Program-made: the position numbers and the translations under genes
The notes under the pieces: generated by a model
Databases searched by the model: none
The model's input: the letters and a program-made list of their open reading frames with translations, nothing else
Told to the model about the DNA's origin: nothing
In this document: positions 1 through 64,000 of the stretch, in pieces
Layout: each line of letters starts with the position of its first letter
How positions within the stretch are numbered: position 1 is the first letter of the stretch
DNA from: an uncultured cyanobacterium
Lineage (GTDB): Bacteria > Cyanobacteriota > Cyanobacteriia > Cyanobacteriales > CAWUOF01
Assembly: GCA_963744145.1 (NCBI GenBank)
Contig: CAVUSO010000001.1
Span: 7,136,001 to 7,200,000 of the forward strand
Length of the DNA: 64,000 nucleotides
Reading direction: 5' to 3'

Positions 1-177
1 CAACGTAATCAGGAAGTAAGCCAAGCTGAACTGAGTGCTGCGGTCAATTCATTGTTGCAAGTTGTAGAAATACATCAACGCAACTTTGAGGTGATTATGA
101 ATGAAATTAGAGGGATTCGTACAGAAAACCAACGCATATTAGAACATTTATTTGGTCAACCAGAAAATGGAAAATGA
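1..177 (+). CDS. 3' end of small coiled-coil hypothetical protein (partial)
   Basis: Frame 1 is open from the window edge: ...EIRGIRTENQRILEHLFGQPENGK*. The C-terminus resembles that of 12181..12492 (IRGIQVENQRILRHLFG). Confidence 0.7.
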   Translation, partial: QRNQEVSQAELSAAVNSLLQVVEIHQRNFEVIMNEIRGIRTENQRILEHLFGQPENGK

Positions 178-252
178 ACGCACTTTTTTAGGTACTACGA
201 TCGCCGACAAATTCATAACTCTGGTTTCTTTGGCTCCCGCTATTTTCAATTA

Positions 253-358
253 GGCGATCGCTTTGCCCCAAACCTGGGTCGCGGATTAACAACTATTATA
301 ACTGAATAAGACCAATTTTACACTTCAGCTGCACTAGGAAAGCAGAGACTACCGACCT
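253..358 (+). repeat. 106-bp direct repeat, copy 1
   Basis: Near-identical to 966..1071; begins with GGCGATCGC. Confidence 0.9.
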
Positions 359-371
359 TATTAGTGCCTGT

Positions 372-707
372 CTATGCTACTCCAAACCCCGTATACTCTC
401 GGACATAGCGAGGTTGAAGTCCCAAGACGATATCTTCTTTAGTCACACCTATTTCTACTAATTCTTCAGCGATACTTTTGTCTGTTTGATTGCGCTGAAT
501 CCAGATTTTGCCATCTTTGATATCCAAGTGAATAAAGCAGTTATAAACGCGGTGATGTTCATTCCATCCCAAATCGATAATTAGATAGCGATCGCGTTCT
601 TTATCAAAAACTACTTCCACTTCTATTTCACCATTAATAGGTGGTGACTTCCCGTATGCTAATAACAACTTTTCAATACACTGACGATAATACTCTAGTT
701 TATCCAT
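372..707 (-). CDS. xisI: XisI family protein
   Basis: MDKLEYYRQ...HLDIKDGKIWIQ...IAEELVEIGV...DIVLG family signature. Confidence 0.9.
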   Translation of the reverse strand: MDKLEYYRQCIEKLLLAYGKSPPINGEIEVEVVFDKERDRYLIIDLGWNEHHRVYNCFIHLDIKDGKIWIQRNQTDKSIAEELVEIGVTKEDIVLGLQPRYVREYTGFGVA

Positions 708-803
708 CTGACGATTTCCTCCTTAACCGGATCGTATACAATTATTTTTACTTGGTATTTTTTTACTGAAGTTTTGGCTAACTCACGCTGGAAAAAAGAT
801 TCA
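695..803 (-). pseudogene. xisH: XisH C-terminal remnant
   Basis: Minus strand reads ESFFQRELAKTSVKKYQVKIIVYDPVKEEIVRWIN*, overlapping the xisI start; no N-terminus present. Confidence 0.75.
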
Positions 804-965
804 TTGATTTATATTCCTGACCTTATTCAACGATATATTAATTTGCACCAATTCTTGAGTGCGATCGCCCACAGTAATTAAGTCAGCACCTCGTCCTACT
901 CTTTTCCCAGGTTTCAGCGATTTAATCTAGCAAAACCCAAAAATTCGTTCAACTCCGCCAAAGTC

Positions 966-1071
966 GGCGATCGCTTTGCCCCAAACCTGAGTCGCGGATT
1001 AACAACTATTATAGCTGAATAAGACCAATTTTACACTTCACCTGCACTAGGAAAGCAGGGACTACCGACCT
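966..1071 (+). repeat. 106-bp direct repeat, copy 2
   Basis: Matches 253..358 with few substitutions. Confidence 0.9.
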
Positions 1072-1225
1072 CTGGACTGCGAAACATAATTAGTGATTGT
1101 CCTTCTTTCGTGACGGCGATAGGAGTTATAATTATACCGTATAATTTTTGCAGCAATTGTAGTTGATCTACTTGATGAAGATAGAGCAATGGTGATGTGT
1201 TAACAATAACTTTGTTTTCAGGCAT
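1031..1225 (-). pseudogene. Truncated PIN-domain (DUF3368-like) toxin
   Basis: VIVNTSPLLYLHQVDQLQLLQKLYG..ITP.AV..E N-terminus, which then runs into repeat sequence. Confidence 0.7.
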
Positions 1226-1469
1226 TATTTACATCTCTCTCTAATTCTTCAGTCGTTAATGAAAAGGTAGATACCTGATATTGGCCTAGTAAAATAAGGA
1301 ATTGGACTCGTGGCATTCCGGCTAACTGAGCAGCCCGTCCAGATGACAATTTACCCAGTTCAAATAATTTCACAGCTGCTAAAATTTGCAATTCTCTGGC
1401 AATAGTTTCCCTGGTTTCTTTTAGGCTGATTAATACCTCTTCGGGAATTTCGATAGACACGGTACTCAT
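1218..1469 (-). CDS. UPF0175 family antitoxin-like protein
   Basis: AVKLFELGKLSSGRAAQLAGM motif; overlaps the downstream PIN gene. Confidence 0.85.
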   Translation of the reverse strand: MSTVSIEIPEEVLISLKETRETIARELQILAAVKLFELGKLSSGRAAQLAGMPRVQFLILLGQYQVSTFSLTTEELERDVNNA

Positions 1470-1524
1470 ATTTAAAATATAGTAGGATATCTTGATAATT
1501 ATAGCTTAACGCTCAGTTTATTAT

Positions 1525-1785
1525 ATGTCTAAATCTGAAATTACTATCACTGTCAAACTCTTTGCTGCTTACCAAGAAGCTTATGGAGTACCTGAACTAA
1601 TCCTCAAATTTCCCGAACACACTCCCGTCCTATCTGTGTGCGATCGGCTCCTTTCGGAACATCCAGAACTTAATTTTTTGCGTAATCTTACCCGTTTTGG
1701 GGTTAATCTCAACTTCGTCGCTCCCGATACTTTACTCCAAGATGGGGACGAAGTTGTCTTAATCCCTCCTGTGAGCGGTGGTTAA
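1525..1785 (+). CDS. moaD: MoaD/ThiS family sulfur carrier
   Basis: VKLFA N-terminus and DGDEVVLIPPVSGG C-terminal di-Gly. Confidence 0.85.
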   Translation: MSKSEITITVKLFAAYQEAYGVPELILKFPEHTPVLSVCDRLLSEHPELNFLRNLTRFGVNLNFVAPDTLLQDGDEVVLIPPVSGG

Positions 1786-1809
1786 ACTCCATTTCTGACC
1801 TCAAAAATT

Positions 1810-1834
1810 ATACCCGACAAAATTTGTCGGATAT
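1810..1834. promoter_or_regulatory. 25-bp imperfect palindrome resembling an IscR/Rrf2 type-1 operator
   Basis: ATACCCGACAAAATTTGTCGGATAT, 70 bp upstream of the thrC-like gene; matches ATASYYGACTRWWWYAGTCRRSTAT at 22/25 positions. Confidence 0.6.
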
Positions 1835-1904
1835 GTTTGACGATATTTGTTGCTAGTGCTACTATCAACCAAACATTGAATAAATCGCGGGAGCTAGTCC
1901 ACCT

Positions 1905-3209
1905 ATGACCGTGACCACTAAAATCGAAACCCAATCTACAACAGCCACTTTTAAAAGTCTGAAGTGTAAAGAGTGTGGCTCAGAATATGAACCTCAAGCA
2001 ATCCACGTCTGTGAATTCTGTTTTGGACCGCTAGAAGTAAGCTATGACTATGAAGCTCTAACTCGTCACGTTACTCGTGAAAGTATTCAAGCTGGACCAA
2101 ATTCAATTTGGCGCTATCGTCCATTTTTACCAGTAGCTACAGATAATGTTATTGATGTGGGCACAGGAATGACCCCCCTAGTGCGATCGCAGCGTCTCGC
2201 CAGACGACTGGGCTTAAAAAATCTTTATATTAAAAATGATGCTGTGAATATGCCCACCCTGAGTTTTAAAGATCGGGTAGTATCCGTGGCGTTAACTCGG
2301 GCTAGAGAATTAGGTTTTACTACTGTATCCTGTGCTAGTACGGGAAATTTAGCTAATTCCACCGCAGCGATCGCAGCTCATGCTGGTTTAGATTGTTGTG
2401 TATTTATCCCCTCAGATTTAGAATCAGGCAAAGTTTTAGGGACTCTAATTTACGGACCGAAAGTGATGGCTGTTCACGGTAATTACGATCAAGTGAACCG
2501 TCTATGTTGTGAAGTTGCTAATACCCACGGTTGGGGATTTGTGAATATTAATTTACGTCCTTATTATTCAGAAGGTTCCAAAACTCTTGGTTATGAAGTT
2601 GCCGAACAATTAGGGTGGCAACTACCAGATCATATAGTTGCTCCTCTAGCTTCCGGTTCCTTATTTACAAAAATTTATAAAGGTTTCCAAGAATTTACTC
2701 AAGTTGGTTTAGTCGATGGCAAAAATGTGCGCTTCAGTGGAGCCCAAGCGGAAGGATGTTCTCCCATTGCTCAAGCTTATCGGGAAGGAAGAGATTTTGT
2801 CACACCAGTAAAACCTAATACAATTGCCAAATCGATCGCGATCGGTAATCCTGCTGATGGAATTTATGCTCTAGAAATCGCTCGCAAAACTGGTGGGCAA
2901 ATTGAATCCGTTAATGATCCAGAAATTATTGAAGGGATTAAATTATTAGCAGAAACCGAAGGAATCTTTACCGAAACTGCTGGGGGGACAACGGTTGCGG
3001 TCTTGAAGAAATTAGTAGAAGCAGGTAAAATCGACCCAGAGGAAACCACCGTAGTCTATATCACTGGTAATGGCTTGAAAACACAGGAAGCTGTTCAAGG
3101 ATATATCGGTGAACCCTTGACCATTGAAGCAAAACTTGATAGTTTCGAGCGTGCTTTAGAGCGATCGCATACACTCGATCGCTTGGAATGGCAACAAGTG
3201 CTAGTCTAA
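1905..3209 (+). CDS. thrC: Threonine synthase family PLP enzyme with N-terminal Zn ribbon
   Basis: CKEC..CEFC; PTLSFKDR PLP lysine; ASTGN; ITGNGLK. Confidence 0.9.
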   Translation: MTVTTKIETQSTTATFKSLKCKECGSEYEPQAIHVCEFCFGPLEVSYDYEALTRHVTRESIQAGPNSIWRYRPFLPVATDNVIDVGTGMTPLVRSQRLARRLGLKNLYIKNDAVNMPTLSFKDRVVSVALTRARELGFTTVSCASTGNLANSTAAIAAHAGLDCCVFIPSDLESGKVLGTLIYGPKVMAVHGNYDQVNRLCCEVANTHGWGFVNINLRPYYSEGSKTLGYEVAEQLGWQLPDHIVAPLASGSLFTKIYKGFQEFTQVGLVDGKNVRFSGAQAEGCSPIAQAYREGRDFVTPVKPNTIAKSIAIGNPADGIYALEIARKTGGQIESVNDPEIIEGIKLLAETEGIFTETAGGTTVAVLKKLVEAGKIDPEETTVVYITGNGLKTQEAVQGYIGEPLTIEAKLDSFERALERSHTLDRLEWQQVLV

Positions 3210-3279
3210 ATTATTATCACCAGGTAATAGGTGGAAAAATCTATTACCAGTCAACCTCTCACGAATCACCTAAATAACC

Positions 3280-3555
3280 ATGGCTGTTAAAGTTTTAATC
3301 CCCACTACCCTGCAAAAATTTACTAACGAGCAAGCTACGATCGAATGTACCACCGATAGCGTTGCAGGTTTAATTAATTCTCTAGGAAACGACTACCCGG
3401 AAATGAAAGCACGTATTTGTGATGAGAATGGAGAACCACGTCGGTTTCTGAATTTTTACGTTAATACTGAAGATATCCGCTTTTTACAAGGTACTAAAAC
3501 CCTTCTCAAAGACGGGGATGAGGTTAGTATTGTACCTGCGGTTGCTGGTGGTTAA
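3280..3555 (+). CDS. MoaD/ThiS (CysO-like) sulfur carrier
   Basis: [14 protein letters not shown]...[14 protein letters not shown]. Confidence 0.9.
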
Positions 3556-3579
3556 TTAAACATAGCAACTAATTTATTA

Positions 3580-3624
3580 AAGCACGCAGATCCGATTTAT
3601 GATTCTGCGTGCTGCTTTTTTTTT
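3580..3624 (+). terminator. Rho-independent terminator
   Basis: AGCACGCAGA...TCTGCGTGCT hairpin followed by a T run. Confidence 0.8.
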
Positions 3625-3746
3625 GATATTTCTAATACTAATCGAGGGAAAATGTCAACCCGATCGCGATCGACAAAAGTGTGGGAAAAACTCCGATCGC
3701 GATCAGCTTAAATAGTTGCGTGAAGAAGTAATTTTAATAGTTATTT

Positions 3747-4682
3747 TTAAAGAGAATAAACTGCTTTGATAAATTGCTCAGAAATAAAGGGCAATATTGC
3801 CTCATTTTTACTATTTGCTTTACCCTCAGTAAACACAACCAATAAATAGGGTCGTCCGGTTGGTAATTCAATATAAGCAGAATCGTGACGAACTTGACTG
3901 GTTAAACCAGCTTTCGACCATAATTGGGCATTTTGGGGTAGTCCACTACCGAAAAAACCTGTCACCTGATTTTCAGGATCATCCTTTAAATCTTGGGGAT
4001 TCAAACTACGTTTCATTAAACCCATCATCACCTGAGACATGGGTGATGATACAGCTACCCCACCAACAATACTATGTAACAACCTAGCTGTAGCATTAGT
4101 AGTCAGCATATTGCGGTTTTCCATCAATTCTCCTAAAAAAATTCTTTCCCGACCGTATGGTCCATCACACCAGGTTTTTTGATTGACATTAATTAGGTCT
4201 AATTCGGACCAACCTAAAGACTTAAAATAACGATTAACAATATTTCGTTGTTGTTTCCATGTCTCATAGGGACTTGAAGGTAATTCTGGACCGCTCGTGG
4301 TGCCGGTTAAAACATCTAAGACTAAACTGGTCGCATCGTTGCTAGAGTGAATAATCATGTCTTGAATTGCTCTTTCTAGCTCCGGTGAGGTTTGAATCAT
4401 TTCTTGATCTAACCATTCACAAACTGCTACGAGGTAAAAAAGCTTCACAATACTAGCTGGATAAATCCGTTCATCCGCGCGATATCCATAACCCCGAACT
4501 TGATGTTTCCAAAATTCGATTGGGCTTAAGGCACCTCCAGTATTAACTGGTACTGGTGGATCGTAAACTATCCAAGTACAGGCAATTTGATTTCTTGCTA
4601 GTTCTGGAAATTCTGCCCAAGTTGCTTCTAAAATAGCCGTGGTAATTGTTTGTAGTTGTTCGTCTTGGCGAAAAAAAGTCAT
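3747..4682 (-). CDS. Class A beta-lactamase-like serine hydrolase
   Basis: PASIVK (SxxK), SSN and KAG motifs. Confidence 0.85.
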   Translation of the reverse strand: MTFFRQDEQLQTITTAILEATWAEFPELARNQIACTWIVYDPPVPVNTGGALSPIEFWKHQVRGYGYRADERIYPASIVKLFYLVAVCEWLDQEMIQTSPELERAIQDMIIHSSNDATSLVLDVLTGTTSGPELPSSPYETWKQQRNIVNRYFKSLGWSELDLINVNQKTWCDGPYGRERIFLGELMENRNMLTTNATARLLHSIVGGVAVSSPMSQVMMGLMKRSLNPQDLKDDPENQVTGFFGSGLPQNAQLWSKAGLTSQVRHDSAYIELPTGRPYLLVVFTEGKANSKNEAILPFISEQFIKAVYSL

Positions 4683-4733
4683 AAGATTAGTTAAGGTTAT
4701 TGGTTAATCAATCAAGTATAGATAATAAATATC

Positions 4734-5486
4734 ATGGTAGAAATCACCCAAATTCGATCTGATCTAACTTCTGAGCAGGTTGCTACTCAGGAGTATTGTT
4801 GTGTAGCGAACCTGAACATTTATAATGGCCCTAATTCCGATCGCTTGGCAACTCAGGCAGCAATTGGACGACACTTGCGTATTTTACCCCCATCTGAGCA
4901 AGAAAATCCCAATTTCGAGGGAAATTTTTACCAAATCCAACTATGTGAAGATGATTATCCTGGTTGGTTGTCCATTAGCGATCTCGAACATCTGGAATTT
5001 GCTGATTCTGCTTATCAAGCGATCGCACTATCTGAGTCAGATATCCACAACCGCTTACCAGATGCGATCGCATTTACCTTAAAAGCCATGAACCAACCAA
5101 ACGAGTATCTCTGGGGGGGCACAATTGGACCAAATTATGATTGTTCTGGTTTAATTCAAGCAGCTTTTGCCGCGCATCAGATTTGGCTTCCTCGAGATGC
5201 TTATCAACAAGAAGCTTTTACTACTCCCATTAATTTAGCTGACCTGCAACCGGGCGACCTAATATTTTTTGGCTCACCTGAAAAAGCTACTCATGTAGGA
5301 CTATATTTGGGTGAAAATCAATATATCCATAGTTCAGGTCAGAGTCAAGGTCGCAATGGGATTGGGATAGATATATTATCAGATACTGGGGACAGGGTTA
5401 GTCAAACCTATTATCGTCAACTAAGAGGAGCGGGTCGCATTATGACTAGTTATCAGCCTAGTGGCAAAAGTAAAAATTGGCTTTAA
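4734..5486 (+). CDS. NlpC/P60 (C40) peptidase
   Basis: YLWGG..YDCSGL...LPRDAYQQ...PGDLIFF...HVGLY...IHS. Confidence 0.9.
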   Translation: MVEITQIRSDLTSEQVATQEYCCVANLNIYNGPNSDRLATQAAIGRHLRILPPSEQENPNFEGNFYQIQLCEDDYPGWLSISDLEHLEFADSAYQAIALSESDIHNRLPDAIAFTLKAMNQPNEYLWGGTIGPNYDCSGLIQAAFAAHQIWLPRDAYQQEAFTTPINLADLQPGDLIFFGSPEKATHVGLYLGENQYIHSSGQSQGRNGIGIDILSDTGDRVSQTYYRQLRGAGRIMTSYQPSGKSKNWL

Positions 5487-5528
5487 TATCTAAATTGGTG
5501 TGAGATATTAAGAAAAAATTACAATTCC

Positions 5529-6536
5529 ATGAGCATTTCCTTAGTCCAAGAGCAAAAATCTTTGCACAACAGTAGATCTACCAAACCAAACCTACAAGTA
5601 TCCGTAGTTATCCCGATTAAAAACGAAGTAGAAAGCTTACCCCATCTGATTGAATCAATTTCTACCAGTCTAACTACCAGTCAGCTTACCTATGAAATTA
5701 TCTGTATCGATGATGGATCTAAGGATGGTTCAGTGGAATTGCTCAAAAAACAAGCAAGATTACGGACTGACTTGAAAGCTGTAATTTTACGACGTAATTA
5801 TGGTCAAAGTGCGGCAATGTCCGCTGGATTTAATTATGCTCAAGGTCAGATAATTATCACCTTGGATGGTGACTTGCAAAATGACCCCGCCGATATACCT
5901 TTATTATTAGCTAAACTAGAAGAAGGATATGATTTAGTCAGTGGTTGGCGTCAAGATAGACAGGATGCGACCTTAACTCGTCTGATTCCCTCAAAAATAG
6001 CTAATTGGCTAATTGGAAAAGTGACAGGTGTAAACATCCATGATTATGGTTGTTCTTTAAAAGCATATCGCTCCGAATTGGTAGCTGATTTAAACCTCTA
6101 TGGTGAGTTACATCGATTTTTACCCGCGTTAGCATTTATTGAAGGTGCCCGAATTGCGGAATTACCTGTACGTCATCATGCGCGTCGTTATGGTAAAAGT
6201 AAATATGGTTTGAGTCGAACTTTTCGAGTGTTGATGGATTTGTTTACCATCTGGTTTATGAAAACCTTTTTAACTCGTCCGATGCACGTATTTGGGCTGG
6301 GAGGAATGTTATCTATTATCTTGGGAATTTTACTGGGAACTTATTTAACTTTTCTGAAATTAGAACTTGGTCAAAGTATTGGTAATCGACCTTTGTTAAT
6401 TTTGGTAGTGTTATTAGTAGTGACAGGGATACAGTTACTAAGTTTTGGGTTACTAGCGGAATTATTAATGCGAACTTATCACGAATCTCAAGGACGTCCA
6501 ATCTATCGAGTTAGGGAGGTAGTATCAGGACCTTAA
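5529..6536 (+). CDS. Glycosyltransferase family 2 (DPM/ArnC-like)
   Basis: DDGSKD, RRNYGQ, LDGDLQNDP motifs; two C-terminal TM helices. Confidence 0.9.
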   Translation: MSISLVQEQKSLHNSRSTKPNLQVSVVIPIKNEVESLPHLIESISTSLTTSQLTYEIICIDDGSKDGSVELLKKQARLRTDLKAVILRRNYGQSAAMSAGFNYAQGQIIITLDGDLQNDPADIPLLLAKLEEGYDLVSGWRQDRQDATLTRLIPSKIANWLIGKVTGVNIHDYGCSLKAYRSELVADLNLYGELHRFLPALAFIEGARIAELPVRHHARRYGKSKYGLSRTFRVLMDLFTIWFMKTFLTRPMHVFGLGGMLSIILGILLGTYLTFLKLELGQSIGNRPLLILVVLLVVTGIQLLSFGLLAELLMRTYHESQGRPIYRVREVVSGP

Positions 6537-6572
6537 TGATCTCGAACCGCATTTAGTTCCCTGTAAAAGAGG

Positions 6573-7295
6573 TTGACAATGGCTAAGGATGTTTTCCATC
6601 AACAAGTCAAAAACGCTTTAATTAAAGATGGCTGGAATATTACCCATGATCCTCTAACAATTTGGATTAGTGAAGCAGTCAAATTACAAATTGATTTGGC
6701 CGCAGAAAGTACGATCACCGCAGAACGGGACTCAGAAAAAATAGCTGTAGAAATTAAAAGCTTTATTGGAGACTCAGATATTAGCGCCTTTCATACTGCA
6801 TTAGGGCAATATCTTAACTATTGCCAAGCACTTGAAGAACAAGAACCAGATCGAATTGTTTATTTAGCAATTCCTATGGAAACTTATCATACCAATTAAC
6901 TATGAAATTGCACTTAATCTGAGGTTGATCTGTTAGGCCAGGGCAGGTTTATAATGGTGATCTGTTGGTGGCAAAATTGACTGGTGAACCTGCCCCTACC
7001 AGTTTTATCCTCAATTTGCGGATTTCTGTAGTAGGGGCGGGTTCGCCCAGATTTTTGAAATTTACCAATTAATTAGAAAAACCCGCCCGGGTTCACCGAG
7101 ATGTTTGACATTTACCTACTAATCATCAAAACCCACCCTCACCCACAGATCAATATACATCAATGTATCTTCATGGTGAATTGGTATCAGGATTTTTTTC
7201 AGCTTTACTTTATTCAACGTTCTCTTAAACGTTTCCAAGTCAAGCTGATGATTTACGATCCTAAACAGGAGGAGATCAAGCAATGGATAAAGTAG
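6573..7295 (+). pseudogene. xisH: XisH interrupted by MITE
   Basis: AKDVFH...AVEIKSF...ALGQY; removing 6890..7186 plus one TCA restores ...METYQDFFQ...YDPKQEEIKQWIK in frame. Confidence 0.9.
6890..7186. mobile_element. 297-bp MITE with TACCAATT termini and TCA target duplication
   Basis: TACCAATT...AATTGGTA flanked by TCA/TCA; internal REP-like GTAGGGGCGGGTT hairpins. Confidence 0.85.
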
Positions 7296-7618
7296 AACAG
7301 TATCGACAATTTATTAAGCAAATTTTGACAGAACACGCCGAAATTGCTACCACTACTGATCCAGTAAAAGCAGAATTAATATTTGATTCCGAACATGACC
7401 ATTATCAACTCGCATTCGTGGGTTGGCAGGGAGATAAGCGAGTCTTTGGCCCAGTGATGCACTTTGATATTCAAGATGGCAAAATCTGGATTCAGTATAA
7501 CGGTACGGAAGATTTGGTGGCAGAAAGATTGGTTGAGATGGGTGTACCGACTTCAGATATCGTTCTCGGTTTTCATTCCGCTTTTAAACGCCAATTTACT
7601 CGTTATGCAGTTGGTTAA
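7283..7618 (+). CDS. xisI: XisI family protein
   Basis: MDKVEQYRQ...HFDIQDGKIWIQYNGTE...DIVLGF. Confidence 0.9.
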   Translation: MDKVEQYRQFIKQILTEHAEIATTTDPVKAELIFDSEHDHYQLAFVGWQGDKRVFGPVMHFDIQDGKIWIQYNGTEDLVAERLVEMGVPTSDIVLGFHSAFKRQFTRYAVG

Positions 7619-7861
7619 AAAAGATTGAATACTAGATTTGAGCATGAGCGCGATCGCCGAACGTCCGAACGAGTAAATCGAGCTACATTAGCACTTCTTG
7701 TTCATCATTGACGACAACAAACTGGATCAGATTTTCTACAGAATATCGTCAACACTTGTCATTTGGATTCGAGCTTATTGGGATAATTTAACTTTAGGTA
7801 TTCGTCCTCATAGCCAACCACAAGTAAAGCAATGGTTACAAGAAAACTTTGAGCCTAGATT

Positions 7862-8107
7862 TCAAGATAATTCAGAAGCTAAATATGATGTCTTGGTAAA
7901 AGTATCAAGATTATCTTTAATCCGATCGCCAGTCTCCGATCGCAATTGTGAAGCTACATTATTTATGGCTGTTTGTTCGTTACGGAAGGATAGCCATCCA
8001 GTGACTCCAACTGCAGCCATGATTTGCAACGAAAAAGGAACAACTAGCAATAATCTCAAAGGGACTTGTCTAGTTTTTTGGGATTGATGAGGGAGTTGCG
8101 GTAGCAT
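7862..8107 (-). pseudogene. N-terminal remnant of a Cache-domain sensor
   Basis: VPLRLLLVVPFSLQIMAAVGVTGWLSFRN resembles the N-terminus of 53752..55737; truncated. Confidence 0.65.
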
Positions 8108-8277
8108 CTCCTTAGAGGAATGGTTATAGATTTTATTGTAACCGTTCAGGGGGGTAGAAGAGAAATAGCCAAAAAAGAGGATAAAATCTGATACATTAAG
8201 TGACATGGAAGAAAATGCTTACTCTTTTAACTAAGTCAAACTGACGTTAAATTTAAGTTTCTGAGGAAATCTTAGTT

Positions 8278-9540
8278 TTGAAAATTATTAATTCTCTCGA
8301 ACCCGACTTACGTCAAAATTTGCTGGTTTTATTTATTGGTGGACTGCTGTTTTGGTGTAGTATCGCTTCCTTATTCCCAACTTTACCTTTATACATCCAA
8401 TCCATAGGAGGTACAACCCAAGAGATTGGAATTGTTATGGGTGCTTTTGCGATCGGACTATTGCTATTTCGATCTTGGTTAGGACAGATGACCGATCAAA
8501 ATAGTCGGAAGCTAGTTTTAATTTTAGGTACTGTGATCGCAACGATCGCACCTTTGGGTTACCTAGTAGTCCACTCGATTCCTTGGTTAGTAGTCTTACG
8601 AGCGTTTCATGGTGTGAGTATTGCTGCTTTTGCTACCGCTTACAATGCTCTAGTAGTGGATCTATCTCCACCTCATCACCGTGGGGAAATTATTGGCTAT
8701 ATGAGTCTAATTCATCCGGTTGGTATGGCGATCGGTCCAGCGATTGGAGGATCATTACAAGTAGCTGTCGGTTATCTACCTTTATTTATCATGGCTGCTA
8801 GTTTAGGGATATTGTCCTTTATGATGTCCCTAGGAATAAAAGAATCTAGGGTCAGTCGGAAAAATTTAGCTGTTTCTAGTCAATCACCAGAATCAGATTT
8901 ATTTTGGCAATTACTGGGAACTCCCCGTCTCCGAGTACCCGCGTTGGTGATGCTATTAATCGGTTTTACTTTTGGGACTTTAAGTACGTTTCTACCTTTA
9001 TTTATTCAAGAAGCTGGGATTAATTTTAATGTGGGCTGGTTTTATTCTACTGCCGCGATCGCCAGTTTTGCGATCCGATTAGTGGTGGGACGAGCTTCTG
9101 ATCATTATGGTCGTGGATTTTTTATTACCAGCAGTTTAATAGCTTATAGTGTGGCTATGCTCCTGGTCACAACCACGTCCAATCCGCTCAGTTTGATCGG
9201 CGCGGCGATTTTAGAAGGCGCGGGAGCAGCTACACTATTCACTATGATGATCGCAATGATGTCCGATCGCTCCCATACTCAAGAACGTGGTCGAGTTTTG
9301 TCTTTATGTATCTGTGGTTTTGACTTCGGAATTGCTATTTCTGGTCCAATGATGGGAGCGATCGCGGCACAAGTTGATTATAGATCGATGTTTGGTACGA
9401 CAGTAGGTTTATGTTGTTTAGCAGTAACTATTTTTATGACCCGCTCAAGTAAGGATTTATCCCATTCCCTGAGATTTGCTTTTGGTCGGGAAAAAGATGT
9501 CTATGCTGTAACTGAGATCAACTCGTTCAGTTCTCAATGA
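8278..9540 (+). CDS. MFS transporter
   Basis: About 12 hydrophobic segments; GQMTDQNSRK and GRASDHYGR motif A. Confidence 0.9.
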   Translation: MKIINSLEPDLRQNLLVLFIGGLLFWCSIASLFPTLPLYIQSIGGTTQEIGIVMGAFAIGLLLFRSWLGQMTDQNSRKLVLILGTVIATIAPLGYLVVHSIPWLVVLRAFHGVSIAAFATAYNALVVDLSPPHHRGEIIGYMSLIHPVGMAIGPAIGGSLQVAVGYLPLFIMAASLGILSFMMSLGIKESRVSRKNLAVSSQSPESDLFWQLLGTPRLRVPALVMLLIGFTFGTLSTFLPLFIQEAGINFNVGWFYSTAAIASFAIRLVVGRASDHYGRGFFITSSLIAYSVAMLLVTTTSNPLSLIGAAILEGAGAATLFTMMIAMMSDRSHTQERGRVLSLCICGFDFGIAISGPMMGAIAAQVDYRSMFGTTVGLCCLAVTIFMTRSSKDLSHSLRFAFGREKDVYAVTEINSFSSQ

Positions 9541-9588
9541 CTAAAATTTTCCAGTGTTCCACCCAAGCATTTAAGTGCCCAATTACCC

Positions 9589-9662
9589 ACCTAGGGTAAA
9601 CTTAGGGTAAACCCTTCGACTACGCTCAGGGCTACGCTCAGGGAACACTCAGGGTAAACCTT
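9589..9662. repeat. Short tandem repeats (CCCTTCGACTACGCTCAGGG family)
   Basis: Same unit recurs at 14004-14023 (reverse), 32746-32820, 51828-51900 and 58394-58440. Confidence 0.7.
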
Positions 9663-9714
9663 GAGCCATTAACTATCGTCCGAATACTTTGCTCCTACCA
9701 TTAACTGAACTGTA

Positions 9715-10848
9715 TTGAGATATATGTTTTTTTTCGGAATTGAACATGAAGTTGCTTTCCTCAACCATGAAGGAAAATTTGCTGATTTCTCTGGTAAAAA
9801 ATGTGCAGATTTTGAGCAAATAGTTGACAAATTACCTCTATACATCAATGATGGCTCACAATTAAGGATTAATAATAGGGAAAAAAAGAAGCGATGGTAT
9901 ATGGAGGGATTTCCCAGATTTACTAATTCAGGAGAGTTAATTGAGTTTATCGCTAAAGGTATCGAAATTAGAACAACAATACATTCTACTATTCAAGGTG
10001 CAATTGATGAATTAACAACCAGCTTTTCTTTATTGAGAGAGGTAGCTGCTAGTTTTGGGTTTTTGCCTGTTTTAGTGAGTTTTAATCCCTATACTTGTGT
10101 GTTTGAACACCAATCACCCTTAAATGATTTTGAAACTAGACGATTACAAACTTATCCCGATGAACAAACTGTTTATATTTATATGGTTTCCTATGGGCCA
10201 GACTTAAATATTTCTGTAGCAGACTTACCGATGGAAAATGTAATTGATATTGGTAAAAAGTTGACTTATTACAGTCCATACATTGTTCCTTTTAGTTATA
10301 GTTCTCCTTTTTATAATGGTGGTTTATGGGAAGGTTTGTCAGTCAGGACATTTATCAGAACTGGAAAAAGATCAGCCGCACTAGTATTTGTTGAAAAACA
10401 GGAACAGCTAATTAAAAGTTTACCTTCATTAACGAAAATTGCCTGTATGCCAGCAGAAGTAGGTCGGATCGAGTTTAAAGCTTGTGATAGTTGTGATGAT
10501 TTTTCTATTTATGCGGGGTTACTAGCATTATTAAAAGGTCTGGTGTTAGATCAAACTTTAGAGGGTCGAGCTATTATACCTGATCCAGATTTACACCAAA
10601 TTTCAGCCAAAGCAGGGTTTGATCATGAAGATATTTTCTTGAATGCAACCAAGGTTTTACAAGCTGCTGAAGTTGCTCTGAAGAATGACCCAGATCTGGA
10701 ACTTTTAGCTCGATTAAAAGTTATTTTGGCAGAGCGAAAAACCAAATCCCATGAACTAAGTGAGATTTTTAAAAATTTAGGTTCAATTGAAGAAACACTT
10801 AGACAGACTTATCTTCAGCCCTCTTCTTTTGGTGACGAAAATAAATAG
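9715..10848 (+). CDS. Glutamate--cysteine ligase family 2-like carboxylate-amine ligase
   Basis: FGIEHE, GIEIRT, SSPFY.G and GRIEFKACD motifs; ATG start likely at 9724. Confidence 0.75.
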   Translation: MRYMFFFGIEHEVAFLNHEGKFADFSGKKCADFEQIVDKLPLYINDGSQLRINNREKKKRWYMEGFPRFTNSGELIEFIAKGIEIRTTIHSTIQGAIDELTTSFSLLREVAASFGFLPVLVSFNPYTCVFEHQSPLNDFETRRLQTYPDEQTVYIYMVSYGPDLNISVADLPMENVIDIGKKLTYYSPYIVPFSYSSPFYNGGLWEGLSVRTFIRTGKRSAALVFVEKQEQLIKSLPSLTKIACMPAEVGRIEFKACDSCDDFSIYAGLLALLKGLVLDQTLEGRAIIPDPDLHQISAKAGFDHEDIFLNATKVLQAAEVALKNDPDLELLARLKVILAERKTKSHELSEIFKNLGSIEETLRQTYLQPSSFGDENK

Positions 10849-12161
10849 GAGAAAACCGTAGGATTTACTCCTATATTCCGCATCACAATTACCACTAGCC
10901 AAAGATTCCAAATACTCAGAGTAAAAGTAGTAGTGAGGGCAGCTCCCATCGGTCCCCACAGCGGAATGGCGATCGCATTTAAAATCAGATTCGTTAAAGC
11001 AGCAACACAAGAAACTAACATTAATTGATTCTGATAGCCCATCATCGCCATCAAAGTCGCGACTGCTCCAGATAAAGAATTAATTAATTGCCCAATCACC
11101 AGAATTCTTAAGATCCAGTCGGCTTGGCTAAATTCTGCACCAAAGATCCCTAAAATGGGTTTGGCAAAAATGAATAAAAAGACAGCGATCGCCGTGGATA
11201 ACCAGAAAATCCATATACTCATAGCCCAAATAAGTTTCTGAAGTGCAACTCGATCATTTCTGACATTCAGAATACTAAAGCTCGGACTAACAACTGGATT
11301 AATCGATTGTAACACAAAACTGACCCAGAATGCTGTATTTGAAGCCGCGCTATAAATTCCCACCGCCTTAGTCCCGACCCATACTCCTAACATTAACGTA
11401 TCTGTTTGGACGAGAATTTCTTGAAAAATCAGATCAAGCAAGAGGGGAAGAGAAATTTTCAGCCAAGCATAAGGGGTATAAACAGGAGTAATTGGCCCTA
11501 TTTCTTGATTAAATTTCCACCAGATCCAACTCCCTTGGATTGCCAATATTCCTCCTAGAGTCCCGCAAAACACCCAGATCATCGGTATGCTGTTGAGCAG
11601 ATGATCATCTTGCCAGAGGACAAATGCTCCTAAAATAAGTAGAATCGGCCAAATCACTTTGGTGGGAGTATAAGCAAGAAAGAAATCATTGGCACCTCGG
11701 GCCAGGTCTTGTTGCAATAAAAGCAACCCTCTTAAGGGAACTACCCAAATCCCAATCAGTAAAACAGGAGCAAGGGAAAATTGATGATAGTAGTTAATTA
11801 GCAGGATTACTCCTGTGCCTAACAATCCCAGGAGTAAACCTGTACCTATAGTTAATTGCCAACTACCAAGAATTATTCCTCCCATTAATCCCCATTTTTT
11901 TTGCTCACGATATTCATTAATCAAACGGACAACCGTTCTAGGTAAACCCAGAGTAACCAATAGGGATAAGATCACAGACCAACTCATCACATATTGATAG
12001 ATGCCATATTCGGTTGTACCCATCCAGCGAGCTAGAAATATTTGGAGGAGATACATTAAAAATATCCCGGCAAGTCGCAATCCTAAAACTACTAAACTAC
12101 CCCGGGTGAGTGCAATCAGATTAATACTATCTTCAGTTTGAGCCAGAGCCGTTTGAGTCAT
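10815..12161 (-). CDS. Oligosaccharide flippase (Wzx/MOP family)
   Basis: Many TM segments; LARWMGTTEYGIY, TDTLMLG, VGIYSAA motifs. Start placed at ATG 12161 to avoid overlap with the upstream gene. Confidence 0.85.
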   Translation of the reverse strand: MTQTALAQTEDSINLIALTRGSLVVLGLRLAGIFLMYLLQIFLARWMGTTEYGIYQYVMSWSVILSLLVTLGLPRTVVRLINEYREQKKWGLMGGIILGSWQLTIGTGLLLGLLGTGVILLINYYHQFSLAPVLLIGIWVVPLRGLLLLQQDLARGANDFFLAYTPTKVIWPILLILGAFVLWQDDHLLNSIPMIWVFCGTLGGILAIQGSWIWWKFNQEIGPITPVYTPYAWLKISLPLLLDLIFQEILVQTDTLMLGVWVGTKAVGIYSAASNTAFWVSFVLQSINPVVSPSFSILNVRNDRVALQKLIWAMSIWIFWLSTAIAVFLFIFAKPILGIFGAEFSQADWILRILVIGQLINSLSGAVATLMAMMGYQNQLMLVSCVAALTNLILNAIAIPLWGPMGAALTTTFTLSIWNLWLVVIVMRNIGVNPTVFSYLFSSPKEEG

Positions 12162-12180
12162 GCTAAATACTGGATGATCA

Positions 12181-12492
12181 TCAGTTGTTATTTGCTTCTC
12201 CAAATAGGTGGCGCAAAATTCGTTGATTCTCAACTTGTATACCTCTGATATCGACTAGCATTTCTCGCATTTGGATCTGCATTTCTCGCATTTGCACTCG
12301 ATCAACTTCGGCATCTCGTTGAATCATCCTTAAAGCCTGTTGGTGTAGTCGAGCGATATCAGCCAATTCAGCGACAGTCATCTGAAGACTAATAAAAGCT
12401 CTGCTGTCAGTCTCCATTCGACTTCTGATGTCGGTGATCTGGCTCTCAACATTGGTCAATCGCTCATCTATAGAATTGTTTGAGTTGGTCAT
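12181..12492 (-). CDS. Small coiled-coil hypothetical protein
   Basis: QMREMQIQMREM heptad-like stretch; C-terminus paralogous to 1..177. Confidence 0.75.
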   Translation of the reverse strand: MTNSNNSIDERLTNVESQITDIRSRMETDSRAFISLQMTVAELADIARLHQQALRMIQRDAEVDRVQMREMQIQMREMLVDIRGIQVENQRILRHLFGEANNN

Positions 12493-12546
12493 AGTTTTAA
12501 AGTTTCTTCGGCTTTATTACTGTAACTGAGATAAAATAGCCAAATG

Positions 12547-12576
12547 AAAAAGCACAGGAAAATTCTGTGCTTTTTT
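12547..12576 (-). terminator. Terminator downstream of tRNA-Arg
   Basis: AAAAAGCACAG-GAAAATT-CTGTGCTTTTT bidirectional hairpin. Confidence 0.75.
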
Positions 12577-12592
12577 CTTATTTATTTTTCAA

Positions 12593-12666
12593 CGGGCTTG
12601 GAGGGACTCGAACCCCCGACCTTGTGGTCCGTAGCCACACGCTCTAATCCACTAAGCTACAAGCCC
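12593..12666 (-). tRNA. tRNA-Arg(ACG)
   Basis: GGGCTTGTAGCTTAGTGGATTAGAGCG-TGTGG CT ACG GA CCACA-AGGTCGGGGGTTCGAGTCCCTCCAAGCCCG cloverleaf. Confidence 0.97.
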
Positions 12667-12703
12667 TCAACAGATTTATAACATAACACAGTCTGATCTA
12701 AAA

Positions 12704-13225
12704 ATGCAAGAGTCTATTTCATCTTTTTCGCAATTACCTCAAAATCAAGATTTGACCCATTTAGATCGGGATGGTCAAGCCCAAATGGTGGATGTTTCCA
12801 GTAAACAGCCAACTCGACGATCTGCCGTCGCGATCGCCCAAGTGAGAATGTTATCAACTACTTTAGCAGCGATCGAAACAGGTAATACCCCCAAGGGTGA
12901 TGTTTTAGGTACAGCCCGACTAGCAGGAATTATGGCAGCCAAGCAAACTGCTCATCTAATTCCTTTATGTCACCCGTTACCTCTACATAAGATTGAGGTT
13001 CATCTCACCCCAGATTTCCATTTACCAGGTTATCAAATTCGGGCTGAAGTAGTGACTAAAGCTGAAACCGGAGTAGAAATGGAAGCATTAACTGCTGTTT
13101 CCATAGCAGCCTTAACTCTTTATGATATGGCCAAAGCTTTAGAAAAATCGATCCAAATTGAATTTATTCGTCTTTTGAGTAAAACCGGAGGTAAATCAGG
13201 AGATTATCATGCTGGGGGGGCTTGA
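12704..13225 (+). CDS. moaC: Cyclic pyranopterin monophosphate synthase
   Basis: LTH...[35 protein letters not shown]. Confidence 0.97.
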
Positions 13226-13232
13226 TTTTCTC

Positions 13233-13745
13233 TTAGAAAGTTTTGGGTACACAATATCGATTTAAAATTTCTTGTCCCCAACGCACAATCTTTTCTGAAC
13301 CTTCGATCATCAACAAATACCGACCTTGACGGAGATGATGACGATAAATTCCGGCGGTGTTACCTTCTCCCAAAAAACCAAATAAACCACCAAAAACGGC
13401 ACCGGAAAATCCCCCCATGATGGTGGCTGTGGGAATTACCCAAGCCCCATCAATTTCTATGGGCCAAATTAAATAGAAGCAAATTCCGAGAATAGCTCCT
13501 AATGTCCCCGAATAGATGCCCGCTAATCTGGCTTTCCGGAGGACGATTTGCATTGGGGTTAATAGTCCTACCAGTTCCGGACTGCTAAAACCTTCACCCA
13601 CGATCGCCAAGTTTTCTGGCGAAATTCCGTGATATTGAAGTAACCGATAAGCCTGAAAGGCAGAAGTTTCTTCATTTAGCACTAGAATTGCCAAGTAGGT
13701 TTGGCGTTTTAATGTTGCTTTGCCTAAAAATCTTGTCCCTGTCAC
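13233..13745 (-). CDS. Glycine-rich two-TM membrane protein
   Basis: GxxxG helices and YRHHLRQGRYLLMIEG C-terminus. Confidence 0.65.
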   Translation of the reverse strand: MTGTRFLGKATLKRQTYLAILVLNEETSAFQAYRLLQYHGISPENLAIVGEGFSSPELVGLLTPMQIVLRKARLAGIYSGTLGAILGICFYLIWPIEIDGAWVIPTATIMGGFSGAVFGGLFGFLGEGNTAGIYRHHLRQGRYLLMIEGSEKIVRWGQEILNRYCVPKTF

Positions 13746-13934
13746 AAAACCAATCCTTGCAGAGGATTTTTGATTTTATTATTATTCTAATTCTATTCTC
13801 ACTACTTATTTGAAGACAAAAGGATTTTTTTTGAAGAACTTCAGCAAATAACTAGGACAGACAAGATGTCTGTCCCACCAGAAAATAAATCGGGACTCCG
13901 GGCCAAAATTTCTCTTGGTCAGATCATAAGGTTA

Positions 13935-14230
13935 TAATCCAATCCGGTTTAGTTAACTGTAGGGGCAAAGCATTTCGGCGCATAAATGATGGCTAAAGCG
14001 TTTACCCTGAGCGTAGTCGAAGGGAAGAATAATATTACCGAAATGCTTTGCCCTCACCATGTATGCAGCCAACAGATCAACTATATATTAAAATCCCTTT
14101 AGGTAAGAATTTTTTGGGAAATCTCGGCGCAAAAGAAGGGTGAAGCATTCGGATCTAATATTACTGGTTTTATTGTTCAATTGTCGCTAAACATGCTTCA
14201 CCCCTACACCTAACTGAATGTATTGGGTTA
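13935..14230. mobile_element. MITE/REP cluster
   Basis: Imperfect TIR TAATCCAATCCGGTTTAGTTA / TAACTGAATGTATTGGGTTA; internal GGGCAAAGCATTTCGG...CCGAAATGCTTTGCCC hairpin also at 29.3-29.5 kb; related end near 51743. Confidence 0.6.
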
Positions 14231-16123
14231 ATCTTCTCCAATCAACACTTGAAAAGCACTCATTTCCCGGAGAGAATCAAAATCAGCATTAGTTTTAGCG
14301 ATCGCTTTAAGTCTTTCTGGATCAATTTTAATGGCTTGGGCTAAATTTTCTATGGCTAAATCAGCTAAATTTTGTCGGGCATAACAACAAGCTTTATTAT
14401 ACCATCCATTTCCATAATCTGGTTTAATTTCAATCGCTTTGTGGTAACATTCTATTGCTTCTTCATAACGATCTAACTTATTTAAAGCATTGCCCAAATT
14501 ATTCCAAAGTGAATGATTATTAGGTTCAATGGAAAGAGCTTTTTCACAGCATACTATTGCTTCTTTATAGAGTTCCATTTTCATTAATATTTGGCTTCTA
14601 TTCTGCCAAGCTTTGACTAATTCTGGATGAATTTCAATACTTTTATCATAAGCTTTTAATGCTTCCTCATATTTCGACAAATTACCCAACATTAGGGCTT
14701 TATTATACCAATAATTATAATTATTAGGCTGACTCTTAATAGCTTGATCATAAGCAGCGATCGCTTCTTCATATCGTTCTAAACAGCCTAATTCTATCGC
14801 CCGATTATATAAGGCATTTAAAAAACTTGGTTGAATACTTAAGACTTTTTCATAAGCATCTAAAGCAGCTTCATGTTGAGACAACTTACTTAATCCTACA
14901 CCTTTATTATACCAAGCCTCATAATAATCCGGTTTCAAAGTAATTGCTTGTTCAAAACTAGCGATCGCTTCTGTATATCGACCTAATTTATGCCAAACAA
15001 ATCCTTGATTATACCAAGCTTTATAAGCATCTGGTTTGACCGCGATCGCTTGGGATTGAGCAGCAATAGCTTCTTCATATCTTTCTAAATTTGCCAAAAC
15101 ATTTCCTTTCCCAATCCAAGCATTACAAGTATCTTTAATCAGCCAATCTTGAACAGAAGATTTTGGTTTAATTGCTAGCGATCGCTCATAAGAAATAAGT
15201 GCTTCATCGTATCTTTTTAATTTATTTAAAATATTTCCTCGATTCTGCCAAGTTCCCGCTCTATTTGGGTTTAACTTAATTGCTTGATTAAAACAAAACA
15301 GTGCTTTTTCATTTTTATCCATTTTCATTAACCCAAATCCCAGGATATCCCAAACATCATAGATACCGATTTTTTTCTGAACTATATTAATTACAATTAC
15401 CGTACCAATAAATAGACCAATAATCCAAATAAGATCATTTTGATGAAAGAAAAAAGCCCCGTAGGAAGCCAAAGTGCTTGGGATTCCAATCAAATCACCA
15501 ATCAGAAATGTGAGTGATAACAAAAATAAATTTACTGGTGGAATTAAAAATATAATTATAAAGATACCAAGCATTCCCAATCCAGCAAATTTGCGAATTT
15601 GAGTTCGCAGAGAAATTGGTAACCAAGGTTCAATAATCCCATAACCATCTAAGGGAGGAATCGGTAATAAATTAATTAGAACTGCATAGATTTGGAGAAT
15701 AATCAGAAATGCTAAAGATGCCCAAATCCAACCATACTGTTGGGGGGATAACCAAAAACCGGATCGATCGGTTTGGATGAAGTGTAAGGTCAAGCGAAAA
15801 GGTATGGTCAGGAATAAAATCAACAGGATATTTGTCAGCGGACCAGCACCAGCAACTAGACTTTGACAGTAGCGATTACGTAACTTGCTTCGATCGATAT
15901 AAACCGCAGCTCCAGGGAGAGCAATTCCACCCAGACATAGAAAAATCACGGGGAGAATAATACTACCGAGGGGATCGATATATTTAAGAGGATTAAGAGT
16001 TAAGTAACCCTTATCTTTAACCGAAGTATCTCCACCCCAATAAGCAGCGATCGCATGACCAAATTCATGGAGACAAATTGAGATTAACCAACCCAAACAG
16101 ACAAAAACTGTAACAGATAACAA
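14228..16123 (-). CDS. Site-2 protease (M50) fused to a TPR array
   Basis: HEFGH and NLLPIPPLDG motifs, followed by about ten 34-aa TPR repeats. Confidence 0.9.
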   Translation of the reverse strand: MLSVTVFVCLGWLISICLHEFGHAIAAYWGGDTSVKDKGYLTLNPLKYIDPLGSIILPVIFLCLGGIALPGAAVYIDRSKLRNRYCQSLVAGAGPLTNILLILFLTIPFRLTLHFIQTDRSGFWLSPQQYGWIWASLAFLIILQIYAVLINLLPIPPLDGYGIIEPWLPISLRTQIRKFAGLGMLGIFIIIFLIPPVNLFLLSLTFLIGDLIGIPSTLASYGAFFFHQNDLIWIIGLFIGTVIVINIVQKKIGIYDVWDILGFGLMKMDKNEKALFCFNQAIKLNPNRAGTWQNRGNILNKLKRYDEALISYERSLAIKPKSSVQDWLIKDTCNAWIGKGNVLANLERYEEAIAAQSQAIAVKPDAYKAWYNQGFVWHKLGRYTEAIASFEQAITLKPDYYEAWYNKGVGLSKLSQHEAALDAYEKVLSIQPSFLNALYNRAIELGCLERYEEAIAAYDQAIKSQPNNYNYWYNKALMLGNLSKYEEALKAYDKSIEIHPELVKAWQNRSQILMKMELYKEAIVCCEKALSIEPNNHSLWNNLGNALNKLDRYEEAIECYHKAIEIKPDYGNGWYNKACCYARQNLADLAIENLAQAIKIDPERLKAIAKTNADFDSLREMSAFQVLIGED

Positions 16124-16214
16124 AGTTTTGCCTCAATTTTGGAAATACTTAAACTATTTGATTATCACAAAAAAAGATCAGAGTGTCAGTTCAGATCAAA
16201 ATATTTTTTTTTCA

Positions 16215-17327
16215 CTAACCTAAAAACCTGGTTAAATCTGGCACATCTACCCATGTACCAGTAGCGTGAGATTCGTGAGTTAAATCGATTAACAACTGAG
16301 AATAAACCCCTTCGCGTAAAGTTGGGGTGATTGCTTGACCACGCTCAATTCCTTCTACCCATCGGTCAACAATTCGGATAAATGGTGCTAAACGACCATC
16401 TAAATAAGTTTCAGGAAATTCTAGATGAGAGGGAAGATCAAGCTCGGTCAAAGATTCACCATGAGGAGCAGCCCAAAGTCGAAAACCATGGATATAATCT
16501 TTCTGACTCTCATTACCTAAAATTATCGTACCCTTACTCCCATAAACTTCCACCCAATGTCCACGTCCTTGATCAGTCACGGAACTAACACAAAGATGAC
16601 ATGGTGTCCCATCGGTCAATTCCAACATAATCATACAAGTATCATCAGCATCAACTGGTCGAAATTTACCACCTGCGGTAGGATCGGGACGTAAAGGAAT
16701 TGCAGTAGTGAGATGTCCAGATAAGCGTCGGATTGGTCCAAATAACCAGCTAATATAATCAAAACTATGGGATGCGATCGCACCGAGAGCACCTCCACCT
16801 TGATCTTGACGAGAATACCAATTCCAAGCTCGATTGGGATCACTCCGACTAGAAACTAACCAATCGATTTTAATTAAACGTTTTTGACCAATATACCCAG
16901 CTGCTAACATTTCTGCTAACATTTGCCAGTGCGGGATACAACGAAATTCAAAATCCATCATCCCAATTACATTTTGGGATTTGGCTAAATGGTAAAGTTC
17001 CTTAGCTTCTATGGCTGATAGTGTGGTAGGTTTTTCTAATAAAAGATGTTTTTTTGCAATCAAGACAGATTTGGCCATTTCATAGTGCAGAAATGGGGGT
17101 GTAGAAATGCTGACTGCTTGGACATGGGGATTGTCCAGAATTTCGGTGAGGCTGTCGCTACTATAGGGAATATGGTGATTATTCGCGATCGCTTGAGCTT
17201 GAGCTAAATTGCGGTGATAGACTGCGACTACTTCAGTCTGAGGATGGATTTGGAATCCAGGAATATGAATTTTTTGACCAAATCCAGTCCCAACTACCGC
17301 AATACCGATTTTTGAGGAGAGTGACAT
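16215..17327 (-). CDS. Gfo/Idh/MocA oxidoreductase
   Basis: VVGTGFG, HLLLEKP, GGGAL motifs. Confidence 0.9.
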   Translation of the reverse strand: MSLSSKIGIAVVGTGFGQKIHIPGFQIHPQTEVVAVYHRNLAQAQAIANNHHIPYSSDSLTEILDNPHVQAVSISTPPFLHYEMAKSVLIAKKHLLLEKPTTLSAIEAKELYHLAKSQNVIGMMDFEFRCIPHWQMLAEMLAAGYIGQKRLIKIDWLVSSRSDPNRAWNWYSRQDQGGGALGAIASHSFDYISWLFGPIRRLSGHLTTAIPLRPDPTAGGKFRPVDADDTCMIMLELTDGTPCHLCVSSVTDQGRGHWVEVYGSKGTIILGNESQKDYIHGFRLWAAPHGESLTELDLPSHLEFPETYLDGRLAPFIRIVDRWVEGIERGQAITPTLREGVYSQLLIDLTHESHATGTWVDVPDLTRFLG

Positions 17328-17425
17328 AACCTAGCTACCTATTTTTCTTAGTGCATCATTTAACCATCAATTTCGGTAGCTAGATCAACAGAATCACCTC
17401 AAATATCCAAAATTCTATTATTGAT

Positions 17426-17569
17426 TTAAGAATTATTTTTAACATCATTGAGAGCTGGTCCAGAATGATGATTATGATTAATAACCAACCATCGACCAGT
17501 AGAAGGATCGCGATAAACCGCGTAAGGATTAGGTTTGAGATTTTTGCTAACAGTTTGCGGGTTAGTCAT
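17426..17569 (-). CDS. 47-aa microprotein
   Basis: MTNPQTVSKNLKPNPYAVYRDPSTGRWLVINHNHHSGPALNDVKNNS*, with an AGGAG RBS; paralog immediately upstream. Confidence 0.7.
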   Translation of the reverse strand: MTNPQTVSKNLKPNPYAVYRDPSTGRWLVINHNHHSGPALNDVKNNS

Positions 17570-17612
17570 TTTCGGAAGCTCCTGGGGTCGAGCGAAGATT
17601 GAGACTAAGGTA

Positions 17613-17720
17613 CTAATTATTCGGTTTAATTACGATCCACTTACCAGTTTGGGGATCGCGATAAGTGGTATAGGGATTAGCTCGCAATGGTTTGGGACAA
17701 GTAGTTAAATTTTTCATCAT
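17613..17720 (-). CDS. 35-aa microprotein
   Basis: MMKNLTTCPKPLRANPYTTYRDPQTGKWIVIKPNN*, with a GAGG RBS. Confidence 0.7.
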   Translation of the reverse strand: MMKNLTTCPKPLRANPYTTYRDPQTGKWIVIKPNN

Positions 17721-18027
17721 ACCCTGCCTCTTGTTTATAAGTTAATTGTAAATAGTTTTCTCGATCTCCTTCAGTGACTCCTATCTTGATGCCAATGTGA
17801 CAAACTAAGGGTTAAACTGGCGATCGCTGTCACTTTCACATTAATTAGGTAGCTGCATTAATTATGTAACTGCTCGCAGCTTGACTCTTAAAAATCTTGC
17901 TCATCAGGGAACTACTAGGAGTTTTTCCCCATCTTTATAGATACAACTTTGGGGAATTGCTGCGGATCAGTCTAGTTATTTATACTTAGTTTACTAAAGG
18001 TAGAGCCCAGATGAGAAAATTGCCCAT

Positions 18028-18102
18028 AAAAAAAGGGACGGAGGGTAGACATTTTCCCGAGGTGCCCTCAATCGTCCCAAGTTTGATCAACACTATTGTT
18101 TT
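18028..18102 (-). ncRNA. Candidate sRNA B
   Basis: -10-like TAGGAT (18115-18110); GGGACG...CGTCCC hairpin followed by T7; paralog of candidate A. Confidence 0.5.
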
Positions 18103-18124
18103 AACTCAAATCCTATCCAGAAAG

Positions 18125-18151
18125 CAATCTGGGGAGTGTCGGGGGTGAATA
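18125..18151 (-). promoter_or_regulatory. Conserved upstream motif, copy B
   Basis: TATTCACCCCCGACACTCCCCAGATTG; 26/27 identical to 18341..18367. Confidence 0.65.
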
Positions 18152-18233
18152 GTTATTTTTTTTGGGGGGGACTAGCCGATCGGGAATGGTTAATTTATTG
18201 CACAATGATCAATAGTTCGATTTTAATCACAAC

Positions 18234-18318
18234 AAAAAGGACGGTTCGACATCTCCGGTGATGTCACAACCGTCCCGCCTCTGACATGGTGCGCTTGTTG
18301 CCAACGCTCCTTTTTTGT
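18234..18318 (-). ncRNA. Candidate sRNA A
   Basis: -10-like GATGAT (18331-18326); GGACGGTT-GT-GACATC-ACCGGA-GATGTC-G-AACCGTCC hairpin followed by T5. Confidence 0.5.
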
Positions 18319-18340
18319 ACCGCAAATCATCTCAATTACA

Positions 18341-18367
18341 CAATCTGGGGAGTATCGGGGGTGAATA
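18341..18367 (-). promoter_or_regulatory. Conserved upstream motif, copy A
   Basis: TATTCACCCCCGATACTCCCCAGATTG, 216 bp from copy B. Confidence 0.65.
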
Positions 18368-18382
18368 ATTTTTCTGTGGGTT

Positions 18383-19174
18383 TTAAATTTGTGATGCCAC
18401 TTTTTGGGCGACAAACATATAATTCTGACAAAGTAAGGAGAATGGATATTTAAGTAAATTATCGCTGTAGTTCCACAGAGCTGCTATTAGTCGGGAATTG
18501 CGCCCAAATTTCGGCCCAAGTTCCCAGAAATTTCTCGGTAAAAGACCATATCGTTGGATTTCTAAAAGAGCAAACTGGGTTTGCTGACATAAGGTTTTGA
18601 TCTGAGCTTGGGTATAACGGTAACGATGGTGATGTTTACCAGGAATTTGGGACGCGATCGCTTCGATCAGGCTAAATTGATTGGGAAAATGATAACAAAT
18701 AAAATAACCTCCGGGTTTGAGAATTCTGGAAATTTCTTGTAAGCTGTCAATTTCGCTCCCAGAGGTTTCTCGGACATGTTCGAGTACCCCAACAGACACA
18801 ACTGCATCAAATTTACCTGTGGTCGCAGAAATAAGCTGTGGGTGGGCGTAATTTCCTAGCTCAAACTCGTAGTTTTGACTATCAAAATATCGGCGAAAAT
18901 AAAAATCGTCGAAAGAAAATCCCACAGTTTGGTAACCGGATTTTAACAGAAAGTAAGAAAAGTGACCATTACCACATCCCCAGTCCAGTACAGTTTTGCC
19001 AGTGGGGATATACTTTCGTAAAGTCTGGTAAAGCAGGGTATACTGATGGGCACTTACTAGACTTCGGAATTGTCGTAGATTGCAATGATGATCCTGTTCC
19101 TGAATTTTGATCAGTTCCCAAATTATTTGCTCTGAGGTTAAAGGGTTAAATTCTCTAATTTTTGGAGGTTGCAT
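18383..19174 (-). CDS. Class I SAM-dependent methyltransferase
   Basis: VLDWGCGNG, FDAVVSVGVLEHV, RILKPGG. Confidence 0.9.
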   Translation of the reverse strand: MQPPKIREFNPLTSEQIIWELIKIQEQDHHCNLRQFRSLVSAHQYTLLYQTLRKYIPTGKTVLDWGCGNGHFSYFLLKSGYQTVGFSFDDFYFRRYFDSQNYEFELGNYAHPQLISATTGKFDAVVSVGVLEHVRETSGSEIDSLQEISRILKPGGYFICYHFPNQFSLIEAIASQIPGKHHHRYRYTQAQIKTLCQQTQFALLEIQRYGLLPRNFWELGPKFGRNSRLIAALWNYSDNLLKYPFSLLCQNYMFVAQKVASQI

Positions 19175-19287
19175 TTAGCTATAATTTGATTTGCCTTGAT
19201 TGCTGATTATGATCGAATTATCGGTAATTAATACTGATTAGCTGAAAAATTTTTATAAAAAATTATCAATCATCGTCAATTTGTCCA

Positions 19288-20379
19288 TTGTTTATTCCCC
19301 TAAACATGAATCAAAAACCTGCAAGTTATTTTGGAAATTGCCTAAATAGTTTGGCATTAATTCGCTTTTTATTATTCTTTGTTTCTGGTTGGGCATTAGT
19401 CCAATGTTTGACTTATTTTCAAAGCATAATTGTCATTTTTATATTTGCTGCAATTTTAGCGTTTTTACTGAGCTATCCCGCTCGATTACTAAGTTCTTTT
19501 TTACCACATAACTTTGCCGTTAGTTTAGTTTTTTTATTGAGTATTTTAATCCTGTTAATTCTTACCATTACAGTGGGAGTATCAATTTCATCCCAAGAGC
19601 ATGAACTGTTAGAGAGTGTCACTACTTTTTTTAGCACCCTTAAACCTTTAGTAGAAAATTTAGAACAATTTCTGCGTCATCGCAATCTTCATGTAGATTT
19701 ACGGGGGATTGAAGAACCTTTACGAAATCAAGCTTTAGCATTTATTGGGGGAATTATCAGCATTTTTCAAATCTTATTTACAAATCTAATTACTTTAATG
19801 CTCATTGCGGTGGTAGCATTTTTCATGTTATTAGATGGGGAAAAACTCTGGTATTTTCTCCTCAGATTATTTCCCAGTCAGATTGGCGATCGCATTACTA
19901 GTATCATTCAGCGGAATTTTTTGGGATTTTTTCGCGGACAGTTAATTCTATGTTTATTTCTTAGTATTTCGAGCTTTATTGTGTTTTTAATTTTGCAAAT
20001 ACCTTTTGCTTTAATCTTAGCGTTGACCATCGGATTGCTTGATCTAATTCCAGGAATTGGGGCGACATTAGGAATTGGGTTAACTGGTTTAATCTTATTA
20101 CCTAAAAGTGTTTGGTTAGCTATGCAAGTATTGATAATTTGTCTAATTCTTCAACAAATTCAAGATAATTTAGTGACTCCAAGGGTAATGCAAAATTCTC
20201 TCAACCTAAACCCAGTAGTAGTATTTTTTGCCTTATTAGTAGGTGCAAAAATTGCTGGTCTACTGGGAATTTTCTTAGCAATTCCCAGCACGGGAGTATT
20301 AGTAAGTTTATTTGAACTTGAAGAGATGAAGTCTGTTTCAGCAGCAGCAAAAGAATTAACAGATCACGAACAAATCTAA
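19288..20379 (+). CDS. AI-2E family transporter
   Basis: FFRGQL, DLIPGIGA, QQIQDNLVTPRVM, LNPV..FFALLVG. Confidence 0.9.
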   Translation: MFIPLNMNQKPASYFGNCLNSLALIRFLLFFVSGWALVQCLTYFQSIIVIFIFAAILAFLLSYPARLLSSFLPHNFAVSLVFLLSILILLILTITVGVSISSQEHELLESVTTFFSTLKPLVENLEQFLRHRNLHVDLRGIEEPLRNQALAFIGGIISIFQILFTNLITLMLIAVVAFFMLLDGEKLWYFLLRLFPSQIGDRITSIIQRNFLGFFRGQLILCLFLSISSFIVFLILQIPFALILALTIGLLDLIPGIGATLGIGLTGLILLPKSVWLAMQVLIICLILQQIQDNLVTPRVMQNSLNLNPVVVFFALLVGAKIAGLLGIFLAIPSTGVLVSLFELEEMKSVSAAAKELTDHEQI

Positions 20380-20390
20380 ATCAACATGAA

Positions 20391-21029
20391 TCAGCGACCG
20401 ATCCCCAGACTAGCACCAGTATGACCAGTAGTGATCCATAAAATTGCCCTAACTCCATCACGAATTGATTTTTCCAGAGGTTCGGGCGATCGCTTGGAGG
20501 GAACAGACATAGGTTTAAAAGTAATTCCCCGACTACCAAGCACAATTTCACCAATCACACAAGCGCGACGCATATGGTCATCAGAAGTAACCAAATAAAT
20601 ACTGGTGATCCCTTGCTGATGAAATTCATCAACCAATGTAGTAAAATTCGTCACAGTATCTTGAGCGCGACTATCTAAATGAACACGCCCAAGGTTGATC
20701 CCCGCTTGAGAAAACACCCATTCTGAGTATTCGCGATTACTACCACTCGATACCCAAATTTGCAGATGGGGATACTGACGAGCAAATTTAGCGGCAAAAA
20801 TTTCGCGATTTTTATCACCTCCGAGAACTAACATCGCTTGAGGGTGAGTGAAATAAGTTTTAATTGCTCTTTGTCCAATCCAACCAGCGATCGCGGTAGA
20901 GATTACCAACAACACAGATAGAAAAAGACTACCTCTAAATCTGCTAGAAGCCTCTTGATGAAAAGAGATAGAGTTTCTCCTACCCCGTTGATGTTGGTTA
21001 CTAGGAGATATTTTTAATAACATGAGCAT
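20391..21029 (-). CDS. YdcF/DUF218 family protein
   Basis: LVLGG, AQDTVTNF, LVTSDDHMRRA. Confidence 0.85.
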   Translation of the reverse strand: MLMLLKISPSNQHQRGRRNSISFHQEASSRFRGSLFLSVLLVISTAIAGWIGQRAIKTYFTHPQAMLVLGGDKNREIFAAKFARQYPHLQIWVSSGSNREYSEWVFSQAGINLGRVHLDSRAQDTVTNFTTLVDEFHQQGITSIYLVTSDDHMRRACVIGEIVLGSRGITFKPMSVPSKRSPEPLEKSIRDGVRAILWITTGHTGASLGIGR

Positions 21030-21115
21030 TTAAGTTGGATGCACTGCCAATATCTAAGCAAATCAACAATCAACAACAATAACACAAGCACAACCACTAA
21101 AAATATGTCAGATAA

Positions 21116-21427
21116 CGGGACTGGCCGGATTTGAACCGGCGACCTAGCGCTTCAGATTTGCGTGAGTTTCCCCACTTTCTGGACTATACCTTCACCTTAG
21201 ACCAAAAGTCATTAGGTGGTGGCCGTCTAGTCTCTACACCTTCCTACGCTCAACGATCAATTAATATGTAGGTTGAGCATCAGGCTTGGCTCGGTATTCC
21301 CTTAGAATTAAACCAAGGTAAAACACTTTAGGGTTCACCGACTTTGACCACATTCACTCATTGAGTTTCCCCAATGGTGCCCGATTTTTCAGGAGGCGCT
21401 CGCTCTATCCAACTGAGCTACAACCCC
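21116..21427 (-). tRNA. tRNA-Arg(CCU) with intron; exons 21427-21391 and 21152-21116
   Basis: Joined exons give anticodon arm AGCGC CT CCT AA GCGCT, D-arm TAGCTCAGTTGGATAGAGC and T-arm GCCGG TTCAAAT CCGGC. Confidence 0.95.
21153..21390 (-). ncRNA. Group I self-splicing intron, 238 nt
   Basis: Follows U of CCU and ends in G. P1 CCU/GGG with U-G pair; P AAAGTCGGTGAA; Q AATACCGAGCCAAG; R GTAGAGACTAGACGG; S GAAGGTATAGTCC. Confidence 0.92.
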
Positions 21428-21668
21428 AAAACTAGACATAGTATAGCAGTTTTTTGATGATTTTCCTGATCAATTGATCAGAAGAATACCAAGATTTCTG
21501 CCCAGGGGTGCCATTAACTTCTCATCTACATGGATAAATGTTGGTTTTCATGATATTTTTTCATATTCCCTAATCATCCCCTATCCCTAGTAGGGAAGGG
21601 GGTTGGGGGGTTAGGTCGATTAGGTGGGAATCGAGCAGGAAACAGCCCTGCATCTAAGCGAGTCCTCT

Positions 21669-22424
21669 TTAACTATTACCGATTTTATTACCGAAATTAC
21701 CATCATCTCTACCTTTGAGTAGGTTAAATTGACTGAGCAGCTTGACACTTTCGGGAGTGAGGAAACGTTGTAATTCTGCTACTTGATTTAATAGGGTAAT
21801 TTCGCGGGCAAATTCGTTTTGCAAAATTTCTAAATAGCGATCGCGAGGAGCACCATGAGGAGCTTCTTTGAGCAGATGAATGGCCATATTAATATTGGAC
21901 AAAGGATGACGCAGTTCCTGCGCTAAATTATTTAATAATTCATCTTTAGCTTCAGTAAACTGCTTGAGTTCTTGCATTTTTTGGGCTAATTCTTCAGCAC
22001 GTTGATGTTCATAAGTATAGCGCTGTGTGATAATTTCTTTTTTTGCGAGCCGAGTCGCGATCGCACCCAGCATATCTGCGCGAGTAAAAGGTTTGGTCAG
22101 ATAATCATCAGCTCCAAGGTCCATTCCTTGACGCAGATCTGACTGATCTGCTTTAGCTGTGAGGAAAATAAAAGGAATGGTGGCTGTGGTTGGCTCTTGT
22201 TGTAACTTACTTAATACCCCATAACCATCTAACTCGGGCATCATAATATCGCAGACAATCAAATCTGGCAGATATTCTCGTGCCATTTGCACCCCTACTA
22301 ACCCATTATCGGCACCTAAAGCATGAAATTTCTCAGCATTCAATAGTTTTAGTACGTTAGCACGAACGGTCGGCTCGTCATCAATCACCAAAATTTTTTT
22401 CATTATCAGTTCACCTATGGACAA
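21669..22424 (-). CDS. Response regulator with HisKA-like C-terminal domain
   Basis: LVIDDE, CDIMMP, FLTAK and KPF receiver motifs; LAQELRHPL output domain. Confidence 0.9.
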   Translation of the reverse strand: MSIGELIMKKILVIDDEPTVRANVLKLLNAEKFHALGADNGLVGVQMAREYLPDLIVCDIMMPELDGYGVLSKLQQEPTTATIPFIFLTAKADQSDLRQGMDLGADDYLTKPFTRADMLGAIATRLAKKEIITQRYTYEHQRAEELAQKMQELKQFTEAKDELLNNLAQELRHPLSNINMAIHLLKEAPHGAPRDRYLEILQNEFAREITLLNQVAELQRFLTPESVKLLSQFNLLKGRDDGNFGNKIGNS

Positions 22425-22556
22425 GTATGGTAATCAGTATGAACGGGCAGAGGGATTACAGAAAAGCCAGAAGCTCTTTTTTTTTCAAATGTTTTAAGTT
22501 TGAAAAATTAACTGTTGCAAATTAAATCGTGGTTAGTTACAATGAGTTCACTCCTA

Positions 22557-25028
22557 TTAACAGCTTTTTTGTAATGGTAACGCAACTACAAACTTAGTGC
22601 CTGCTCCAACTTGGCTACTCACAGAAATTTGGCCATGATGTAAATCTACACATTCCTTAACAATTGCCAAACCCAGACCAGTACCAGGGATATTACCGAC
22701 ATTTTTGCCCCGATGGAAAGAATCAAATAAAAATGGCTGGTCTTCTGGCAAAATCCCCAGACCTTGATCCTCAACTACCAAAATAATTTCTTCATTCATG
22801 TAGCTAAGTTCCAACTGTACCGTGCCACCATAAGGAGAATATTTAATCGCATTCGATAGTAAATTATTTAAAATTTGTCGTAATAGCTTTTCATCAGCAT
22901 ATACCCATAAAGGTTGTTCAGGACTAACAAAATTAATCACCGGACGTGAGTAAGTCAATGAGCGATGATCCTGGTCTGCTGGTTGATTAATCCTGGCTAA
23001 AGAATAATTACCAATTCTATGCACTAGCTCACGACAGAATTCATTCAGTTCTAAGGAAACGGGTTGAAATTGCAGTTTCCTCACTTGATTATGACCAATA
23101 AATAAAACTTCTTCTAACAGTTGAGTGATATGCTTAACTGCATCTTGGATGAAATGCAGTTGTTCCAAATTTTCTTCTTTAGTCCATTCATGTCCATAAT
23201 ACTCCAATAATTCTGCTGCTGATAAAATCGTACTTAAGGGAGTCCGAAATTCATGGGAAGTCATGGTGACAAAACGAGATTTCAGTTCGTTGAGTTCTTT
23301 TTCTTTGTCTAGAGCTTTACTAATTTCTGCTTGTGCTTGTTTGTCATCGGTAATATCCTCAGCAATTCCAGCAATCCGGTAGACTTCTCCAGTTTCATTG
23401 CGGATGGGAAAAGCTAAATCACGAATCCAACGGACAGAATTATCTGGACGAATAATCCGATATTCTTCCTTATATTCTCCCGGAGCTTGTTTTTCAAAAA
23501 TAGCTGCAAAAATCCGATCGCGATCTTCGGGATGAATTGCTTCCAACCAAGCTAGAGGTTGACTATATAAATCAGCACAAGTATAGCCCCAAATTTCTTC
23601 ATAAGCAGGACTAACATAGAGCATCACTGTTTTATCGACAGAAGTCATCCAAAAAACTTCACGGATATTTTCAGCTAATTCACGGAATCGGATCTCACTT
23701 TCTTTCAGAGCTTCTTCAATTTGCTTCCGCTTAGTAATATCCGTACTTGAGCCAGCCAGACGTTCGGGTTTACCACGATGATCTCGAAAAGCTTTACCAC
23801 GAGAGAGAAACCAACGAATACTACCATATTTATGTATAAGTCGATGTTCGATTTCAATTTGGGGAATTAATCCTTGGAGATGAGCAGATATAGTTTCTAA
23901 TCCTCGTTGCTGATCATCTGGATGTATTAGTTTGATCAACTCTTGTGGATCATGGGCAATTTCTTCATTATTTTCATATCCGAGCATTTTTTTTAAAATC
24001 GGAGCCAAATAAATTTCATTAGTGGTCAAATCGCAATCCCAAACACCCACCTGACCACCATTCACAGCCATGGTATATCGTTCTTCACTTAATCTCAAGG
24101 CTGATTCTACTCGATGACGTTCGTTAATTTCCGTCAGCAAACGACGGACCAGTTGTCTTAAAAAAGTAGTGCGCTCCTCTACTTTACTCTCTAAATATTC
24201 ATTTATTTTTTTGAGAGCAAATTCACCTTGTTTAGTGATTGTAATATCAAGTAATATCCCAATAATCGCTGGTTTTCCATCTAAATCGATTCTCGTTCCA
24301 TGTACTTCTACATCAATCAAACTACCATTTTTATGTTGAAAATGTAGTAAATAGCGTAGACTCTTAACTTCTCCTTCCAATCGTTTACGAATATTTTCAG
24401 CCACCAAATCTCGGTCTTCTGGTGCGATAAAATTTAATACAGGTTGACCGATCATTTCGGTGAGTGAGTATCCAGAAATTTCTGCTAATGTTGGATTTGC
24501 ATAAGCAATTAGACCATCCTGAATCACATAAATACCAACTAGAGATAATTCAACTAGATTGCGGAATTTCTCTTCACTTTTGCGAAGTGCTGCTTCAGTT
24601 TGTTTTAGTTGTTGTTCAATTTTTCTCTTTTCTGCTTGTCGTTTTTCAGCCAGATTTTTTTTAGTTTGTATCGCTGATGCTACCACTTGTCCTAACTGGT
24701 TTAATTCCTCTTGATGGAGATAATCAGTTGCTCCAGCTTTCATACACTCCACAGCTAGTTTTTGGTTGAGCCGATCGGTAATAACTATTAAGGGAATATC
24801 TAATTGTTTTTCACCTAGCAACTTTAGTAGCTCTAGAGGAGCAGACTCTGATTGACTATTTCCTTGGATAATAACTTGGAAACTCTCATCCAAATGGTCT
24901 AGATCATCTTCAGAATTCAATCCACATTGCCACTCTGGCTGATAACCAAACTGACGCAATTGCTCAAGGATTATTTCTGCATCAGTGCGGGAGTGATCTA
25001 GCATTAAAAGCCGGATTGCATTTGACAT
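22557..25028 (-). CDS. Hybrid sensor kinase (degenerate REC, 3 PAS, HisKA, HATPase)
   Basis: SHEFRTPL, NLLSNAIKY, DQGLGI, GTGLGL; PAS/PAC repeats. Confidence 0.92.
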   Translation of the reverse strand: MSNAIRLLMLDHSRTDAEIILEQLRQFGYQPEWQCGLNSEDDLDHLDESFQVIIQGNSQSESAPLELLKLLGEKQLDIPLIVITDRLNQKLAVECMKAGATDYLHQEELNQLGQVVASAIQTKKNLAEKRQAEKRKIEQQLKQTEAALRKSEEKFRNLVELSLVGIYVIQDGLIAYANPTLAEISGYSLTEMIGQPVLNFIAPEDRDLVAENIRKRLEGEVKSLRYLLHFQHKNGSLIDVEVHGTRIDLDGKPAIIGILLDITITKQGEFALKKINEYLESKVEERTTFLRQLVRRLLTEINERHRVESALRLSEERYTMAVNGGQVGVWDCDLTTNEIYLAPILKKMLGYENNEEIAHDPQELIKLIHPDDQQRGLETISAHLQGLIPQIEIEHRLIHKYGSIRWFLSRGKAFRDHRGKPERLAGSSTDITKRKQIEEALKESEIRFRELAENIREVFWMTSVDKTVMLYVSPAYEEIWGYTCADLYSQPLAWLEAIHPEDRDRIFAAIFEKQAPGEYKEEYRIIRPDNSVRWIRDLAFPIRNETGEVYRIAGIAEDITDDKQAQAEISKALDKEKELNELKSRFVTMTSHEFRTPLSTILSAAELLEYYGHEWTKEENLEQLHFIQDAVKHITQLLEEVLFIGHNQVRKLQFQPVSLELNEFCRELVHRIGNYSLARINQPADQDHRSLTYSRPVINFVSPEQPLWVYADEKLLRQILNNLLSNAIKYSPYGGTVQLELSYMNEEIILVVEDQGLGILPEDQPFLFDSFHRGKNVGNIPGTGLGLAIVKECVDLHHGQISVSSQVGAGTKFVVALPLQKSC

Positions 25029-25053
25029 ATCTTAGCACGATTAAAATCGAGAA

Positions 25054-25255
25054 GTTAGGCCAGGGCAGGTTTATAATAATGATCTATTGGTGACAGAATT
25101 GATTGGTGAACCTGCCCCTACCAATTTTATCCTCAATTTGTGGATTTCTGTAGGGGTGGGTTCACCGATATTTTGACAATTTGCCCACTAATCATCAAAA
25201 CCCACCCCCACCCACAGATCAATTCTATCAATGTATCTTCATCATCAATCGGTAT
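25054..25255 (+). mobile_element. Partial copy of the 6890..7186 MITE family
   Basis: GTTAGGCCAGGGCAGGTTTATAAT...CAATGTATCTTCAT...GGTA matches the xisH MITE. Confidence 0.8.
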
Positions 25256-25299
25256 AACATATAAATATGTTTTAAGAATCAAGAGTTAGAGCAATTACG

Positions 25300-28200
25300 G
25301 TGAAAACACTATTTGAAATTTGCACACCTAGACCTGATGTACTTAAAGGAAGTTTACGTGATTCAGATTTGGCTGCTGATCTGGCTCAAGTCATTTCCGG
25401 AACTGCTCCTGATGAATATAAGCGACCAGAGTTATTTTTTGCGAATACCTATCCAACTCAAGGTTTAAAAGCATTACTAAAAAATGTCTGTCAACGATTG
25501 AGTGGACAGGGTGGGGCAATTGCTGCGGTTTTTCGACTGGATACTCAGTATGGTGGTGGTAAGACCCATAGCTTAATTGCTCTTACTCATGCAGCAAGAG
25601 GGATGGAAGGTGTTACTAATATTGACGAATTTTGCGATCGCACTCTTATTCCCACCACTAAAGTTCGTCTAGCTGCTTTTGATGGTGAAAATGCTGATCC
25701 TGTCAATGGTCGTCTATTAGAAAATGGATTGCGTGCTTTTACTCCTTGGGGGGAAATAGCTTATGCTTTAGCTGGTTTAGCGGGTTATGAAAAAGTAAAA
25801 AATAGCGATATCGCAAGAGTCGCACCAGGTGCAGATACCATTAGAGAACTGTTTGGTGACGAACCAGTTCTCATCTTATTAGATGAACTATCGATATATC
25901 TTAGAAAAGCTAGTGGGAGAGGAGAGGAAAATCAGCTTACACCATTTCTAACAGCGTTATTTAAAGCAGTTAGTTCCTCTGAGCGTGCTTGTGTTGTATT
26001 TACCTTAGCGATCGGTAAAGATGGTAGAGCAAGTGATGCTTATTCTGATGAAAATGAACTTATTGCTAGTAAAATCGAGGAAGCGACTCAAGTAGCAGCA
26101 CGAGTAGCTACCCTACTTAATCCCACAACTGAACAGGAAACAGTGCAAGTTTTGCGTCGGAGATTATTTAGTCAAATTGATGAGATTGCTGCTCAAGAAG
26201 TAATTGCAGCTTATGAGAAATTATGGATTAATCATAGTAGTTATTTACCCACAGGTAGATTTAGTCATGATCGATTAGAAGCTTTGCGTAGTGGTTTCCC
26301 TTTTCATCCTACACTAATGGATTTAATGATCGATAAATTATCGACTTTAAGCAATTTTCAGAGAGTGCGGGGAATGCTCCGGTTATTAACAAATACCGTT
26401 GCTTATTTGTGGAAAGAGCAACCAAAAAATACCTATACAATTCATTTACACCATATAAATCCAGGATATGAACCACTCCGCAATGAGTTAGTGACAAGAC
26501 TAGATTTTGGTAGATTCGATCCTGCGATTCAGAACGATGTCTCATCAAGAGATGGGAATTCAGCGTTAGCAGAGCAACTTGATCTTCAGTATTATGGAGG
26601 ATTGGCTCCCTATTCTTCCTTTGTTGCGAGAACAGTCCTGTGGAATACCTTTGCTTTTAATGAAAACTTGCAAGGGATTGATGAGGTCAATCTACGTTAT
26701 GCTATTCTTGCACCAACTCTTGATATCAGTTTTATCAACGATGCTCGTCAGAAATTTGTAACAGAATCTGCTTATTTAGACGATCGTCCTGCTGCACCTT
26801 TACGATTTTTGAGCGAGGTTAACTTAAGCGTATTGATTCGCAGACAGTCAAAACAGGTTGATTTATCAATTGCTAGAACTGAGCTTAACGATCGCATTCG
26901 TGAGATCTTCAAAGGTAAGGAATTAAACCTAGTGCTAAATCCTGGAGGACCGCACGATGTACCTGATGATGTTGGTGATGGTCGTCCAAATTTAGTCTTA
27001 ATTTCCTATGATGCAGAAACAGTGCGAAGTGAGTCTCTTACTGTACCCCAATTGGTTGAGAATATTTATCAAACCCAGGGTTCTCAGGGTAAACCACGTC
27101 AATTAAAAAATAACTTGGTTTTTCTAGTAGCAGATGATGCAACCCGCGATGAGATGAAAAATAAGATGATTTATCGGTTAGCACTCGAAGCAATGCGACA
27201 AACCGATCGTCTGAATCAGTTAGCACCCTATCAGCAGGATAAAGTAAATGAGCTTTATCGTAAGTCGGAACAGGAAATTGCGATCGCGATTCAACAATGT
27301 TATCGACATCTGTTTTATCCATCTAAAAATAACCCGATCGAGGGTGCAAGTGTTGACTTAGGACATATTGCTTTTGATTTACCATCAACATCAGATGCAC
27401 CAGGGAAGGGACAAAATCAGATATTGCGTGCATTAAGCGAATATACTAATCCCTCTAAATTACTTCGTAGTGAGGATAAACCCACTTCACCTAATTATGT
27501 GCGCGATCAGACAACCCTCAGAAAAGGACAGATATCAACCTTAGAATTACGTTTAGAGTTTCGCAAAAATACCAAATTTTCGATTATGCTTGGCGATGAT
27601 AATTTTAAAGCATTGATTCGTCAAGGAGTTGAAGAAAATGTTTTTGTCTATCAGCGTGGTGATTTGATTTTTGGTAAGGGTGAACCACCTGTGGAAATCT
27701 TAATCGATCAAGATTCATATATTTATACAGCGGATCATGCTAAGGAAAAAGGAATTTTTCCCCGTCCTCCTGTTGAGCAACCAACTACTCCGACTACTCC
27801 TGAAGTAAATTATGGGGATGGATTGACAAGTAGGAAAATAAATGCTAAAGACGATCGAGACTCTTATGACTCAAGTTCTACCGGAACAGAGACTAAGGGA
27901 GATCCACCTAAAGTAAAGGTTTTTAAAGCAGAAGCACCATTACGGGAAGCTTTAACAAAAATTTGGGAAGATGCTCAAAGTGCAAAGGTATCGAAGCTAA
28001 AGTCTTTGAGTTTGCGGGTATTTGATCCGACCGATGCGTTTAAACTGATTGGTGCGATCGCTCAAGTTACTAATGCTGAGAAGGAGGTAAAGATTAGTGC
28101 TGAATACGAAACAAATGATGGTAGCAGTTTTCAGATAGAATTTACAGGAAAGCCCACAGATGCACAACCAATTAAGGACTTTTTACAACCACAACTGCGG

Positions 28201-28356
28201 GCTGCTGCGGACAAAGACCTAGACACTACTTTATTATTAACCTACCCTAATGGACTCGACTTAAATAGTAAGGAGCCAGCAAATTTGTCTGAAAAGTTAA
28301 CTCGTTTTGCCACAGGTGCAGTATTTGTAGAAGCTTATGCGGAGGCACAAGATTGA
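25300..28356 (+). CDS. DUF499 AAA-type ATPase of a restriction-like defence system
   Basis: FFANTYPT.GL, YGGGKTHSLIAL Walker A, LILLDEL Walker B, LRRRLF, FPFHP, FQRVRGMLRLL. Confidence 0.9.
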   Translation: MKTLFEICTPRPDVLKGSLRDSDLAADLAQVISGTAPDEYKRPELFFANTYPTQGLKALLKNVCQRLSGQGGAIAAVFRLDTQYGGGKTHSLIALTHAARGMEGVTNIDEFCDRTLIPTTKVRLAAFDGENADPVNGRLLENGLRAFTPWGEIAYALAGLAGYEKVKNSDIARVAPGADTIRELFGDEPVLILLDELSIYLRKASGRGEENQLTPFLTALFKAVSSSERACVVFTLAIGKDGRASDAYSDENELIASKIEEATQVAARVATLLNPTTEQETVQVLRRRLFSQIDEIAAQEVIAAYEKLWINHSSYLPTGRFSHDRLEALRSGFPFHPTLMDLMIDKLSTLSNFQRVRGMLRLLTNTVAYLWKEQPKNTYTIHLHHINPGYEPLRNELVTRLDFGRFDPAIQNDVSSRDGNSALAEQLDLQYYGGLAPYSSFVARTVLWNTFAFNENLQGIDEVNLRYAILAPTLDISFINDARQKFVTESAYLDDRPAAPLRFLSEVNLSVLIRRQSKQVDLSIARTELNDRIREIFKGKELNLVLNPGGPHDVPDDVGDGRPNLVLISYDAETVRSESLTVPQLVENIYQTQGSQGKPRQLKNNLVFLVADDATRDEMKNKMIYRLALEAMRQTDRLNQLAPYQQDKVNELYRKSEQEIAIAIQQCYRHLFYPSKNNPIEGASVDLGHIAFDLPSTSDAPGKGQNQILRALSEYTNPSKLLRSEDKPTSPNYVRDQTTLRKGQISTLELRLEFRKNTKFSIMLGDDNFKALIRQGVEENVFVYQRGDLIFGKGEPPVEILIDQDSYIYTADHAKEKGIFPRPPVEQPTTPTTPEVNYGDGLTSRKINAKDDRDSYDSSSTGTETKGDPPKVKVFKAEAPLREALTKIWEDAQSAKVSKLKSLSLRVFDPTDAFKLIGAIAQVTNAEKEVKISAEYETNDGSSFQIEFTGKPTDAQPIKDFLQPQLRAAADKDLDTTLLLTYPNGLDLNSKEPANLSEKLTRFATGAVFVEAYAEAQD

Positions 28357-28862
28357 TTCAAATAATTGAACCAAAAATCAGCACAAAAAATCGGATAAAT
28401 AACTCTTCTAATAGTGCTGAAAACCTGAGCCACTATCCTGTTTATGAATTAAGGGCGCGACGACTTAATGCTAGTGACAATGAGCTAGAAATATGGCAAT
28501 TACCTTCTTTAGCGACATCGCACCTAAAAGCACCCAAACGCATTGCTGGTTTACATGGTAGAAATTTAGCTTTAATCGAGCCTCGTTTGTTGCGTCAACT
28601 CAAACAAATAGGGATTGATTTGACAAAGCTAAAGGTTAAAGCGATCGCACATTTTGGATTAGATGAGGACAATGCTTTACGTTTGGGCTTAATGTTTCGG
28701 ATTTTGGCTCCCATGCGAAATCGGGATAGGATGGGTGAATGTACAGAAGGGATTGAAGCAATGGGTAAAGAAGAAGCTGCTTATTGGTTGGGTATGGCCA
28801 TGCACCGAAAGAACCCTCGACGGGTCTTGACTGCGTTACGATATTTATTAACTGAACGGTAA
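28353..28862 (+). CDS. Small accessory protein (DUF3780-like position)
   Basis: Overlaps the ATPase stop codon; EEAAYWL...ALR.LL C-terminal helix; called mainly from synteny. Confidence 0.65.
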   Translation: MIQIIEPKISTKNRINNSSNSAENLSHYPVYELRARRLNASDNELEIWQLPSLATSHLKAPKRIAGLHGRNLALIEPRLLRQLKQIGIDLTKLKVKAIAHFGLDEDNALRLGLMFRILAPMRNRDRMGECTEGIEAMGKEEAAYWLGMAMHRKNPRRVLTALRYLLTER

Positions 28863-28877
28863 AAATATGGATAACCC

Positions 28878-29163
28878 GTTGATGAAGTACATTCAATTAT
28901 CTCGTTTGGTTGGGCGGGTTTATGATGGTGATCTGTTTGGATCAGAATTAATTGGTGAACCCGCCCCTACAAATCCTGGTTGATTGTCATCATAAATTCA
29001 TCGACTTTTTGGTAAATAATCCCAGATCCGAATATATTTATCACCTGTAGGGGCGGGTTCACCGATGAATCTGCCACACATAAATAACCCTTGTGCCGAG
29101 CGCAGTCGAGGTATTAATGAACCCGCCCTGCCCCACAGATCACCTTAATGAACCTACCCATCT
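28878..29163 (+). mobile_element. Truncated copy of the MITE at 50514..50858
   Basis: GTTGATGAAGTACATTCA...GAACCTACCC near-identical to 50527-50806. Confidence 0.85.
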
Positions 29164-29198
29164 CACATCACTGCGTTGAATTCACCCTAAAAATGCCA

Positions 29199-29258
29199 AT
29201 GAATAGAAAAATCCTATTACAACAAAAAAAAGCAGATATTTTGGCGATCGCTCAAAAA
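29199..29258 (+). pseudogene. N-terminal remnant of a minimal nucleotidyltransferase antitoxin
   Basis: MNRKILLQQKKADILAIAQK resembles MNT N-termini. Confidence 0.45.
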
Positions 29259-29284
29259 CCAAGAATTCCTCAAAATGAAACAAG

Positions 29285-29550
29285 AACAGCATTATGTCCG
29301 GATTTGTAGGGGCAAAGCATTTCGGCGAATAAATTATGACATAGACACAGAGAACTAGGACCGAAATGCTTTGCCCTCAGCCATTTATGAAGCCAACAGA
29401 TTGACTAGATCAACAGCATTATGTCCGGATTTGTAGGATTTGTAGGGGCAAAGCATTTCGGCGAATAAATTATGACATAGACACAGAGAACTAGAACCGA
29501 AATGCTTTGCCCTCAGCCATTTATGAAGCCAACAGATTGACTAGATCAAC
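29285..29550 (+). repeat. Tandem duplication of a ~127-bp REP-containing unit
   Basis: AACAGCATTATGTCCGGATTTGTAGG...GATTGACTAGATC occurs twice. Confidence 0.9.
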
Positions 29551-29698
29551 CAAATAGAAATGTTTGATAATTGTCGCGGGGGCTGGGCGAAGCATTACCC
29601 AAATAGAGTTATCATTATAGATCATAAATTGTCGTGGGTAATGCTTCGCCCCTACGGGTGTTATGATCATTTATATAGATTAACTATACATAGAAAAA

Positions 29699-32644
29699 AT
29701 GACTAGAAGATTGATTGAAGATTGGTTACCTGCGGCAGCGATCGGTGAAGAAAGTGTTCGAGAGCGTCGCTCAATGACATCTTTACCTCCAATATACTAT
29801 CTTCATGTCTGGTTTGCGCGTCGTCCCCTTATCGCTTCTCGTGCAGCGATTCTTGCTTCTTTATTACCTGCGGATGCCGATCGCACTAAATTTATGCACA
29901 TTCTCGGTATTCATGGTGATCCTGTAGCTAGTCGGAGAAGAATTGATCAAGCTAAAAGAACAGGCGATCGCTTTGAAGGTCAAGCATATTCATATTCCCG
30001 TGCATTTAGTTACAATTCAACAAAAGAAGAAAAAGAATGGTTTATTACTGAGTTGGCAAAACTAGGAATTGAGAATCCTAGCGTACTTGATCCGACTGCT
30101 GGTGGTGGTAGCATACCTTTTGAAGCAAGTCGATTAGGATTAGCGGCGTTTGCAAATGACTTAAATCCTGTAGCAGCAACGATTCTTAAAGCAACTATCG
30201 AATTTCCTCAAACACACGGAGTTAAACTTTTAGAAGAGTTTGAAAGACTATCAAAAAAGTTTATTGAACGCAGAGAAGAAAGATTAACGCCGTTTTATCC
30301 TAAAGAACCAAAACCAAATTGTATTGGTACAAATTATATTTTCGCTCGAACAATTAAATGTCCTTATTGTGATGGATTAGTGCCACTTTCACCCAATTGG
30401 CGACTTGCACCTGATGGGACGGGCGTAAAACTTAAACCTAATTTAGAAACCCGGATCTGTGATTTTGAAATTGTCTATAAGATCAAAGACCAATCCGCAG
30501 GTACTGTTAAAGGTGGTGATGCGATGTGTTGCTATTCTGATTGTGGTAGAGCGATCGCTGGTGATGATGTGAAGCGTCAGGCACAAGCTGGGGGAATGGG
30601 CGATCAACTTTTTGCAGTAGTTTACAAAGAACGAATAGAAACTACAACCAAAAGCGGAAAACGTGGCAAAGATAAATGGAATCGTGGCTATCGCGCTCCT
30701 TTGGCTAATGATGACAATGTGGAAGAGATTAAAGTAAGACTTGCTGATAAGTTGATTGAATGGGAAGCACTAGACTTTATTCCAGCGGAGATACTACCGT
30801 TAGATACTGAATCTTGGATGCACGGTAATACACCTGTTCAGTATGAAGGAGCAAAAAGATTTACAGACCTATTTTCCCCTAGACAATTACTTTGTCATGG
30901 TATAAGTGTAGAAGTTTTTAGAGAAATTCTTGAAGAAGAGGAACAAAAAGGAACACTTGAAGAAGCAACTAAAGCAGCTTTTGTTTATTTAAGTTTTGCG
31001 ATCGATAAAATGCTTAACTACAATTCTCATTCTGGGCGTTGGGATATATCAACTGCCAGAGTTAGGTCTATTTTTGATCGGCATGATTTTGCTTTCGTAT
31101 GGTCTTATGCAGAAATGGCTCCCTTAATCGTCGGTCTAGGTTATGATTGGGCTATAGAACAAACAGGCAAATGTATAGAAGAATTAATCGAACTAACCCG
31201 TCCAGACATCGACATCAAAGCAGCAAAAAGTAAAGCAATCAATCCCAACTTATTTGAGTCAATCAAACCAAGAGCATCAACCACTATCACCTGTAAATCA
31301 GCCGATAATCTTGATCATATTCAAGATGAATTCATCGATGCAATTATCATCGATCCGCCTTACTACGATAACGTCATGTATGCCGAACTGAGCGACTTCT
31401 TTTATGTGTGGCTCAAACGCACAGCAGGCTATGTTTATCCCGAATTTTTCACCAGACAACTCACCGACAAAGAAAACGAAGCCGTAGCAAATCCTGCCAA
31501 ATTTCAAGGACAAAAAGGCGCAAAAGCCCTAGCAGCCAAAGACTATCAACAACGCATGGCAACAATTTTCACCGAATGTCGGCGAGTCCTCAAACCAGAA
31601 GGTATCCTCACTCTCATGTTTACCCACAAAGCCCAGGGCGCATGGGATGCTCTCGCATCAGGATTATTAGAAGCAGGATTTATCATCACCGCATCATGGG
31701 CAGTAAATACCGAAGCAGAAGGAAGCTTACACATCAAAGATAAAGCTGCTGCCAAAAGTACCATCTTTCTAGTTTGCCGCCCCCGTCCCCCCAAAACCGC
31801 AGATACAGAGATCCTTTACTGGGAAGACATCGAGCCACAAGTTGCAGCCAAAGTGCGATCGCGCGTCGGTGAATTTCAGAAAGGAGGAATCAAAGGAGTT
31901 GACCTATATCTCTCCTGTTTCGGTCCTGCATTGCAAGTTCTCTCCGAACATTTCCCACTGAAACGCGGCACTCCAAAAGTCCAAATTATCAAGAAAACAC
32001 GCCAAAAAGACACCCTAGAAGAACCAACCGATCCCTACGCAGTCACCCCAGAAGATGCTCTAGATTCAGCCAGAAGAGAAGTAAAACGTTGGCGAATGGA
32101 ACAACTACTGGGAACAAAACGCCAAAATAATCTTGATGCGATCACCGAATGGTTTGTCTTAGCCTGGGATGCTTTCGAGTCACCCCGATTCCCCTACGAT
32201 GAAGGTTTACGACTCGCTCGTGTAGTTGGAGTTGATCTCGATCGCGAGATCATCGGTCACATTGCGGAAAAGAAAGCCAGCGACATTCAACTCTGGGATA
32301 GTGCCCAACGCGGTGCCAAAGGACAACTCGGTGCAGCTGATGGAAGTAAATCTATGCTAGATGCAATCCATCATGCAGCCAATCGCGCTCGTACTCATGG
32401 ACTCGAAACAGCAAAGCAAATGCTCGAACAAAATAAAACAGATATAAATCCAGACTTTCATTCAGCTCTGCTTGCCATGTTAGAAGTATTACCAGTATCA
32501 AGTACCTATACCAAATTTGAAGAAGAAGAAGGACCCGTTGCTGAAGCAGCCCAAGACTTTGATGTATTAGAAAACCTACGTCGCTTAATGTTTAGTGAAA
32601 AAGTTCCCCAGCCTAAGCAATTAGAAATTTGGTTAGAATTATAA
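29699..32644 (+). CDS. DUF1156 amino-DNA methyltransferase
   Basis: [24 protein letters not shown] (motif I), CPYC Zn ribbon, FSPRQL, DPPYYDN (motif IV). Confidence 0.92.
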
Positions 32645-32969
32645 TACACCATATTCCATAGACCGCTGACAAAAATAACCAGGTCGATTGAAAATTGATT
32701 GAGCGGAGTCGAAATCAAGGGCTGTTTTAATTCCCTTCACATTGCCCCCTTCGGCTACGCTCAGGCTACACTTCGACTACGCCCAGGGCACAGGGCACGC
32801 ACAGGGCACGCTCTAGGGTATTAATTCTGAACCGTGGGTTGTCCACAGAGGGAGGATATTGTTTGAAATATTCGGGTATTTAGACAATATTTTATTTTAC
32901 GTAAACCTTTATTGAATAAGGATTTAGAGTGAAAATGTAAAATAAGTAATATTTGGTTATCTTGTGCTA

Positions 32970-32999
32970 TTGACAAATAACGTAAAATAGGTTTAAAGT
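32970..32999 (+). promoter_or_regulatory. Putative sigma70 promoter with ACGTAAAATA box
   Basis: TTGACA-18 nt-TAAAGT; the spacer box ACGTAAAATA is inverted at 32893-32902 and has a variant at 32935-32944. Confidence 0.5.
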
Positions 33000-33068
33000 A
33001 TGTAACAAGTAATTTTAGTGAAATAGTTGCACAAGATGCTTGGATCACATAGTTAAAAGGAAAGACCC

Positions 33069-33509
33069 GTGAGTTCTTATAAGCAACTCCCACTATCGGA
33101 TCTAAGAGAAAGTTTGCCCAAGTTTAAACGTCAAGTCCAGCTTGGGATGAAAAGAATTGCAGCTACTTACTATGGTCAAGTAGTTGGGTTCTTAGTTCCT
33201 CTCAAGGATCTGGAAGAAGCCGAAAAAGATGGCGCTATTAATAATAGTGAAGAAATGTCTCTATCAGAGTTTCGGTTGCATTTGACAGAATGCTGGGAGC
33301 GACTACAGCTTGATGTTGACTGTATTTATGTCACTTATCACACACGTAGAGCTGTGGCATTTCTTAGTCCTCGTCTTGCTAATTATCTTTTAATACCGAT
33401 TTCCGAAGTTGCTTACAAACTTCTTGCTATTGATAGTGGTCTAATTGAAACATCCAATTTAGTAGTTAAAGATAATAGTTTGATTGAAATAATCAATAAG
33501 GAGACTTGA
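33069..33509 (+). CDS. Tandem Phd/YefM-like antitoxin
   Basis: Two repeats: LPLSDLRESL...RIAATYYGQVVGFLVP and MSLSEFRLHL...CIYVTYHTRRAVAFLSP. Confidence 0.65.
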   Translation: MSSYKQLPLSDLRESLPKFKRQVQLGMKRIAATYYGQVVGFLVPLKDLEEAEKDGAINNSEEMSLSEFRLHLTECWERLQLDVDCIYVTYHTRRAVAFLSPRLANYLLIPISEVAYKLLAIDSGLIETSNLVVKDNSLIEIINKET

Positions 33510-33512
33510 TTT

Positions 33513-34403
33513 ATGTCTAAGTTTACAATTTTAGTTGATCAGGAAACTCAAGAAAAAATAAACAATCCTGAGAAATATTTTCCTCCCGAAGCTTGTGCCG
33601 AGATAAAATATTTTATCCAGATACTTGAAAGAGATGGTCAATTAACCAAAACAGATTTTTACGACATTAATACTAATAAAATCAGCGGGGTAGCTGTTAA
33701 CTTATTTTATAGAGTTAATTTTACTAAGAATCAGGTATTGATAATTGATATAAAGGTAAAATCTACTGATATTTTAAAACAAAGATTTCAAATTAATGAT
33801 GATTACAATGATCAAGATGTTTTGGATAAAATTCCGCAATACGATCAACCTAAAAAGATAATTAAAGCTATTATTTTGATAGATAAAGGGGTAAAAGATT
33901 CCTATAACTTAGGTTGTGAGTTAGGTCATAAAGCCAAGAAAGAAAAAGATATTGCACGGCATGGACAGTATGCAATGCAAGCTTTAGAGCAACTTGACTT
34001 AATTACAAGGATAAAAATAGAGAAAGTTCGTAAACTAGAACCTAAGTTGACTGAAAAAGGGAAGTTAATTGTTAATGCACCTAATGAGGATTTAAGATGC
34101 AGGTTGCTTATTGAAGCGATGCTAAAGTATCATCCTGTTTGGAAAATTCTTGTGGCTGTTTCTAAAAATGAAGATCAACCTCACAATAATATGATCCTAA
34201 ATGATGAATTAGTTAAAAATCTTATTTTCCCAAAAGAACTACATGGAGCTGATACGACTAATCGGCGATCGCAGACTTTAAAAAATTGGATTAAGTGGAT
34301 TTGTAAATTTTCTGGAATTCCTATTTATGTTAATGAACATAGTGTCCAACTTCCTATTCCAATGTTATTTGCTGAAAGTACGATAAATGAAGATGAATGT
34401 TAA
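33513..34403 (+). CDS. RelE-like N-terminal domain fused to a winged-helix domain
   Basis: N-term ...LFYRVNFTKNQVLIIDIK; C-term IPQYD...RHGQY..ALEQLDLI...LTEKGK...TTNRRSQTLKNWIKWI. Confidence 0.55.
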   Translation: MSKFTILVDQETQEKINNPEKYFPPEACAEIKYFIQILERDGQLTKTDFYDINTNKISGVAVNLFYRVNFTKNQVLIIDIKVKSTDILKQRFQINDDYNDQDVLDKIPQYDQPKKIIKAIILIDKGVKDSYNLGCELGHKAKKEKDIARHGQYAMQALEQLDLITRIKIEKVRKLEPKLTEKGKLIVNAPNEDLRCRLLIEAMLKYHPVWKILVAVSKNEDQPHNNMILNDELVKNLIFPKELHGADTTNRRSQTLKNWIKWICKFSGIPIYVNEHSVQLPIPMLFAESTINEDEC

Positions 34404-34618
34404 TATAAAAAAAACATATTCTTCTAAATGTGTAAGCACTCTAAAATTATAGCGATCGCGGACATTTTTAATACAAATATCTGTTAGTGATCGCTATTAA
34501 TATTGATGAAAAATACCCTTATTTTATAATTCAAAAAAGAATTCACAAACAGTTTATTAAGTTAGTTTAAAATAAATCTTTTAATCTATAAAAACAATCT
34601 GAACATGGAACTAATATT

Positions 34619-35128
34619 ATGGCATACTTAAAATACAATGGAGTTCAAATAGTGATTAATGATGAGAAAGTTTGCGTTACAGATATTTACAATGCAGCGG
34701 GAAAAATTCCTAATAAAGCACCTACTAATTTTAAAAATTCTAAACAAGGGATAAGCGAAATAAAAAAGTATGAACGTAAATATGGAACAATAGTATGGGT
34801 AAGTAAAACAGGTGTAAATACAATAGCAAGATTTGAAATTGGTGCTGCATATCTAAACTATCTTGGTGATCACATAGCTGCAAAAAAACTATTAGAAGTT
34901 GGTGAAACAGGTAAAAATATTGAATACAATAATCAATCTAATTTCCAATCTTATAATCAATTCACCAAGTCTTCAATTCAATCTTCTTCATCTACTAATA
35001 TATTCAATATTATCTTGGGAATAGTAGGAATATTAGTTATTTTATCATTATTATTTAGTAAAAAAGAAGAAAATCATCAACAACCTTATCAATACAAACA
35101 AGAAAATATCGCGCCAGATACTAATTAG
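34619..35128 (+). CDS. KilA-N-like domain protein with C-terminal TM helix
   Basis: YNGVQI...VTDIYNAAG..NKAPTNFKNSKQ...EIGAAYLNYL, followed by IFNIILGIVGILVILSLLF. Confidence 0.6.
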   Translation: MAYLKYNGVQIVINDEKVCVTDIYNAAGKIPNKAPTNFKNSKQGISEIKKYERKYGTIVWVSKTGVNTIARFEIGAAYLNYLGDHIAAKKLLEVGETGKNIEYNNQSNFQSYNQFTKSSIQSSSSTNIFNIILGIVGILVILSLLFSKKEENHQQPYQYKQENIAPDTN

Positions 35129-35368
35129 TTTTGTTTATCACTATTTCACAAAAGGTTGCCCCCATTTTTCCCACATCTGGCGATTAAAGGGCGATCGCGC
35201 TCCAACTGTCTCAACTATTATCGCATCTTAGAGAATATGGACAACTAGGGAATTTGGGGGGCGATCGCAGTATTCCCAGACAGAAGTAACTAATGGTAGA
35301 TGATCGCATTCTATCTAAATAAATTTTCTGCTATAATAACTTAATGCAAAATAACCGGAGTAATAGCT

Positions 35369-36211
35369 ATGGAAAAAGATACTATTAACACCTTAACTGA
35401 AAACTTTGAATCTCATGCTCAACAAACTGAAAACGGGATTGAATATTGGCTTGCCCGTGACCTTCAACATCTTTTAGGTTATTCAGAGTGGCGCAATTTT
35501 ACAGGAGTGATAACAAAAGCAAAAACTGCTTGTGAAGTTTCTAATTATGACACCTCAGACCATTTTGTTGACGTTACCAAAATGGTTGATCTTGGTTCAG
35601 GAGGTCAGCGAGAGATAGATGATCTAATGTTAACCCGTTATGCTTGCTATCTCATAGCTCAAAATGGAGATCCTCGTAAACAAGAAATAGCTTTTGCCCA
35701 AACCTATTTTGCTATCCAAACCAGAAAGGCAGAGTTAATCGAGCAAAGATTGTTAGAAGCTGAGAGGGTGTCAGCTAGAAAGAAACTATCAGAGACTGAA
35801 AAAGAGCTTTCTAAAGTGATCTACGAACAAACAGGAAGTGAGCGGGATTTTGCTTCAATCCGTAGTAAGGGAGATTCAGCGTTATTTGGTAAATCCACTA
35901 AAGCAATGAAAGCACAATGGAAAATACCTGATAATCGACCATTGGCAGACTTCGCACCAACCATTATTTTAAAAGCTAAGGATTTTGCAGCTGAGATTAC
36001 TATTTTTAATTCAAGAGAAAATCAATTGAATACAGAGCCAGCTATTTCTAGGGAACATATCACTAATAATCAAGCTGTTCGAGATACATTATTGCAAAGA
36101 GGTATTCGTCCGGAGACTTTACCACCTGCGGAAGATGTGAAGAAAGTTGAACGTCGTCTTGCTTCAGAGGTGAAAAAATCTATGAAAAATCCTGATGCTC
36201 TTGAGTCTTAG
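35369..36211 (+). CDS. dinD: DNA damage-inducible protein D (BRO-N-like)
   Basis: EYWLARDLQHLLGYSEWRNF, LTRYACYLIAQNGDPRK, FAQTYFAIQTR, LPPAEDVKKVERRL. Confidence 0.92.
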   Translation: MEKDTINTLTENFESHAQQTENGIEYWLARDLQHLLGYSEWRNFTGVITKAKTACEVSNYDTSDHFVDVTKMVDLGSGGQREIDDLMLTRYACYLIAQNGDPRKQEIAFAQTYFAIQTRKAELIEQRLLEAERVSARKKLSETEKELSKVIYEQTGSERDFASIRSKGDSALFGKSTKAMKAQWKIPDNRPLADFAPTIILKAKDFAAEITIFNSRENQLNTEPAISREHITNNQAVRDTLLQRGIRPETLPPAEDVKKVERRLASEVKKSMKNPDALES

Positions 36212-36294
36212 TTAATCATAAATCTGGCACCAAAGAGAGATATTTATACCTTTGTTAAAATGAGCTTTAGGAAGTTTTAAGTACCTTAAAAACT

Positions 36295-39200
36295 ATGAGT
36301 CTATTATCAGACTACCAATGGCATACTAAATATGACTCTGATAGTGTCAGTCTCATTCAAGAATTCTATGAACCTGCCCTTAGTTGTGCTGTGCGCTACG
36401 ATCGCTCTACAGGTTTTTTCTCAGCTAAACTCCTCACTCTGGCGGCACGAAGTATTGAAAACCTAGTCCACAATAATGGAAAGATGCGGTTGGTAATTGG
36501 CTGCACTATCTCGGAAGCGGAAGTTAATGCGATTGAAAAAGGTGAAAGACTTCGTGATGTAGTTGATCGTCGCATGACCGCATTTCCTCTTGATCCGCGA
36601 TCGCCCTATGAAATCGAAGCTCTAGAGCTATTATCCTGGATGATTGCCCAAGAATATCTAGATATTAAACTTGCATTACCATGTAACTTTCGCGATCGCA
36701 AACCGATTGTCTCATCTGGGATTTTTCATGAGAAAGCTGGCATTATTGAAGACCGTATTGGTAATCGTTTAGCCTTTAATGGTAGCATCAATGAAACAGC
36801 TATGGGTTGGCAGGGGAATTGGGAAAGTTTTCATGTTTTTACTGACTGGACAGGTAGTAAATTCCATGTAGATGATGAAGAAAATAGTTTTGGTAAACTT
36901 TGGAATAATCAAGCAAAACGCTGTCTGGTTATCGATGTTCCTACGGCTATGCGAGAGCAATTATTGAGATTTTTACCGACGGATGATCAACCTCACCGAC
37001 TCAAAGTTAATGATTCTCCCCCAGTTGTTCCACCTCAAATTAACCAAATACCTAAAATCCTCAACCCTGAAATTGATGATATTAGTGAAAAGTTTAAACA
37101 GGTTTGGCAAATTATTCATCATGGAGCATCTTGCAAGGGTAGAGGCGATCGCATTGGTGAAGCTACTGCCAATATTAAGCCATTTCCTCATCAAATTAAA
37201 GCTTTTGGGCGTCTCTACGATCACTATCCACCGAAACTCCTAATTGCTGATGAAGTTGGGCTTGGTAAAACTATTGAAGCTGGATTATTACTTAGACAAG
37301 CATGGCTTTCAGGTAAAGCAAAGCGAATCTTAATCCTAGCACCTAAATCTGTTCTTACCCAATGGCAAATTGAACTTCGCGAAAAATTTAACCTCAATAT
37401 TCCGATCTATGATGGTAAGAATCTTTGCTGGTATGATTGTCCAGCTTTACGGGTTTTCGGTCAAGGGATTGAAAAGTCTGTTAGTCGTCAAGAATGGCAC
37501 AAAGAATCAATCGTAATTGTTTCCAGTCATCTGATGCGAAGAAGCGATCGCGCTAAAGAATTATTAGAAGATGCAGAACCTTACGATTTAGTTTTTCTAG
37601 ATGAAGCACACCATGCACGAAGACAAGGTGATCAAGGTGCAAACCAACTCCTAAAACTCATGCAGCGACTAAAAGATCGAACTCAAGGTTTAGTGCTGCT
37701 GACTGCAACACCAATGCAAGTTGATCCAATCGAAGTTTGGGACTTATTAAACTTACTCGGATTACCAAATCTATGGAATAGTGATTACTTTCAGAAATTT
37801 TTTGAATATGCTAGTGCAAGTAATCCTAGTCATGAACAATTTGAGTTTATGGCACAATTGTTTCGAGCTGTCGAATCTTATTTTGGGGAAACAAGCATTG
37901 CATCAGTAATGCGTTATGTCAAAGATAGTAAACTTGCTGCCAAAACTATTTTAAAAGCACTCCGAGATGAAGCACAACTACCCAGAAGACAACTAAATAG
38001 TGAGCGTCGTCGGGCTGCGATCGCGATAATGAAAGCTAATACACCAGTCACAAAACTAATTTCTCGTCATACCCGTGAACTCCTCCGTCGCTACTACGAA
38101 GCAGGCAAAATTAGTAGTCGAATTGCTACCCGGATTGTTGAAGATGAATTTGTCAATCTTACTGCTAGTGAACGCACTCTTTACGAAGCAGTAGAAGATT
38201 ACATTTCAACTACTTACAACAACGCATCAACAGCAGAACGCAACGCTGTTGGTTTTGTGATGACTATTTATCGTCGTCGTCTTGCTAGTAGCTTTGCTGC
38301 TCTTACCCATACCCTCAGTATGAGGATTGAGAAAATTAACAACTCAAAGCAGATCAAAAATAATTTAAACCAGTTTGTCTTAATTGAAGATATCTCAGAC
38401 GATGAAACTGACGATGAAGTTATGGATACGGATACTGCAAACAAACTTGAGCAGGAAGCACTCAAACGCGAAGAAGTTTTGGAACTAGAATATCTGCGCG
38501 ATCGCATTCGTCAACTACCTACAGACACAAAAGCTAAAATACTCCTCAACAAGATTCAACAATTGCAAACCGAAGGTTACCAACAAGTCATCATCTTTAC
38601 CCAATACACCGACACCATGGACTTTTTGCGTAAATTTCTATTGAAATCAGATCAACAAAGCTTAATTTGTTTTTCAGGTAGAGGTGGTGAAATAGCTAAC
38701 AGCGATCGCAGTTGGCGAAATATTTCACGGGATGAAACCAAACGGATATTTCGGGAAGGTAAAGCCGATATCTTACTTTGTACAGATGCGGCTGCTGAAG
38801 GTCTAAACTTTCAGTTTTGTGGCGCACTTATTAACTATGATATGCCTTGGAATCCCATGCGAGTGGAACAACGGATCGGTCGGATTGATCGATTAGGACA
38901 AACTTTTGCATCGATTAAAATTATTAACTTGCATTATCGCAATACGATCGAGACAGATGTTTAATTGCAAAATTCTTTTAATTGTTTTTGTACTGGCCTC
39001 AATTCCCCATTTTTCTTTGGCTTTTTCTACCACTTGTTTTAATTGTCTTGGTTCGGATTTTGTCCACTCTTTAATTTGGTTTTCTTGTTCAGAATTAAAT
39101 TTTGGTTTAGAGCCTCTACCTGATTGATTATATAATCCAACCATACTAGATGATTCCCATCGCCCAAACCAATTATAAATTGTTTTAGAGCTGACGTTGA

Positions 39201-39963
39201 AAATTTTCATCAACTCTGGGACTTTTACACCGTCGTTTGCTAAGATTAGGCAATGAGCTCTTTCGACGCACCTGGTGATGTCGGCTTTGATGATAAATTC
39301 GCTTTAGTAATTTAACGGAAAGGGGATTAATTTCTCGTAGAAATATCATTTTTTTAGTTAAATTTAAATTTCAACTCTTCAACCTTAACACATTATGTTA
39401 TTATTGTAAATAATTCTGTACAATTACTTATTGCTCTACGTGAGCGAATTGGATTGTTCTCAAAATATGTCGGTAAACTGCAACCAATCTTAGCAAATCT
39501 ACCTAAAAATATTGCCAGTATTGCCCTGAGCAGTCGCGAAGAGCGAGATCAACAACGCGATGAACTACTGAGTAATATTGATAAAAATCGTCGTCAAGCT
39601 GAAACTGATAGTTTCGATCTTGATGCTATTACCGAAGACGATCTCGAAGAACCAGTTAGAGCTGAGGCTTTTTACGACTTGGAAACCTTGGATTTACTCT
39701 TGCATTGTCCAAAATTTTTACCACCTGGTATCGAAGTAGAGCCGATGCAACCAGGCGAATATAAGTTCTCTATGCCAGGAATGAGGGAAACTATTCGCAT
39801 CACAACTAGAGCAGATTATTTTGACCAACATCCTGAAAGTGTTGAACTATGGTCATCTGGTAGCCCCTTGTTTCCTTTATTTGACCATGAAAATAAAATA
39901 GATGAGTTGCCTTTAATTGAACTAAATGAATTTTTCCAAAATTATATTTCACAATACTCCTGA
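36295..39963 (+). pseudogene. PLD nuclease-SNF2 helicase interrupted by an IS remnant
   Basis: HEKAGIIED..GSINET (PLD), ADEVGLGKT, DEAHH, TATP, QRIGRIDR. The frame stops at 38964 and resumes at 39430 (IALRERIGLFSKYVG...). Confidence 0.9.
38964..39430 (-). mobile_element. Truncated IS630-family element
   Basis: End TAAGTAATTGTACAGAATT; frameshifted HTH transposase N-terminus from ATG 39349 (VSSKTIYNWFGRW...GRGSKPK); no DDE domain. Confidence 0.85.
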
Positions 39964-40022
39964 CCTATAAACAATTTTCTCTCACCAAATTTTTCTGAAT
40001 ATGGCCTGAAATTAAATTGGGA

Positions 40023-40469
40023 TCAACTTTTTCCTATCGATAAGTGAACTTTTTTTTGCTTTAAAATTCGTCTGACTTGAGTCCCGCTCAGGTGAATCCC
40101 TGTTGCTTGATTCAAATGGAGTGCTAAACGTTCTCCTGTCCAACGGTCAAACTCATAGCCCAGAGATTTAGGTGCTGTATTGATCAGATTGATTAACAAT
40201 TGGATGTAATCTTCAGTAACTTTACGGTAGTTACCCTGTTCGCGCTTATCTCTCAGACTATCTAGGTCATCAGGATTACCATGTACACACCAATAGGCAA
40301 CTGTCCTGTATGAACAACCAATGAAATCAGCTATTTGTTCATAAGTTTTACCATCATTTTGCAATAACAACATCAAAACATGCTCTCGAAAATGAGGACA
40401 ATCACTATCCCGTAATGCTTGTTGGAGCAGTTTTTTTTGGACTAAAGTCAGAAAACCTTTGGCAGGCAT
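40023..40469 (-). CDS. IS630-like helix-turn-helix protein
   Basis: GKTYEQIADFIGCSYRTVAYW...PKSLGY...WTGERLA..L; no DDE domain. Confidence 0.75.
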   Translation of the reverse strand: MPAKGFLTLVQKKLLQQALRDSDCPHFREHVLMLLLQNDGKTYEQIADFIGCSYRTVAYWCVHGNPDDLDSLRDKREQGNYRKVTEDYIQLLINLINTAPKSLGYEFDRWTGERLALHLNQATGIHLSGTQVRRILKQKKVHLSIGKS

Positions 40470-40537
40470 AGTTAGGAGAATTTTCCCAAAGTAAGTTAAA
40501 CTTTATTTTATGCTATTTAGATGGGGTATATAGATAT

Positions 40538-40662
40538 TAGACCTCTTGCAAAAGTCCTTATTGATCTATGTTATTGACAGGCAAGATGCCTGTCCCACAA
40601 AAGTTATTTATTCTGGTGGGACAGGCATCTTGCCTGTCCTATTTATTTTTGCAAGAGGTCTA
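40538..40662. mobile_element. 125-bp MITE
   Basis: TAGACCTCTTGCAAAA...TTTTGCAAGAGGTCTA perfect TIR with an internal GACAGGCAAGATGCCTGTCCCAC inverted pair. Confidence 0.85.
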
Positions 40663-40675
40663 TTTGTCATCGATT

Positions 40676-41488
40676 ATGCCCAAACCCCACAAGCAATTTG
40701 GTCAACATTGGCTCCGGAGCGAAAAGACCCTCTCCCGAATTGTACAAGCGGCTGAATTGTCCAATTCGGAACGAGTTCTGGAAATTGGTCCGGGAACAGG
40801 TGTTCTCACTCGTCGTTTATTAGGTTTGGTTCAATCTCTAGTTGCGGTAGAAATTGACCGTGATCTCTGTCAACTATTGACGACCCAACTAGGTAAAACT
40901 GAGAATTTTTTACTTTTACAAGGTGATATTCTCACTCTAGATTTAGATTTACAACTCGCTAATTGGCCACAATTTGCCAAACCAACTAAGGTAGTAGCTA
41001 ATATTCCCTACAATATTACTGGCCCGATTTTAGCCAAGCTGTTGGGTAGTATCACTCAACCAACCCCAGAACCTTTTGATTTAATTGTCTTACTGGTCCA
41101 AAAAGAAGTCGCACAACGTCTATATGCTCAACCAGGAACAAAAGCTTTTGGTGCGTTATCAGCACGTATCCAATTTTTGGCTGATTGTGAGTTGATTTGT
41201 GATGTCCCAGCTCAGGCTTTTTATCCACCACCCAAGGTCGATTCGGCTGTAGTTCGATTACGTCCCAAAAGGATCGCACCGACAGTTAATGACCCAAAAT
41301 TACTGGAAACTCTGATTCAGTTAGGATTTTCTAGTCGGCGCAAAATGTTACGCAATAATTTACAAAGTATTCTCGATCGCGATCGCTTGACCAGGTTGCT
41401 CGAACAATTACAAATAAATCCCCAAGTCCGTGCTGAAGACTTAGGTATTGTGCAATGGATTGCTTTAAGCAATTTAGTTGATAATTAA
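40676..41488 (+). CDS. rsmA: 16S rRNA dimethyltransferase
   Basis: KQFGQHWL, LEIGPGTG, VANIPYNIT, PPPKVDS; start placed at ATG 40676, after the MITE. Confidence 0.95.
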   Translation: MPKPHKQFGQHWLRSEKTLSRIVQAAELSNSERVLEIGPGTGVLTRRLLGLVQSLVAVEIDRDLCQLLTTQLGKTENFLLLQGDILTLDLDLQLANWPQFAKPTKVVANIPYNITGPILAKLLGSITQPTPEPFDLIVLLVQKEVAQRLYAQPGTKAFGALSARIQFLADCELICDVPAQAFYPPPKVDSAVVRLRPKRIAPTVNDPKLLETLIQLGFSSRRKMLRNNLQSILDRDRLTRLLEQLQINPQVRAEDLGIVQWIALSNLVDN

Positions 41489-41513
41489 TTATTATTTGCT
41501 TTTTGTTCAGAAA

Positions 41514-42464
41514 ATGCGCTCTTATTCCCTAATTGCCCCTGCCAAAATCAATTTATATCTGGAAATTATTGGCGATCGCCCGGATGGCTATCACGAATTA
41601 GTGATGATTCTCCAAAGTATAAATTTAGCCGATCGGATTGAATTGCGTCCTTTAAGCACCGATATCATTCGGGTCTGTTGTGCTGATCCACAAGTACCAA
41701 GCGATCAGACTAACCTAGCTTATCGAGCTGCGGAATTAATGACTAAACAATTTCCGGAGGTCTTTCAAAAGTATGGTGGTGTGGAAATTGTCATTGATAA
41801 GCACATTCCAGTTGCTGCTGGATTAGCTGGTGGCTCGACTGATGCCGCCGCAGTTTTGGTGGGGCTAGATTTAATGTGGAAATTGGGACTGACTCAACCG
41901 GAATTACAGGTGTTAGGTGGGATGTTAGGTTCTGATGTACCTTTCTGTATTGCTGGTGGGACAGCTTTAGCGACTGGTCGTGGTAATGAACTTTCTCCTC
42001 TATCCTCTGGTTTGGATCGTCTCTATGTGGTATTAGCTAAATATCAGAGTTTAGGTATTTCTACGGTTTGGGCTTATCAGACTTTCCGTCAAAAGTTTGG
42101 TAATTCCTATATTTCTGATCCAAAAAGTCTGGAAGAACGTCAGAAACGAGTACATTCTGGACCAATGGTCAATGCGATCGCTCATCATCATGGTCAGCAA
42201 ATCGGTCAACTCCTGCACAATGATTTGGAGCGGGTAGTCATACCAGAGTATCCTCAAGTATTAAAATTGCGGGAAGCTTTTGCACAATTTGATGTTTTGG
42301 GCACAATGATGTCTGGTTCTGGTCCGACTGTATTTGCTCTGACCGAATCATTAGTTCAAGCTCAAACTGTTCAAGCACAAGTTAGAGAATTGCTCCCTGA
42401 TCCGGATTTACATTTCTGGGTGGCACAGTTAACTACTACTGGAATTCAGGTAGAAGTAGACTAA
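41514..42464 (+). CDS. ispE: 4-diphosphocytidyl-2-C-methyl-D-erythritol kinase
   Basis: APAKINLYL, DGYHEL, IPVAAGLAGGSTDAAA, MSGSGPTVF. Confidence 0.97.
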   Translation: MRSYSLIAPAKINLYLEIIGDRPDGYHELVMILQSINLADRIELRPLSTDIIRVCCADPQVPSDQTNLAYRAAELMTKQFPEVFQKYGGVEIVIDKHIPVAAGLAGGSTDAAAVLVGLDLMWKLGLTQPELQVLGGMLGSDVPFCIAGGTALATGRGNELSPLSSGLDRLYVVLAKYQSLGISTVWAYQTFRQKFGNSYISDPKSLEERQKRVHSGPMVNAIAHHHGQQIGQLLHNDLERVVIPEYPQVLKLREAFAQFDVLGTMMSGSGPTVFALTESLVQAQTVQAQVRELLPDPDLHFWVAQLTTTGIQVEVD

Positions 42465-42509
42465 TAGGATTGAGCAGAAAAAAAAAATTTATTCTCTTGG
42501 TAAATAGAT

Positions 42510-42821
42510 ATGACTTTAACACCAAAATCTGATCATCAGACTACCTCTGACACCCTACCAAGTCCGCTCCGTTGTATCGGTGGAGGGGTAGTTGCTGGGA
42601 CGATCGCCATTGGTTTTTATTTTGTTACGATCTCGATCGCGACCACTTTTGCGGCTAAACCAATCATTTCTGATAACTTTACCATTAGGAATATCAGTTC
42701 CGCGGTCAGGACATTAGTGGTTGGAAGTACAGCTCTAGGAGCTACAGTTTTTGGGATTGCGGCGATCGGATTAATCGCTCTAGGGATAAAAATTTTGCTA
42801 CAACAATTTAAAAAAGCATGA
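42510..42821 (+). CDS. DUF3082-like membrane protein
   Basis: SPLRC..G, FAAKP, NISSAVRTLVVG; two TM helices. Confidence 0.75.
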   Translation: MTLTPKSDHQTTSDTLPSPLRCIGGGVVAGTIAIGFYFVTISIATTFAAKPIISDNFTIRNISSAVRTLVVGSTALGATVFGIAAIGLIALGIKILLQQFKKA

Positions 42822-43137
42822 TGATATCCTGGGCTAATTTCAGCATTCTATCCATTACTTTTATCCTAGGGCAATCCGTGACATATATCATGGTTTAAAT
42901 AGTGACTTTCTTCTCTGGTAATTGAGAATTTTTATGGATATGATTCCGAGTGGCAGGAGTTCCTAACCTCAATTAACTATTGTTGGTAATAGATTAAGCG
43001 CAGATTAATAGTAAATTGTGTTCAGATCACATTTATTTGCTCTGAAAATTAGACAAATTATTGACAAATAAAAATAGACATAACTATACTAATAATAGTT
43101 TGTATATTCTGATTAATAAAACCTAGGAACAAAGCAA

Positions 43138-44127
43138 ATGACTTTAGTAGCGACACCTCCAAATACATCATCCTCCTCAACATCAAGTTCTAGCTCAAAT
43201 ACACCAACATCAAGTTCAGCAACTGATAATTCATCATCAGTTTCAACCAATACCGCTCAAACAACAACACCCCCAACGAATACAATTCCAGTTACCATCA
43301 CAGCAGTAGTACCAACGACCCCAACCAATTCTTCCCCTACTCCTACCCCAACGGATTCAGTTCCAGTGACAATCGCAGCAGTAGTACCAACGACCCCAAC
43401 CAATGCTCCTGCTACCACTTCAGCTCAAACAACAACCCCTTCAACCAATACAGTTCCAGTTACCATCACAGCAGTAGTACCAACGACCCCAACCAATTCT
43501 CCCATCACGACTTCATCACTAATCTCTGCTCCGACCTCAAATAATTCAACCACAACGACTCCAACAACTCAGATTAAATTGAGTGGTTGTTTCGATGAAC
43601 TCACAGGACGGCTTTATATCTCAAATATCCCTGTCAACGGACAAAGTGTCCAAGCTTCTCAAGGTGGATCTGGTCATGTAGATCAAGTTACCGCTTGTCA
43701 AAACCATCCAACTAGAGGTCAAACTGCTCATCAGCTTGCCACACCAAATCAATATTCCTTATGTGTAAAGCTGTCCCAAGCGGAGAGCAGCATCTTTGAA
43801 CATTTATTAAGCTGTCAGCCCTCTGTTCATCAAAACAACTCACAACAACAACAAAATTCGTTGTGTCTTAACTTAGTTAAAGACAACGTTCATCAAAACA
43901 ACTCACAACAACAGCAAAACTCGTTGTGCCAAGTTCATCAAAACAACTCACAACAACAGCAAAACTCGTTGTGCCCAACTCAGACTAATGAACCCACTGC
44001 TCATAGCTGCTCAATTCCCAACTCAATTGCTCCAATTCCCAACCCAATGGCTCAATGCTTTTCCAGCAAACAGATCCCACTTCCCCAATCTTGTGGTGGT
44101 CAGTCAGGTCATTTTACCTGTGGCTAA
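43138..44127 (+). CDS. Low-complexity Ser/Thr/Pro-rich and Gln/Cys-repeat protein
   Basis: 329-aa ORF with AGGA RBS and upstream TTGACA(43061)/TATACT(43085); internal repeats are in frame. Confidence 0.65.
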   Translation: MTLVATPPNTSSSSTSSSSSNTPTSSSATDNSSSVSTNTAQTTTPPTNTIPVTITAVVPTTPTNSSPTPTPTDSVPVTIAAVVPTTPTNAPATTSAQTTTPSTNTVPVTITAVVPTTPTNSPITTSSLISAPTSNNSTTTTPTTQIKLSGCFDELTGRLYISNIPVNGQSVQASQGGSGHVDQVTACQNHPTRGQTAHQLATPNQYSLCVKLSQAESSIFEHLLSCQPSVHQNNSQQQQNSLCLNLVKDNVHQNNSQQQQNSLCQVHQNNSQQQQNSLCPTQTNEPTAHSCSIPNSIAPIPNPMAQCFSSKQIPLPQSCGGQSGHFTCG

Positions 44128-44192
44128 TTAAACCCAGAATAGTCCCTAGGTTAATTAGGTGATGAGCCGAATCGCTTGATTTATTCCTCAAT

Positions 44193-44832
44193 CTAATTTA
44201 AGCGAATAGTAGTTTGAGTTTGGCTCAGATGAGAAGTATCTCCGTTTAATTCCATTACCCATATTTCGTCAGTACGAACAATTTTTACTAAGCAACATAG
44301 CTTAGTATTAATTTCTGTATATCCCCCCAGTAATCCTGTCGCAGCACCTAAGACAGATGCTCCATGAGCAACCAACAATAGATCTGCTGAAAATTCATCT
44401 GCTAAAATGCGAGCAGTTTGACCAGCTCTTGCCAGACAGACTGCTTCAGTTTCAGGATAGGTAGGGATTACCCGTGACTGATAATCAAGATCTTATCCTG
44501 GGGAATATTTTCTGCAATGCGTCTATGGACAACTTTTCTGGCATAGATGGCATCCAATCAGAATTTAACCATTCACTGAGACCAGATTCTATTTTAATCG
44601 GCAAATTGAGAACTTCGGCCACTTGGTGGGCTGTTTGGACAGTGCGAAAAAAAGGTGAAGCAAAGATATGAGTGATGTTTTCAGCGCGAAGACGTTGAGC
44701 TAGTTCCTGTGCTTGGACTACTCCATCCTCAGAAAGATGTGGATCAAAAGGACGTTCAGCCGTGAAAAACCAATCAGGGTTAACAAAGTCGATCCGGTTA
44801 GCGTGTCTAGCAATCCAGATAGTTTGAGCCAT
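44193..44832 (-). pseudogene. Histidine phosphatase family protein, frameshifted
   Basis: IARHANR, ASPFFRTVQTA, LLVAHG; one extra A near 44492 splits the frame. Confidence 0.85.
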
Positions 44833-44940
44833 AAATTATTTTGATCGATAAATAATCTTAATTGTTCTTTAATATCTCAATTGTGATGAGATTTACACTA
44901 AAAGCTAAAATCATTATAAATAATTGCGGTAACCACAAGT

Positions 44941-45699
44941 ATGACCAAGATCAAAATCATTACCAATACTGTTCTCAAAGCACAACCAGTCGAATCTACT
45001 CAACTCAGTGATGACAAGAAAGAAGCTGTAAAAACTGGCAATTTTTTCGATGTTAAATCCTATACTCCTACAGATAACCACATTAAGGTGATTTTCCCAG
45101 ATAAGTCTGTTAAAAATAGCGATACCTGGTATGTCTTTCAAAAACACGCTGTGGTCGTGAACGATGACAAGATTGTTTACCCAGATCAGATTAAGCTCCC
45201 AGTACCATACTTGTGTCAATTAGATAATACAGAAGATCCTTATGGTACTTGTAATATTACCAGTATGTCAATGGTCTTGAATTATTTTGGCATCAAGGGT
45301 CAAAATAATGACTCAGAACGCTTACCAGATGAATTACATGATTGGATCGATGCTCGTGGTTTAGATCGTCACGACCCAGCATGTTTAGCCCAAGTAGTCG
45401 ATGCCTATGGTGTTCACGACAACTTTAGACAAGATGCTACGATTGAAGATGTGCAAGAATGGTTAACTCAAGGAAATCCAGCAGTTGTCCACGGATATTT
45501 TACATCTTCCGGCCATATTGTTTGCTTGATTGGCTATAACTCTTATGGCTTTATCGTTAATGATCCCTATGGAGAGTATTTTGCTGAAGGTTACGACACT
45601 TCAAGTACTGGTGCAGGGCTAAGTTATTCCTACGAATTAATCAAAAAAACCTGTATGACTGATAACCAGTTTTGGGTACATTTTCTGTCTAAGAAGTAG
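44941..45699 (+). CDS. C39-like peptidase
   Basis: VPYLCQLDN...CNITSMSM...GHIVCLIGY...VNDPYGE. Confidence 0.85.
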   Translation: MTKIKIITNTVLKAQPVESTQLSDDKKEAVKTGNFFDVKSYTPTDNHIKVIFPDKSVKNSDTWYVFQKHAVVVNDDKIVYPDQIKLPVPYLCQLDNTEDPYGTCNITSMSMVLNYFGIKGQNNDSERLPDELHDWIDARGLDRHDPACLAQVVDAYGVHDNFRQDATIEDVQEWLTQGNPAVVHGYFTSSGHIVCLIGYNSYGFIVNDPYGEYFAEGYDTSSTGAGLSYSYELIKKTCMTDNQFWVHFLSKK

Positions 45700-45750
45700 T
45701 CTGGAAATAGATGTCCAACTGGATCAGTAAGAAAACTCTTTTTTCATGGT

Positions 45751-45802
45751 AAATAAATACGTTGTTGCACAGAGTTTGGTTAGCAACAACGTATTTATTT
45801 TT
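45751..45802. terminator. Bidirectional hairpin between convergent genes
   Basis: AAATAAATACGTTGTTGC...GCAACAACGTATTTATTT. Confidence 0.75.
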
Positions 45803-45882
45803 AGTGGGAATTATTCGCTAAAATTAAGTCTGGTGCGTGTTAATTCTGAGCCATTTATGGATGCAGAATGTGGATTTAAAGG

Positions 45883-46707
45883 TTACTCTACTGTCGCAGA
45901 GATATTCTCAATAATGGGCTGACGCTTTTCCAAATCAAACTTATATCCGTGAGGAAGAATGTGTAACTTAGCACCGCAAATTGCTAAGGGTTCATCTTTC
46001 AAAAGCTGATCTATATTGCAATGAGAAATTTCTGATACATCAATCACAGTAACAGCACCTGCGCCAATCACTTCAAATTGATTACCATTGACTACAATAG
46101 CGGTATTTTCATCAATTCCAAATCCCAAAACTGCTGGTTGCTGGGCTAATGCTGAGATTAAACGTCCTACTCTACCTCGCTGTGCAAAGTGCTGATCGAC
46201 TACGATCCCTGGTAAGAAACCCATCCCCCGATCCATTGCTGCGACCTCAACGCGAGGATGGGTTCCTGAATCTCCCTCAACGATCATCATATCTGGCATC
46301 ATTGCCGCACCAGCACTGGTCCCAGCAACGACAATACCTTCTCCATAGCGTTTGTGAATAGCTGAATCGAGTTGGGTATCTTTAATTAAACTAGTAATCC
46401 GAGCTTGATCTCCACCAGTAAAAAATACACCAGTAGCATCTTCAATCGCTGCTAGTAATTTGGGATCGCTAGCGTCCTCTCGCTTGGAGTTGTCAACTAC
46501 CTGCACATTTTCAGCTCCCAAACGTTCAAAGACCTTAATATATGCTTCTCCGACTTCCCCAGGTAAATTTGTTGCTGCTGTCATCACCACAATTCGAGCT
46601 TTAGTTCCTCCAGCATAGCGAACAAATTCTCGCAAAATTTGGCAATCATTTTCTTTATCTTCTGCACCACCAATAATTACTAGTTTCCCATGGGCTTGAT
46701 TTGACAT
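45883..46707 (-). CDS. cphB: Cyanophycinase
   Basis: IIGGAEDK, FTGGDQ, AGTSAGA, DQHF..RGR..RL, GIDENTA. Confidence 0.93.
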   Translation of the reverse strand: MSNQAHGKLVIIGGAEDKENDCQILREFVRYAGGTKARIVVMTAATNLPGEVGEAYIKVFERLGAENVQVVDNSKREDASDPKLLAAIEDATGVFFTGGDQARITSLIKDTQLDSAIHKRYGEGIVVAGTSAGAAMMPDMMIVEGDSGTHPRVEVAAMDRGMGFLPGIVVDQHFAQRGRVGRLISALAQQPAVLGFGIDENTAIVVNGNQFEVIGAGAVTVIDVSEISHCNIDQLLKDEPLAICGAKLHILPHGYKFDLEKRQPIIENISATVE

Positions 46708-46806
46708 ATTTGCTCCAAATTCCATGAATCGAAGTTTATAAGAGATGCTAATAAATAATCAGGAAAATGATTTAAGTATTTTTCCTTCATTGTCTCTTAT
46801 ATTATT

Positions 46807-48273
46807 TTATATTAAATCACTTAAACCATACTCAGCCCAACGACGGTCAACCATTGTAGCTGTATCCGGATCAGATTCCAAAGGTGCACCCCATTCATGG
46901 TCAATTTCGGGAGCAATTTTAGTAGTAGCATCAATGCCCATTCTGCCACCTAACCCAATTTTTTCACTAGCAAAATCTAAAGAATCAAAAGGTGTATTTG
47001 GCAAAATAAAAACATCCCGAACTGGATCAACTTTAGAACTAATTGCCCATACTACTTGACGCGGATCACGAATATTAATATCCTGATCAACAACAATGAC
47101 AAACTTAGTATAAGTAAACTGGGGTAAAGCACTCCAAAATGCTAACGCTGCTCGACGTGCTTGTCCAGGATAAGCTTTTTTAATTGAAATAATTGCCGCT
47201 TTATAACTCAATGCTTCCATCGGTAGGAAGAAATCAACAATTTCGGAAACTTGTTGACGTAAAATTGGTGTATAAATTCGGTTAAGTGCGATCGCCATCA
47301 TTGCTTCTTCTTTAGGTGGACGACCGCTAAATGTAGTCAGGTAAATCGGGCGATCGCGATGAGTCAAACAGTGAAAACGGATCAGCGGAGAATCTTCTAC
47401 TCCACCATAATATCCCATATGATCACCAAAAGGTCCATCAGGTAATACTTCTCCTGGTGTAATCGTACCTTCTAATATAAATTCTGCATCGGCTGGTACT
47501 TCTAAATCTAGAGTTTTACACTTAGTCAGACTAACACCAGCACCACCATAAAGTCCAGCAAAGAGCCATTCTGATAAATCTACGGGAATCGGTGTTGCTG
47601 CTGCCATAATTATTAACGGATCAACACCTAATGCGATCGCGATCTCCAATTTTTTTCCTTGTTCAGCAGCTTTCCGCAAATGTCTTGCTCCACCCCGGAC
47701 GGACAACCAATGTACGGTCATGGTTTGAGCAGATTGTAATTGGAGACGATATACCCCGACATTGGGTGTACCCGTTTCACAATCTTTCGTAATTACTAAT
47801 CCGAGGGTGATAATTTTGCCAGCATCACCTGAATAGGGACGAATTAATGGTAATTTATGTAAATCTAAACTATCTGCACCAATTACAACTTGCTGACAAG
47901 CAGGGAAAAAATTATATCCGGGTTTCGCTTTGAGTACATCAAATAATACTTGACCAAATTCCACTGCTTGTCCAATCGTCTTCGGTGGTTTTGGTTGTTG
48001 TAACATACTCAGTTTTTTGCCCAAAACTTCTAAATCCTCTGGTTGCTGCATATTCATAGCCCAGCAAATTCTTTCCAGGGTTCCCATCAGATTAATCGCG
48101 ACTGGATAAGCAGATCCTTTCACATTTTCAAACAGTAACCCCGGACCACCTCGTTGTAACATCCGTTGGGAAATCTCGGCAATTTCCAAATCTGGGTCAA
48201 CCAGAGTATTAATTCGGTGTAATTGTCCCCGCTCTTCGAGTAGTTTGATGAATCCCCGTAAATCTCTAGTCAT
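46807..48273 (-). CDS. ubiD: UbiD family decarboxylase
   Basis: RDLRGFI, NVGVYRLQ, DGPFGDHMGYY, GRPPKE, MGIDAT. Confidence 0.93.
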   Translation of the reverse strand: MTRDLRGFIKLLEERGQLHRINTLVDPDLEIAEISQRMLQRGGPGLLFENVKGSAYPVAINLMGTLERICWAMNMQQPEDLEVLGKKLSMLQQPKPPKTIGQAVEFGQVLFDVLKAKPGYNFFPACQQVVIGADSLDLHKLPLIRPYSGDAGKIITLGLVITKDCETGTPNVGVYRLQLQSAQTMTVHWLSVRGGARHLRKAAEQGKKLEIAIALGVDPLIIMAAATPIPVDLSEWLFAGLYGGAGVSLTKCKTLDLEVPADAEFILEGTITPGEVLPDGPFGDHMGYYGGVEDSPLIRFHCLTHRDRPIYLTTFSGRPPKEEAMMAIALNRIYTPILRQQVSEIVDFFLPMEALSYKAAIISIKKAYPGQARRAALAFWSALPQFTYTKFVIVVDQDINIRDPRQVVWAISSKVDPVRDVFILPNTPFDSLDFASEKIGLGGRMGIDATTKIAPEIDHEWGAPLESDPDTATMVDRRWAEYGLSDLI

Positions 48274-48370
48274 TGTTTGCAGAATGATTTAGTGTTATAT
48301 TTTATTATCGGATCAGGAAGGAACAATTGAGAAATCTTACTTATTCCTGTTAGATTTAGCGATCGCGGTC

Positions 48371-49555
48371 ATGAAATGTCCCCACTGTGAATCGACTCAA
48401 ATTCGGAAAAATGGCCATCAGAAAGGCAAGCAGCGTTATCTTTGCAAAAATTGCCGTAAGCAATTCGTCGATCATACATCGATCCAAATTCTTGCTAATC
48501 TTGAGTTAGAAGATCATCAGGAAATACCTAGCACTCCAACACCTGAGATTCAGGTGATCACTAAGTTACCGGTAGCTACTTCAGAAATTCAAAACTGGCT
48601 ATCAGCTCAGGGAATATGTCTATTACTTTTAGATGTAGAAAATTTAAAACTTGATGTCAAAACTGAACAATTTTTAGCTACTCTCTGTGTTTATCCTTTA
48701 CAAGTAAAAATTGCCTTTGCTAATTGGAGAAACTCCGCGATCGGACAGCAAGATGTAGACTTCCATAAACGGGGATATCAACTGATTCACGTTCCTGGTG
48801 GTAAAGATAGTGCTGATGCTAAAATGATCGTGAGAGGAATGGCAATTTGCTGTGAATATCCCCAGATTAAAGAAGTTTTTATCTGTTCATCTGATACTTT
48901 ATTAATGCACCTCTGTAACGAATTACAAATCCAAGGATTAACAGTTTATCATGTGCGACGACATGGGACAGTTTTGATTGTGGAAAACCGCAATACAGGT
49001 GAAACTCAGCATTATTCAATTTTAATTGGCTCGGAAATACCTGAGTTAGATGATTTAGCAGAGCAATTAAAAAATTTAGTCACCCTAGAGCAAAATTCTC
49101 TTAATGATCGGTTATGTAATTTGAATAATCTTTCAATTTTATTTCAAGAACGATTAAATTTAGCGGTTAATGCAAATCGCCCAAATATATCTTCTATAAA
49201 TGAAGAAAAGCCAGATGGGAATTTATCAACTTCTGAGTTAGAATTAACTAATCCGTCTCCAGTCAGTGAAACTACCATGTTAATTCCGGGAGTAGAAGCT
49301 AAACCGATCAATTCGGTCGAGGATTTAGAAAGAGTAATTATGCAAATGATTAAAGCCATGACTAGTAATACTGATGTGGACTATGTCGCAGTAGATAAAA
49401 TCAAAAATTTATTTCAGAGCTTATATAATGAACCAGCAGATACTATTATTAAAAAATTTAAACCCAATTCCAGTCTAATTAAGTTTTTGCGATCGCAAAC
49501 TTCTCTATTCAAACTAACTTTACTGAATACCGAACATCAAGTCGCGATTAAATAA
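48371..49555 (+). CDS. IS1-like Zn ribbon plus NYN (PIN-like) domain and probable OST-HTH
   Basis: CPHC...KNG...QRYLCKNC; LDVEN, GKDSAD, SSD. Confidence 0.75.
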   Translation: MKCPHCESTQIRKNGHQKGKQRYLCKNCRKQFVDHTSIQILANLELEDHQEIPSTPTPEIQVITKLPVATSEIQNWLSAQGICLLLLDVENLKLDVKTEQFLATLCVYPLQVKIAFANWRNSAIGQQDVDFHKRGYQLIHVPGGKDSADAKMIVRGMAICCEYPQIKEVFICSSDTLLMHLCNELQIQGLTVYHVRRHGTVLIVENRNTGETQHYSILIGSEIPELDDLAEQLKNLVTLEQNSLNDRLCNLNNLSILFQERLNLAVNANRPNISSINEEKPDGNLSTSELELTNPSPVSETTMLIPGVEAKPINSVEDLERVIMQMIKAMTSNTDVDYVAVDKIKNLFQSLYNEPADTIIKKFKPNSSLIKFLRSQTSLFKLTLLNTEHQVAIK

Positions 49556-49641
49556 ATCCAGAAATGCGATCGGGTGGAAAAAATTATTAGCGATCGCATT
49601 TAGGCTTTTATTTCTCTTGTAATGACAGGATAATAAATTTT

Positions 49642-50217
49642 CTAAGGTAATTTATCTTGCCAGTAAAGCCAAGATTTTAATTCTTCATCTAACGCATACT
49701 TATCACTGTTAGCTAGTGCTAAAATTACTTTTAATTGATTTTTCAATTTTCTTAAGTTTCTAATGTCCTCTATGGGAAGCGATCGCCAATCAGCTACTTT
49801 TTTGGCTAATTCTTCCTGGGAGTATTTCAAATTACCCCAAAACCAATTTAGAATTAGACTAGCATCTAAAACGGGATGATTACTAATTAACCCAAATTTT
49901 TCAATCATAGCGGTACGGAGCATCATTGCAGAAATCATAAAAGACTCACCGCTTCCTAACCTTTGTTTTTCTGCTAAATTGACAAGTTGATCATAAACAG
50001 TGATGGCAATTTCTGCCCATTTTATTGGATTTGAATCATTAGAGCTAGCATTACGAGCATTAATAGCAGCAACATTAGCTAGCAACAACCAGTTAAATTC
50101 CTTGGTTTCATAATTATGACTTGACCAAGAACTGTTTACCCAGGTTAGTATAGTTTCAGGATTTTGCTCTAAAATGTGATTTAGGGAACTTGTTGGTAAG
50201 GATTGAGTCATGTTCAT
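49642..50217 (-). CDS. Hypothetical helical protein, candidate immunity protein
   Basis: Starts immediately after the stop codon of the toxin-like gene. Confidence 0.55.
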   Translation of the reverse strand: MNMTQSLPTSSLNHILEQNPETILTWVNSSWSSHNYETKEFNWLLLANVAAINARNASSNDSNPIKWAEIAITVYDQLVNLAEKQRLGSGESFMISAMMLRTAMIEKFGLISNHPVLDASLILNWFWGNLKYSQEELAKKVADWRSLPIEDIRNLRKLKNQLKVILALANSDKYALDEELKSWLYWQDKLP

Positions 50218-51056
50218 TTACTCCATATATTCTAGATCAGCTTGAGAGGTATTTATCCCATATTCTTGAAAAGCAGTAATGGCAATCTCTAAGGTTTGTG
50301 GAGTTGGTTTAAAATGCCCGCTGTGATTGGTAATTTTCAGTAAAATATATGAACCGTTACTACCAACAATGTCTGCTTCACCCGCAGCTAAAACAGGCTG
50401 ACCGCGAGTTATAACAGTATGGTATATTTCATTATTAATATCCAAGAATTTTGGCATGATAAGTAATTCTCCCTGAGTAGTTACTGCCCATTTTATTGTT
50501 CCTTCGTTAATTACAGCGGATTCCACGTTGATGAAGTACATTCAGTTATCTCGTTTGGTTGGGCGGGTTTATGATGGTGATCTATTTGGATCAGAATTGA
50601 TTGGTGAACCCGCCCCTACAAATCCTGGTTGATTGTCATCATAAATTCATCGATTTTTTGGTAAATAATCCCAGATCCTGGTTGATCACTTGTAGGGGCG
50701 GGTTCACCGATGAATTTGCCACACACAAATAACCCTTGTGCCGAGCGCAGTCGAGGTATTGATGAACCCGCCCAACCCCACAGATCACCTGAATGAACCT
50801 ACCCCCATCTGGACCTTACAGACAACACAGCTATACTTCATCAACCTGGAATAGGCTGTATATCATCAAATCCAGGTTCTCCTACTTTTACAGGAATAAT
50901 ACCTAAATTATCTGCTGTTTGAAGTTCAACACCCAAATTTTCTGGGTACTGATTGAAAAAAAAAACGTTGGCGTTGGAGTCATTATTTGAAGATGATTGT
51001 ACCACAACAATCTGTGATTGCTCTATAATGTATATTTGGATTTGAAGGGTTGGCAA
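50218..51056 (-). pseudogene. Toxin-like NHSGH-motif gene interrupted by a MITE
   Basis: Removing the MITE and one TA gives in-frame ...EPGFDD-IINEGTIKWAVT...YHTVITRGQPVLAAGE...TNHSGHFKP. Confidence 0.75.
50514..50858. mobile_element. 345-bp MITE with TA duplication
   Basis: TIR CAGCGGATTCCACGTTGATGAAGTA / TACTTCATCAACCTGGAATAGGCTG, flanked by TA on both sides. Confidence 0.88.
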
Positions 51057-51106
51057 TGTTAAACAATTTCAAAAAATTAAAAGAGTTACTACTAAAGACG
51101 CCTCCG

Positions 51107-51340
51107 CTAAGTTGTATTTATGTGGTCTATGTAATCCTTGGCCTTACTGACTTTTCCTTGCAAAGTTACGACCTCATTCAAAATACTTTGGAACTTCTTT
51201 GCTAGACTATCTACATCAGTATTATCAATAGACTTTGCTAATTTATTAATTTTTTCAGCCTCTTGGTTAAGAGTTTGCATCAATAGCTGAAATTCTTCAA
51301 TTTTTCCTTTAAAGTCTGAGGAAATTTTTATTTCTGACAT
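51107..51340 (-). CDS. Small coiled-coil protein
   Basis: 77 aa with AGGAG RBS; helical heptad pattern. Confidence 0.65.
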   Translation of the reverse strand: MSEIKISSDFKGKIEEFQLLMQTLNQEAEKINKLAKSIDNTDVDSLAKKFQSILNEVVTLQGKVSKAKDYIDHINTT

Positions 51341-51503
51341 TTAAATAGCTCCTATCTTTTCTAAAAATTTATCTTTCAGACCAAAGTGTTTTCCAAAAGA
51401 TATCAAATTCAAGTGTACCATATTCTGGTATTTTTGGAGTATGTGCAAAGATGATCTCCCAGTTATCCTACAATAAAAAAGAACAGATAGTTTTTGGGAC
51501 ATT

Positions 51504-51689
51504 ATGCAAAACTCCGATTCTACTGATACCCTGAAATGGACACCAGCAGCGAAGGTGAAACTGAAAAATATTCCGTTTTTCGTTCGTAGTCAAGCACGAA
51601 CAAGGATTGAGCAATTAGCTAATGAGACTGAAGAAAAAATTGTGACAGTGGAGATTGTTGACCAAGCTCGGCTAGAATTTGGTCAATAG
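51504..51689 (+). CDS. PCP reductase (ChlB/BchB C-terminal-like) small protein
   Basis: [23 protein letters not shown]. Confidence 0.85.
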
Positions 51690-52044
51690 CAAGTTTTTTT
51701 TGCTTTTATCTGAACTAATTTTGATCATAAAATCAAAATTAAAATCCAATCCAGTTCAGTTAGAGAATAAAATATATGATTTTCTAGTTATGTAGTTGCG
51801 ATGAGGGCACTCTGATCGCAACTATATACCCTTCGACTACGCCCTTCGACTACGCCCTTCGACTACGCTCAGGGAACACTCAGGGAACACTCAGGGCAAG
51901 CCTAATTGAATTAAAATCAAGATGAAAGCAACAAAAATATTCCTGTTTATCTATTTGTTAAATTTTCATAAAATCTAATTAATGATGGCAGCAAATCTAA
52001 TATATTAGAATCGAAATTATAAATTCATCAATCTGGTTTTCAAT

Positions 52045-53649
52045 ATGGCTACTGCTAAAATTAAACCTACCGAACCTGCCAATGCTCACTTCTCGTCTAT
52101 CCTCAAATTTGATGGAGTAGATGATTATATTGTTTTACCAGAAATGAATATCGATTATTCCCGGGGTCTGACTATAGAAGCGTGGGTGCGATTCCATAGT
52201 TTCAAATCTTTTTCCAGGATTATCGATTTTGGTAATGGTCCAGCTAAGTCTAATATCCTGTTAGCTAACTCAATTACAACTAACAACCTGCTTTTTGATA
52301 TCTACCAAGATGGTGATAATCATACTTACTTTCAAGTAGAGGAATTGCTAGAACTAGGTAAATGGATACATTTAGCTGCCACAGTTGATGGTTTTGGCCA
52401 AACGCGAGTATATGCTAATGGTAAATTAGTAAAGAGCGGATACTCTTATCCACCAGCAAGCATTAATCGAACATCCAACTATATTGCTAAAAGTAACTGG
52501 TCATCCGATGGTTATTTTCATGGTGAAATCACCGAAATACGTCTATGGAATTGCGATCGCACGGAAGCAGAAATCCAAAAAAATCTTTATTTTCGTCTCA
52601 CCGGAAAAGAGCAGAATTTAGTTGGTTACTGGCCCTTAAATGAAGGAATAGGAAATCAAGTTGTCAAAGATAAAAGTCCTAGTAGTAATCATGGCACAAT
52701 TCATGGTGGAGCAAATTGGCAACAACAAATCCCGATTAAACCGATTGAATTAGGACTTCCAGAACAATTATTTCCTTATAGTCAAGAGCCAATCTTTTTA
52801 CGACCATTGGATGAGCAGAAACTACCAGTCCGATCGGTCTTAATTTTGGATGGGCAAAACGATTATATCGAAATCCCCTATACAGAAATTCTCAATCCTA
52901 ACCAATTTACCCTCTCAGTTTGGGTAAAAGCGCAAGGGGGACAGAATACATTTCGTTCGATCATCACTTCCCGTGACGATCATCCACAACGAGGATACAT
53001 TCTCTATATCAGCGATGACAATAAATGGCACTTTTGGATTGGAGGTGGAGGTGCTGGGTGGATAGTTCTGGTTGGGACTGATATCGTCCTCAATACCTGG
53101 ACCCATCTAACCGCTACTTGTGATGGTAGTAATTTCCAACTCTATATCAATGGAGAATTAGTAGCAACTAAAGCCGGGAATTATCATCTTAACACAGCCC
53201 GTCCCTGGCGCATCGGTGCAGGTACTACGGAAGGAAACCCTTCCTTCTTTTTCCCAGGTCAAATCGCAGAAATTCATCTTTGGAATCGAGTGCTTTCTCA
53301 AGCAGAAGTGCAAAAAGAACTACACTGTTATTTATTCGGAAATGAACCAGGTCTAGTGGGTTATTGGTGTCTAAATGAAGGGTCTGGTTATCTGGTCAAG
53401 GACTGGAGCAGTTTTGTCAATCATGGTAAGATTCAAGGGAATACTAATTGGCAGCAACAAGCTTTGATTTCATCAACTGACCCACGCGATCAAGATGTTT
53501 TAGACTTGGATAGTCAAGATGATCATATCGATCGCGAAAATGATAATTCCAGCCAATTAAGCATCTCAGGTGTATCATTCTCCTTCGGTTTCAGCACGGG
53601 GATGTTTGGGTTCAGCAATAGTTATTTCCGTTTTCGTCGGATTAAGTAA
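52045..53649 (+). CDS. Tandem LamG domain protein
   Basis: Two repeats: FDGVDDY...TIEAWV...WIHLAAT...GEITEIRLWN...LVGYWPLNEG. Confidence 0.88.
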   Translation: MATAKIKPTEPANAHFSSILKFDGVDDYIVLPEMNIDYSRGLTIEAWVRFHSFKSFSRIIDFGNGPAKSNILLANSITTNNLLFDIYQDGDNHTYFQVEELLELGKWIHLAATVDGFGQTRVYANGKLVKSGYSYPPASINRTSNYIAKSNWSSDGYFHGEITEIRLWNCDRTEAEIQKNLYFRLTGKEQNLVGYWPLNEGIGNQVVKDKSPSSNHGTIHGGANWQQQIPIKPIELGLPEQLFPYSQEPIFLRPLDEQKLPVRSVLILDGQNDYIEIPYTEILNPNQFTLSVWVKAQGGQNTFRSIITSRDDHPQRGYILYISDDNKWHFWIGGGGAGWIVLVGTDIVLNTWTHLTATCDGSNFQLYINGELVATKAGNYHLNTARPWRIGAGTTEGNPSFFFPGQIAEIHLWNRVLSQAEVQKELHCYLFGNEPGLVGYWCLNEGSGYLVKDWSSFVNHGKIQGNTNWQQQALISSTDPRDQDVLDLDSQDDHIDRENDNSSQLSISGVSFSFGFSTGMFGFSNSYFRFRRIK

Positions 53650-53751
53650 AAAATCCCTAATCAGATTTCTTTCATCACCTCCGACCGCTTGTGGTAAATC
53701 CACCAGTGATCGCACTTTTAAGATCCACTAGAAACCCTTTCTGCTCAACTA

Positions 53752-55737
53752 TTAAGCTTCGGAAATTTTCTTACTAATTAACCAGTAAGTCATCATTTCA
53801 CCCCGACCCTTAACAGCAATAGTACCTCTTGGTTTTAGCACATATTGATCTTGCAAAAGATGATAAGTTGCTTCTGTAACTTGAATATAGCCCGGTTGAC
53901 CATGAGATTCCATCCGTGATGCAATATTAACAGCATCTCCCCACAGGTCATAAATAAACTTCTTGATCCCAATTACTCCCGCAATCACTGGTCCAGTATT
54001 AATTCCAATTCGTAATTGGAGTGAATCCCCTAAATCGCTGGTCATTGTTTCTAGATAATGTTGCATATCTAAAGCCATATTCGCGATCGCTTCAGCATGA
54101 TCTGGTCGAGTAATTGGTAATCCACCCACCACCATATAAGCATCACCAATAGTTTTGATTTTTTCTAAACCATACTTTTCTGTCAACTGGTCAAATGCAG
54201 AAAAAATTTGGTTAAGTCCAGCAACTAATTGCATTGGTTCTAATTGGGTAGAGAGGTGAGTAAACCCGACAATATCAGCAAACAGAATCGTCACTTCGGC
54301 AAAATATTCGGTGGGAGATTCTGCTCTTTTTAAACGTTCAGCAATTTCAAAAGGTAAAATATTGAGTAAAAGTTGTTCCGATCGCTCCTTTTCCAAGCTT
54401 AATTGCTGAGTGCGTTTTTCTACCCGAACTTCTAACTCCTCATTAGCTAAATGGAGAGCTTCTACCGATGCTTTTAATTGAGATGTCATCTCATTAAAAG
54501 TATCAGACAAAATTGCAATTTCGATAATTAAACTAGAATCAACTTTTTGATTAAGATTACCCTGAGCTACTGCTTGAGAAGCTTGAGAAATTTTCAATAA
54601 TGGAATGGTAATCCAATAAGCAGTGCGAATCCCCATCACTAATGCTATACCCAAAGCTAACAAACATAGTAGAATTGTAGTTTGATTATTTTTATTAATT
54701 TGATCCATAAAATCGCTTTCAGGTACAACTACCCCAGTTAACCAATCAATTCCACGTCCATCTTTGATTGGTAAGATTTGAGCATAATACCAGATCCCAT
54801 TAGTCTGAAATTGAAACGAATGATCTCCTTGAATAGCATGAAAATCCCCAAAATTTTGTAAAATATTATCAGCCATAGCTCGAATTACCGGATTATCACT
54901 TTTAGTTGCGGGAATTCTTTCAAATTTGGATTTATCACCTTTACCTATTACCTTAAAAGGTTGAGCTATTTTTGAACCAGCAACCAAATCTCCTGAACGT
55001 TCCATAATAAAACTTTCACCATTAGTGCTAACCACCATATTTTTGATAAAATCAGTAATTCGAGTTAACCTAACATTAATACATAAAACTCCTAAGAGCT
55101 GATTATGATCATCAAAAACTGGATAAACTGGAGAGATACCTAAGACTGTATTTTGGCGAGAAAAGAAGGGATAGATTTCACTCCAAGTCGGTTTTTTAGC
55201 CTGGTAAGCAGCTTGATACCAAGGACGAGTTGTCGTCTCATAAACAGCAGTAGTAAGTAGTTTTTGTGGGTTTCCCTCCTCATCTAATCGATATATTTCC
55301 CTCATCGGAAAAGAGTCTTTTGTGCGAATTTTTAACAGGGTACTGCCATCTTCTTCTTGATATTCAACTCCCACAAACTCACCTTCTTCACTACCATAGG
55401 AAAGATAACCTTCTAATTCACCAGTCCGTACTACTTGCCAAAAATAACGACGTAATCCGGTAAAATCTTTTAGGTTGAAGTTACCACTTCTAACACCCAT
55501 ATAGGTAAGTAATAAGGTGTTTTGAGATTTATTTAGGTACTCAATCACATACTGTTCAATCCTGGCACTGATTTCCCGATTTAATTGATTGGCCAGATTA
55601 TGGATCGCTTTTTGCCCATTCCGAAAAGACAAATAACCGACCAGACCGACCGTGAGCATCAACTGTAGAATAAAAGGGACTACCAGGGTGGTATGGAGAC
55701 GTAATTTTCTGACCGGTAGAGTTTGATTGCTCCTCAT
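53752..55737 (-). CDS. Cache-HAMP class III adenylate/guanylate cyclase
   Basis: LFADIVGFT, KIKTIGDAYM, YDLWGDAVNIASRMES. Confidence 0.93.
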   Translation of the reverse strand: MRSNQTLPVRKLRLHTTLVVPFILQLMLTVGLVGYLSFRNGQKAIHNLANQLNREISARIEQYVIEYLNKSQNTLLLTYMGVRSGNFNLKDFTGLRRYFWQVVRTGELEGYLSYGSEEGEFVGVEYQEEDGSTLLKIRTKDSFPMREIYRLDEEGNPQKLLTTAVYETTTRPWYQAAYQAKKPTWSEIYPFFSRQNTVLGISPVYPVFDDHNQLLGVLCINVRLTRITDFIKNMVVSTNGESFIMERSGDLVAGSKIAQPFKVIGKGDKSKFERIPATKSDNPVIRAMADNILQNFGDFHAIQGDHSFQFQTNGIWYYAQILPIKDGRGIDWLTGVVVPESDFMDQINKNNQTTILLCLLALGIALVMGIRTAYWITIPLLKISQASQAVAQGNLNQKVDSSLIIEIAILSDTFNEMTSQLKASVEALHLANEELEVRVEKRTQQLSLEKERSEQLLLNILPFEIAERLKRAESPTEYFAEVTILFADIVGFTHLSTQLEPMQLVAGLNQIFSAFDQLTEKYGLEKIKTIGDAYMVVGGLPITRPDHAEAIANMALDMQHYLETMTSDLGDSLQLRIGINTGPVIAGVIGIKKFIYDLWGDAVNIASRMESHGQPGYIQVTEATYHLLQDQYVLKPRGTIAVKGRGEMMTYWLISKKISEA

Positions 55738-55787
55738 TAACCTTTTCTGATACTTTTGTTAAATACAGCAATAACCATGATTAATCC

Positions 55788-55889
55788 TTAATCTTTACCA
55801 ATTAACCAATAAGTTAACATTTCTCCTCGACCCTTGACAAAAATCTGGCCCCTATCGTCCAGGATTTATTGATCTTTTAAATAGGAATA
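55788..55889 (-). pseudogene. C-terminal remnant of a paralogous cyclase
   Basis: YSYLKDQ*ILDDRGQIFVKGRGEMLTYWLIGKD*, versus RGTIAVKGRGEMMTYWLI in the neighbouring gene. Confidence 0.75.
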
Positions 55890-55997
55890 GGGGGCAGGTT
55901 CGCCAATCAATTCTGTCACCAACAGATCAATATGATCAACCTGCCCTGATCTAACAGATCAACCTCAGATTAAGTGTAATTTCATGGGTTATTGGTA
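55888..55997 (-). mobile_element. Partial copy (left end) of the xisH MITE family
   Basis: Reverse complement matches 6890-7000 (TACCAAT...CACTTAATCTGAGGTTGATCTGTTAG). Confidence 0.75.
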
Positions 55998-56299
55998 TAA
56001 GACAAATGATTTCGACCTGATTTAATAGTTAATTGGGCTCTCCCGTATCTGTGGTGATAAGCACGGCTTATTAAAATAAGCAAGCTAATAATTTTTCTCG
56101 TAAAGAATCAAACGTTTTGAACCCGGAGCTTTGTCTAATAATCAATTTCATCTTGTTATTAATTCCTGACCTCTTGACCACTAGTTGTTTTACTGACAAA
56201 ATAGTTACAAGGACATTGGACAACGACCACGCGATTAACTACGGTACACTACTTGAACACAATTATAATGAGAATGATCGGAGCTAGTCAGTAAATAGG

Positions 56300-56921
56300 A
56301 TGGTGAGAAAGATGACAGCAGTAGCAACAAAACCAACAAGAAAGCAATTCACTGTAGAGGAATATTACCAGCTGGGTGAGTTGGGCATGCTTGGGGATGG
56401 TAGAACAGAACTAATTGATGGGGATATCGTATATATGGCACCGATCGGTAGTCGTCATGCAGGGTGTGTAATTCGGTTGAACGGATTTTTTTCTGAAAAT
56501 TTAAGAAAGCGTGCTTTAGTTGCAGTTCAGAGCCCAGTCAGACTAAACGGAAGATTAGACCGGAACCGGATATAGCAATCTTGAAACCTCGTGGTGATGA
56601 TTACACAGAATCACATCCCCAACCCCAAGACATATATTTACTAATTGAAGGGGCGCAAGAGCAATACGCCCGTACATACTACGATTGACGATGACCGTAA
56701 TGTGAAGTCAGTTCTCTATGGGAAAGCAGGGATTATTGAACTTTGGATCGTAGACATAGAAGGGGCGCAAGAGCAATACGCCCATACTTGAGGTTTATCG
56801 CAATCCCACTGCTAATGGTTATGAAAGTATCCAACAATTTAGACCTGGTGAAAGTATCTCACCCCTTGCTTTTAGTGACATAGTAACCAGCGTTGATGAA
56901 ATTTTGAGGACTAATAAATAA
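56300..56921 (+). pseudogene. Uma2 family endonuclease copy 1 (disrupted)
   Basis: Frameshift near 56560 and two GGGGCGCAAGAGCAATACGCCC insertions (~56650, ~56762). Confidence 0.85.
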
Positions 56922-56924
56922 CAA

Positions 56925-57174
56925 AATTAATCAACCGGATTCGTTTGAAATAATTTATCCTGTGTATTCAACCTTAGATCAAATTTTGCAATTAGCTGTT
57001 AATGGCAATGTCACCTCAGCTAAAATTTTCGATATTCGTTTAGCTGCTTTAATTTTAGAATCCCAAATTGATTATTTTGCTACTTACAACACTATTCATT
57101 TTCAAGGAATACCTAATCTTGAGCCTTTAACAGCTTTAGAAATTATCAATGCGCTCAATCAAACCACTACTTAA
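56925..57174 (+). pseudogene. C-terminal fragment of a PIN toxin
   Basis: KIFDIRLAALILESQIDYFATYNTIHF. Confidence 0.6.
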
Positions 57175-57217
57175 AAAAGATTAGAATTAGCTCAGGGAGA
57201 ATCAGAAGCGATCGCCA

Positions 57218-57315
57218 TACGGTTCGTTTAAGGATATTTTGGGAGATATCGACGGAAGTTGGGCGAACGCGAGAGCGTGCCGTAGGCAAACGCCCCTACG
57301 CTTAACCGAACCGTA
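57218..57315. mobile_element. Small MITE
   Basis: TACGGTTCGTTTAAG...CTTAACCGAACCGTA TIR. Confidence 0.7.
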
Positions 57316-57518
57316 TTGAGAGATGGGGAAGGTATGATCGACATCTTGACTGATTGAGGATTACTTGCATTTACCCATAACCCTATCCGATGACTGTGCA
57401 TTCTCTGACTAGAGGATAGACAGTCATTGGCTCGTCCAGTGATCAATACGCGATTACATAAGGTACACTACATGAACGGAATTAGAATGAGAATTAGCGG
57501 AGCTAGTCAGTAAATGGG

Positions 57519-58103
57519 ATGGTGAGAAAGATGATCGCAGTAGCAACAAAACCAACAAGAAAGCAATTCACGGTAGAGGAATATTACAAGTTGGGTGAAT
57601 TGGGGATGCTGGGGGATGGTAGGACAGAACTAATTGATGGGGATATTATTCTTATGGCACCAATGGGTACTCGTCATGCTGGGTACATAATGCGGCTGGG
57701 TAGGATTTTTTCTGAAAATTTAAGAAAGCGTGCCTTAGTTGCAGTTCAAATCCCAGTCAGATTAAACGGAAAATTACAACCGGAACCCGATCTATCAATT
57801 TTGAAACCTCGTAGGGATGATTACATAAAATCACCACCCCAAGTCCAAGACATCTATTTATTAATAGAAGTATCGGATACCACTATTGACCATGACCGTA
57901 ATGTCAAGTCAGTTGTCTATGCTAGAGCTGGGATTATTGAACTTTGGATCGTAGATGTAAATGCTGAATTAGTTGAGGTTTATCGCAATCCCGGCGCTAA
58001 TGGTTATGAAAGTATCCAACAATTTAGACCTGGTGAAAGGATCTCACCTCTTTCATTTCCGGACATGGTGATTAGTGTTGATGCTATTTTTGAGGACTTA
58101 TAG
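57519..58103 (+). CDS. Uma2 family (PD-(D/E)xK-like) protein copy 2
   Basis: FTVEEY, ELIDG, PEPD, LLIEVS, D..VK...YA, ELWIVD. Confidence 0.9.
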   Translation: MVRKMIAVATKPTRKQFTVEEYYKLGELGMLGDGRTELIDGDIILMAPMGTRHAGYIMRLGRIFSENLRKRALVAVQIPVRLNGKLQPEPDLSILKPRRDDYIKSPPQVQDIYLLIEVSDTTIDHDRNVKSVVYARAGIIELWIVDVNAELVEVYRNPGANGYESIQQFRPGERISPLSFPDMVISVDAIFEDL

Positions 58104-58371
58104 ATAACAAAACTAATCAACCGGATTCGATCGCGATAATTATCTATAGCTAACCTTTTCAAGCTTTACATCTGTTTGATTGATTTTTGGAAGATTTTTT
58201 AGTCCTAATCAGCAACCTTGCAACAATAACGTAGCTGATATGAAGTTTTATTACAATATTGTTTTCGTATATATAGAAATTATTATTTTAAGTCTACAAT
58301 GTAAAAACGATATTGAAAGTAAATGAGGAGGAAAGTCCAAAAATGTGTCCTCCCTAATAATTACCATTTCC
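58104..58371 (+). repeat. ~268-bp duplicated non-coding segment, copy 1
   Basis: Near-identical to 59984..60251. Confidence 0.9.
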
Positions 58372-58496
58372 CCAAATTCGGAATATATTAGGCCCCTTCG
58401 ACTACCCCTTCAACTACGCTCAGGGCAAGGCTCAGGGCAATGTTTAATGACTCTCTAAAAGCCAAAGCAAATCTGTCTTAATTGCAGGATAATACC

Positions 58497-58685
58497 ATGC
58501 AAGGTTACATCAAAGGAAAAACTATTATTTTGTTAGAGAACTTACCAGAAATTCTGAAAGATGGTGATGAAGTGGATATTTCAATTAATAAAATTTCTGA
58601 CCAGCAAAAATATCCTTTTCCCACTTTTAAACTAGGAGTTAAAGACGAATATCTAAGCCGAGATAAAATCTATGAACAAGAATAG
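58497..58685 (+). CDS. Antitoxin-like small protein
   Basis: MQGYIKGKTIILLENLP..LKDGDEV...SRDKIYE; overlaps a truncated PIN-like start MNKNRIFFD at 58672. Confidence 0.6.
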   Translation: MQGYIKGKTIILLENLPEILKDGDEVDISINKISDQQKYPFPTFKLGVKDEYLSRDKIYEQE

Positions 58686-58717
58686 GATATTTTTTGATGA
58701 GCTAGTCAGTAAATGGG

Positions 58718-59305
58718 ATGGTGAGAAAGATGATCGCAGTAGTAACAAAACCAACAAGAAAGCAATTCACGGTAGAGGAATATTACCAGCTGGGTGAATT
58801 GGGGATGCTTGGGGATGGGAGGACAGAACTAATTGATGGGGATATCGTATATATGGCACCGATCAGTAGTCGTCATGCAGGGTGTGTTAATCGTTTACTA
58901 AAAATTTTTGCTAGAAACCTAAGAGAGCGTGCTGTAGTAGCGATTCAAAATCCAGTTAGACTAAACGGAAGATTAGAACCACAGCCCGATCTATCAATTT
59001 TGAAACCGCGAGATGATGATTACGAAGACTCACACCCACAACCCCAAGACATCTATTTATTAATAGAAGTATCACTTACTACGATTGACGATGACCGTAA
59101 TGTTAAATCAGTGCGCTATGGGAGAGCTGGAGTTATTGAACTGTGGATCGTAGACGTAGAATCCCAATTAATTGAGGTTTATCGCAATCCCAGTCCTAAT
59201 GGTTATGAAAGTATCCAACAATTTAGAAGCGGTGAAAGTATCTCACCACTAGCTTTTAGTGACATAGTAATCAGTGTTGATGAAATTTTGAGGACTAATA
59301 GATAG
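58718..59305 (+). CDS. Uma2 family protein copy 3
   Basis: Same motifs as copy 2. Confidence 0.9.
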   Translation: MVRKMIAVVTKPTRKQFTVEEYYQLGELGMLGDGRTELIDGDIVYMAPISSRHAGCVNRLLKIFARNLRERAVVAIQNPVRLNGRLEPQPDLSILKPRDDDYEDSHPQPQDIYLLIEVSLTTIDDDRNVKSVRYGRAGVIELWIVDVESQLIEVYRNPSPNGYESIQQFRSGESISPLAFSDIVISVDEILRTNR

Positions 59306-59407
59306 CAGAAACTTTTAGTTGCGATCGCGTATGACCCGCGATTACATAAGGTACAAGCTAGTGAACGCAATTAGAATAAGAATGAGCGGAGCTAGTCAGT
59401 AAATGGG

Positions 59408-59983
59408 ATGGTGAGAAAGATGATCGCAGTAGCAACAAGAAAGCAATTCACGGTAGAGGAATATTACCAGTTGGGTGAATTGGGGATGCTTGGGGATGGG
59501 AGGACAGAACTAATTGATGGGGATATCGTATATATGGCACCGATCGGTAGTCGTCATGCAGGGTGTGTTAATCGTTTACTAAAAATTTTTGCTAGAAACC
59601 TAAGAGAGCGGGCTGCAATAGCGATTCAAAATCCAGTTAGACTAAACGGAAGATTAGAACCACAGCCCGATCTATCAATTTTGAAACTACGGGATGATGA
59701 TTACATAAAATCCCATCCCCAAACCCAAGACATCTATTTATTAATAGAAGTATCCGTTACTACGATCGACGATGACCGTAATGTTAAGTCAGTTCTCTAT
59801 GGGAAAGCAGGGATTATTGAACTTTGGATTGTAGACATAGAAGCCCAATTAATAGAGGTTTATCGCAATCCCGGCGCTAATGGTTATGAAAGTATCCAAC
59901 AATTTAGACCCGGTGAAAGGATCTCACCTCTTTCATTTCCGGACATAGTGATTAGTGTCGATGCAATTTTTGAGGACTTATAG
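59408..59983 (+). CDS. Uma2 family protein copy 4
   Basis: Same motifs as copy 2. Confidence 0.9.
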   Translation: MVRKMIAVATRKQFTVEEYYQLGELGMLGDGRTELIDGDIVYMAPIGSRHAGCVNRLLKIFARNLRERAAIAIQNPVRLNGRLEPQPDLSILKLRDDDYIKSHPQTQDIYLLIEVSVTTIDDDRNVKSVLYGKAGIIELWIVDIEAQLIEVYRNPGANGYESIQQFRPGERISPLSFPDIVISVDAIFEDL

Positions 59984-60251
59984 ATCACAAAACTAATCAA
60001 CCGGATTCGATCGCTATAATTATCTATAGCTAACCTTTTCAAGCTTTACATCTGTTTGATTGATTTTTGGCAGATTTTTTAGTCCCAATCAGCAACCTTG
60101 CAACAACAACGTAGCTGATATGAAGTTTTATTACAATATTGTTTTCGTATATATACAAATTATTATTTTAAGTCTACAATGTAAAAACGATATTGAAAGT
60201 AAATGAGGAGGAAAGTCCAAAAATGTGTCCTCCCTAATAATTACCATTTCC
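59984..60251 (+). repeat. ~268-bp duplicated non-coding segment, copy 2
   Basis: Near-identical to 58104..58371. Confidence 0.9.
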
Positions 60252-60306
60252 AACCAGTAATCCAAATATGAAATATTTTTTCAACCTGATTAAAACGGGT
60301 GCTTAA

Positions 60307-61456
60307 TACCAATTCTCTAAATGCCGACTACAGATAGTGCCTCTAATATATAGGCTCGTCCCGTAATTGAGGCAATTACTTTTGAATTCATCTTTTCTAG
60401 TTCTTTACTAATTAAAAGTCTTAATTCATCTAAGTTTCTTGGTAATTCCCATCTCAATCCCTTTTTGAGATACTGCCATACCTGTTCGATTGGATTTGAT
60501 TCAGGACAATGGGATGGTTGAAACATTAAAATAACGTTTTTAGGAATTACCAACTTTTTAGCTTTATGAAAACCACCATTGTCTAACTGAATGATCAAAA
60601 TACTATCCGAAAAATGCGCGGCTACTAAGTCTAAAAATATCTGAAAGCATTGACTATTGAGATGAGTAAACTCGTAAAAGAAATGTTCCCCTGTCTTTGG
60701 CTCTACTACGCCATAAATATAAGTCGCTTGAAATTTCCATTGCACTTTACCAATTGGTTTTACCCCACGAATGGTAATTTTTCTCCCACTAATCGTTTTC
60801 ATGCCGATCCGTGTTTCATCTTGACATAAAAATCTGACTTTATCTCCTAAACTCATTACTGTTATGGCAAACCAACTCAGCATAGCTAAGTCCTCCGCCA
60901 AGTGATTTCTAAAATTATCTAACTTTTTTTTTGACTGTTCTGTACTTTTCGGCCTGGCGATTTTTGGTGAGGCTTTTAGTTTATAATGCACTAATTGATG
61001 AACGGTTTTATATTTAGCTTCTATCCCAAGGGTGGATGATAGCCATTGACAAATTTCCCCATAACTATTAAATCCTTCCTCTTCATTTAGTCGTTTTTCT
61101 AAACTTTTTACCGCCCAGTCAGGAATTTTTCTCGGTCGAATCCTGTACCCACTTTTTTCCCCAGATATTTGGCCAATCCTCCTTGACGGTATTTGGCTAA
61201 CCAATCTTGAACGGTAACTCGATTTCTGCCCAAGATTTCAGCAACTTCTGTGACTGTTTTAGCTTTGTTTATCTTGAGTAGATATAATGCTTGTAATCGT
61301 TCTTTTCCTGGACCAGTTTTTTCCACTGCGAGCAATTTCTTCAGCTCGGCTTCACTTTCCTTAATGTCTAGGTGATAAACTCCTGCCATATTTTTCCTTC
61401 AACTCTACTCAAATTATACTCTACACTATCTGTAGTCAAAGTTGCAAGAATTGGTA
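60307..61456 (-). mobile_element. IS630-family insertion sequence with frameshifted transposase (61389-60317)
   Basis: TACCAATTCT...AGAATTGGTA TIR with TAA on both flanks; QDETR, LDNGGFH, SNPIEQVW DDE motifs; two extra nt near 61140 split the HTH from the rest. Confidence 0.93.
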
Positions 61457-61458
61457 TA

Positions 61459-63000
61459 ACCATTGTTCCCCTAATTTTAGGATGTGGTAATATTTATCCT
61501 GCATTAGCACAATCCATTATTCCTGCTAGCAAAGCTACTGGCACGTTAGTTACACCTATAGGGAATAAATATAATATTAATGGTGGTACTCTGTCGGGCG
61601 ATCGCACCAACCTATTCCACAGTTTTGATAAGTTCGGACTTTCCGCAGGTGAAACAGCAAATTTTATATCTAATCCCCAAATTTGGAATATTTTAGGGAG
61701 AGTGACGGGGGGAAATGCTTCCTTAATTAACGGACTAATCCAAGTAACAGGAGGGAAGTCTAACTTATTCTTAATTAATCCTGCGGGAATTGTCTTTGGC
61801 ACTAATGCAAGTTTAAATGTGCCTGGCTCTTTTACAGCAACCACAGCGACAGGAATTGGATTTAGCAATAATCAATGGTTCAATGCTTTTGGCTATAATA
61901 ATTATAGTAATTTAATTGGAACGCCATCACAATTTGCCTTTGATTTAGCGAAATCAGGAAATATTATCAACGCGGCACACTTAACAGTACCAGTGGGAGA
62001 AAATTTAACCTTACTAGGTGGTAGTGTAATTAATACTGGACAATTGACTGCGCCGACCGGAAATATTACGATTACTGCTGTCCCAAATCAGAATATAGTA
62101 AAAATATCCCAACCCGGAAATATTCTAAGTTTAGAAATTACACCACCAAGAGATACTACTGGTCAAATCTTGCCAATCAATCCCGTCGATTTACCGACAT
62201 TGCTAACGGGAACATCTAAAAATATAGATACAGGTTTGAGCGTCAATCCAATTGGTAATGTCCAATTAAACCAGTCCCGCATAATTTTGCCTAATCTCCC
62301 AGGATTAGCAATTACAACAGGGAATATTTCAGTAGCAGGAATAACTGGAAATTCAGTAGGGGGAAATGTCAATATTTTGGGCGACAAAGTAGGAGTATTT
62401 AATAGCAATATAGATGCTTCTGGTATTGCGGGAGGGGGAACAGTAAGAATTGGAGGAGATTATCAAGGAGGAGGAACTTTACCCCATGCAACTCAAACGA
62501 TCATTGCGATCGACACTAATATTAATGCTAATGCTACAGATACAGGAAATGGTGGCAAAGTAATAGTTTGGTCAGATAATTTAACCCAATATTATGGGAA
62601 TATAACTGCCCGTGGTGGCATAAATGGTGGGGATGGCGGATTAGTAGAAACTTCAGGAAAAGACTTACTGATTTTTACAGGTGGAGTAGATGCGGGTGCA
62701 ACATTAGGAAAACCAGGAACTTTACTACTTGATCCTAAAAATATCACGATTACTAGTTCTAGCTCACCCCTAGCAACGATTTTAAACTCCTATCCTGCTG
62801 TAGCAGGTGGCATCTTCGGTAATTCAGTAGCCACAGATGGAAACAACCTACTGGTTGGGGCACCATATAATACATCGGGGGGATTCACAGGAGGAGGACA
62901 AGCCTTTTTGTTTAATACTAGTGGGTCACTTCTGCAAACTTTCAATAATCCCAATCCTGTAACATATGGCAACTTCGGCGCTTCAGTAGCTATATCAGGA
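61459..63000 (+). pseudogene. Filamentous haemagglutinin N-terminal domain protein, truncated
   Basis: ALAQSI, NLFHSFDKF, RVTGGNASLING, INPAGIVFG, GGLVETSG, LLLDP.NI, then FG-GAP-like repeats cut off by an IS. Confidence 0.85.
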
Positions 63001-64000
63001 CAGCAATTCTCATTTTGAAAAAAATCAGAGAAAATTCTCTTATTTAAATAGAGAACTTGTGTCGAAGCATGATTTTTTGACAGATAATTATCATCCGACG
63101 CTGAAGATAGACAAGTTTTCAGAAATTTGTCCATGAAAAATCGATTTCAACTGATACATCCAGATGAAATTCTCACCCATTTTTTAGGTTTTTTTTGATA
63201 AAAAAGTACGGGCGTATTGCAATACGCCCCTACCCTTCCTCTTTCAATATATTGATATTTTTCAACTAGAATTTAGTTTTTTTAATGGGACATTCTCGGT
63301 GAGAATAAATGAGAATAAATCTGACCAATTTTTGAACCATAAATATTTTAATAAGGTCCGAATATCCTTAAAGAAAGTAGTAGGGGCGTATGGCAATACG
63401 CCCGTACTAATAGGTCACGAACTTTTTGATAGATGTAATTAACTAAATCCAAAACAGTATGAAATAAAAAAGCTAGTAAATTCAAAGACAATAATAACTC
63501 GCACAAATGATTTTCACCATGACCAAAGTTATGCTCTAAATTATAACCGTGATTTTTAAGAACGTTATTACTTTCATTCTCAACTTTCCATCTGCTGCGC
63601 CCAGCTTTGACAATTTCTTCAATATTATTTTCAGTGATTTTATGATTAGTGATCCAATTATTTTGGTAGATAATTTTCTGTGTTTCCTCATTAATAACAG
63701 TCACTTCGTACCAATTAACTTCGAGACTTGATTCTTCATCTTTTAAGGGAACTCTATTAGCATAGCGATAACGATACAGGAGATTTTTTCGCCCATCCCA
63801 TTGGGGCTTTTTAATGGTAGTAACTTCTCCACTTTTTTCTAAAAACTCTAGCCATTCATATAAAGTTTTATGCGAAGTTTCTCGACCAACAAAAATAAAA
63901 TTATATCCTTGTTTTAGAGCTAATTCACAAATAGGTTGGTGGGCATATAAGTCATCCCCTAAAAGGGTTACAGGATAACCATATTTATTTTGATGATTCT
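63001..64000 (-). mobile_element. ISNCY/IS4-like element with partial transposase (open from the window edge to ~63408)
   Basis: LLGDDLYAHQP and GRSRWKVENESNNVLKNHGYNLEHNFGHG; C-terminus cut by a REP hairpin at ~63378-63407; probable end CAGCAATTCTCATTTTGAA at 63001. Confidence 0.75.

Follow-up and report, generated by a model that had tools for sequence, protein, structure and literature searches.

Two small open reading frames on the minus strand of the 64,000-nucleotide stretch of DNA that was analysed (the window) are genuine genes, and their products belong to what appears, on the basis of sequence comparison, to be an undescribed family of microproteins that is confined to cyanobacteria and has no Pfam or NCBIfam model. 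The most plausible reading, to which we assign a probability of roughly 0.55, is that the two genes form a probably bicistronic pair under the control of a regulator of the CRP family and that their hairpin-shaped products act by binding a partner. The presence of a distinctive CRP-type switch before the gene in many relatives points to a small signalling effector that has so far gone unrecognised. Nothing in bacterial genomes is charted as poorly as the small proteins, and several of those found in cyanobacteria have proved to be master switches of metabolism.

Both frames lie where the first-pass annotation had placed them, and each is preceded by a purine-rich ribosome-binding site, as it had also claimed (Table 1). 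The product of gene 1, with the core sequence PLRANPYTTYRDPQTGKWIVIK, would be 34 residues long if the second ATG served as the start. The two proteins share the motif L(R/K)xNPYxxYRDPxTGxW(I/L)VI and are 53% identical in a pairwise alignment with 18 invariant columns, the tail of the gene 2 product being 13 residues longer. Among the 34 aligned codons of the pair, 18 specify the same residue, and six of these 18 differ between the genes, so the several synonymous differences reported earlier are indeed there; pN is 0.35 and pS 0.58. The pair accounts for all family copies in the source genome. The product of gene 2 is already listed as a predicted protein (P0001) in a public collection, and a word-index search with the 47-residue protein alone matched nothing except itself. 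The two genes probably constitute one bicistronic unit and would thus be co-transcribed. A generic promoter scan gave four promoter-like sites compared to 3.2 expected, and an Rfam search of positions 16000-19500 returned no match.

Table 1. Coding and promoter features of the microprotein locus (positions refer to the window)
Feature	Position	Strand	Description	Basis
Microprotein gene 1	17613..17720	-	35-aa ORF, MMKNLTTCPKPLRANPYTTYRDPQTGKWIVIKPNN	Family membership and hairpin model
Microprotein gene 2	17426..17569	-	47-aa ORF, diverged tandem paralogue	Alignment and dN/dS
Shine-Dalgarno-like AAGAGGCAGGG	17722..17732	-	5' of gene 1	Direct sequence reading
Shine-Dalgarno CAGGAGC	17578..17584	-	9 nt 5' of the gene 2 ATG, within the 43-nt spacer between genes 1 and 2	
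Degenerate CRP-type palindrome AGTGACAGCGATCGCC	17819..17834	-	3 mismatches to TGTGA-N6-TCACA; begins at -114 from the ATG	
Second phased half-site GTCACA	17796..17801	-	+23 relative to the palindrome's right half	
Third, promoter-proximal half-site GTCACT	17773..17778	-	23 nt after the second half-site	
Predicted -10 hexamer TACAAT	17745..17750	-	+28 relative to the first base of GTCACT, 22 nt past its end	

A profile built from the gene pair matched open frames of relatives in 21 of the 61 related genomes. Across the phylum, the microprotein is present in 52 of 401 genomes, with one to three copies per genome, and 156 proteins reach E ≤ 0.001 among 348 candidates; all of the source-given names among the matches listed (120) are cyanobacterial "hypothetical protein", with no Pfam domain. 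With a 27-member profile, 297 representative proteins (clusters at 50% identity) were detected at E ≤ 0.001 among 1.84 billion. Proteins of every length were searched, and 149 of the best 150 of these 297 representatives span 31–138 residues; an 848-residue match (P0191), a low-complexity tandem repeat, was rejected as spurious. A word-index search for longer proteins returned a single match, of 135 residues and without any domain, and neither search revealed a fusion to larger proteins or known domains. The family reaches both filamentous and unicellular lineages, including, as NCBI records indicate, the model strain Synechocystis sp. PCC 6803, whose member is 52 residues long in one record (NHL97040.1). 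Judged by these profile searches, the recurrence of the family is far beyond chance. In the 27-member alignment, the invariant Arg, Thr and Gly are specified by five, four and four codons, respectively, and a near-invariant Leu by six. Such varied codons at invariant residues indicate that selection acts on the protein; together with the homologues and the excess of pS over pN, they bear out the protein-level selection that had been proposed from the gene pair.

None of the resources consulted assigns a function to these proteins. No match was obtained in NCBIfam or above threshold in Pfam, nor in PADLOC for the proteins of the window, and in PHROGs no family passed the threshold, the best being phrog_21340, of unknown function (E = 0.18 for the 35-residue protein; E = 1.5e-4 for a relative with two modules). 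Matches in the ESM Atlas are exclusively "hypothetical protein" clusters, with scores of 0.79–0.82, a degenerate pattern search of IMG/VR gave zero matches, and tblastn against phage records yielded only E-values of 6-7. A full-text literature search with family peptide strings found no paper on the family, and the combination of "YRDP" and cyanobacteria retrieved unrelated matches only. A widespread family of 297 clusters is without a name, a model in the family libraries or any paper that we could find.

Upstream of many family genes there is a conserved promoter architecture, which the first-pass annotation had not mentioned and which we rate as the most informative feature. The comparison involved 87 de-duplicated family promoters and, as controls, 159 regions lying upstream of the other genes of these loci. 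A CRP-type palindrome (TGTGA-N6-TCACA), phased (A/G)TCAC half-sites, or both, occur in 48 of the 87, and the remaining 39 have neither, so CRP-type control is a trait of much of the family but not of all of it. Palindromes with at most one mismatch are found in 21/87 family regions versus 1/159 controls, and with at most two mismatches in 49/87 versus 15/159 (11.0 ± 3.1 in dinucleotide shuffles); 40 of these 49 sites begin between -150 and -75. The spacing of (A/G)TCAC pairs is sharply restricted to 22 nt (36 pairs), 23 nt (20 pairs) and 44–46 nt (32 pairs), every other spacing within 5–60 nt being represented by at most three pairs. Half-site triples are present in 19 and doubles in 34 of the 87 family regions, and both are absent from all 159 controls. 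In 17 of the 19 triples, a TANNNT element lies within +25 to +30 of the third half-site, in each case at position +27, +28 or +30, the distance from half-site to -10 element being 27–28 nt in 16, which places the last half-site 21–22 nt upstream of the -10 box. The distal site alone is palindromic; the two proximal sites retain one half. Other regulators were considered as an explanation and rejected on the basis of motif counts: the strict NtcA motif GTA-N8-TAC (7/87, versus 3.5 in shuffles), HLR1 half-sites (11, versus 10.7 in shuffles), and LexA-like and Fur-like motifs (0 each).

The promoter in the window appears to be a weakened copy of this array. Where relatives bear a good palindrome, it has the degenerate version, overlapped by the HIP1 element GCGATCGC, and by strict criteria the locus classifies as a "double", with two exact phased half-sites, and not as a palindrome site. 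From the position of the predicted -10 hexamer, we infer a transcription start near 17738 and a 5' untranslated region of about 18 nt.

The source genome encodes a 236-residue protein (L176:1495-2202) whose best solved relatives are cAMP-CRPs (E = 1.7e-26 to 1e-17), with NtcA behind (1.5e-11), and whose recognition helix, RETVTRVL, aligns to RETVSRVL of the Thermus CRP; by these comparisons it is a true CRP orthologue. The same genome contains 11 perfect palindromes, of which eight are intergenic, the intergenic share of the genome being ~19%, and plain palindromes precede a pilin-like gene, a PATAN-type response regulator and diguanylate cyclases. A CRP orthologue is found in 51 of the 52 microprotein-bearing genomes compared to 136 of 401 genomes overall, an association that is confounded by phylogeny. 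Whole families of genomes have CRP and no microprotein (in f7, CRP is present in 41 of 46 and the microprotein in none of the 46), and a single genome, G196, has the microprotein and a good site without a CRP orthologue at E ≤ 1e-45. In the mechanism that we consider most likely, a CRP-family regulator of the cAMP receptor type turns the genes on. The distal palindrome and the two half-sites, at 22–23 nt apart, would lie on the same helix face, and the last half-site would occupy the activating position known from cyanobacterial CRP promoters.

A more far-reaching possibility, which we put forward tentatively and consider doubtful as it stands, is that cAMP-CRP signalling in cyanobacteria has the hairpin microprotein as a conserved output, a small effector that docks onto a component of the CRP-controlled machinery of surface behaviour (type IV pili, phototaxis, c-di-GMP signalling), that no earlier CRP target has been kept in so many genera, and that the three-site promoter with its 22–23-nt phasing marks a wider regulon of unannotated microprotein genes. 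Should the link to cAMP be true, deletion of one tiny gene in a model strain could uncover a step that is missing on the way from cAMP to motility or aggregation.

Alternatively, the repeats might be bound by another member of the CRP/FNR family or by an unrelated regulator that recognises direct repeats separated by two helical turns, in which case the cAMP link would be wrong and the interpretation of the microproteins would stand. That the two proximal sites are single halves would suit such a reader, and at least five proteins of the source genome exceed the cut-off for a CRP-type helix-turn-helix domain. Moreover, this genome contains 14 such arrays, most of them ahead of genes for another family of small proteins, and not before the pilus or signalling genes that have plain palindromes. 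Nevertheless, the palindrome is the canonical sequence described as bound by SyCRP1 and AnCrp in the portion of PMC2633013 used here, the proximal half-site has the position that an activating CRP site gives to its promoter-proximal half, and the recognition helix of the CRP orthologue matches. On balance, a different regulator seems rather unlikely, and control by CRP itself is retained as part of the preferred reading.

With respect to the proteins, the first-pass annotation had suggested that the motif looks like a beta-hairpin, and the AlphaFold2 model of the 35-residue protein agrees: it consists of two strands (residues 18–21 and 28–31) and no helix, with a mean pLDDT of 84.5 that rises to 95 over residues 21–30, and the turn of the predicted hairpin is YRDPxTG. 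The unit of the family is thus a module of ~25 residues, PL(K/R/Q)xNP(F/Y)xxYRDPxTGxW(V/I)V, modelled as a self-folding hairpin in which Asp-Pro-x-Thr-Gly would form the turn and the Phe/Tyr, Tyr, Trp and Val residues a small hydrophobic cluster. If the model is right, this is a natural self-folding hairpin that would be of interest to peptide designers. The C-terminal tails are variable, often end in Ala-Ala or Val-Ala, and are probably disordered. For the two-module relative, AlphaFold2 gave two separate hairpins whose packing is not confident (mean pLDDT 54.5, pTM 0.22), so the model is uninformative as to dimerisation, and a complex prediction for the 47- and 35-residue proteins (score 0.05, mark 0.32) counts neither way. 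We favour the view that the hairpins dock stoichiometrically onto a macromolecular partner and that they would be neither enzymes nor precursors of modified peptides nor leader peptides.

Such a partner could in principle be a nucleic acid, with a basic hairpin entering the groove of DNA or RNA in the manner of the integrase arm-binding domain or an AP2-type beta-sheet, making the microproteins small transcriptional or post-transcriptional regulators. The lambda integrase N-terminal arm-type domain (PF09003; PDB 1kjk) likewise has a YRDPxTGK hairpin following an aromatic-rich strand, and the family shows a weak local likeness to it, both in Pfam (E = 0.11) and in a comparison of the family profile with 1kjk, where LkpNPFtTYRDPkTGr is aligned to IRNNGYYCYRDPRTGK (E = 0.38). 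The 35-residue protein, furthermore, contains six Lys/Arg against one Asp, and the median net charge of the family is +3. These scores are, however, below any threshold (13 bits in Pfam, versus a cut-off of 22), and the integrase domain is defined by a three-stranded sheet on a helix as well as by an over-threshold HMM score, whereas the microproteins lack the third strand and the helix and are not part of a recombinase. When the hairpin model was compared with 48,161 solved chains, nothing reached Z ≥ 2, which is unsurprising for only 35 residues. Net charge ranges from -5 to +12 and is zero or negative in 51 of 227 members, which indicates neither a protein nor a nucleic-acid target, and a Glu precedes the Trp in 6 of the 27 aligned members. 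We consider nucleic-acid binding unlikely, and docking onto a partner in the broader sense remains our preferred reading. Another local resemblance involves glycyl-tRNA synthetase of Thermus thermophilus (1ati, 1b76), in which the segment AYRDPETGKWFV contains 12 residues nearly identical to the family core (E = 0.007). This is a short stretch in a 505-residue enzyme that has nothing else in common with the family, and the likeness is most simply explained as a recurrent hairpin-turn sequence, with no evidence for common descent or function.

The genomic neighbourhoods, annotated in 28 loci (1.5-kb flanks) and clustered in ~80 more (5-kb flanks), for a total of ~110, contain no recurrent partner gene. 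The synteny analysis that had been proposed across cyanobacteria located the family genes but no conserved neighbour in these loci: the adjacent genes vary by lineage, those downstream encoding an alpha/beta hydrolase, a short-chain dehydrogenase, histidine kinases or pilin-like proteins, or lying on the opposite strand, and a conserved operon partner was rejected on these grounds. This bears directly on the suggestions, made from the window alone, that the proteins are RiPP precursors and that they are linked to the class I methyltransferase encoded 660 nt upstream. As a precursor, the protein would use its conserved N-terminal part as the leader for a distantly encoded maturation enzyme and its variable tail as the core peptide; the layout does resemble leader and core, and some cyanobacterial precursors are encoded far from their enzymes. 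But neither a maturation enzyme nor a methyltransferase recurs with the family in the ~110 loci, a methyltransferase being a neighbour at just one other (L026), and without a conserved partner or a fusion both suggestions lose their footing. In addition, several members (for instance those of 25, 31 and 32 residues) stop one to four residues past the hairpin, and those of 25–31 residues have no core peptide left; the tails show no common cleavage motif and are not Cys-rich (1.2% Cys), there are few copies per genome, and the model predicts a folded hairpin for the conserved part, where a leader would be extended. A role as RiPP precursor is accordingly very improbable. Equally far-fetched is the notion of leader or attenuator peptides that regulate the transcription or translation of a downstream gene, here that of a Gfo/Idh/MocA oxidoreductase (16215-17327): although this gene is on the same strand and starts 98 nt past the end of gene 2, with no terminator predicted in between by the generic scan, so that read-through is possible, the downstream genes change between lineages, conservation over the phylum extends beyond mere translation to the amino-acid sequence itself, and the microprotein genes have an elaborate promoter of their own.

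Binding to a partner, as favoured here, would place the family beside the regulatory small proteins of cyanobacteria, such as NirP1, PirA, PirC, NblA, NblD, SliP4, AtpTheta, AcnSP and CP12, which, in the sections considered here of a recent review (Kraus and Hess 2024, PMC11848123), are described as exerting their effects through binding to key enzymes or complexes. Like proteins of the NirP1/PirA type as portrayed there, the microproteins are encoded by stand-alone genes with their own regulated promoters and are far below 100 residues, too small for catalysis; unlike them, they consist of a single beta-hairpin of ~25 residues and have a CRP-type promoter. No sequence relation to these proteins was detected by Pfam or NCBIfam, and neither the headings of the review nor its section 1.1 mentions the family. 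A possible counterpart is Ncr1420 of Synechocystis sp. PCC 6803, a protein of 52 residues which, according to the part of a preprint available to us (bioRxiv 10.64898/2025.12.20.695498), is translated, with six peptides reported, and has similarly sized homologues in many cyanobacteria but no assigned function. The family member of that strain is of the same length, the two being compared here by size and description and not by sequence; if Ncr1420 is indeed that member, translation of a family protein has already been demonstrated.

The closest precedents for the promoter are the targets of SyCRP1 and AnCrp, for example slr1667-slr1668, slr2015-2018 and slr0442, and a preprint that deals with CdgR and SyCRP1 makes no mention of small proteins. 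In the portion of the comparative study that we drew upon (Xu and Su 2009, PMC2633013), cyanobacterial CRP promoters have the consensus TGTGA-N6-TCACA with a TAN3T -10 box ~22 bp downstream. The family promoters share this consensus and this distance to the -10 box, and a CRP orthologue is encoded in the genome; they differ in having three sites phased at 22–23 nt of which the distal one alone is palindromic. The same portion of that study reports no CRP-controlled gene set common to most of its 12 genomes. The promoter thus offers a testable handle, as the cyanobacterial CRP regulon has been described as lineage-specific, and yet the microprotein family, in contrast to those gene sets, keeps its CRP-type sites across many genera.

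The two small ORFs that the first-pass annotation had described as tandem paralogous microprotein genes are present on the minus strand of the window and encode proteins of 35 (gene 1) and 47 (gene 2) residues that are 53% identical, each with its own ribosome-binding site. The spacer between them is 43 nt, and the likeness of their DNA drops off beyond the coding parts. Over 34 aligned codons, 18 specify the same residue and six of these 18 use different codons (pN 0.35, pS 0.58), and the protein-level selection previously read from such synonymous differences agrees with codon diversity across the family. ORFs on the plus strand overlap both genes and are best regarded as antisense shadows, since all relatives found share the minus-strand frame. 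The gene 1 protein is up to 65% identical to orthologues elsewhere, more than the 53% shared with the gene 2 protein, whose best full-length match is the gene 1 protein; this is consistent with gene 2 having diverged faster after an old tandem duplication. The window pair is the sole case seen of two adjacent family genes only 43 nt apart; in one metagenome bin two copies lie about 1 kb apart. Because no promoter-like features were seen in the 43-nt spacer, the two genes are probably co-transcribed; a terminator scan predicted none 3' of gene 2. On the opposite side, the stretch from gene 1 to a methyltransferase gene (17721-18382) comprises 660 nt without an ORF of at least 80 codons, carries a T8-G7 run near 18150-18170 and several HIP1 sites, and has no match in Rfam.

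Coordinates of features in the window and, where prefixed C1 (the contig of the window), elsewhere in the same genome
Feature	Position	Strand	Remarks
Gene 1, 35 aa, MMKNLTTCPKPLRANPYTTYRDPQTGKWIVIKPNN	17613..17720	-	ORF listing, at least 20 codons
Gene 2, 47 aa, MTNPQTVSKNLKPNPYAVYRDPSTGRWLVINHNHHSGPALNDVKNNS	17426..17569	-	ORF listing, at least 20 codons
Ribosome-binding site of gene 1, AAGAGGCAGGG	17732-17722	-	purine-rich; read from sequence
Ribosome-binding site of gene 2, CAGGAGC	17584-17578	-	purine-rich; read from sequence
Distal CRP-type site, AGTGACAGCGATCGCC	17834-17819	-	3 mismatches; HIP1 palindrome overwrites right arm
Half-site GTCACA	17801-17796	-	23 nt past distal right arm
Half-site GTCACT	17778-17773	-	23 nt past GTCACA
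Predicted -10 box TACAAT	17750-17745	-	28 nt from start of third half-site
Other CRP-type site, TGTGATGAGATTTACA	44882-44897 (C1:7180882)		1 mismatch; short gap between divergent ORFs
Half-site chains (examples)	C1:1097942, 1426087, 2483090, 3262212, 4606563, 5340059, 6775187, 7510084
Second-family ORFs	C1:1426210-1426428, 2483284-2483481, 3262338-3262520	+
Second-family ORFs	C1:7509758-7509958, 5339737-5339937, 4606242-4606442, 3723318-3723497	-

Neither protein matches Pfam or NCBIfam, the sole Pfam row for the pair being PF09003, whose 13 bits fall short of the cut-off of 22. A six-frame search returned only the two window copies from their own genome and open-frame matches in 21 of 61 related genomes (17 of 49 genera), so that the conserved-frame relatives which the first-pass annotation proposed to look for across cyanobacteria do exist. 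The ORF consensus is M-x(6-10)-PL(K/R/Q)xNP(F/Y)xxYRDPxTGxW(I/V)V(I/V)K, and Pro, Arg, Thr, Gly and Trp are invariant in alignments of both 27 and 107 sequences. Among the 27 members, the invariant residues are written with many codons (Arg five, Thr four, Gly four, Pro three to four), as is a near-invariant Leu (six), and this diversity is the signature of selection on the protein. At the level of sequence, we regard it as established that the pair are translated-looking microprotein genes under selection.

A search of an index of 5.8 billion proteins produced 348 candidates, of which 156 had E ≤ 0.001; among the 120 matches listed, every source-given name is a cyanobacterial 'hypothetical protein' and a precomputed Pfam domain is recorded for none. 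When 1.84 billion representatives were searched in full with HMMER, 297 passed E ≤ 0.001 and 134 of these also passed E ≤ 1e-10. Of the best 150 of these 297, 149 are 31-138 residues long, and the exception (P0191, 848 residues) was rejected as a low-complexity repeat. A search limited to longer proteins yielded one match, of 135 residues and without a domain. Given this size range and the one domain-free protein, the module was not found fused to a known domain in either search. The degenerate DNA pattern NP(F/Y)xxYRDPxTGxW occurs in at least 121 stretches of a species-genome collection (among the 80 titled matches listed, 76 cyanobacteria and 4 'uncultured bacterium') and in none of 2.9 million viral contigs. 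Within a phylum sample the distribution is patchy, with one to three copies per genome in 52 of 401 genomes and 27 of 152 genera: the family is near-universal in one taxonomic family (24/26) and common in another (12/21), and it was found in none of 46 genomes of a large taxonomic family of the same order, none of another with 33 genomes, and none of 217 genomes across 12 further taxonomic families.

The beta-hairpin look of the motif, noted in the first-pass annotation, is matched by a confident two-strand hairpin in the AlphaFold2 prediction for the 35-residue protein (107-sequence alignment; mean pLDDT 84.5, and 95 over residues 21-30), with strands at 18-21 (TTYR) and 28-31 (WIVI) joined by the turn RDPQTGK, and an N-terminal segment that is ordered and non-regular (pLDDT 75-86). 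The hairpin module is thus established at the level of a confident prediction, and most of the conserved positions correspond to the needs of a self-stabilising hairpin, namely the Asp-Pro-x-Thr-Gly turn and an aromatic/Val cluster. A similar aromatic-flanked turn is used in designed mini-hairpins. Tails beyond the hairpin range from none to more than 100 residues (median about 21). A C-terminal Ala is present in 72 of 227 distinct members (Ala-Ala in 32, Val-Ala in 13), although Ala makes up only 9.8% of tail residues. Non-polar C-terminal dipeptides direct proteins to ClpXP-type proteases, and by this resemblance the Ala-rich termini may be degradation signals; the gene 1 and gene 2 proteins lack endings of the Ala-Ala or Val-Ala type. 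Two modules occur in one chain in at least three unrelated-looking subgroups (proteins P0121-P0124 and P0002, loci L016/L047 and L022), which, together with the tandem genes of the window, hints that paired modules may work together; AlphaFold2 gave no confident packing for a two-module relative.

We infer that the gene products would act by binding a partner. A protein partner is favoured, since charge is not conserved in the family and since the characterised small regulators of cyanobacteria (PMC11848123) provide an analogy. The main alternative is that the hairpin has a nucleic-acid target, for which a likeness, below threshold, to the arm-binding hairpin of lambda integrase is the sole support. 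A near-exact twelve-residue match to the family core in Thermus glycyl-tRNA synthetase is most simply a recurrent hairpin sequence. Gene neighbourhoods offer no fixed partner: we annotated flanking ORFs in 28 loci, clustered 645 ORFs from long-flank loci and annotated the recurrent clusters, and found neighbours conserved only within lineages. Three loci have cpcT upstream and three an amidase with sucrose synthase; in Microcoleus, genes of a long-tailed subfamily have two histidine kinases around them; and in five marine bins the downstream gene encodes an alpha/beta hydrolase. Other lineage-bound neighbours are an EamA transporter in convergent orientation, a short-chain dehydrogenase, and pilin-like genes (two loci). 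The synteny analysis proposed earlier thus yields no partner gene conserved beyond lineages, and we consider it established that family genes stand alone. In the window, the pair lies between a downstream Gfo/Idh/MocA oxidoreductase gene and, 660 nt upstream, a gene for a class I methyltransferase; neither recurs beside the family in the survey, and one other locus (L026) has an unrelated methyltransferase as neighbour, so the suggested tie to the upstream methyltransferase is not supported. Changing neighbours and the existence of members that stop directly after the hairpin argue against a leader peptide. The same evidence leads us to drop the RiPP precursor raised in the first-pass annotation.

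For the promoters, the 300 nt preceding each start codon in 151 family genes were collapsed to 87 clusters (75% identity over 80 nt) and searched for enriched words; dinucleotide shuffles and 159 regions upstream of other genes from these loci served as controls. The CRP consensus was prominent. TGTGA-N6-TCACA with at most one mismatch is present in 21/87 family regions and 1/159 controls (shuffles 0.7; Fisher p 9e-10), and with at most two mismatches in 49/87 and 15/159 (shuffles 11.0 +/- 3.1; p 5e-15); these p-values are too favourable, as the loci are related and hence not independent. In 40 of these 49 palindromes the site starts between -150 and -75 from the ATG, and HIP1-like GATCGC is absent from 45. 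Alignment on the palindrome revealed more copies of its right half downstream. On the sense strand, (A/G)TCAC pairs are spaced by 22 nt (36 pairs), 23 nt (20) or 44-46 nt (32), and no other distance in the 5-60 nt range has more than 3. Regions with three phased half-sites number 19/87 and those with two 34/87; none of the 159 controls has phased half-sites, and the antisense strand has no triples and four pairs. In 12 of the 19 triples the right arm of a palindrome (left arm with at most one mismatch) serves as the first half-site, and a TANNNT box lies at +27, +28 or +30 from the third in 17, that is, 21-22 nt past TCAC(A). Altogether 48/87 regions have the palindrome where it is expected, phased half-sites, or both; 39/87, whole subfamilies among them, have neither. 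As judged from sequence, it is established that over half of the family keeps a conserved CRP-type three-site promoter, of which the window has a degenerate copy.

The window promoter reads as this architecture with a weakened distal site, and the positions of TACAAT and the array predict a gene 1 transcription start near 17738, with a short leader holding the ribosome-binding site. Elsewhere in the family, the ribosome-binding site in the 5' leader is often extended to GGAGTG(C/T)(A/G)T(C), as in loci L026, L030, L039, L086, L095, L096, L108 and L126. GGAGTG occurs in 25/87 regions (4.5 in shuffles) and the 9-mer in 12/87 (0.3); it is usually in frame with the ATG, with a stop codon between in L070, and this form is not present in the window.

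The genome of the window has seven matches to the CRP-type HTH domain, five over the cut-off, and its CRP orthologue can be taken as established by homology: a 236-residue protein (L176:1495-2202) closest to solved cAMP receptor proteins (Thermus E 1.7e-26, Mycobacterium 3e-20, E. coli CAP about 4e-17; NtcA only 1.5e-11), whose helix RETVTRVL aligns with Thermus RETVSRVL. Eight of 11 perfect palindromes in this genome are intergenic, although by a rough ORF call only about 19% of the genome is. Among 401 sampled genomes, 136 have a CRP orthologue (57-83% identity), including 51 of the 52 with the microprotein, a nesting expected if the gene depends on CRP and heavily confounded by phylogeny (one large taxonomic family has CRP in 41/46 and the microprotein in 0/46). 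One genome (G196, locus L183) has the microprotein, a one-mismatch palindrome and phased half-sites and no CRP orthologue at E ≤ 1e-45; either the gene is missing from its assembly or the site serves another regulator.

Chains of three to four direct (A/G)TCAC half-sites at 22-23 nt also occur 14 times (19 overlapping triples) in the window's genome, none of them within the window; other spacing pairs of 10-35 nt give 0-2, and 0.22 are expected by chance. All 14 are intergenic, seven start with a left arm at most one mismatch from TGTGA, and together they look like a genome-wide class of regulatory arrays. Seven of the 14 have an ORF of 60-73 residues within 60-130 nt downstream; these ORFs form a second paralogous family without a Pfam match, with the consensus (from paralogues of this genome only) ..IT..DR...L..L.....E....I.RL....RRG.I..ID.

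The finding is real and amounts to more than a bare pair of small ORFs; we rate it as a new family among regulated bacterial microproteins, with a promoter architecture that we did not find described in the literature searched. A full-text search with family peptide strings found no paper, and NCBI records call members only 'hypothetical protein', including one of 52 residues in Synechocystis sp. PCC 6803. In that strain, a 2026 preprint (bioRxiv 10.64898/2025.12.20.695498) reports that the former sRNA Ncr1420 encodes a translated 52-residue protein (six peptides) with similar-sized homologues in many cyanobacteria; by its equal length this protein is a candidate for the same gene, as a lead only. 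The 'hypothetical' CRP targets of Xu and Su (PMC2633013) may likewise already include family members. According to that study, SyCRP1 and AnCrp sites have the same TGTGA-N6-TCACA consensus, and CRP-activated cyanobacterial promoters place a TAN3T box about 22 bp downstream of the site. Family promoters share both the consensus and this distance and, with the phasing, therefore look like an activating CRP position by the -10 box with further sites at two and at four helical turns upstream, the outermost of them a full palindrome; CRP, and hence cAMP, would switch the genes on. Genes beside the best CRP-type sites in the window's genome include those for a GGDEF diguanylate cyclase, a GAF histidine kinase, a pilin-like protein, a DUF4388-domain response regulator and a CHASE2-GGDEF-EAL protein, which resemble the motility and signalling flavour of SyCRP1 targets (PMC2633013).

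What the first reader, a model, noticed from the sequence alone, without database searches (positions are those of the whole stretch)
32893..34403. Candidate new TA/defence module: single-chain double Phd plus RelE-like/winged-helix fusion
Seen: a promoter with repeated and inverted ACGTAAAATA boxes; a 146-aa protein made of two Phd/YefM-like repeats; and, 3 bp later, a 296-aa protein. The latter has an ~85-aa RelE/ParE-like N-terminus and a C-terminal IPQxD...LTxxG...TxxRRxxTLxxWxxW winged-helix domain of the kind seen in restriction-associated proteins. Established: Phd normally dimerises and pairs with RelE, Doc or PIN toxins. Inference: a pre-dimerised antitoxin/repressor with a toxin fused to a DNA (possibly modified-DNA) sensor. 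This is the best candidate for an undescribed system in the window.
Basis: partly seen in the sequence, partly recalled or inferred. Interest (0 to 1): 0.8.

Follow-up and report, generated by a model that had tools for sequence, protein, structure and literature searches.

The report
Unusual toxin-antitoxin-like pair in a cyanobacterium
Two tightly linked genes encode an internally duplicated antitoxin-type protein and a partner that joins a toxin-type fold to a DNA-recognition domain borrowed from restriction enzymes, a conserved cyanobacterial module whose action is still untested.

Summary
Gene A (33069-33509, 146 aa) is a tandem duplication of the Phd/YefM antitoxin fold plus a disordered tail. 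Gene B (33513-34403, 296 aa) starts 3 nt later. It has an N-terminal RelE-type fold (aa 1-92) fused to DUF7226 (aa 108-280). DUF7226 is the C-terminal winged-helix module of a type II restriction-enzyme family that sits next to Dam-type methylase genes.

The pair is conserved: A lies directly upstream of B in 40 of the 41 unique cyanobacterial loci where this could be checked. It sits in varied contexts, including two plasmids.

- The RelE-fold domain has no residue set conserved across the family that could be a catalytic site. The invariant residues lie in DUF7226. A classic mRNA-cutting toxin is therefore unlikely.
- In 23 of 41 related loci a third gene C overlaps the end of B. C is about 165 aa and carries an invariant E...D...ExK nuclease motif. 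C is absent from this window and genome, yet B stays under purifying selection in lineages without C.
- The box conserved across the family is the middle one (32935-32944, core GTAAAA). The exact inverted ACGTAAAATA pair is not.

Best reading: a TA-type module in which A represses the operon and holds B in check, and B acts on DNA. Toxicity, binding and DNA targeting are all untested. It is a new variant of a known kind.

The parts
32893..32902 (-). Box copy 1, exact ACGTAAAATA on the - strand. It lies within the 10-nt palindrome TTTACGTAAA (read off).
   Evidence: This copy is specific to the window. Related ACGTAA elements occur in the distant clade.
32935..32944 (+). Box copy 2, ATGTAAAATA. 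This is the family-conserved box (core GTAAAA), about 25 nt upstream of the -35 hexamer.
   Evidence: (23 of 28 loci).
32980..32989 (+). Box copy 3, exact ACGTAAAATA, inside the promoter spacer.
32970..32999 (+). Sigma-70-like promoter: TTGACA, 18 nt, TAAAGT.
   Evidence: 10 of 12 matches. This is a consensus match only. A TTGACA at the same relative place is seen in related loci.
33056..33064 (+). Ribosome-binding-like AAAGGAAAG ahead of the GTG start.
   Evidence: The GAGGAAA block and the GTG are conserved in the aligned loci.
33069..33509 (+). Gene A, 146 aa: an internally duplicated Phd/YefM-fold protein.
33075..33227 (+). A repeat 1 (aa 3-53), strand-helix-helix-strand-strand-helix.
33246..33386 (+). 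A repeat 2 (aa 60-106), same topology.
33387..33506 (+). A tail (aa 107-146). Model confidence is low. L107, I109, P110 and L119 are conserved in 90% or more of sequences. Inferred partner-binding segment.
   Evidence: conserved columns; pLDDT below 50 for aa 120-146.
33513..34403 (+). Gene B, 296 aa: RelE-type fold fused to DUF7226.
33513..33788 (+). B N-terminal domain (aa 1-92), RelE/ParE-superfamily fold.
   Evidence: No conserved catalytic set.
33834..34352 (+). B DUF7226 module (aa 108-280): a winged helix (aa 113-197) plus a helical lobe. Invariant in the wide family: R149, L163, T248, R251.

Best explanation
This is a free-standing, horizontally moving type II toxin-antitoxin-type operon of Phd/YefM-RelE ancestry with a rebuilt architecture.

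Shown:
- A is one chain carrying two Phd/YefM folds and a conserved, disordered tail.
- B carries a RelE-type fold and a restriction-enzyme-type DNA-recognition module (DUF7226).
- The two genes are 3 nt apart and almost never separated.
- A conserved GTAAAA-core box lies just upstream of the promoter.

Inferred:
- The two repeats of A pack as a pseudo-dimer. This does the job of the Phd/YefM homodimer: it binds the operator and represses the operon.
- A's single tail wraps the RelE-fold domain of B, giving a 1:1 complex. This would be the covalent counterpart of the asymmetric YefM2-YoeB trimer (recalled from the literature).
- The RelE-fold domain of B is mainly a non-catalytic docking handle for A.
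- B's active part is DUF7226, which binds DNA.
- When A is lost, B binds DNA. It then either obstructs DNA transactions or, in the 23 of 41 loci that have gene C, brings in that small PD-(D/E)XK-motif nuclease.

This window holds the two-gene form without C.
For: Architecture and folds.

Pair conservation over 44 unique loci (feed it):
- A is directly upstream of B in 40 of the 41 loci with room to see it. The one exception, L055, is a B remnant (aa 116-288).
- B is interrupted beside an intact A in L007 and L008 and in L088.
- A stands without B once (L027).
- This asymmetry is what addiction logic predicts.

Mobility: the flanks vary. They include isoleucyl-tRNA synthetase (ileS), ATP synthase, transketolase, other TA genes and Uma2. 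Two copies are on plasmids.

Selection:
- A repeats: 82% and 75% mean pairwise identity, dN/dS 0.07-0.08.
- B domains: 42-56% identity, dN/dS 0.20-0.24.
- Within the Nostoc/Anabaena group that lacks C, B has dN/dS 0.06-0.13. A-B is therefore functional without C.

Functional centre of B:
- The only invariant residues over 24 members are in DUF7226: R149, L163, T248, R251.
- Stand-alone DUF7226 proteins share invariant P108, Q109, R149, Y153, G183, T248, R251, R252 and W259, in B numbering.

DUF7226 as a DNA-recognition module:
- Fold matches to MarR-type winged helices at Z 8-9.
- FokI recognition domain at Z 8.9 with 163 residues aligned.
- BrxA and SspB, both at Z 7.5.
- It is the C-terminus of PADLOC REase_II, E 1.8e-82. 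Ten of 10 such genes examined sit just downstream of a D12 methylase gene.

Operator: the box is conserved in 23 of 28 loci. GTAAAA lies within 200 nt upstream of A in 9 of 13 loci of the clade whose A is about 50% identical, and 3 more carry near variants.
Against: No interaction, toxicity or DNA binding was tested. The complex predictor was unavailable.

That the two repeats pack like a Phd dimer is inferred from one AF2 model (pLDDT 76.6, pTM 0.68). Foldseek returned only low-probability CBS-pair matches for the whole chain. The Phd matches have Z of only 3.4-4.3.

A evolves more slowly than B. As far as I recall, antitoxins in classic type II pairs usually evolve faster than their toxins, so this is atypical. 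It could mean that A has another main role.

The RelE-fold domain is under purifying selection (dN/dS 0.20). In the window's own subfamily it keeps invariant E26, E30, R91 and F92, so an activity of its own is not excluded.

The MAFFT alignment of that fast-evolving domain may hide a conserved site.

The conserved box lies upstream of the -35 hexamer in most loci. That position suits an activator site as well as an operator.
Confidence: 0.5

Rival explanations
1. B is a true RelE/ParE-type toxin. Its N-terminal domain would cut ribosome-bound mRNA or poison gyrase. DUF7226 would only add operator binding, or tether the toxin to DNA.
For: - RelE and YoeB are the best structural matches (Z 9.3-8.2; Foldseek probability 1.00).
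- Purifying selection acts on the domain.
- The subfamily keeps invariant E26, E30, R91 and F92, and K83 in 90% or more.
- One homologue is named RelE by a public source (P0225).
- Atlas look-alikes of aa 1-100 include RelE/ParE clusters, but at scores of 0.81-0.82, which are leads only.
Against: - No charged or histidine residue in aa 1-92 is conserved at 90% over 24 members. The segment with K83/R91/F92 is absent in distant members.
- Within the distant clade alone, the N-domain invariants are L34, G41 and Y70 in that alignment's numbering.
- Only 1 of 24 members touches Pfam ParE_toxin, at E 0.099.
- No PDB toxin is found by sequence.
- A 200-aa C-terminal extension is not known for ribosome-dependent RelE toxins (recalled).
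Confidence: 0.2
2. A and B form a domesticated, non-toxic regulator pair. They would act as a two-part DNA-binding complex that controls its own operon and perhaps neighbouring genes, with no growth-arrest function.
For: - Both proteins carry DNA-binding-type folds.
- A is unusually conserved, as is a matching upstream box.
- The toxin-fold domain lacks a conserved active site.
Against: - The neighbours differ from locus to locus, so there is no conserved regulated target.
- The distribution is patchy. Full-length B was found in 4 of 401 genomes sampled across the phylum. The family matched in 26 of 401 genomes in a class-level sample.
- Copies occur on plasmids.
- Intact B was not seen without A.
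- A nuclease-motif gene often overlaps B.
- All of this fits selfish or defence modules better than housekeeping regulators.
Confidence: 0.15
3. The window's copy is a decaying remnant of an ancestral three-gene A-B-C system. It would have lost its effector nuclease C and would no longer do anything.
For: - C is present in both deep branches of the family, in 23 of 41 loci. It is therefore probably ancestral.
- C is absent from the window and from the whole genome.
Against: - Both window genes are intact.
- Eighteen loci without C, in several clades, keep B. Sixteen of these hold a B match spanning most of the gene. The other two are L008 (interrupted) and L055 (remnant).
- Within the Nostoc/Anabaena group lacking C, B has dN/dS 0.06-0.13.
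Confidence: 0.05

Closest known systems
YefM-YoeB, Phd-Doc and the M. tuberculosis RelBE pairs with YefM-type antitoxins (type II TA)
   Same: - Antitoxin-first operon with a very short spacer.
- Phd/YefM fold with a disordered C-terminal tail.
- The partner has a RelE/YoeB-type fold.
- An upstream box that could be an operator.
   Different: - The antitoxin fold is duplicated within one chain, with a single tail.
- The toxin-fold domain lacks a conserved catalytic set and is fused to a 190-aa DNA-recognition module.
- A evolves more slowly than B.
- A third gene is often present.
Type II restriction-enzyme family next to Dam-type methylase genes (PADLOC REase_II PDLC03513; Pfam DUF6996-DUF6997-DUF7226)
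   Same: It shares the DUF7226 module and its invariant motifs.
   Different: - B has no PD-(D/E)XK domain of its own and no methylase partner.
- The restriction enzymes carry invariant D174 and E187-x-K189 in DUF6997.
- Gene C shows no profile similarity to that catalytic domain.
FokI DNA-recognition domain, BrxA (BREX) and SspB (Ssp system)
   Same: Fold-level likeness of B aa 96-296 to these multi-winged-helix DNA binders of defence systems: Z 8.9, 7.5 and 7.5.
   Different: No sequence similarity was found. These Z values are in the range that the tool's notes call common for such folds.
Hma system (helicase, methylase, ATPase)
   Same: The pair lies between an HmaB-like methylase gene and a PLD-SNF2 helicase gene, downstream of an HmaC gene.
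   Different: It is not a component of Hma. None of the 93 flanking ORFs scanned in 26 of the 27 other loci carries DUF1156, DUF499 or an SNF2 helicase domain.

Membership tests
Phd/YefM antitoxin family (Pfam PF02604) | Sequence match above Pfam's curated cut-off | tested here: not met
   20.1 bits against a cut-off of 29.8 (E 5.4e-4), repeat 1 only. Some close homologues carry a precomputed PF02604 hit.
Phd/YefM antitoxin family (Pfam PF02604) | N-terminal strand-helix-helix-strand-strand-helix fold | tested here: met
   One search gives this topology twice. In one search, the nine best chains are Phd/YefM-family antitoxins aligned to aa 59-116 (Z 3.4-4.3, low because the domain is small). 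In one search, the family profile matches a solved RelB (YefM type) at E 0.0014 over positions 7-60.
Phd/YefM antitoxin family (Pfam PF02604) | Homodimer forms the DNA-binding unit | not testable with these tools
   Here a tandem repeat in one chain would replace the dimer. The halves align at E 3.5e-5. The packing was not compared with a solved dimer.
Phd/YefM antitoxin family (Pfam PF02604) | Disordered C-terminal tail that binds the toxin | tested here: inconclusive
   The tail has pLDDT below 50 for aa 120-146 and conserved L107, I109, P110 and L119. Binding was not tested.
RelE/ParE toxin superfamily | RelE/ParE fold | tested here: met
   Z 9.3, rmsd 2.9 A, 81 of 88 residues of archaeal RelE aligned. 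TM 0.62-0.71 normalised to the toxin.
RelE/ParE toxin superfamily | Sequence membership (Pfam ParE_toxin and related models) | tested here: not met
   none; 1 of 24 members at E 0.099; no toxin chain.
RelE/ParE toxin superfamily | Conserved catalytic residues. For RelE these are K52, K54, R61, R81 and Y87; for YoeB, E46, R65, H83 and Y84. These residue names are recalled, not taken from a call. | tested here: not met
   in aa 1-92 only L38, G42 and Y66 reach 90% over 24 members; the distant clade's N-domain invariants are L34, G41 and Y70 in its own numbering. The limits are the alignment quality and the fact that ParE-type toxins need no such set.
RelE/ParE toxin superfamily | Small single-domain protein of about 85-110 aa | tested here: not met
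   B is 296 aa with a fused DUF7226.
DUF7226 (Pfam PF23871) | Match above the curated cut-off, and the family's invariant motifs | tested here: met
   50.6 bits against 27. P108, Q109, R149, Y153, G183, T248, R251, R252 and W259 are shared with 12 stand-alone members.
Type II toxin-antitoxin system | Adjacent co-directional gene pair, conserved as a pair in varied contexts | tested here: met
   (40 of 41 loci).
Type II toxin-antitoxin system | One product is toxic and the other neutralises it by binding | not testable with these tools
Known anti-phage defence systems (PADLOC-DB 2.0) | A hit to any system model | tested here: not met
   no family for A or B; none for C.

The most novel reading that the evidence does not exclude
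A-B(-C) is a restriction-like DNA-targeting system gated by an antitoxin instead of a methylase. B would supply sequence recognition through the restriction-enzyme module DUF7226. C, where present, would supply PD-(D/E)XK cleavage. The RelE-fold domain would have been recruited purely as the latch by which the single-chain Phd pseudo-dimer A keeps the complex off the chromosome. Loss of A, for example on phage infection or plasmid loss, would unleash DNA binding or cutting.
Probability: 0.25. Interest if true: 0.8.

Novelty: new variant of a known kind. Interest (0 to 1): 0.62.

Why it matters
If confirmed, the module would show three things not described for type II TA systems in the papers I could search:
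- an antitoxin whose obligatory dimer has become one chain, which fixes a 1:1 stoichiometry;
- a toxin fold reused as a regulatory latch rather than as the enzyme;
- a restriction-enzyme recognition domain working without a methylase.

It would also give DUF7226 and the small nuclease-motif family C their first functional context. Look-alikes of C are frequent in phages. The pair is compact (1.5 kb) and easy to test in E. coli.

Tried and rejected
- RNA runs: no RNA holder was listed.
A smaller alignment and a single protein found nothing. A class-level genome search served instead.
- BLASTP between the two halves of A: no alignment. Profile comparison was needed.
- Foldseek on the A model: only CBS-pair chains, at probability 0.21 or less and rmsd 14-16 A. 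I read this as a shared two-repeat topology, not kinship.
- PDB sequence searches: B's profile gave only centromere protein S at E 0.15. The C profile gave nothing. The restriction-enzyme family member P0197 gave nothing.
- NCBIfam: no family for A or B.
- Pfam for C and for the Nostoc downstream genes: nothing credible.
- hhalign of C against the restriction-enzyme family: probability 0.5%.
- Longer fused forms of B (635-2000 aa): none. The tool itself calls this weak evidence.
- A in phage records: no match.
- Earlier findings of this scan: nothing by place, sequence or words.
- Papers. DUF7226, DUF6996/DUF6997 and four locus tags gave 0 papers. Two wider word searches listed 6 and 3 papers, and none describes this architecture, judged from titles and the starts of abstracts only. 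Two searches failed on term syntax.
- Idea rejected, that the pair belongs to the surrounding Hma system: no Hma-type gene is among the 93 flanking ORFs scanned in other loci.
- Idea rejected, that window gene 34619-35128 is a counterpart of C: BLASTP found no similarity, and tblastn with C proteins did not match the window.
Full report
WHAT IS THERE

Gene A is a GTG-started ORF at 33069-33509 (146 aa). Gene B is an ATG-started ORF at 33513-34403 (296 aa), and it starts 3 nt after A's stop. Upstream lies a 244-nt AT-rich spacer with a sigma-70-like site: TTGACA 32970, 18 nt, TAAAGT 32999. Exact ACGTAAAATA lies at 32893-32902 (-) and 32980-32989 (+); these are the only exact copies in the window. 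ATGTAAAATA lies at 32935-32944. No terminator-like site was found in 32500-35400.

ARE THE BOXES MORE THAN CHANCE?

Within the window alone, hardly.
- Window-wide, 11 matches with up to one mismatch compare with 7.2 expected. Eleven of 100 shuffles reach that number.
- A three-member 10-mer family appears in 64 of 300 shuffles of the spacer.
- A separated exact inverted 10-mer appears in 112 of 2000.

Comparison across loci settles it.
- [ACT][TC]GTAAAA[CT]A lies on the coding strand within 220 nt upstream of gene A in 23 of 28 loci, window included. The background is 0.006 per such stretch.
- It is the single block conserved in 12 of 12 aligned upstream regions.
- In the clade whose A is only about 50% identical, GTAAAA lies within 200 nt upstream of A in 9 of 13 loci. 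In seven of these it reads GTAAAAAACG, and in most it sits just ahead of a TTGACA. Three more loci carry near variants, and L089 has none.

The window's orthologous copy is the middle box. The two exact copies are local additions, one of them in the promoter spacer. Many of these loci are close kin, so the counts overstate independence.

A second conserved block, an AGTA-N8-TACT palindrome just before the ribosome-binding site, is degenerate in the window.

GENE A

Pfam sees Phd_YefM in aa 6-54 only, at E 5.4e-4, below the curated cut-off. The family profile finds a solved YefM-type RelB at E 0.0014 over positions 7-60.

The AF2 model (pLDDT 76.6, pTM 0.68) has the strand-helix-helix-strand-strand-helix unit twice, at aa 3-53 and aa 60-106. 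After that comes a low-confidence tail. An exhaustive structural search puts nine Phd/YefM-family antitoxins on top, all aligned to aa 59-116. The Z values are small (3.4-4.3), as expected for a domain of about 50 residues. The halves align profile to profile at E 3.5e-5, 41 columns, 32% identity, although BLASTP sees nothing. Foldseek on the whole chain gave only weak CBS-pair matches.

The tail keeps L107, I109, P110 and L119 in 90% or more of 27 sequences. Several public gene calls for A start at an internal Met, for example P0125. This hides part of repeat 1.

GENE B

The AF2 model is good (pLDDT 85.2, pTM 0.78).

Residues 2-86 superpose on archaeal RelE (Z 9.3, rmsd 2.9 A, 81 aligned), M. 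tuberculosis RelE1 (Z 8.9) and YoeB (Z 8.5 and 8.2). Foldseek lists RelE, YafQ, YoeB, ParE2 and HigB at probability 1.00 but E about 1e-2. There is no sequence-level match to any toxin family.

Residues 108-280 are Pfam DUF7226. Residues 111-197 match MarR-type winged helices at Z 8-9. The whole C-terminal half matches the FokI recognition domain (Z 8.9, 163 aligned), SspB and BrxA (Z 7.5 each).

WHAT DUF7226 IS

A profile search of 1.84 billion representatives gave 82 hits. These fall into three groups:
- the full-length B family of about 290 aa;
- proteins of 425-602 aa that match only through their C-termini;
- small stand-alone proteins.

Of the 15 long hits that I scanned, 14 are DUF6996-DUF6997-DUF7226, and one is fused to a Dam fragment. 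One such protein (P0197) matches PADLOC's type II restriction-enzyme model over its full length at E 1.8e-82. An alignment of 16 such proteins shows invariant D174 and E187-x-K189 in DUF6997.

In 401 sampled cyanobacterial genomes, DUF6997 was found in 30. Ten of 10 loci examined have a D12 adenine methylase gene just upstream, and seven of these overlap by 8 nt. Stand-alone DUF7226 proteins share B's invariant P108, Q109, R149, Y153, G183, T248, R251, R252 and W259.

The motifs he listed are the family signature.

CONSERVATION OF THE PAIR

Three searches were pooled and duplicates removed, giving 44 unique loci including the window. They were:
- an A-centred search of species genomes: 27 loci, 25 with B directly downstream, one cut by a contig end, one without B;
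- a B-centred search of 401 genomes across the phylum;
- a class-level search of 401 genomes, of which 26 matched.

Results over the 44 loci:
- A lies directly upstream of B in 40 of the 41 loci with room to see it.
- The exception, L055, is a B remnant (aa 116-288) with no A.
- B carries an internal stop next to an intact A in L007 and L008, and is split in L088.
- A stands alone once (L027).

All named relatives are cyanobacteria. B was also found on two cyanobacterial plasmids, and the Nostoc one carries an annotated prevent-host-death gene directly upstream. A was not found in phage records.

Flanking genes vary. They include isoleucyl-tRNA synthetase (ileS), ATP synthase, transketolase, porphobilinogen deaminase (hemC), PIN, ParE, HepT/MNT, DUF5615/DUF433 and Uma2. 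The pair is therefore a self-contained, mobile module.

In this window it sits inside an Hma-type island:
- HmaC, 25300-28356;
- DUF7680, 28353-28862;
- HmaB-like DUF1156 methylase, 29699-32644;
- the A-B pair;
- a KilA-N-like gene and a DinD gene;
- a PLD-SNF2 helicase, 36295-38964.

Nothing links the pair to Hma elsewhere.

A THIRD GENE IN RELATIVES

In 23 of the 41 loci with room downstream, a gene C of about 165 aa follows B. In the loci checked base by base, it overlaps B's 3' end by a few to some tens of nucleotides.

Nine aligned members share invariant G25-E26, I53-D54 and V67-E68-x-K70. I read this spacing as a PD-(D/E)XK nuclease site. That is an inference from the motif. C has no Pfam, PADLOC or PDB hit and no profile similarity to DUF6997. 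Its Atlas look-alikes are unnamed clusters common in phages. The nearest named clusters carry NOV_C on 18% of members and PDDEXK_14 on 13%, which are leads only.

C occurs in both deep branches of the family, so it is probably ancestral. It is absent from the window and from the whole genome.

WHERE THE CONSTRAINT LIES

Mean pairwise identity and dN/dS over 20 loci (the pairs are not independent):

| Region | Identity | dN/dS |
|---|---|---|
| A repeat 1 | 0.82 | 0.07 |
| A repeat 2 | 0.75 | 0.08 |
| B RelE-fold domain | 0.42 | 0.20 |
| B winged helix | 0.53 | 0.24 |
| B C-terminal lobe | 0.56 | 0.22 |

Over 24 B-family members down to 20% identity, the invariant residues are R149, L163, T248 and R251, all in DUF7226. 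In aa 1-92 only L38, G42 and Y66 reach 90%. The helix with K83, R91 and F92, which is conserved in the window's subfamily, is deleted in distant members.

Within the Nostoc/Anabaena group that lacks C, B still shows dN/dS 0.06-0.13.

INTERPRETATION

The gene order, the spacing, the conserved box, the mobility and the asymmetry of decay are the marks of a type II TA-type module. By asymmetry I mean that intact B was not seen without A, whereas broken B beside intact A was seen three times.

The pattern of conservation argues against a classic RelE nuclease. It points to DUF7226 as B's working part.

I therefore favour this model (confidence 0.5). A is a single-chain pseudo-dimeric repressor. 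Its one tail latches onto the RelE-fold domain of B. B is a DNA-directed effector that acts alone here and with nuclease C elsewhere.

The rivals are:
- a true RelE/ParE toxin with an accessory DNA-binding domain (0.2);
- a domesticated, non-toxic regulator pair (0.15);
- a functionless remnant (0.05).

None of the binding, toxicity or DNA-recognition steps has been shown. The complex predictor was unavailable and no RNA data were listed.

NOVELTY

Public records call A 'prevent-host-death family protein' or hypothetical. They call B 'hypothetical' or 'DUF7226 domain-containing'. One source calls a homologue RelE.

No paper in the searched library holds DUF7226, DUF6996, DUF6997 or the four locus tags searched. 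Two wider searches listed nothing that describes this architecture, judged from listings only. Subscription journals are largely outside that library, so earlier mention elsewhere cannot be excluded.

I rate it a new variant of a known kind.

Noticed in passing
window 25300-38964: An Hma-type defence island is split by inserted genes. Its parts are HmaC/DUF499 ATPase (25300-28356), DUF7680 (28353-28862), HmaB-like DUF1156 methylase (29699-32644) and PLD-SNF2 helicase (36295-38964). Four unrelated genes, including the A-B pair, lie between the methylase and the helicase.
   Followed up: partly
window 34619-35128: A 169-aa ORF has a weak KilA-N match (E 9.4e-4, below the cut-off). By my own reading of the translation, it also has a hydrophobic, probably membrane-spanning segment near the C-terminus. 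A promoter-like site, TTGATG, 16 nt, TATAAT, lies at 34503-34530. It is not related to gene C.
   Followed up: partly
window 35369-36211: This is a DinD-type protein. It matches NCBIfam 'DNA damage-inducible protein D' at E 6e-115, has a Bro-N domain, and matches PADLOC PDC-S13 at E 1e-118.
   Followed up: partly
window about 29280-29560: A stretch of about 127 bp is repeated twice in tandem in the 840-nt spacer between the DUF7680 gene and the methylase gene. Short GAACCCGCCC-like motifs lie further upstream. Seen by eye.
   Followed up: no
window 32780-32809: Direct repeats of GCACAGGGCAC lie right after the methylase stop codon (families D4 and D5).
   Followed up: no
L001-L003, L005-L007, L014-L019, L024, L051, L078-L082, L084-L088: Gene C is about 165 aa with an invariant E...D...ExK motif. 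It follows B in 23 of 41 loci and overlaps B's end where checked. Its Atlas look-alikes are mostly unnamed clusters frequent in phages.
   Followed up: partly
L008, L010-L013 (for example L010:7481-9085): In Nostoc loci without C, a conserved trio of unknown genes (297, 143 and 83 aa) follows B on the same strand. A GTAAAA box lies in the spacer between them.
   Followed up: no
L002:2730-5579 and L002:7877-8293: A full isoleucyl-tRNA synthetase gene lies on one side of the A-B-C module. A 139-aa N-terminal fragment of the same enzyme lies on the other side. This suggests the module inserted at the 5' end of the synthetase gene (ileS) with a duplication.
   Followed up: no
L041-L050: The putative restriction enzyme DUF6996-DUF6997-DUF7226 lies just downstream of a D12/Dam methylase gene in 10 of 10 loci examined. 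DUF6997 was found in 30 of 401 sampled cyanobacterial genomes.
   Followed up: yes
P0155 (362 aa): One representative protein reads through from the second repeat of an A-type protein into a B-type protein. It may be a true fusion or a gene-calling artefact.
   Followed up: no
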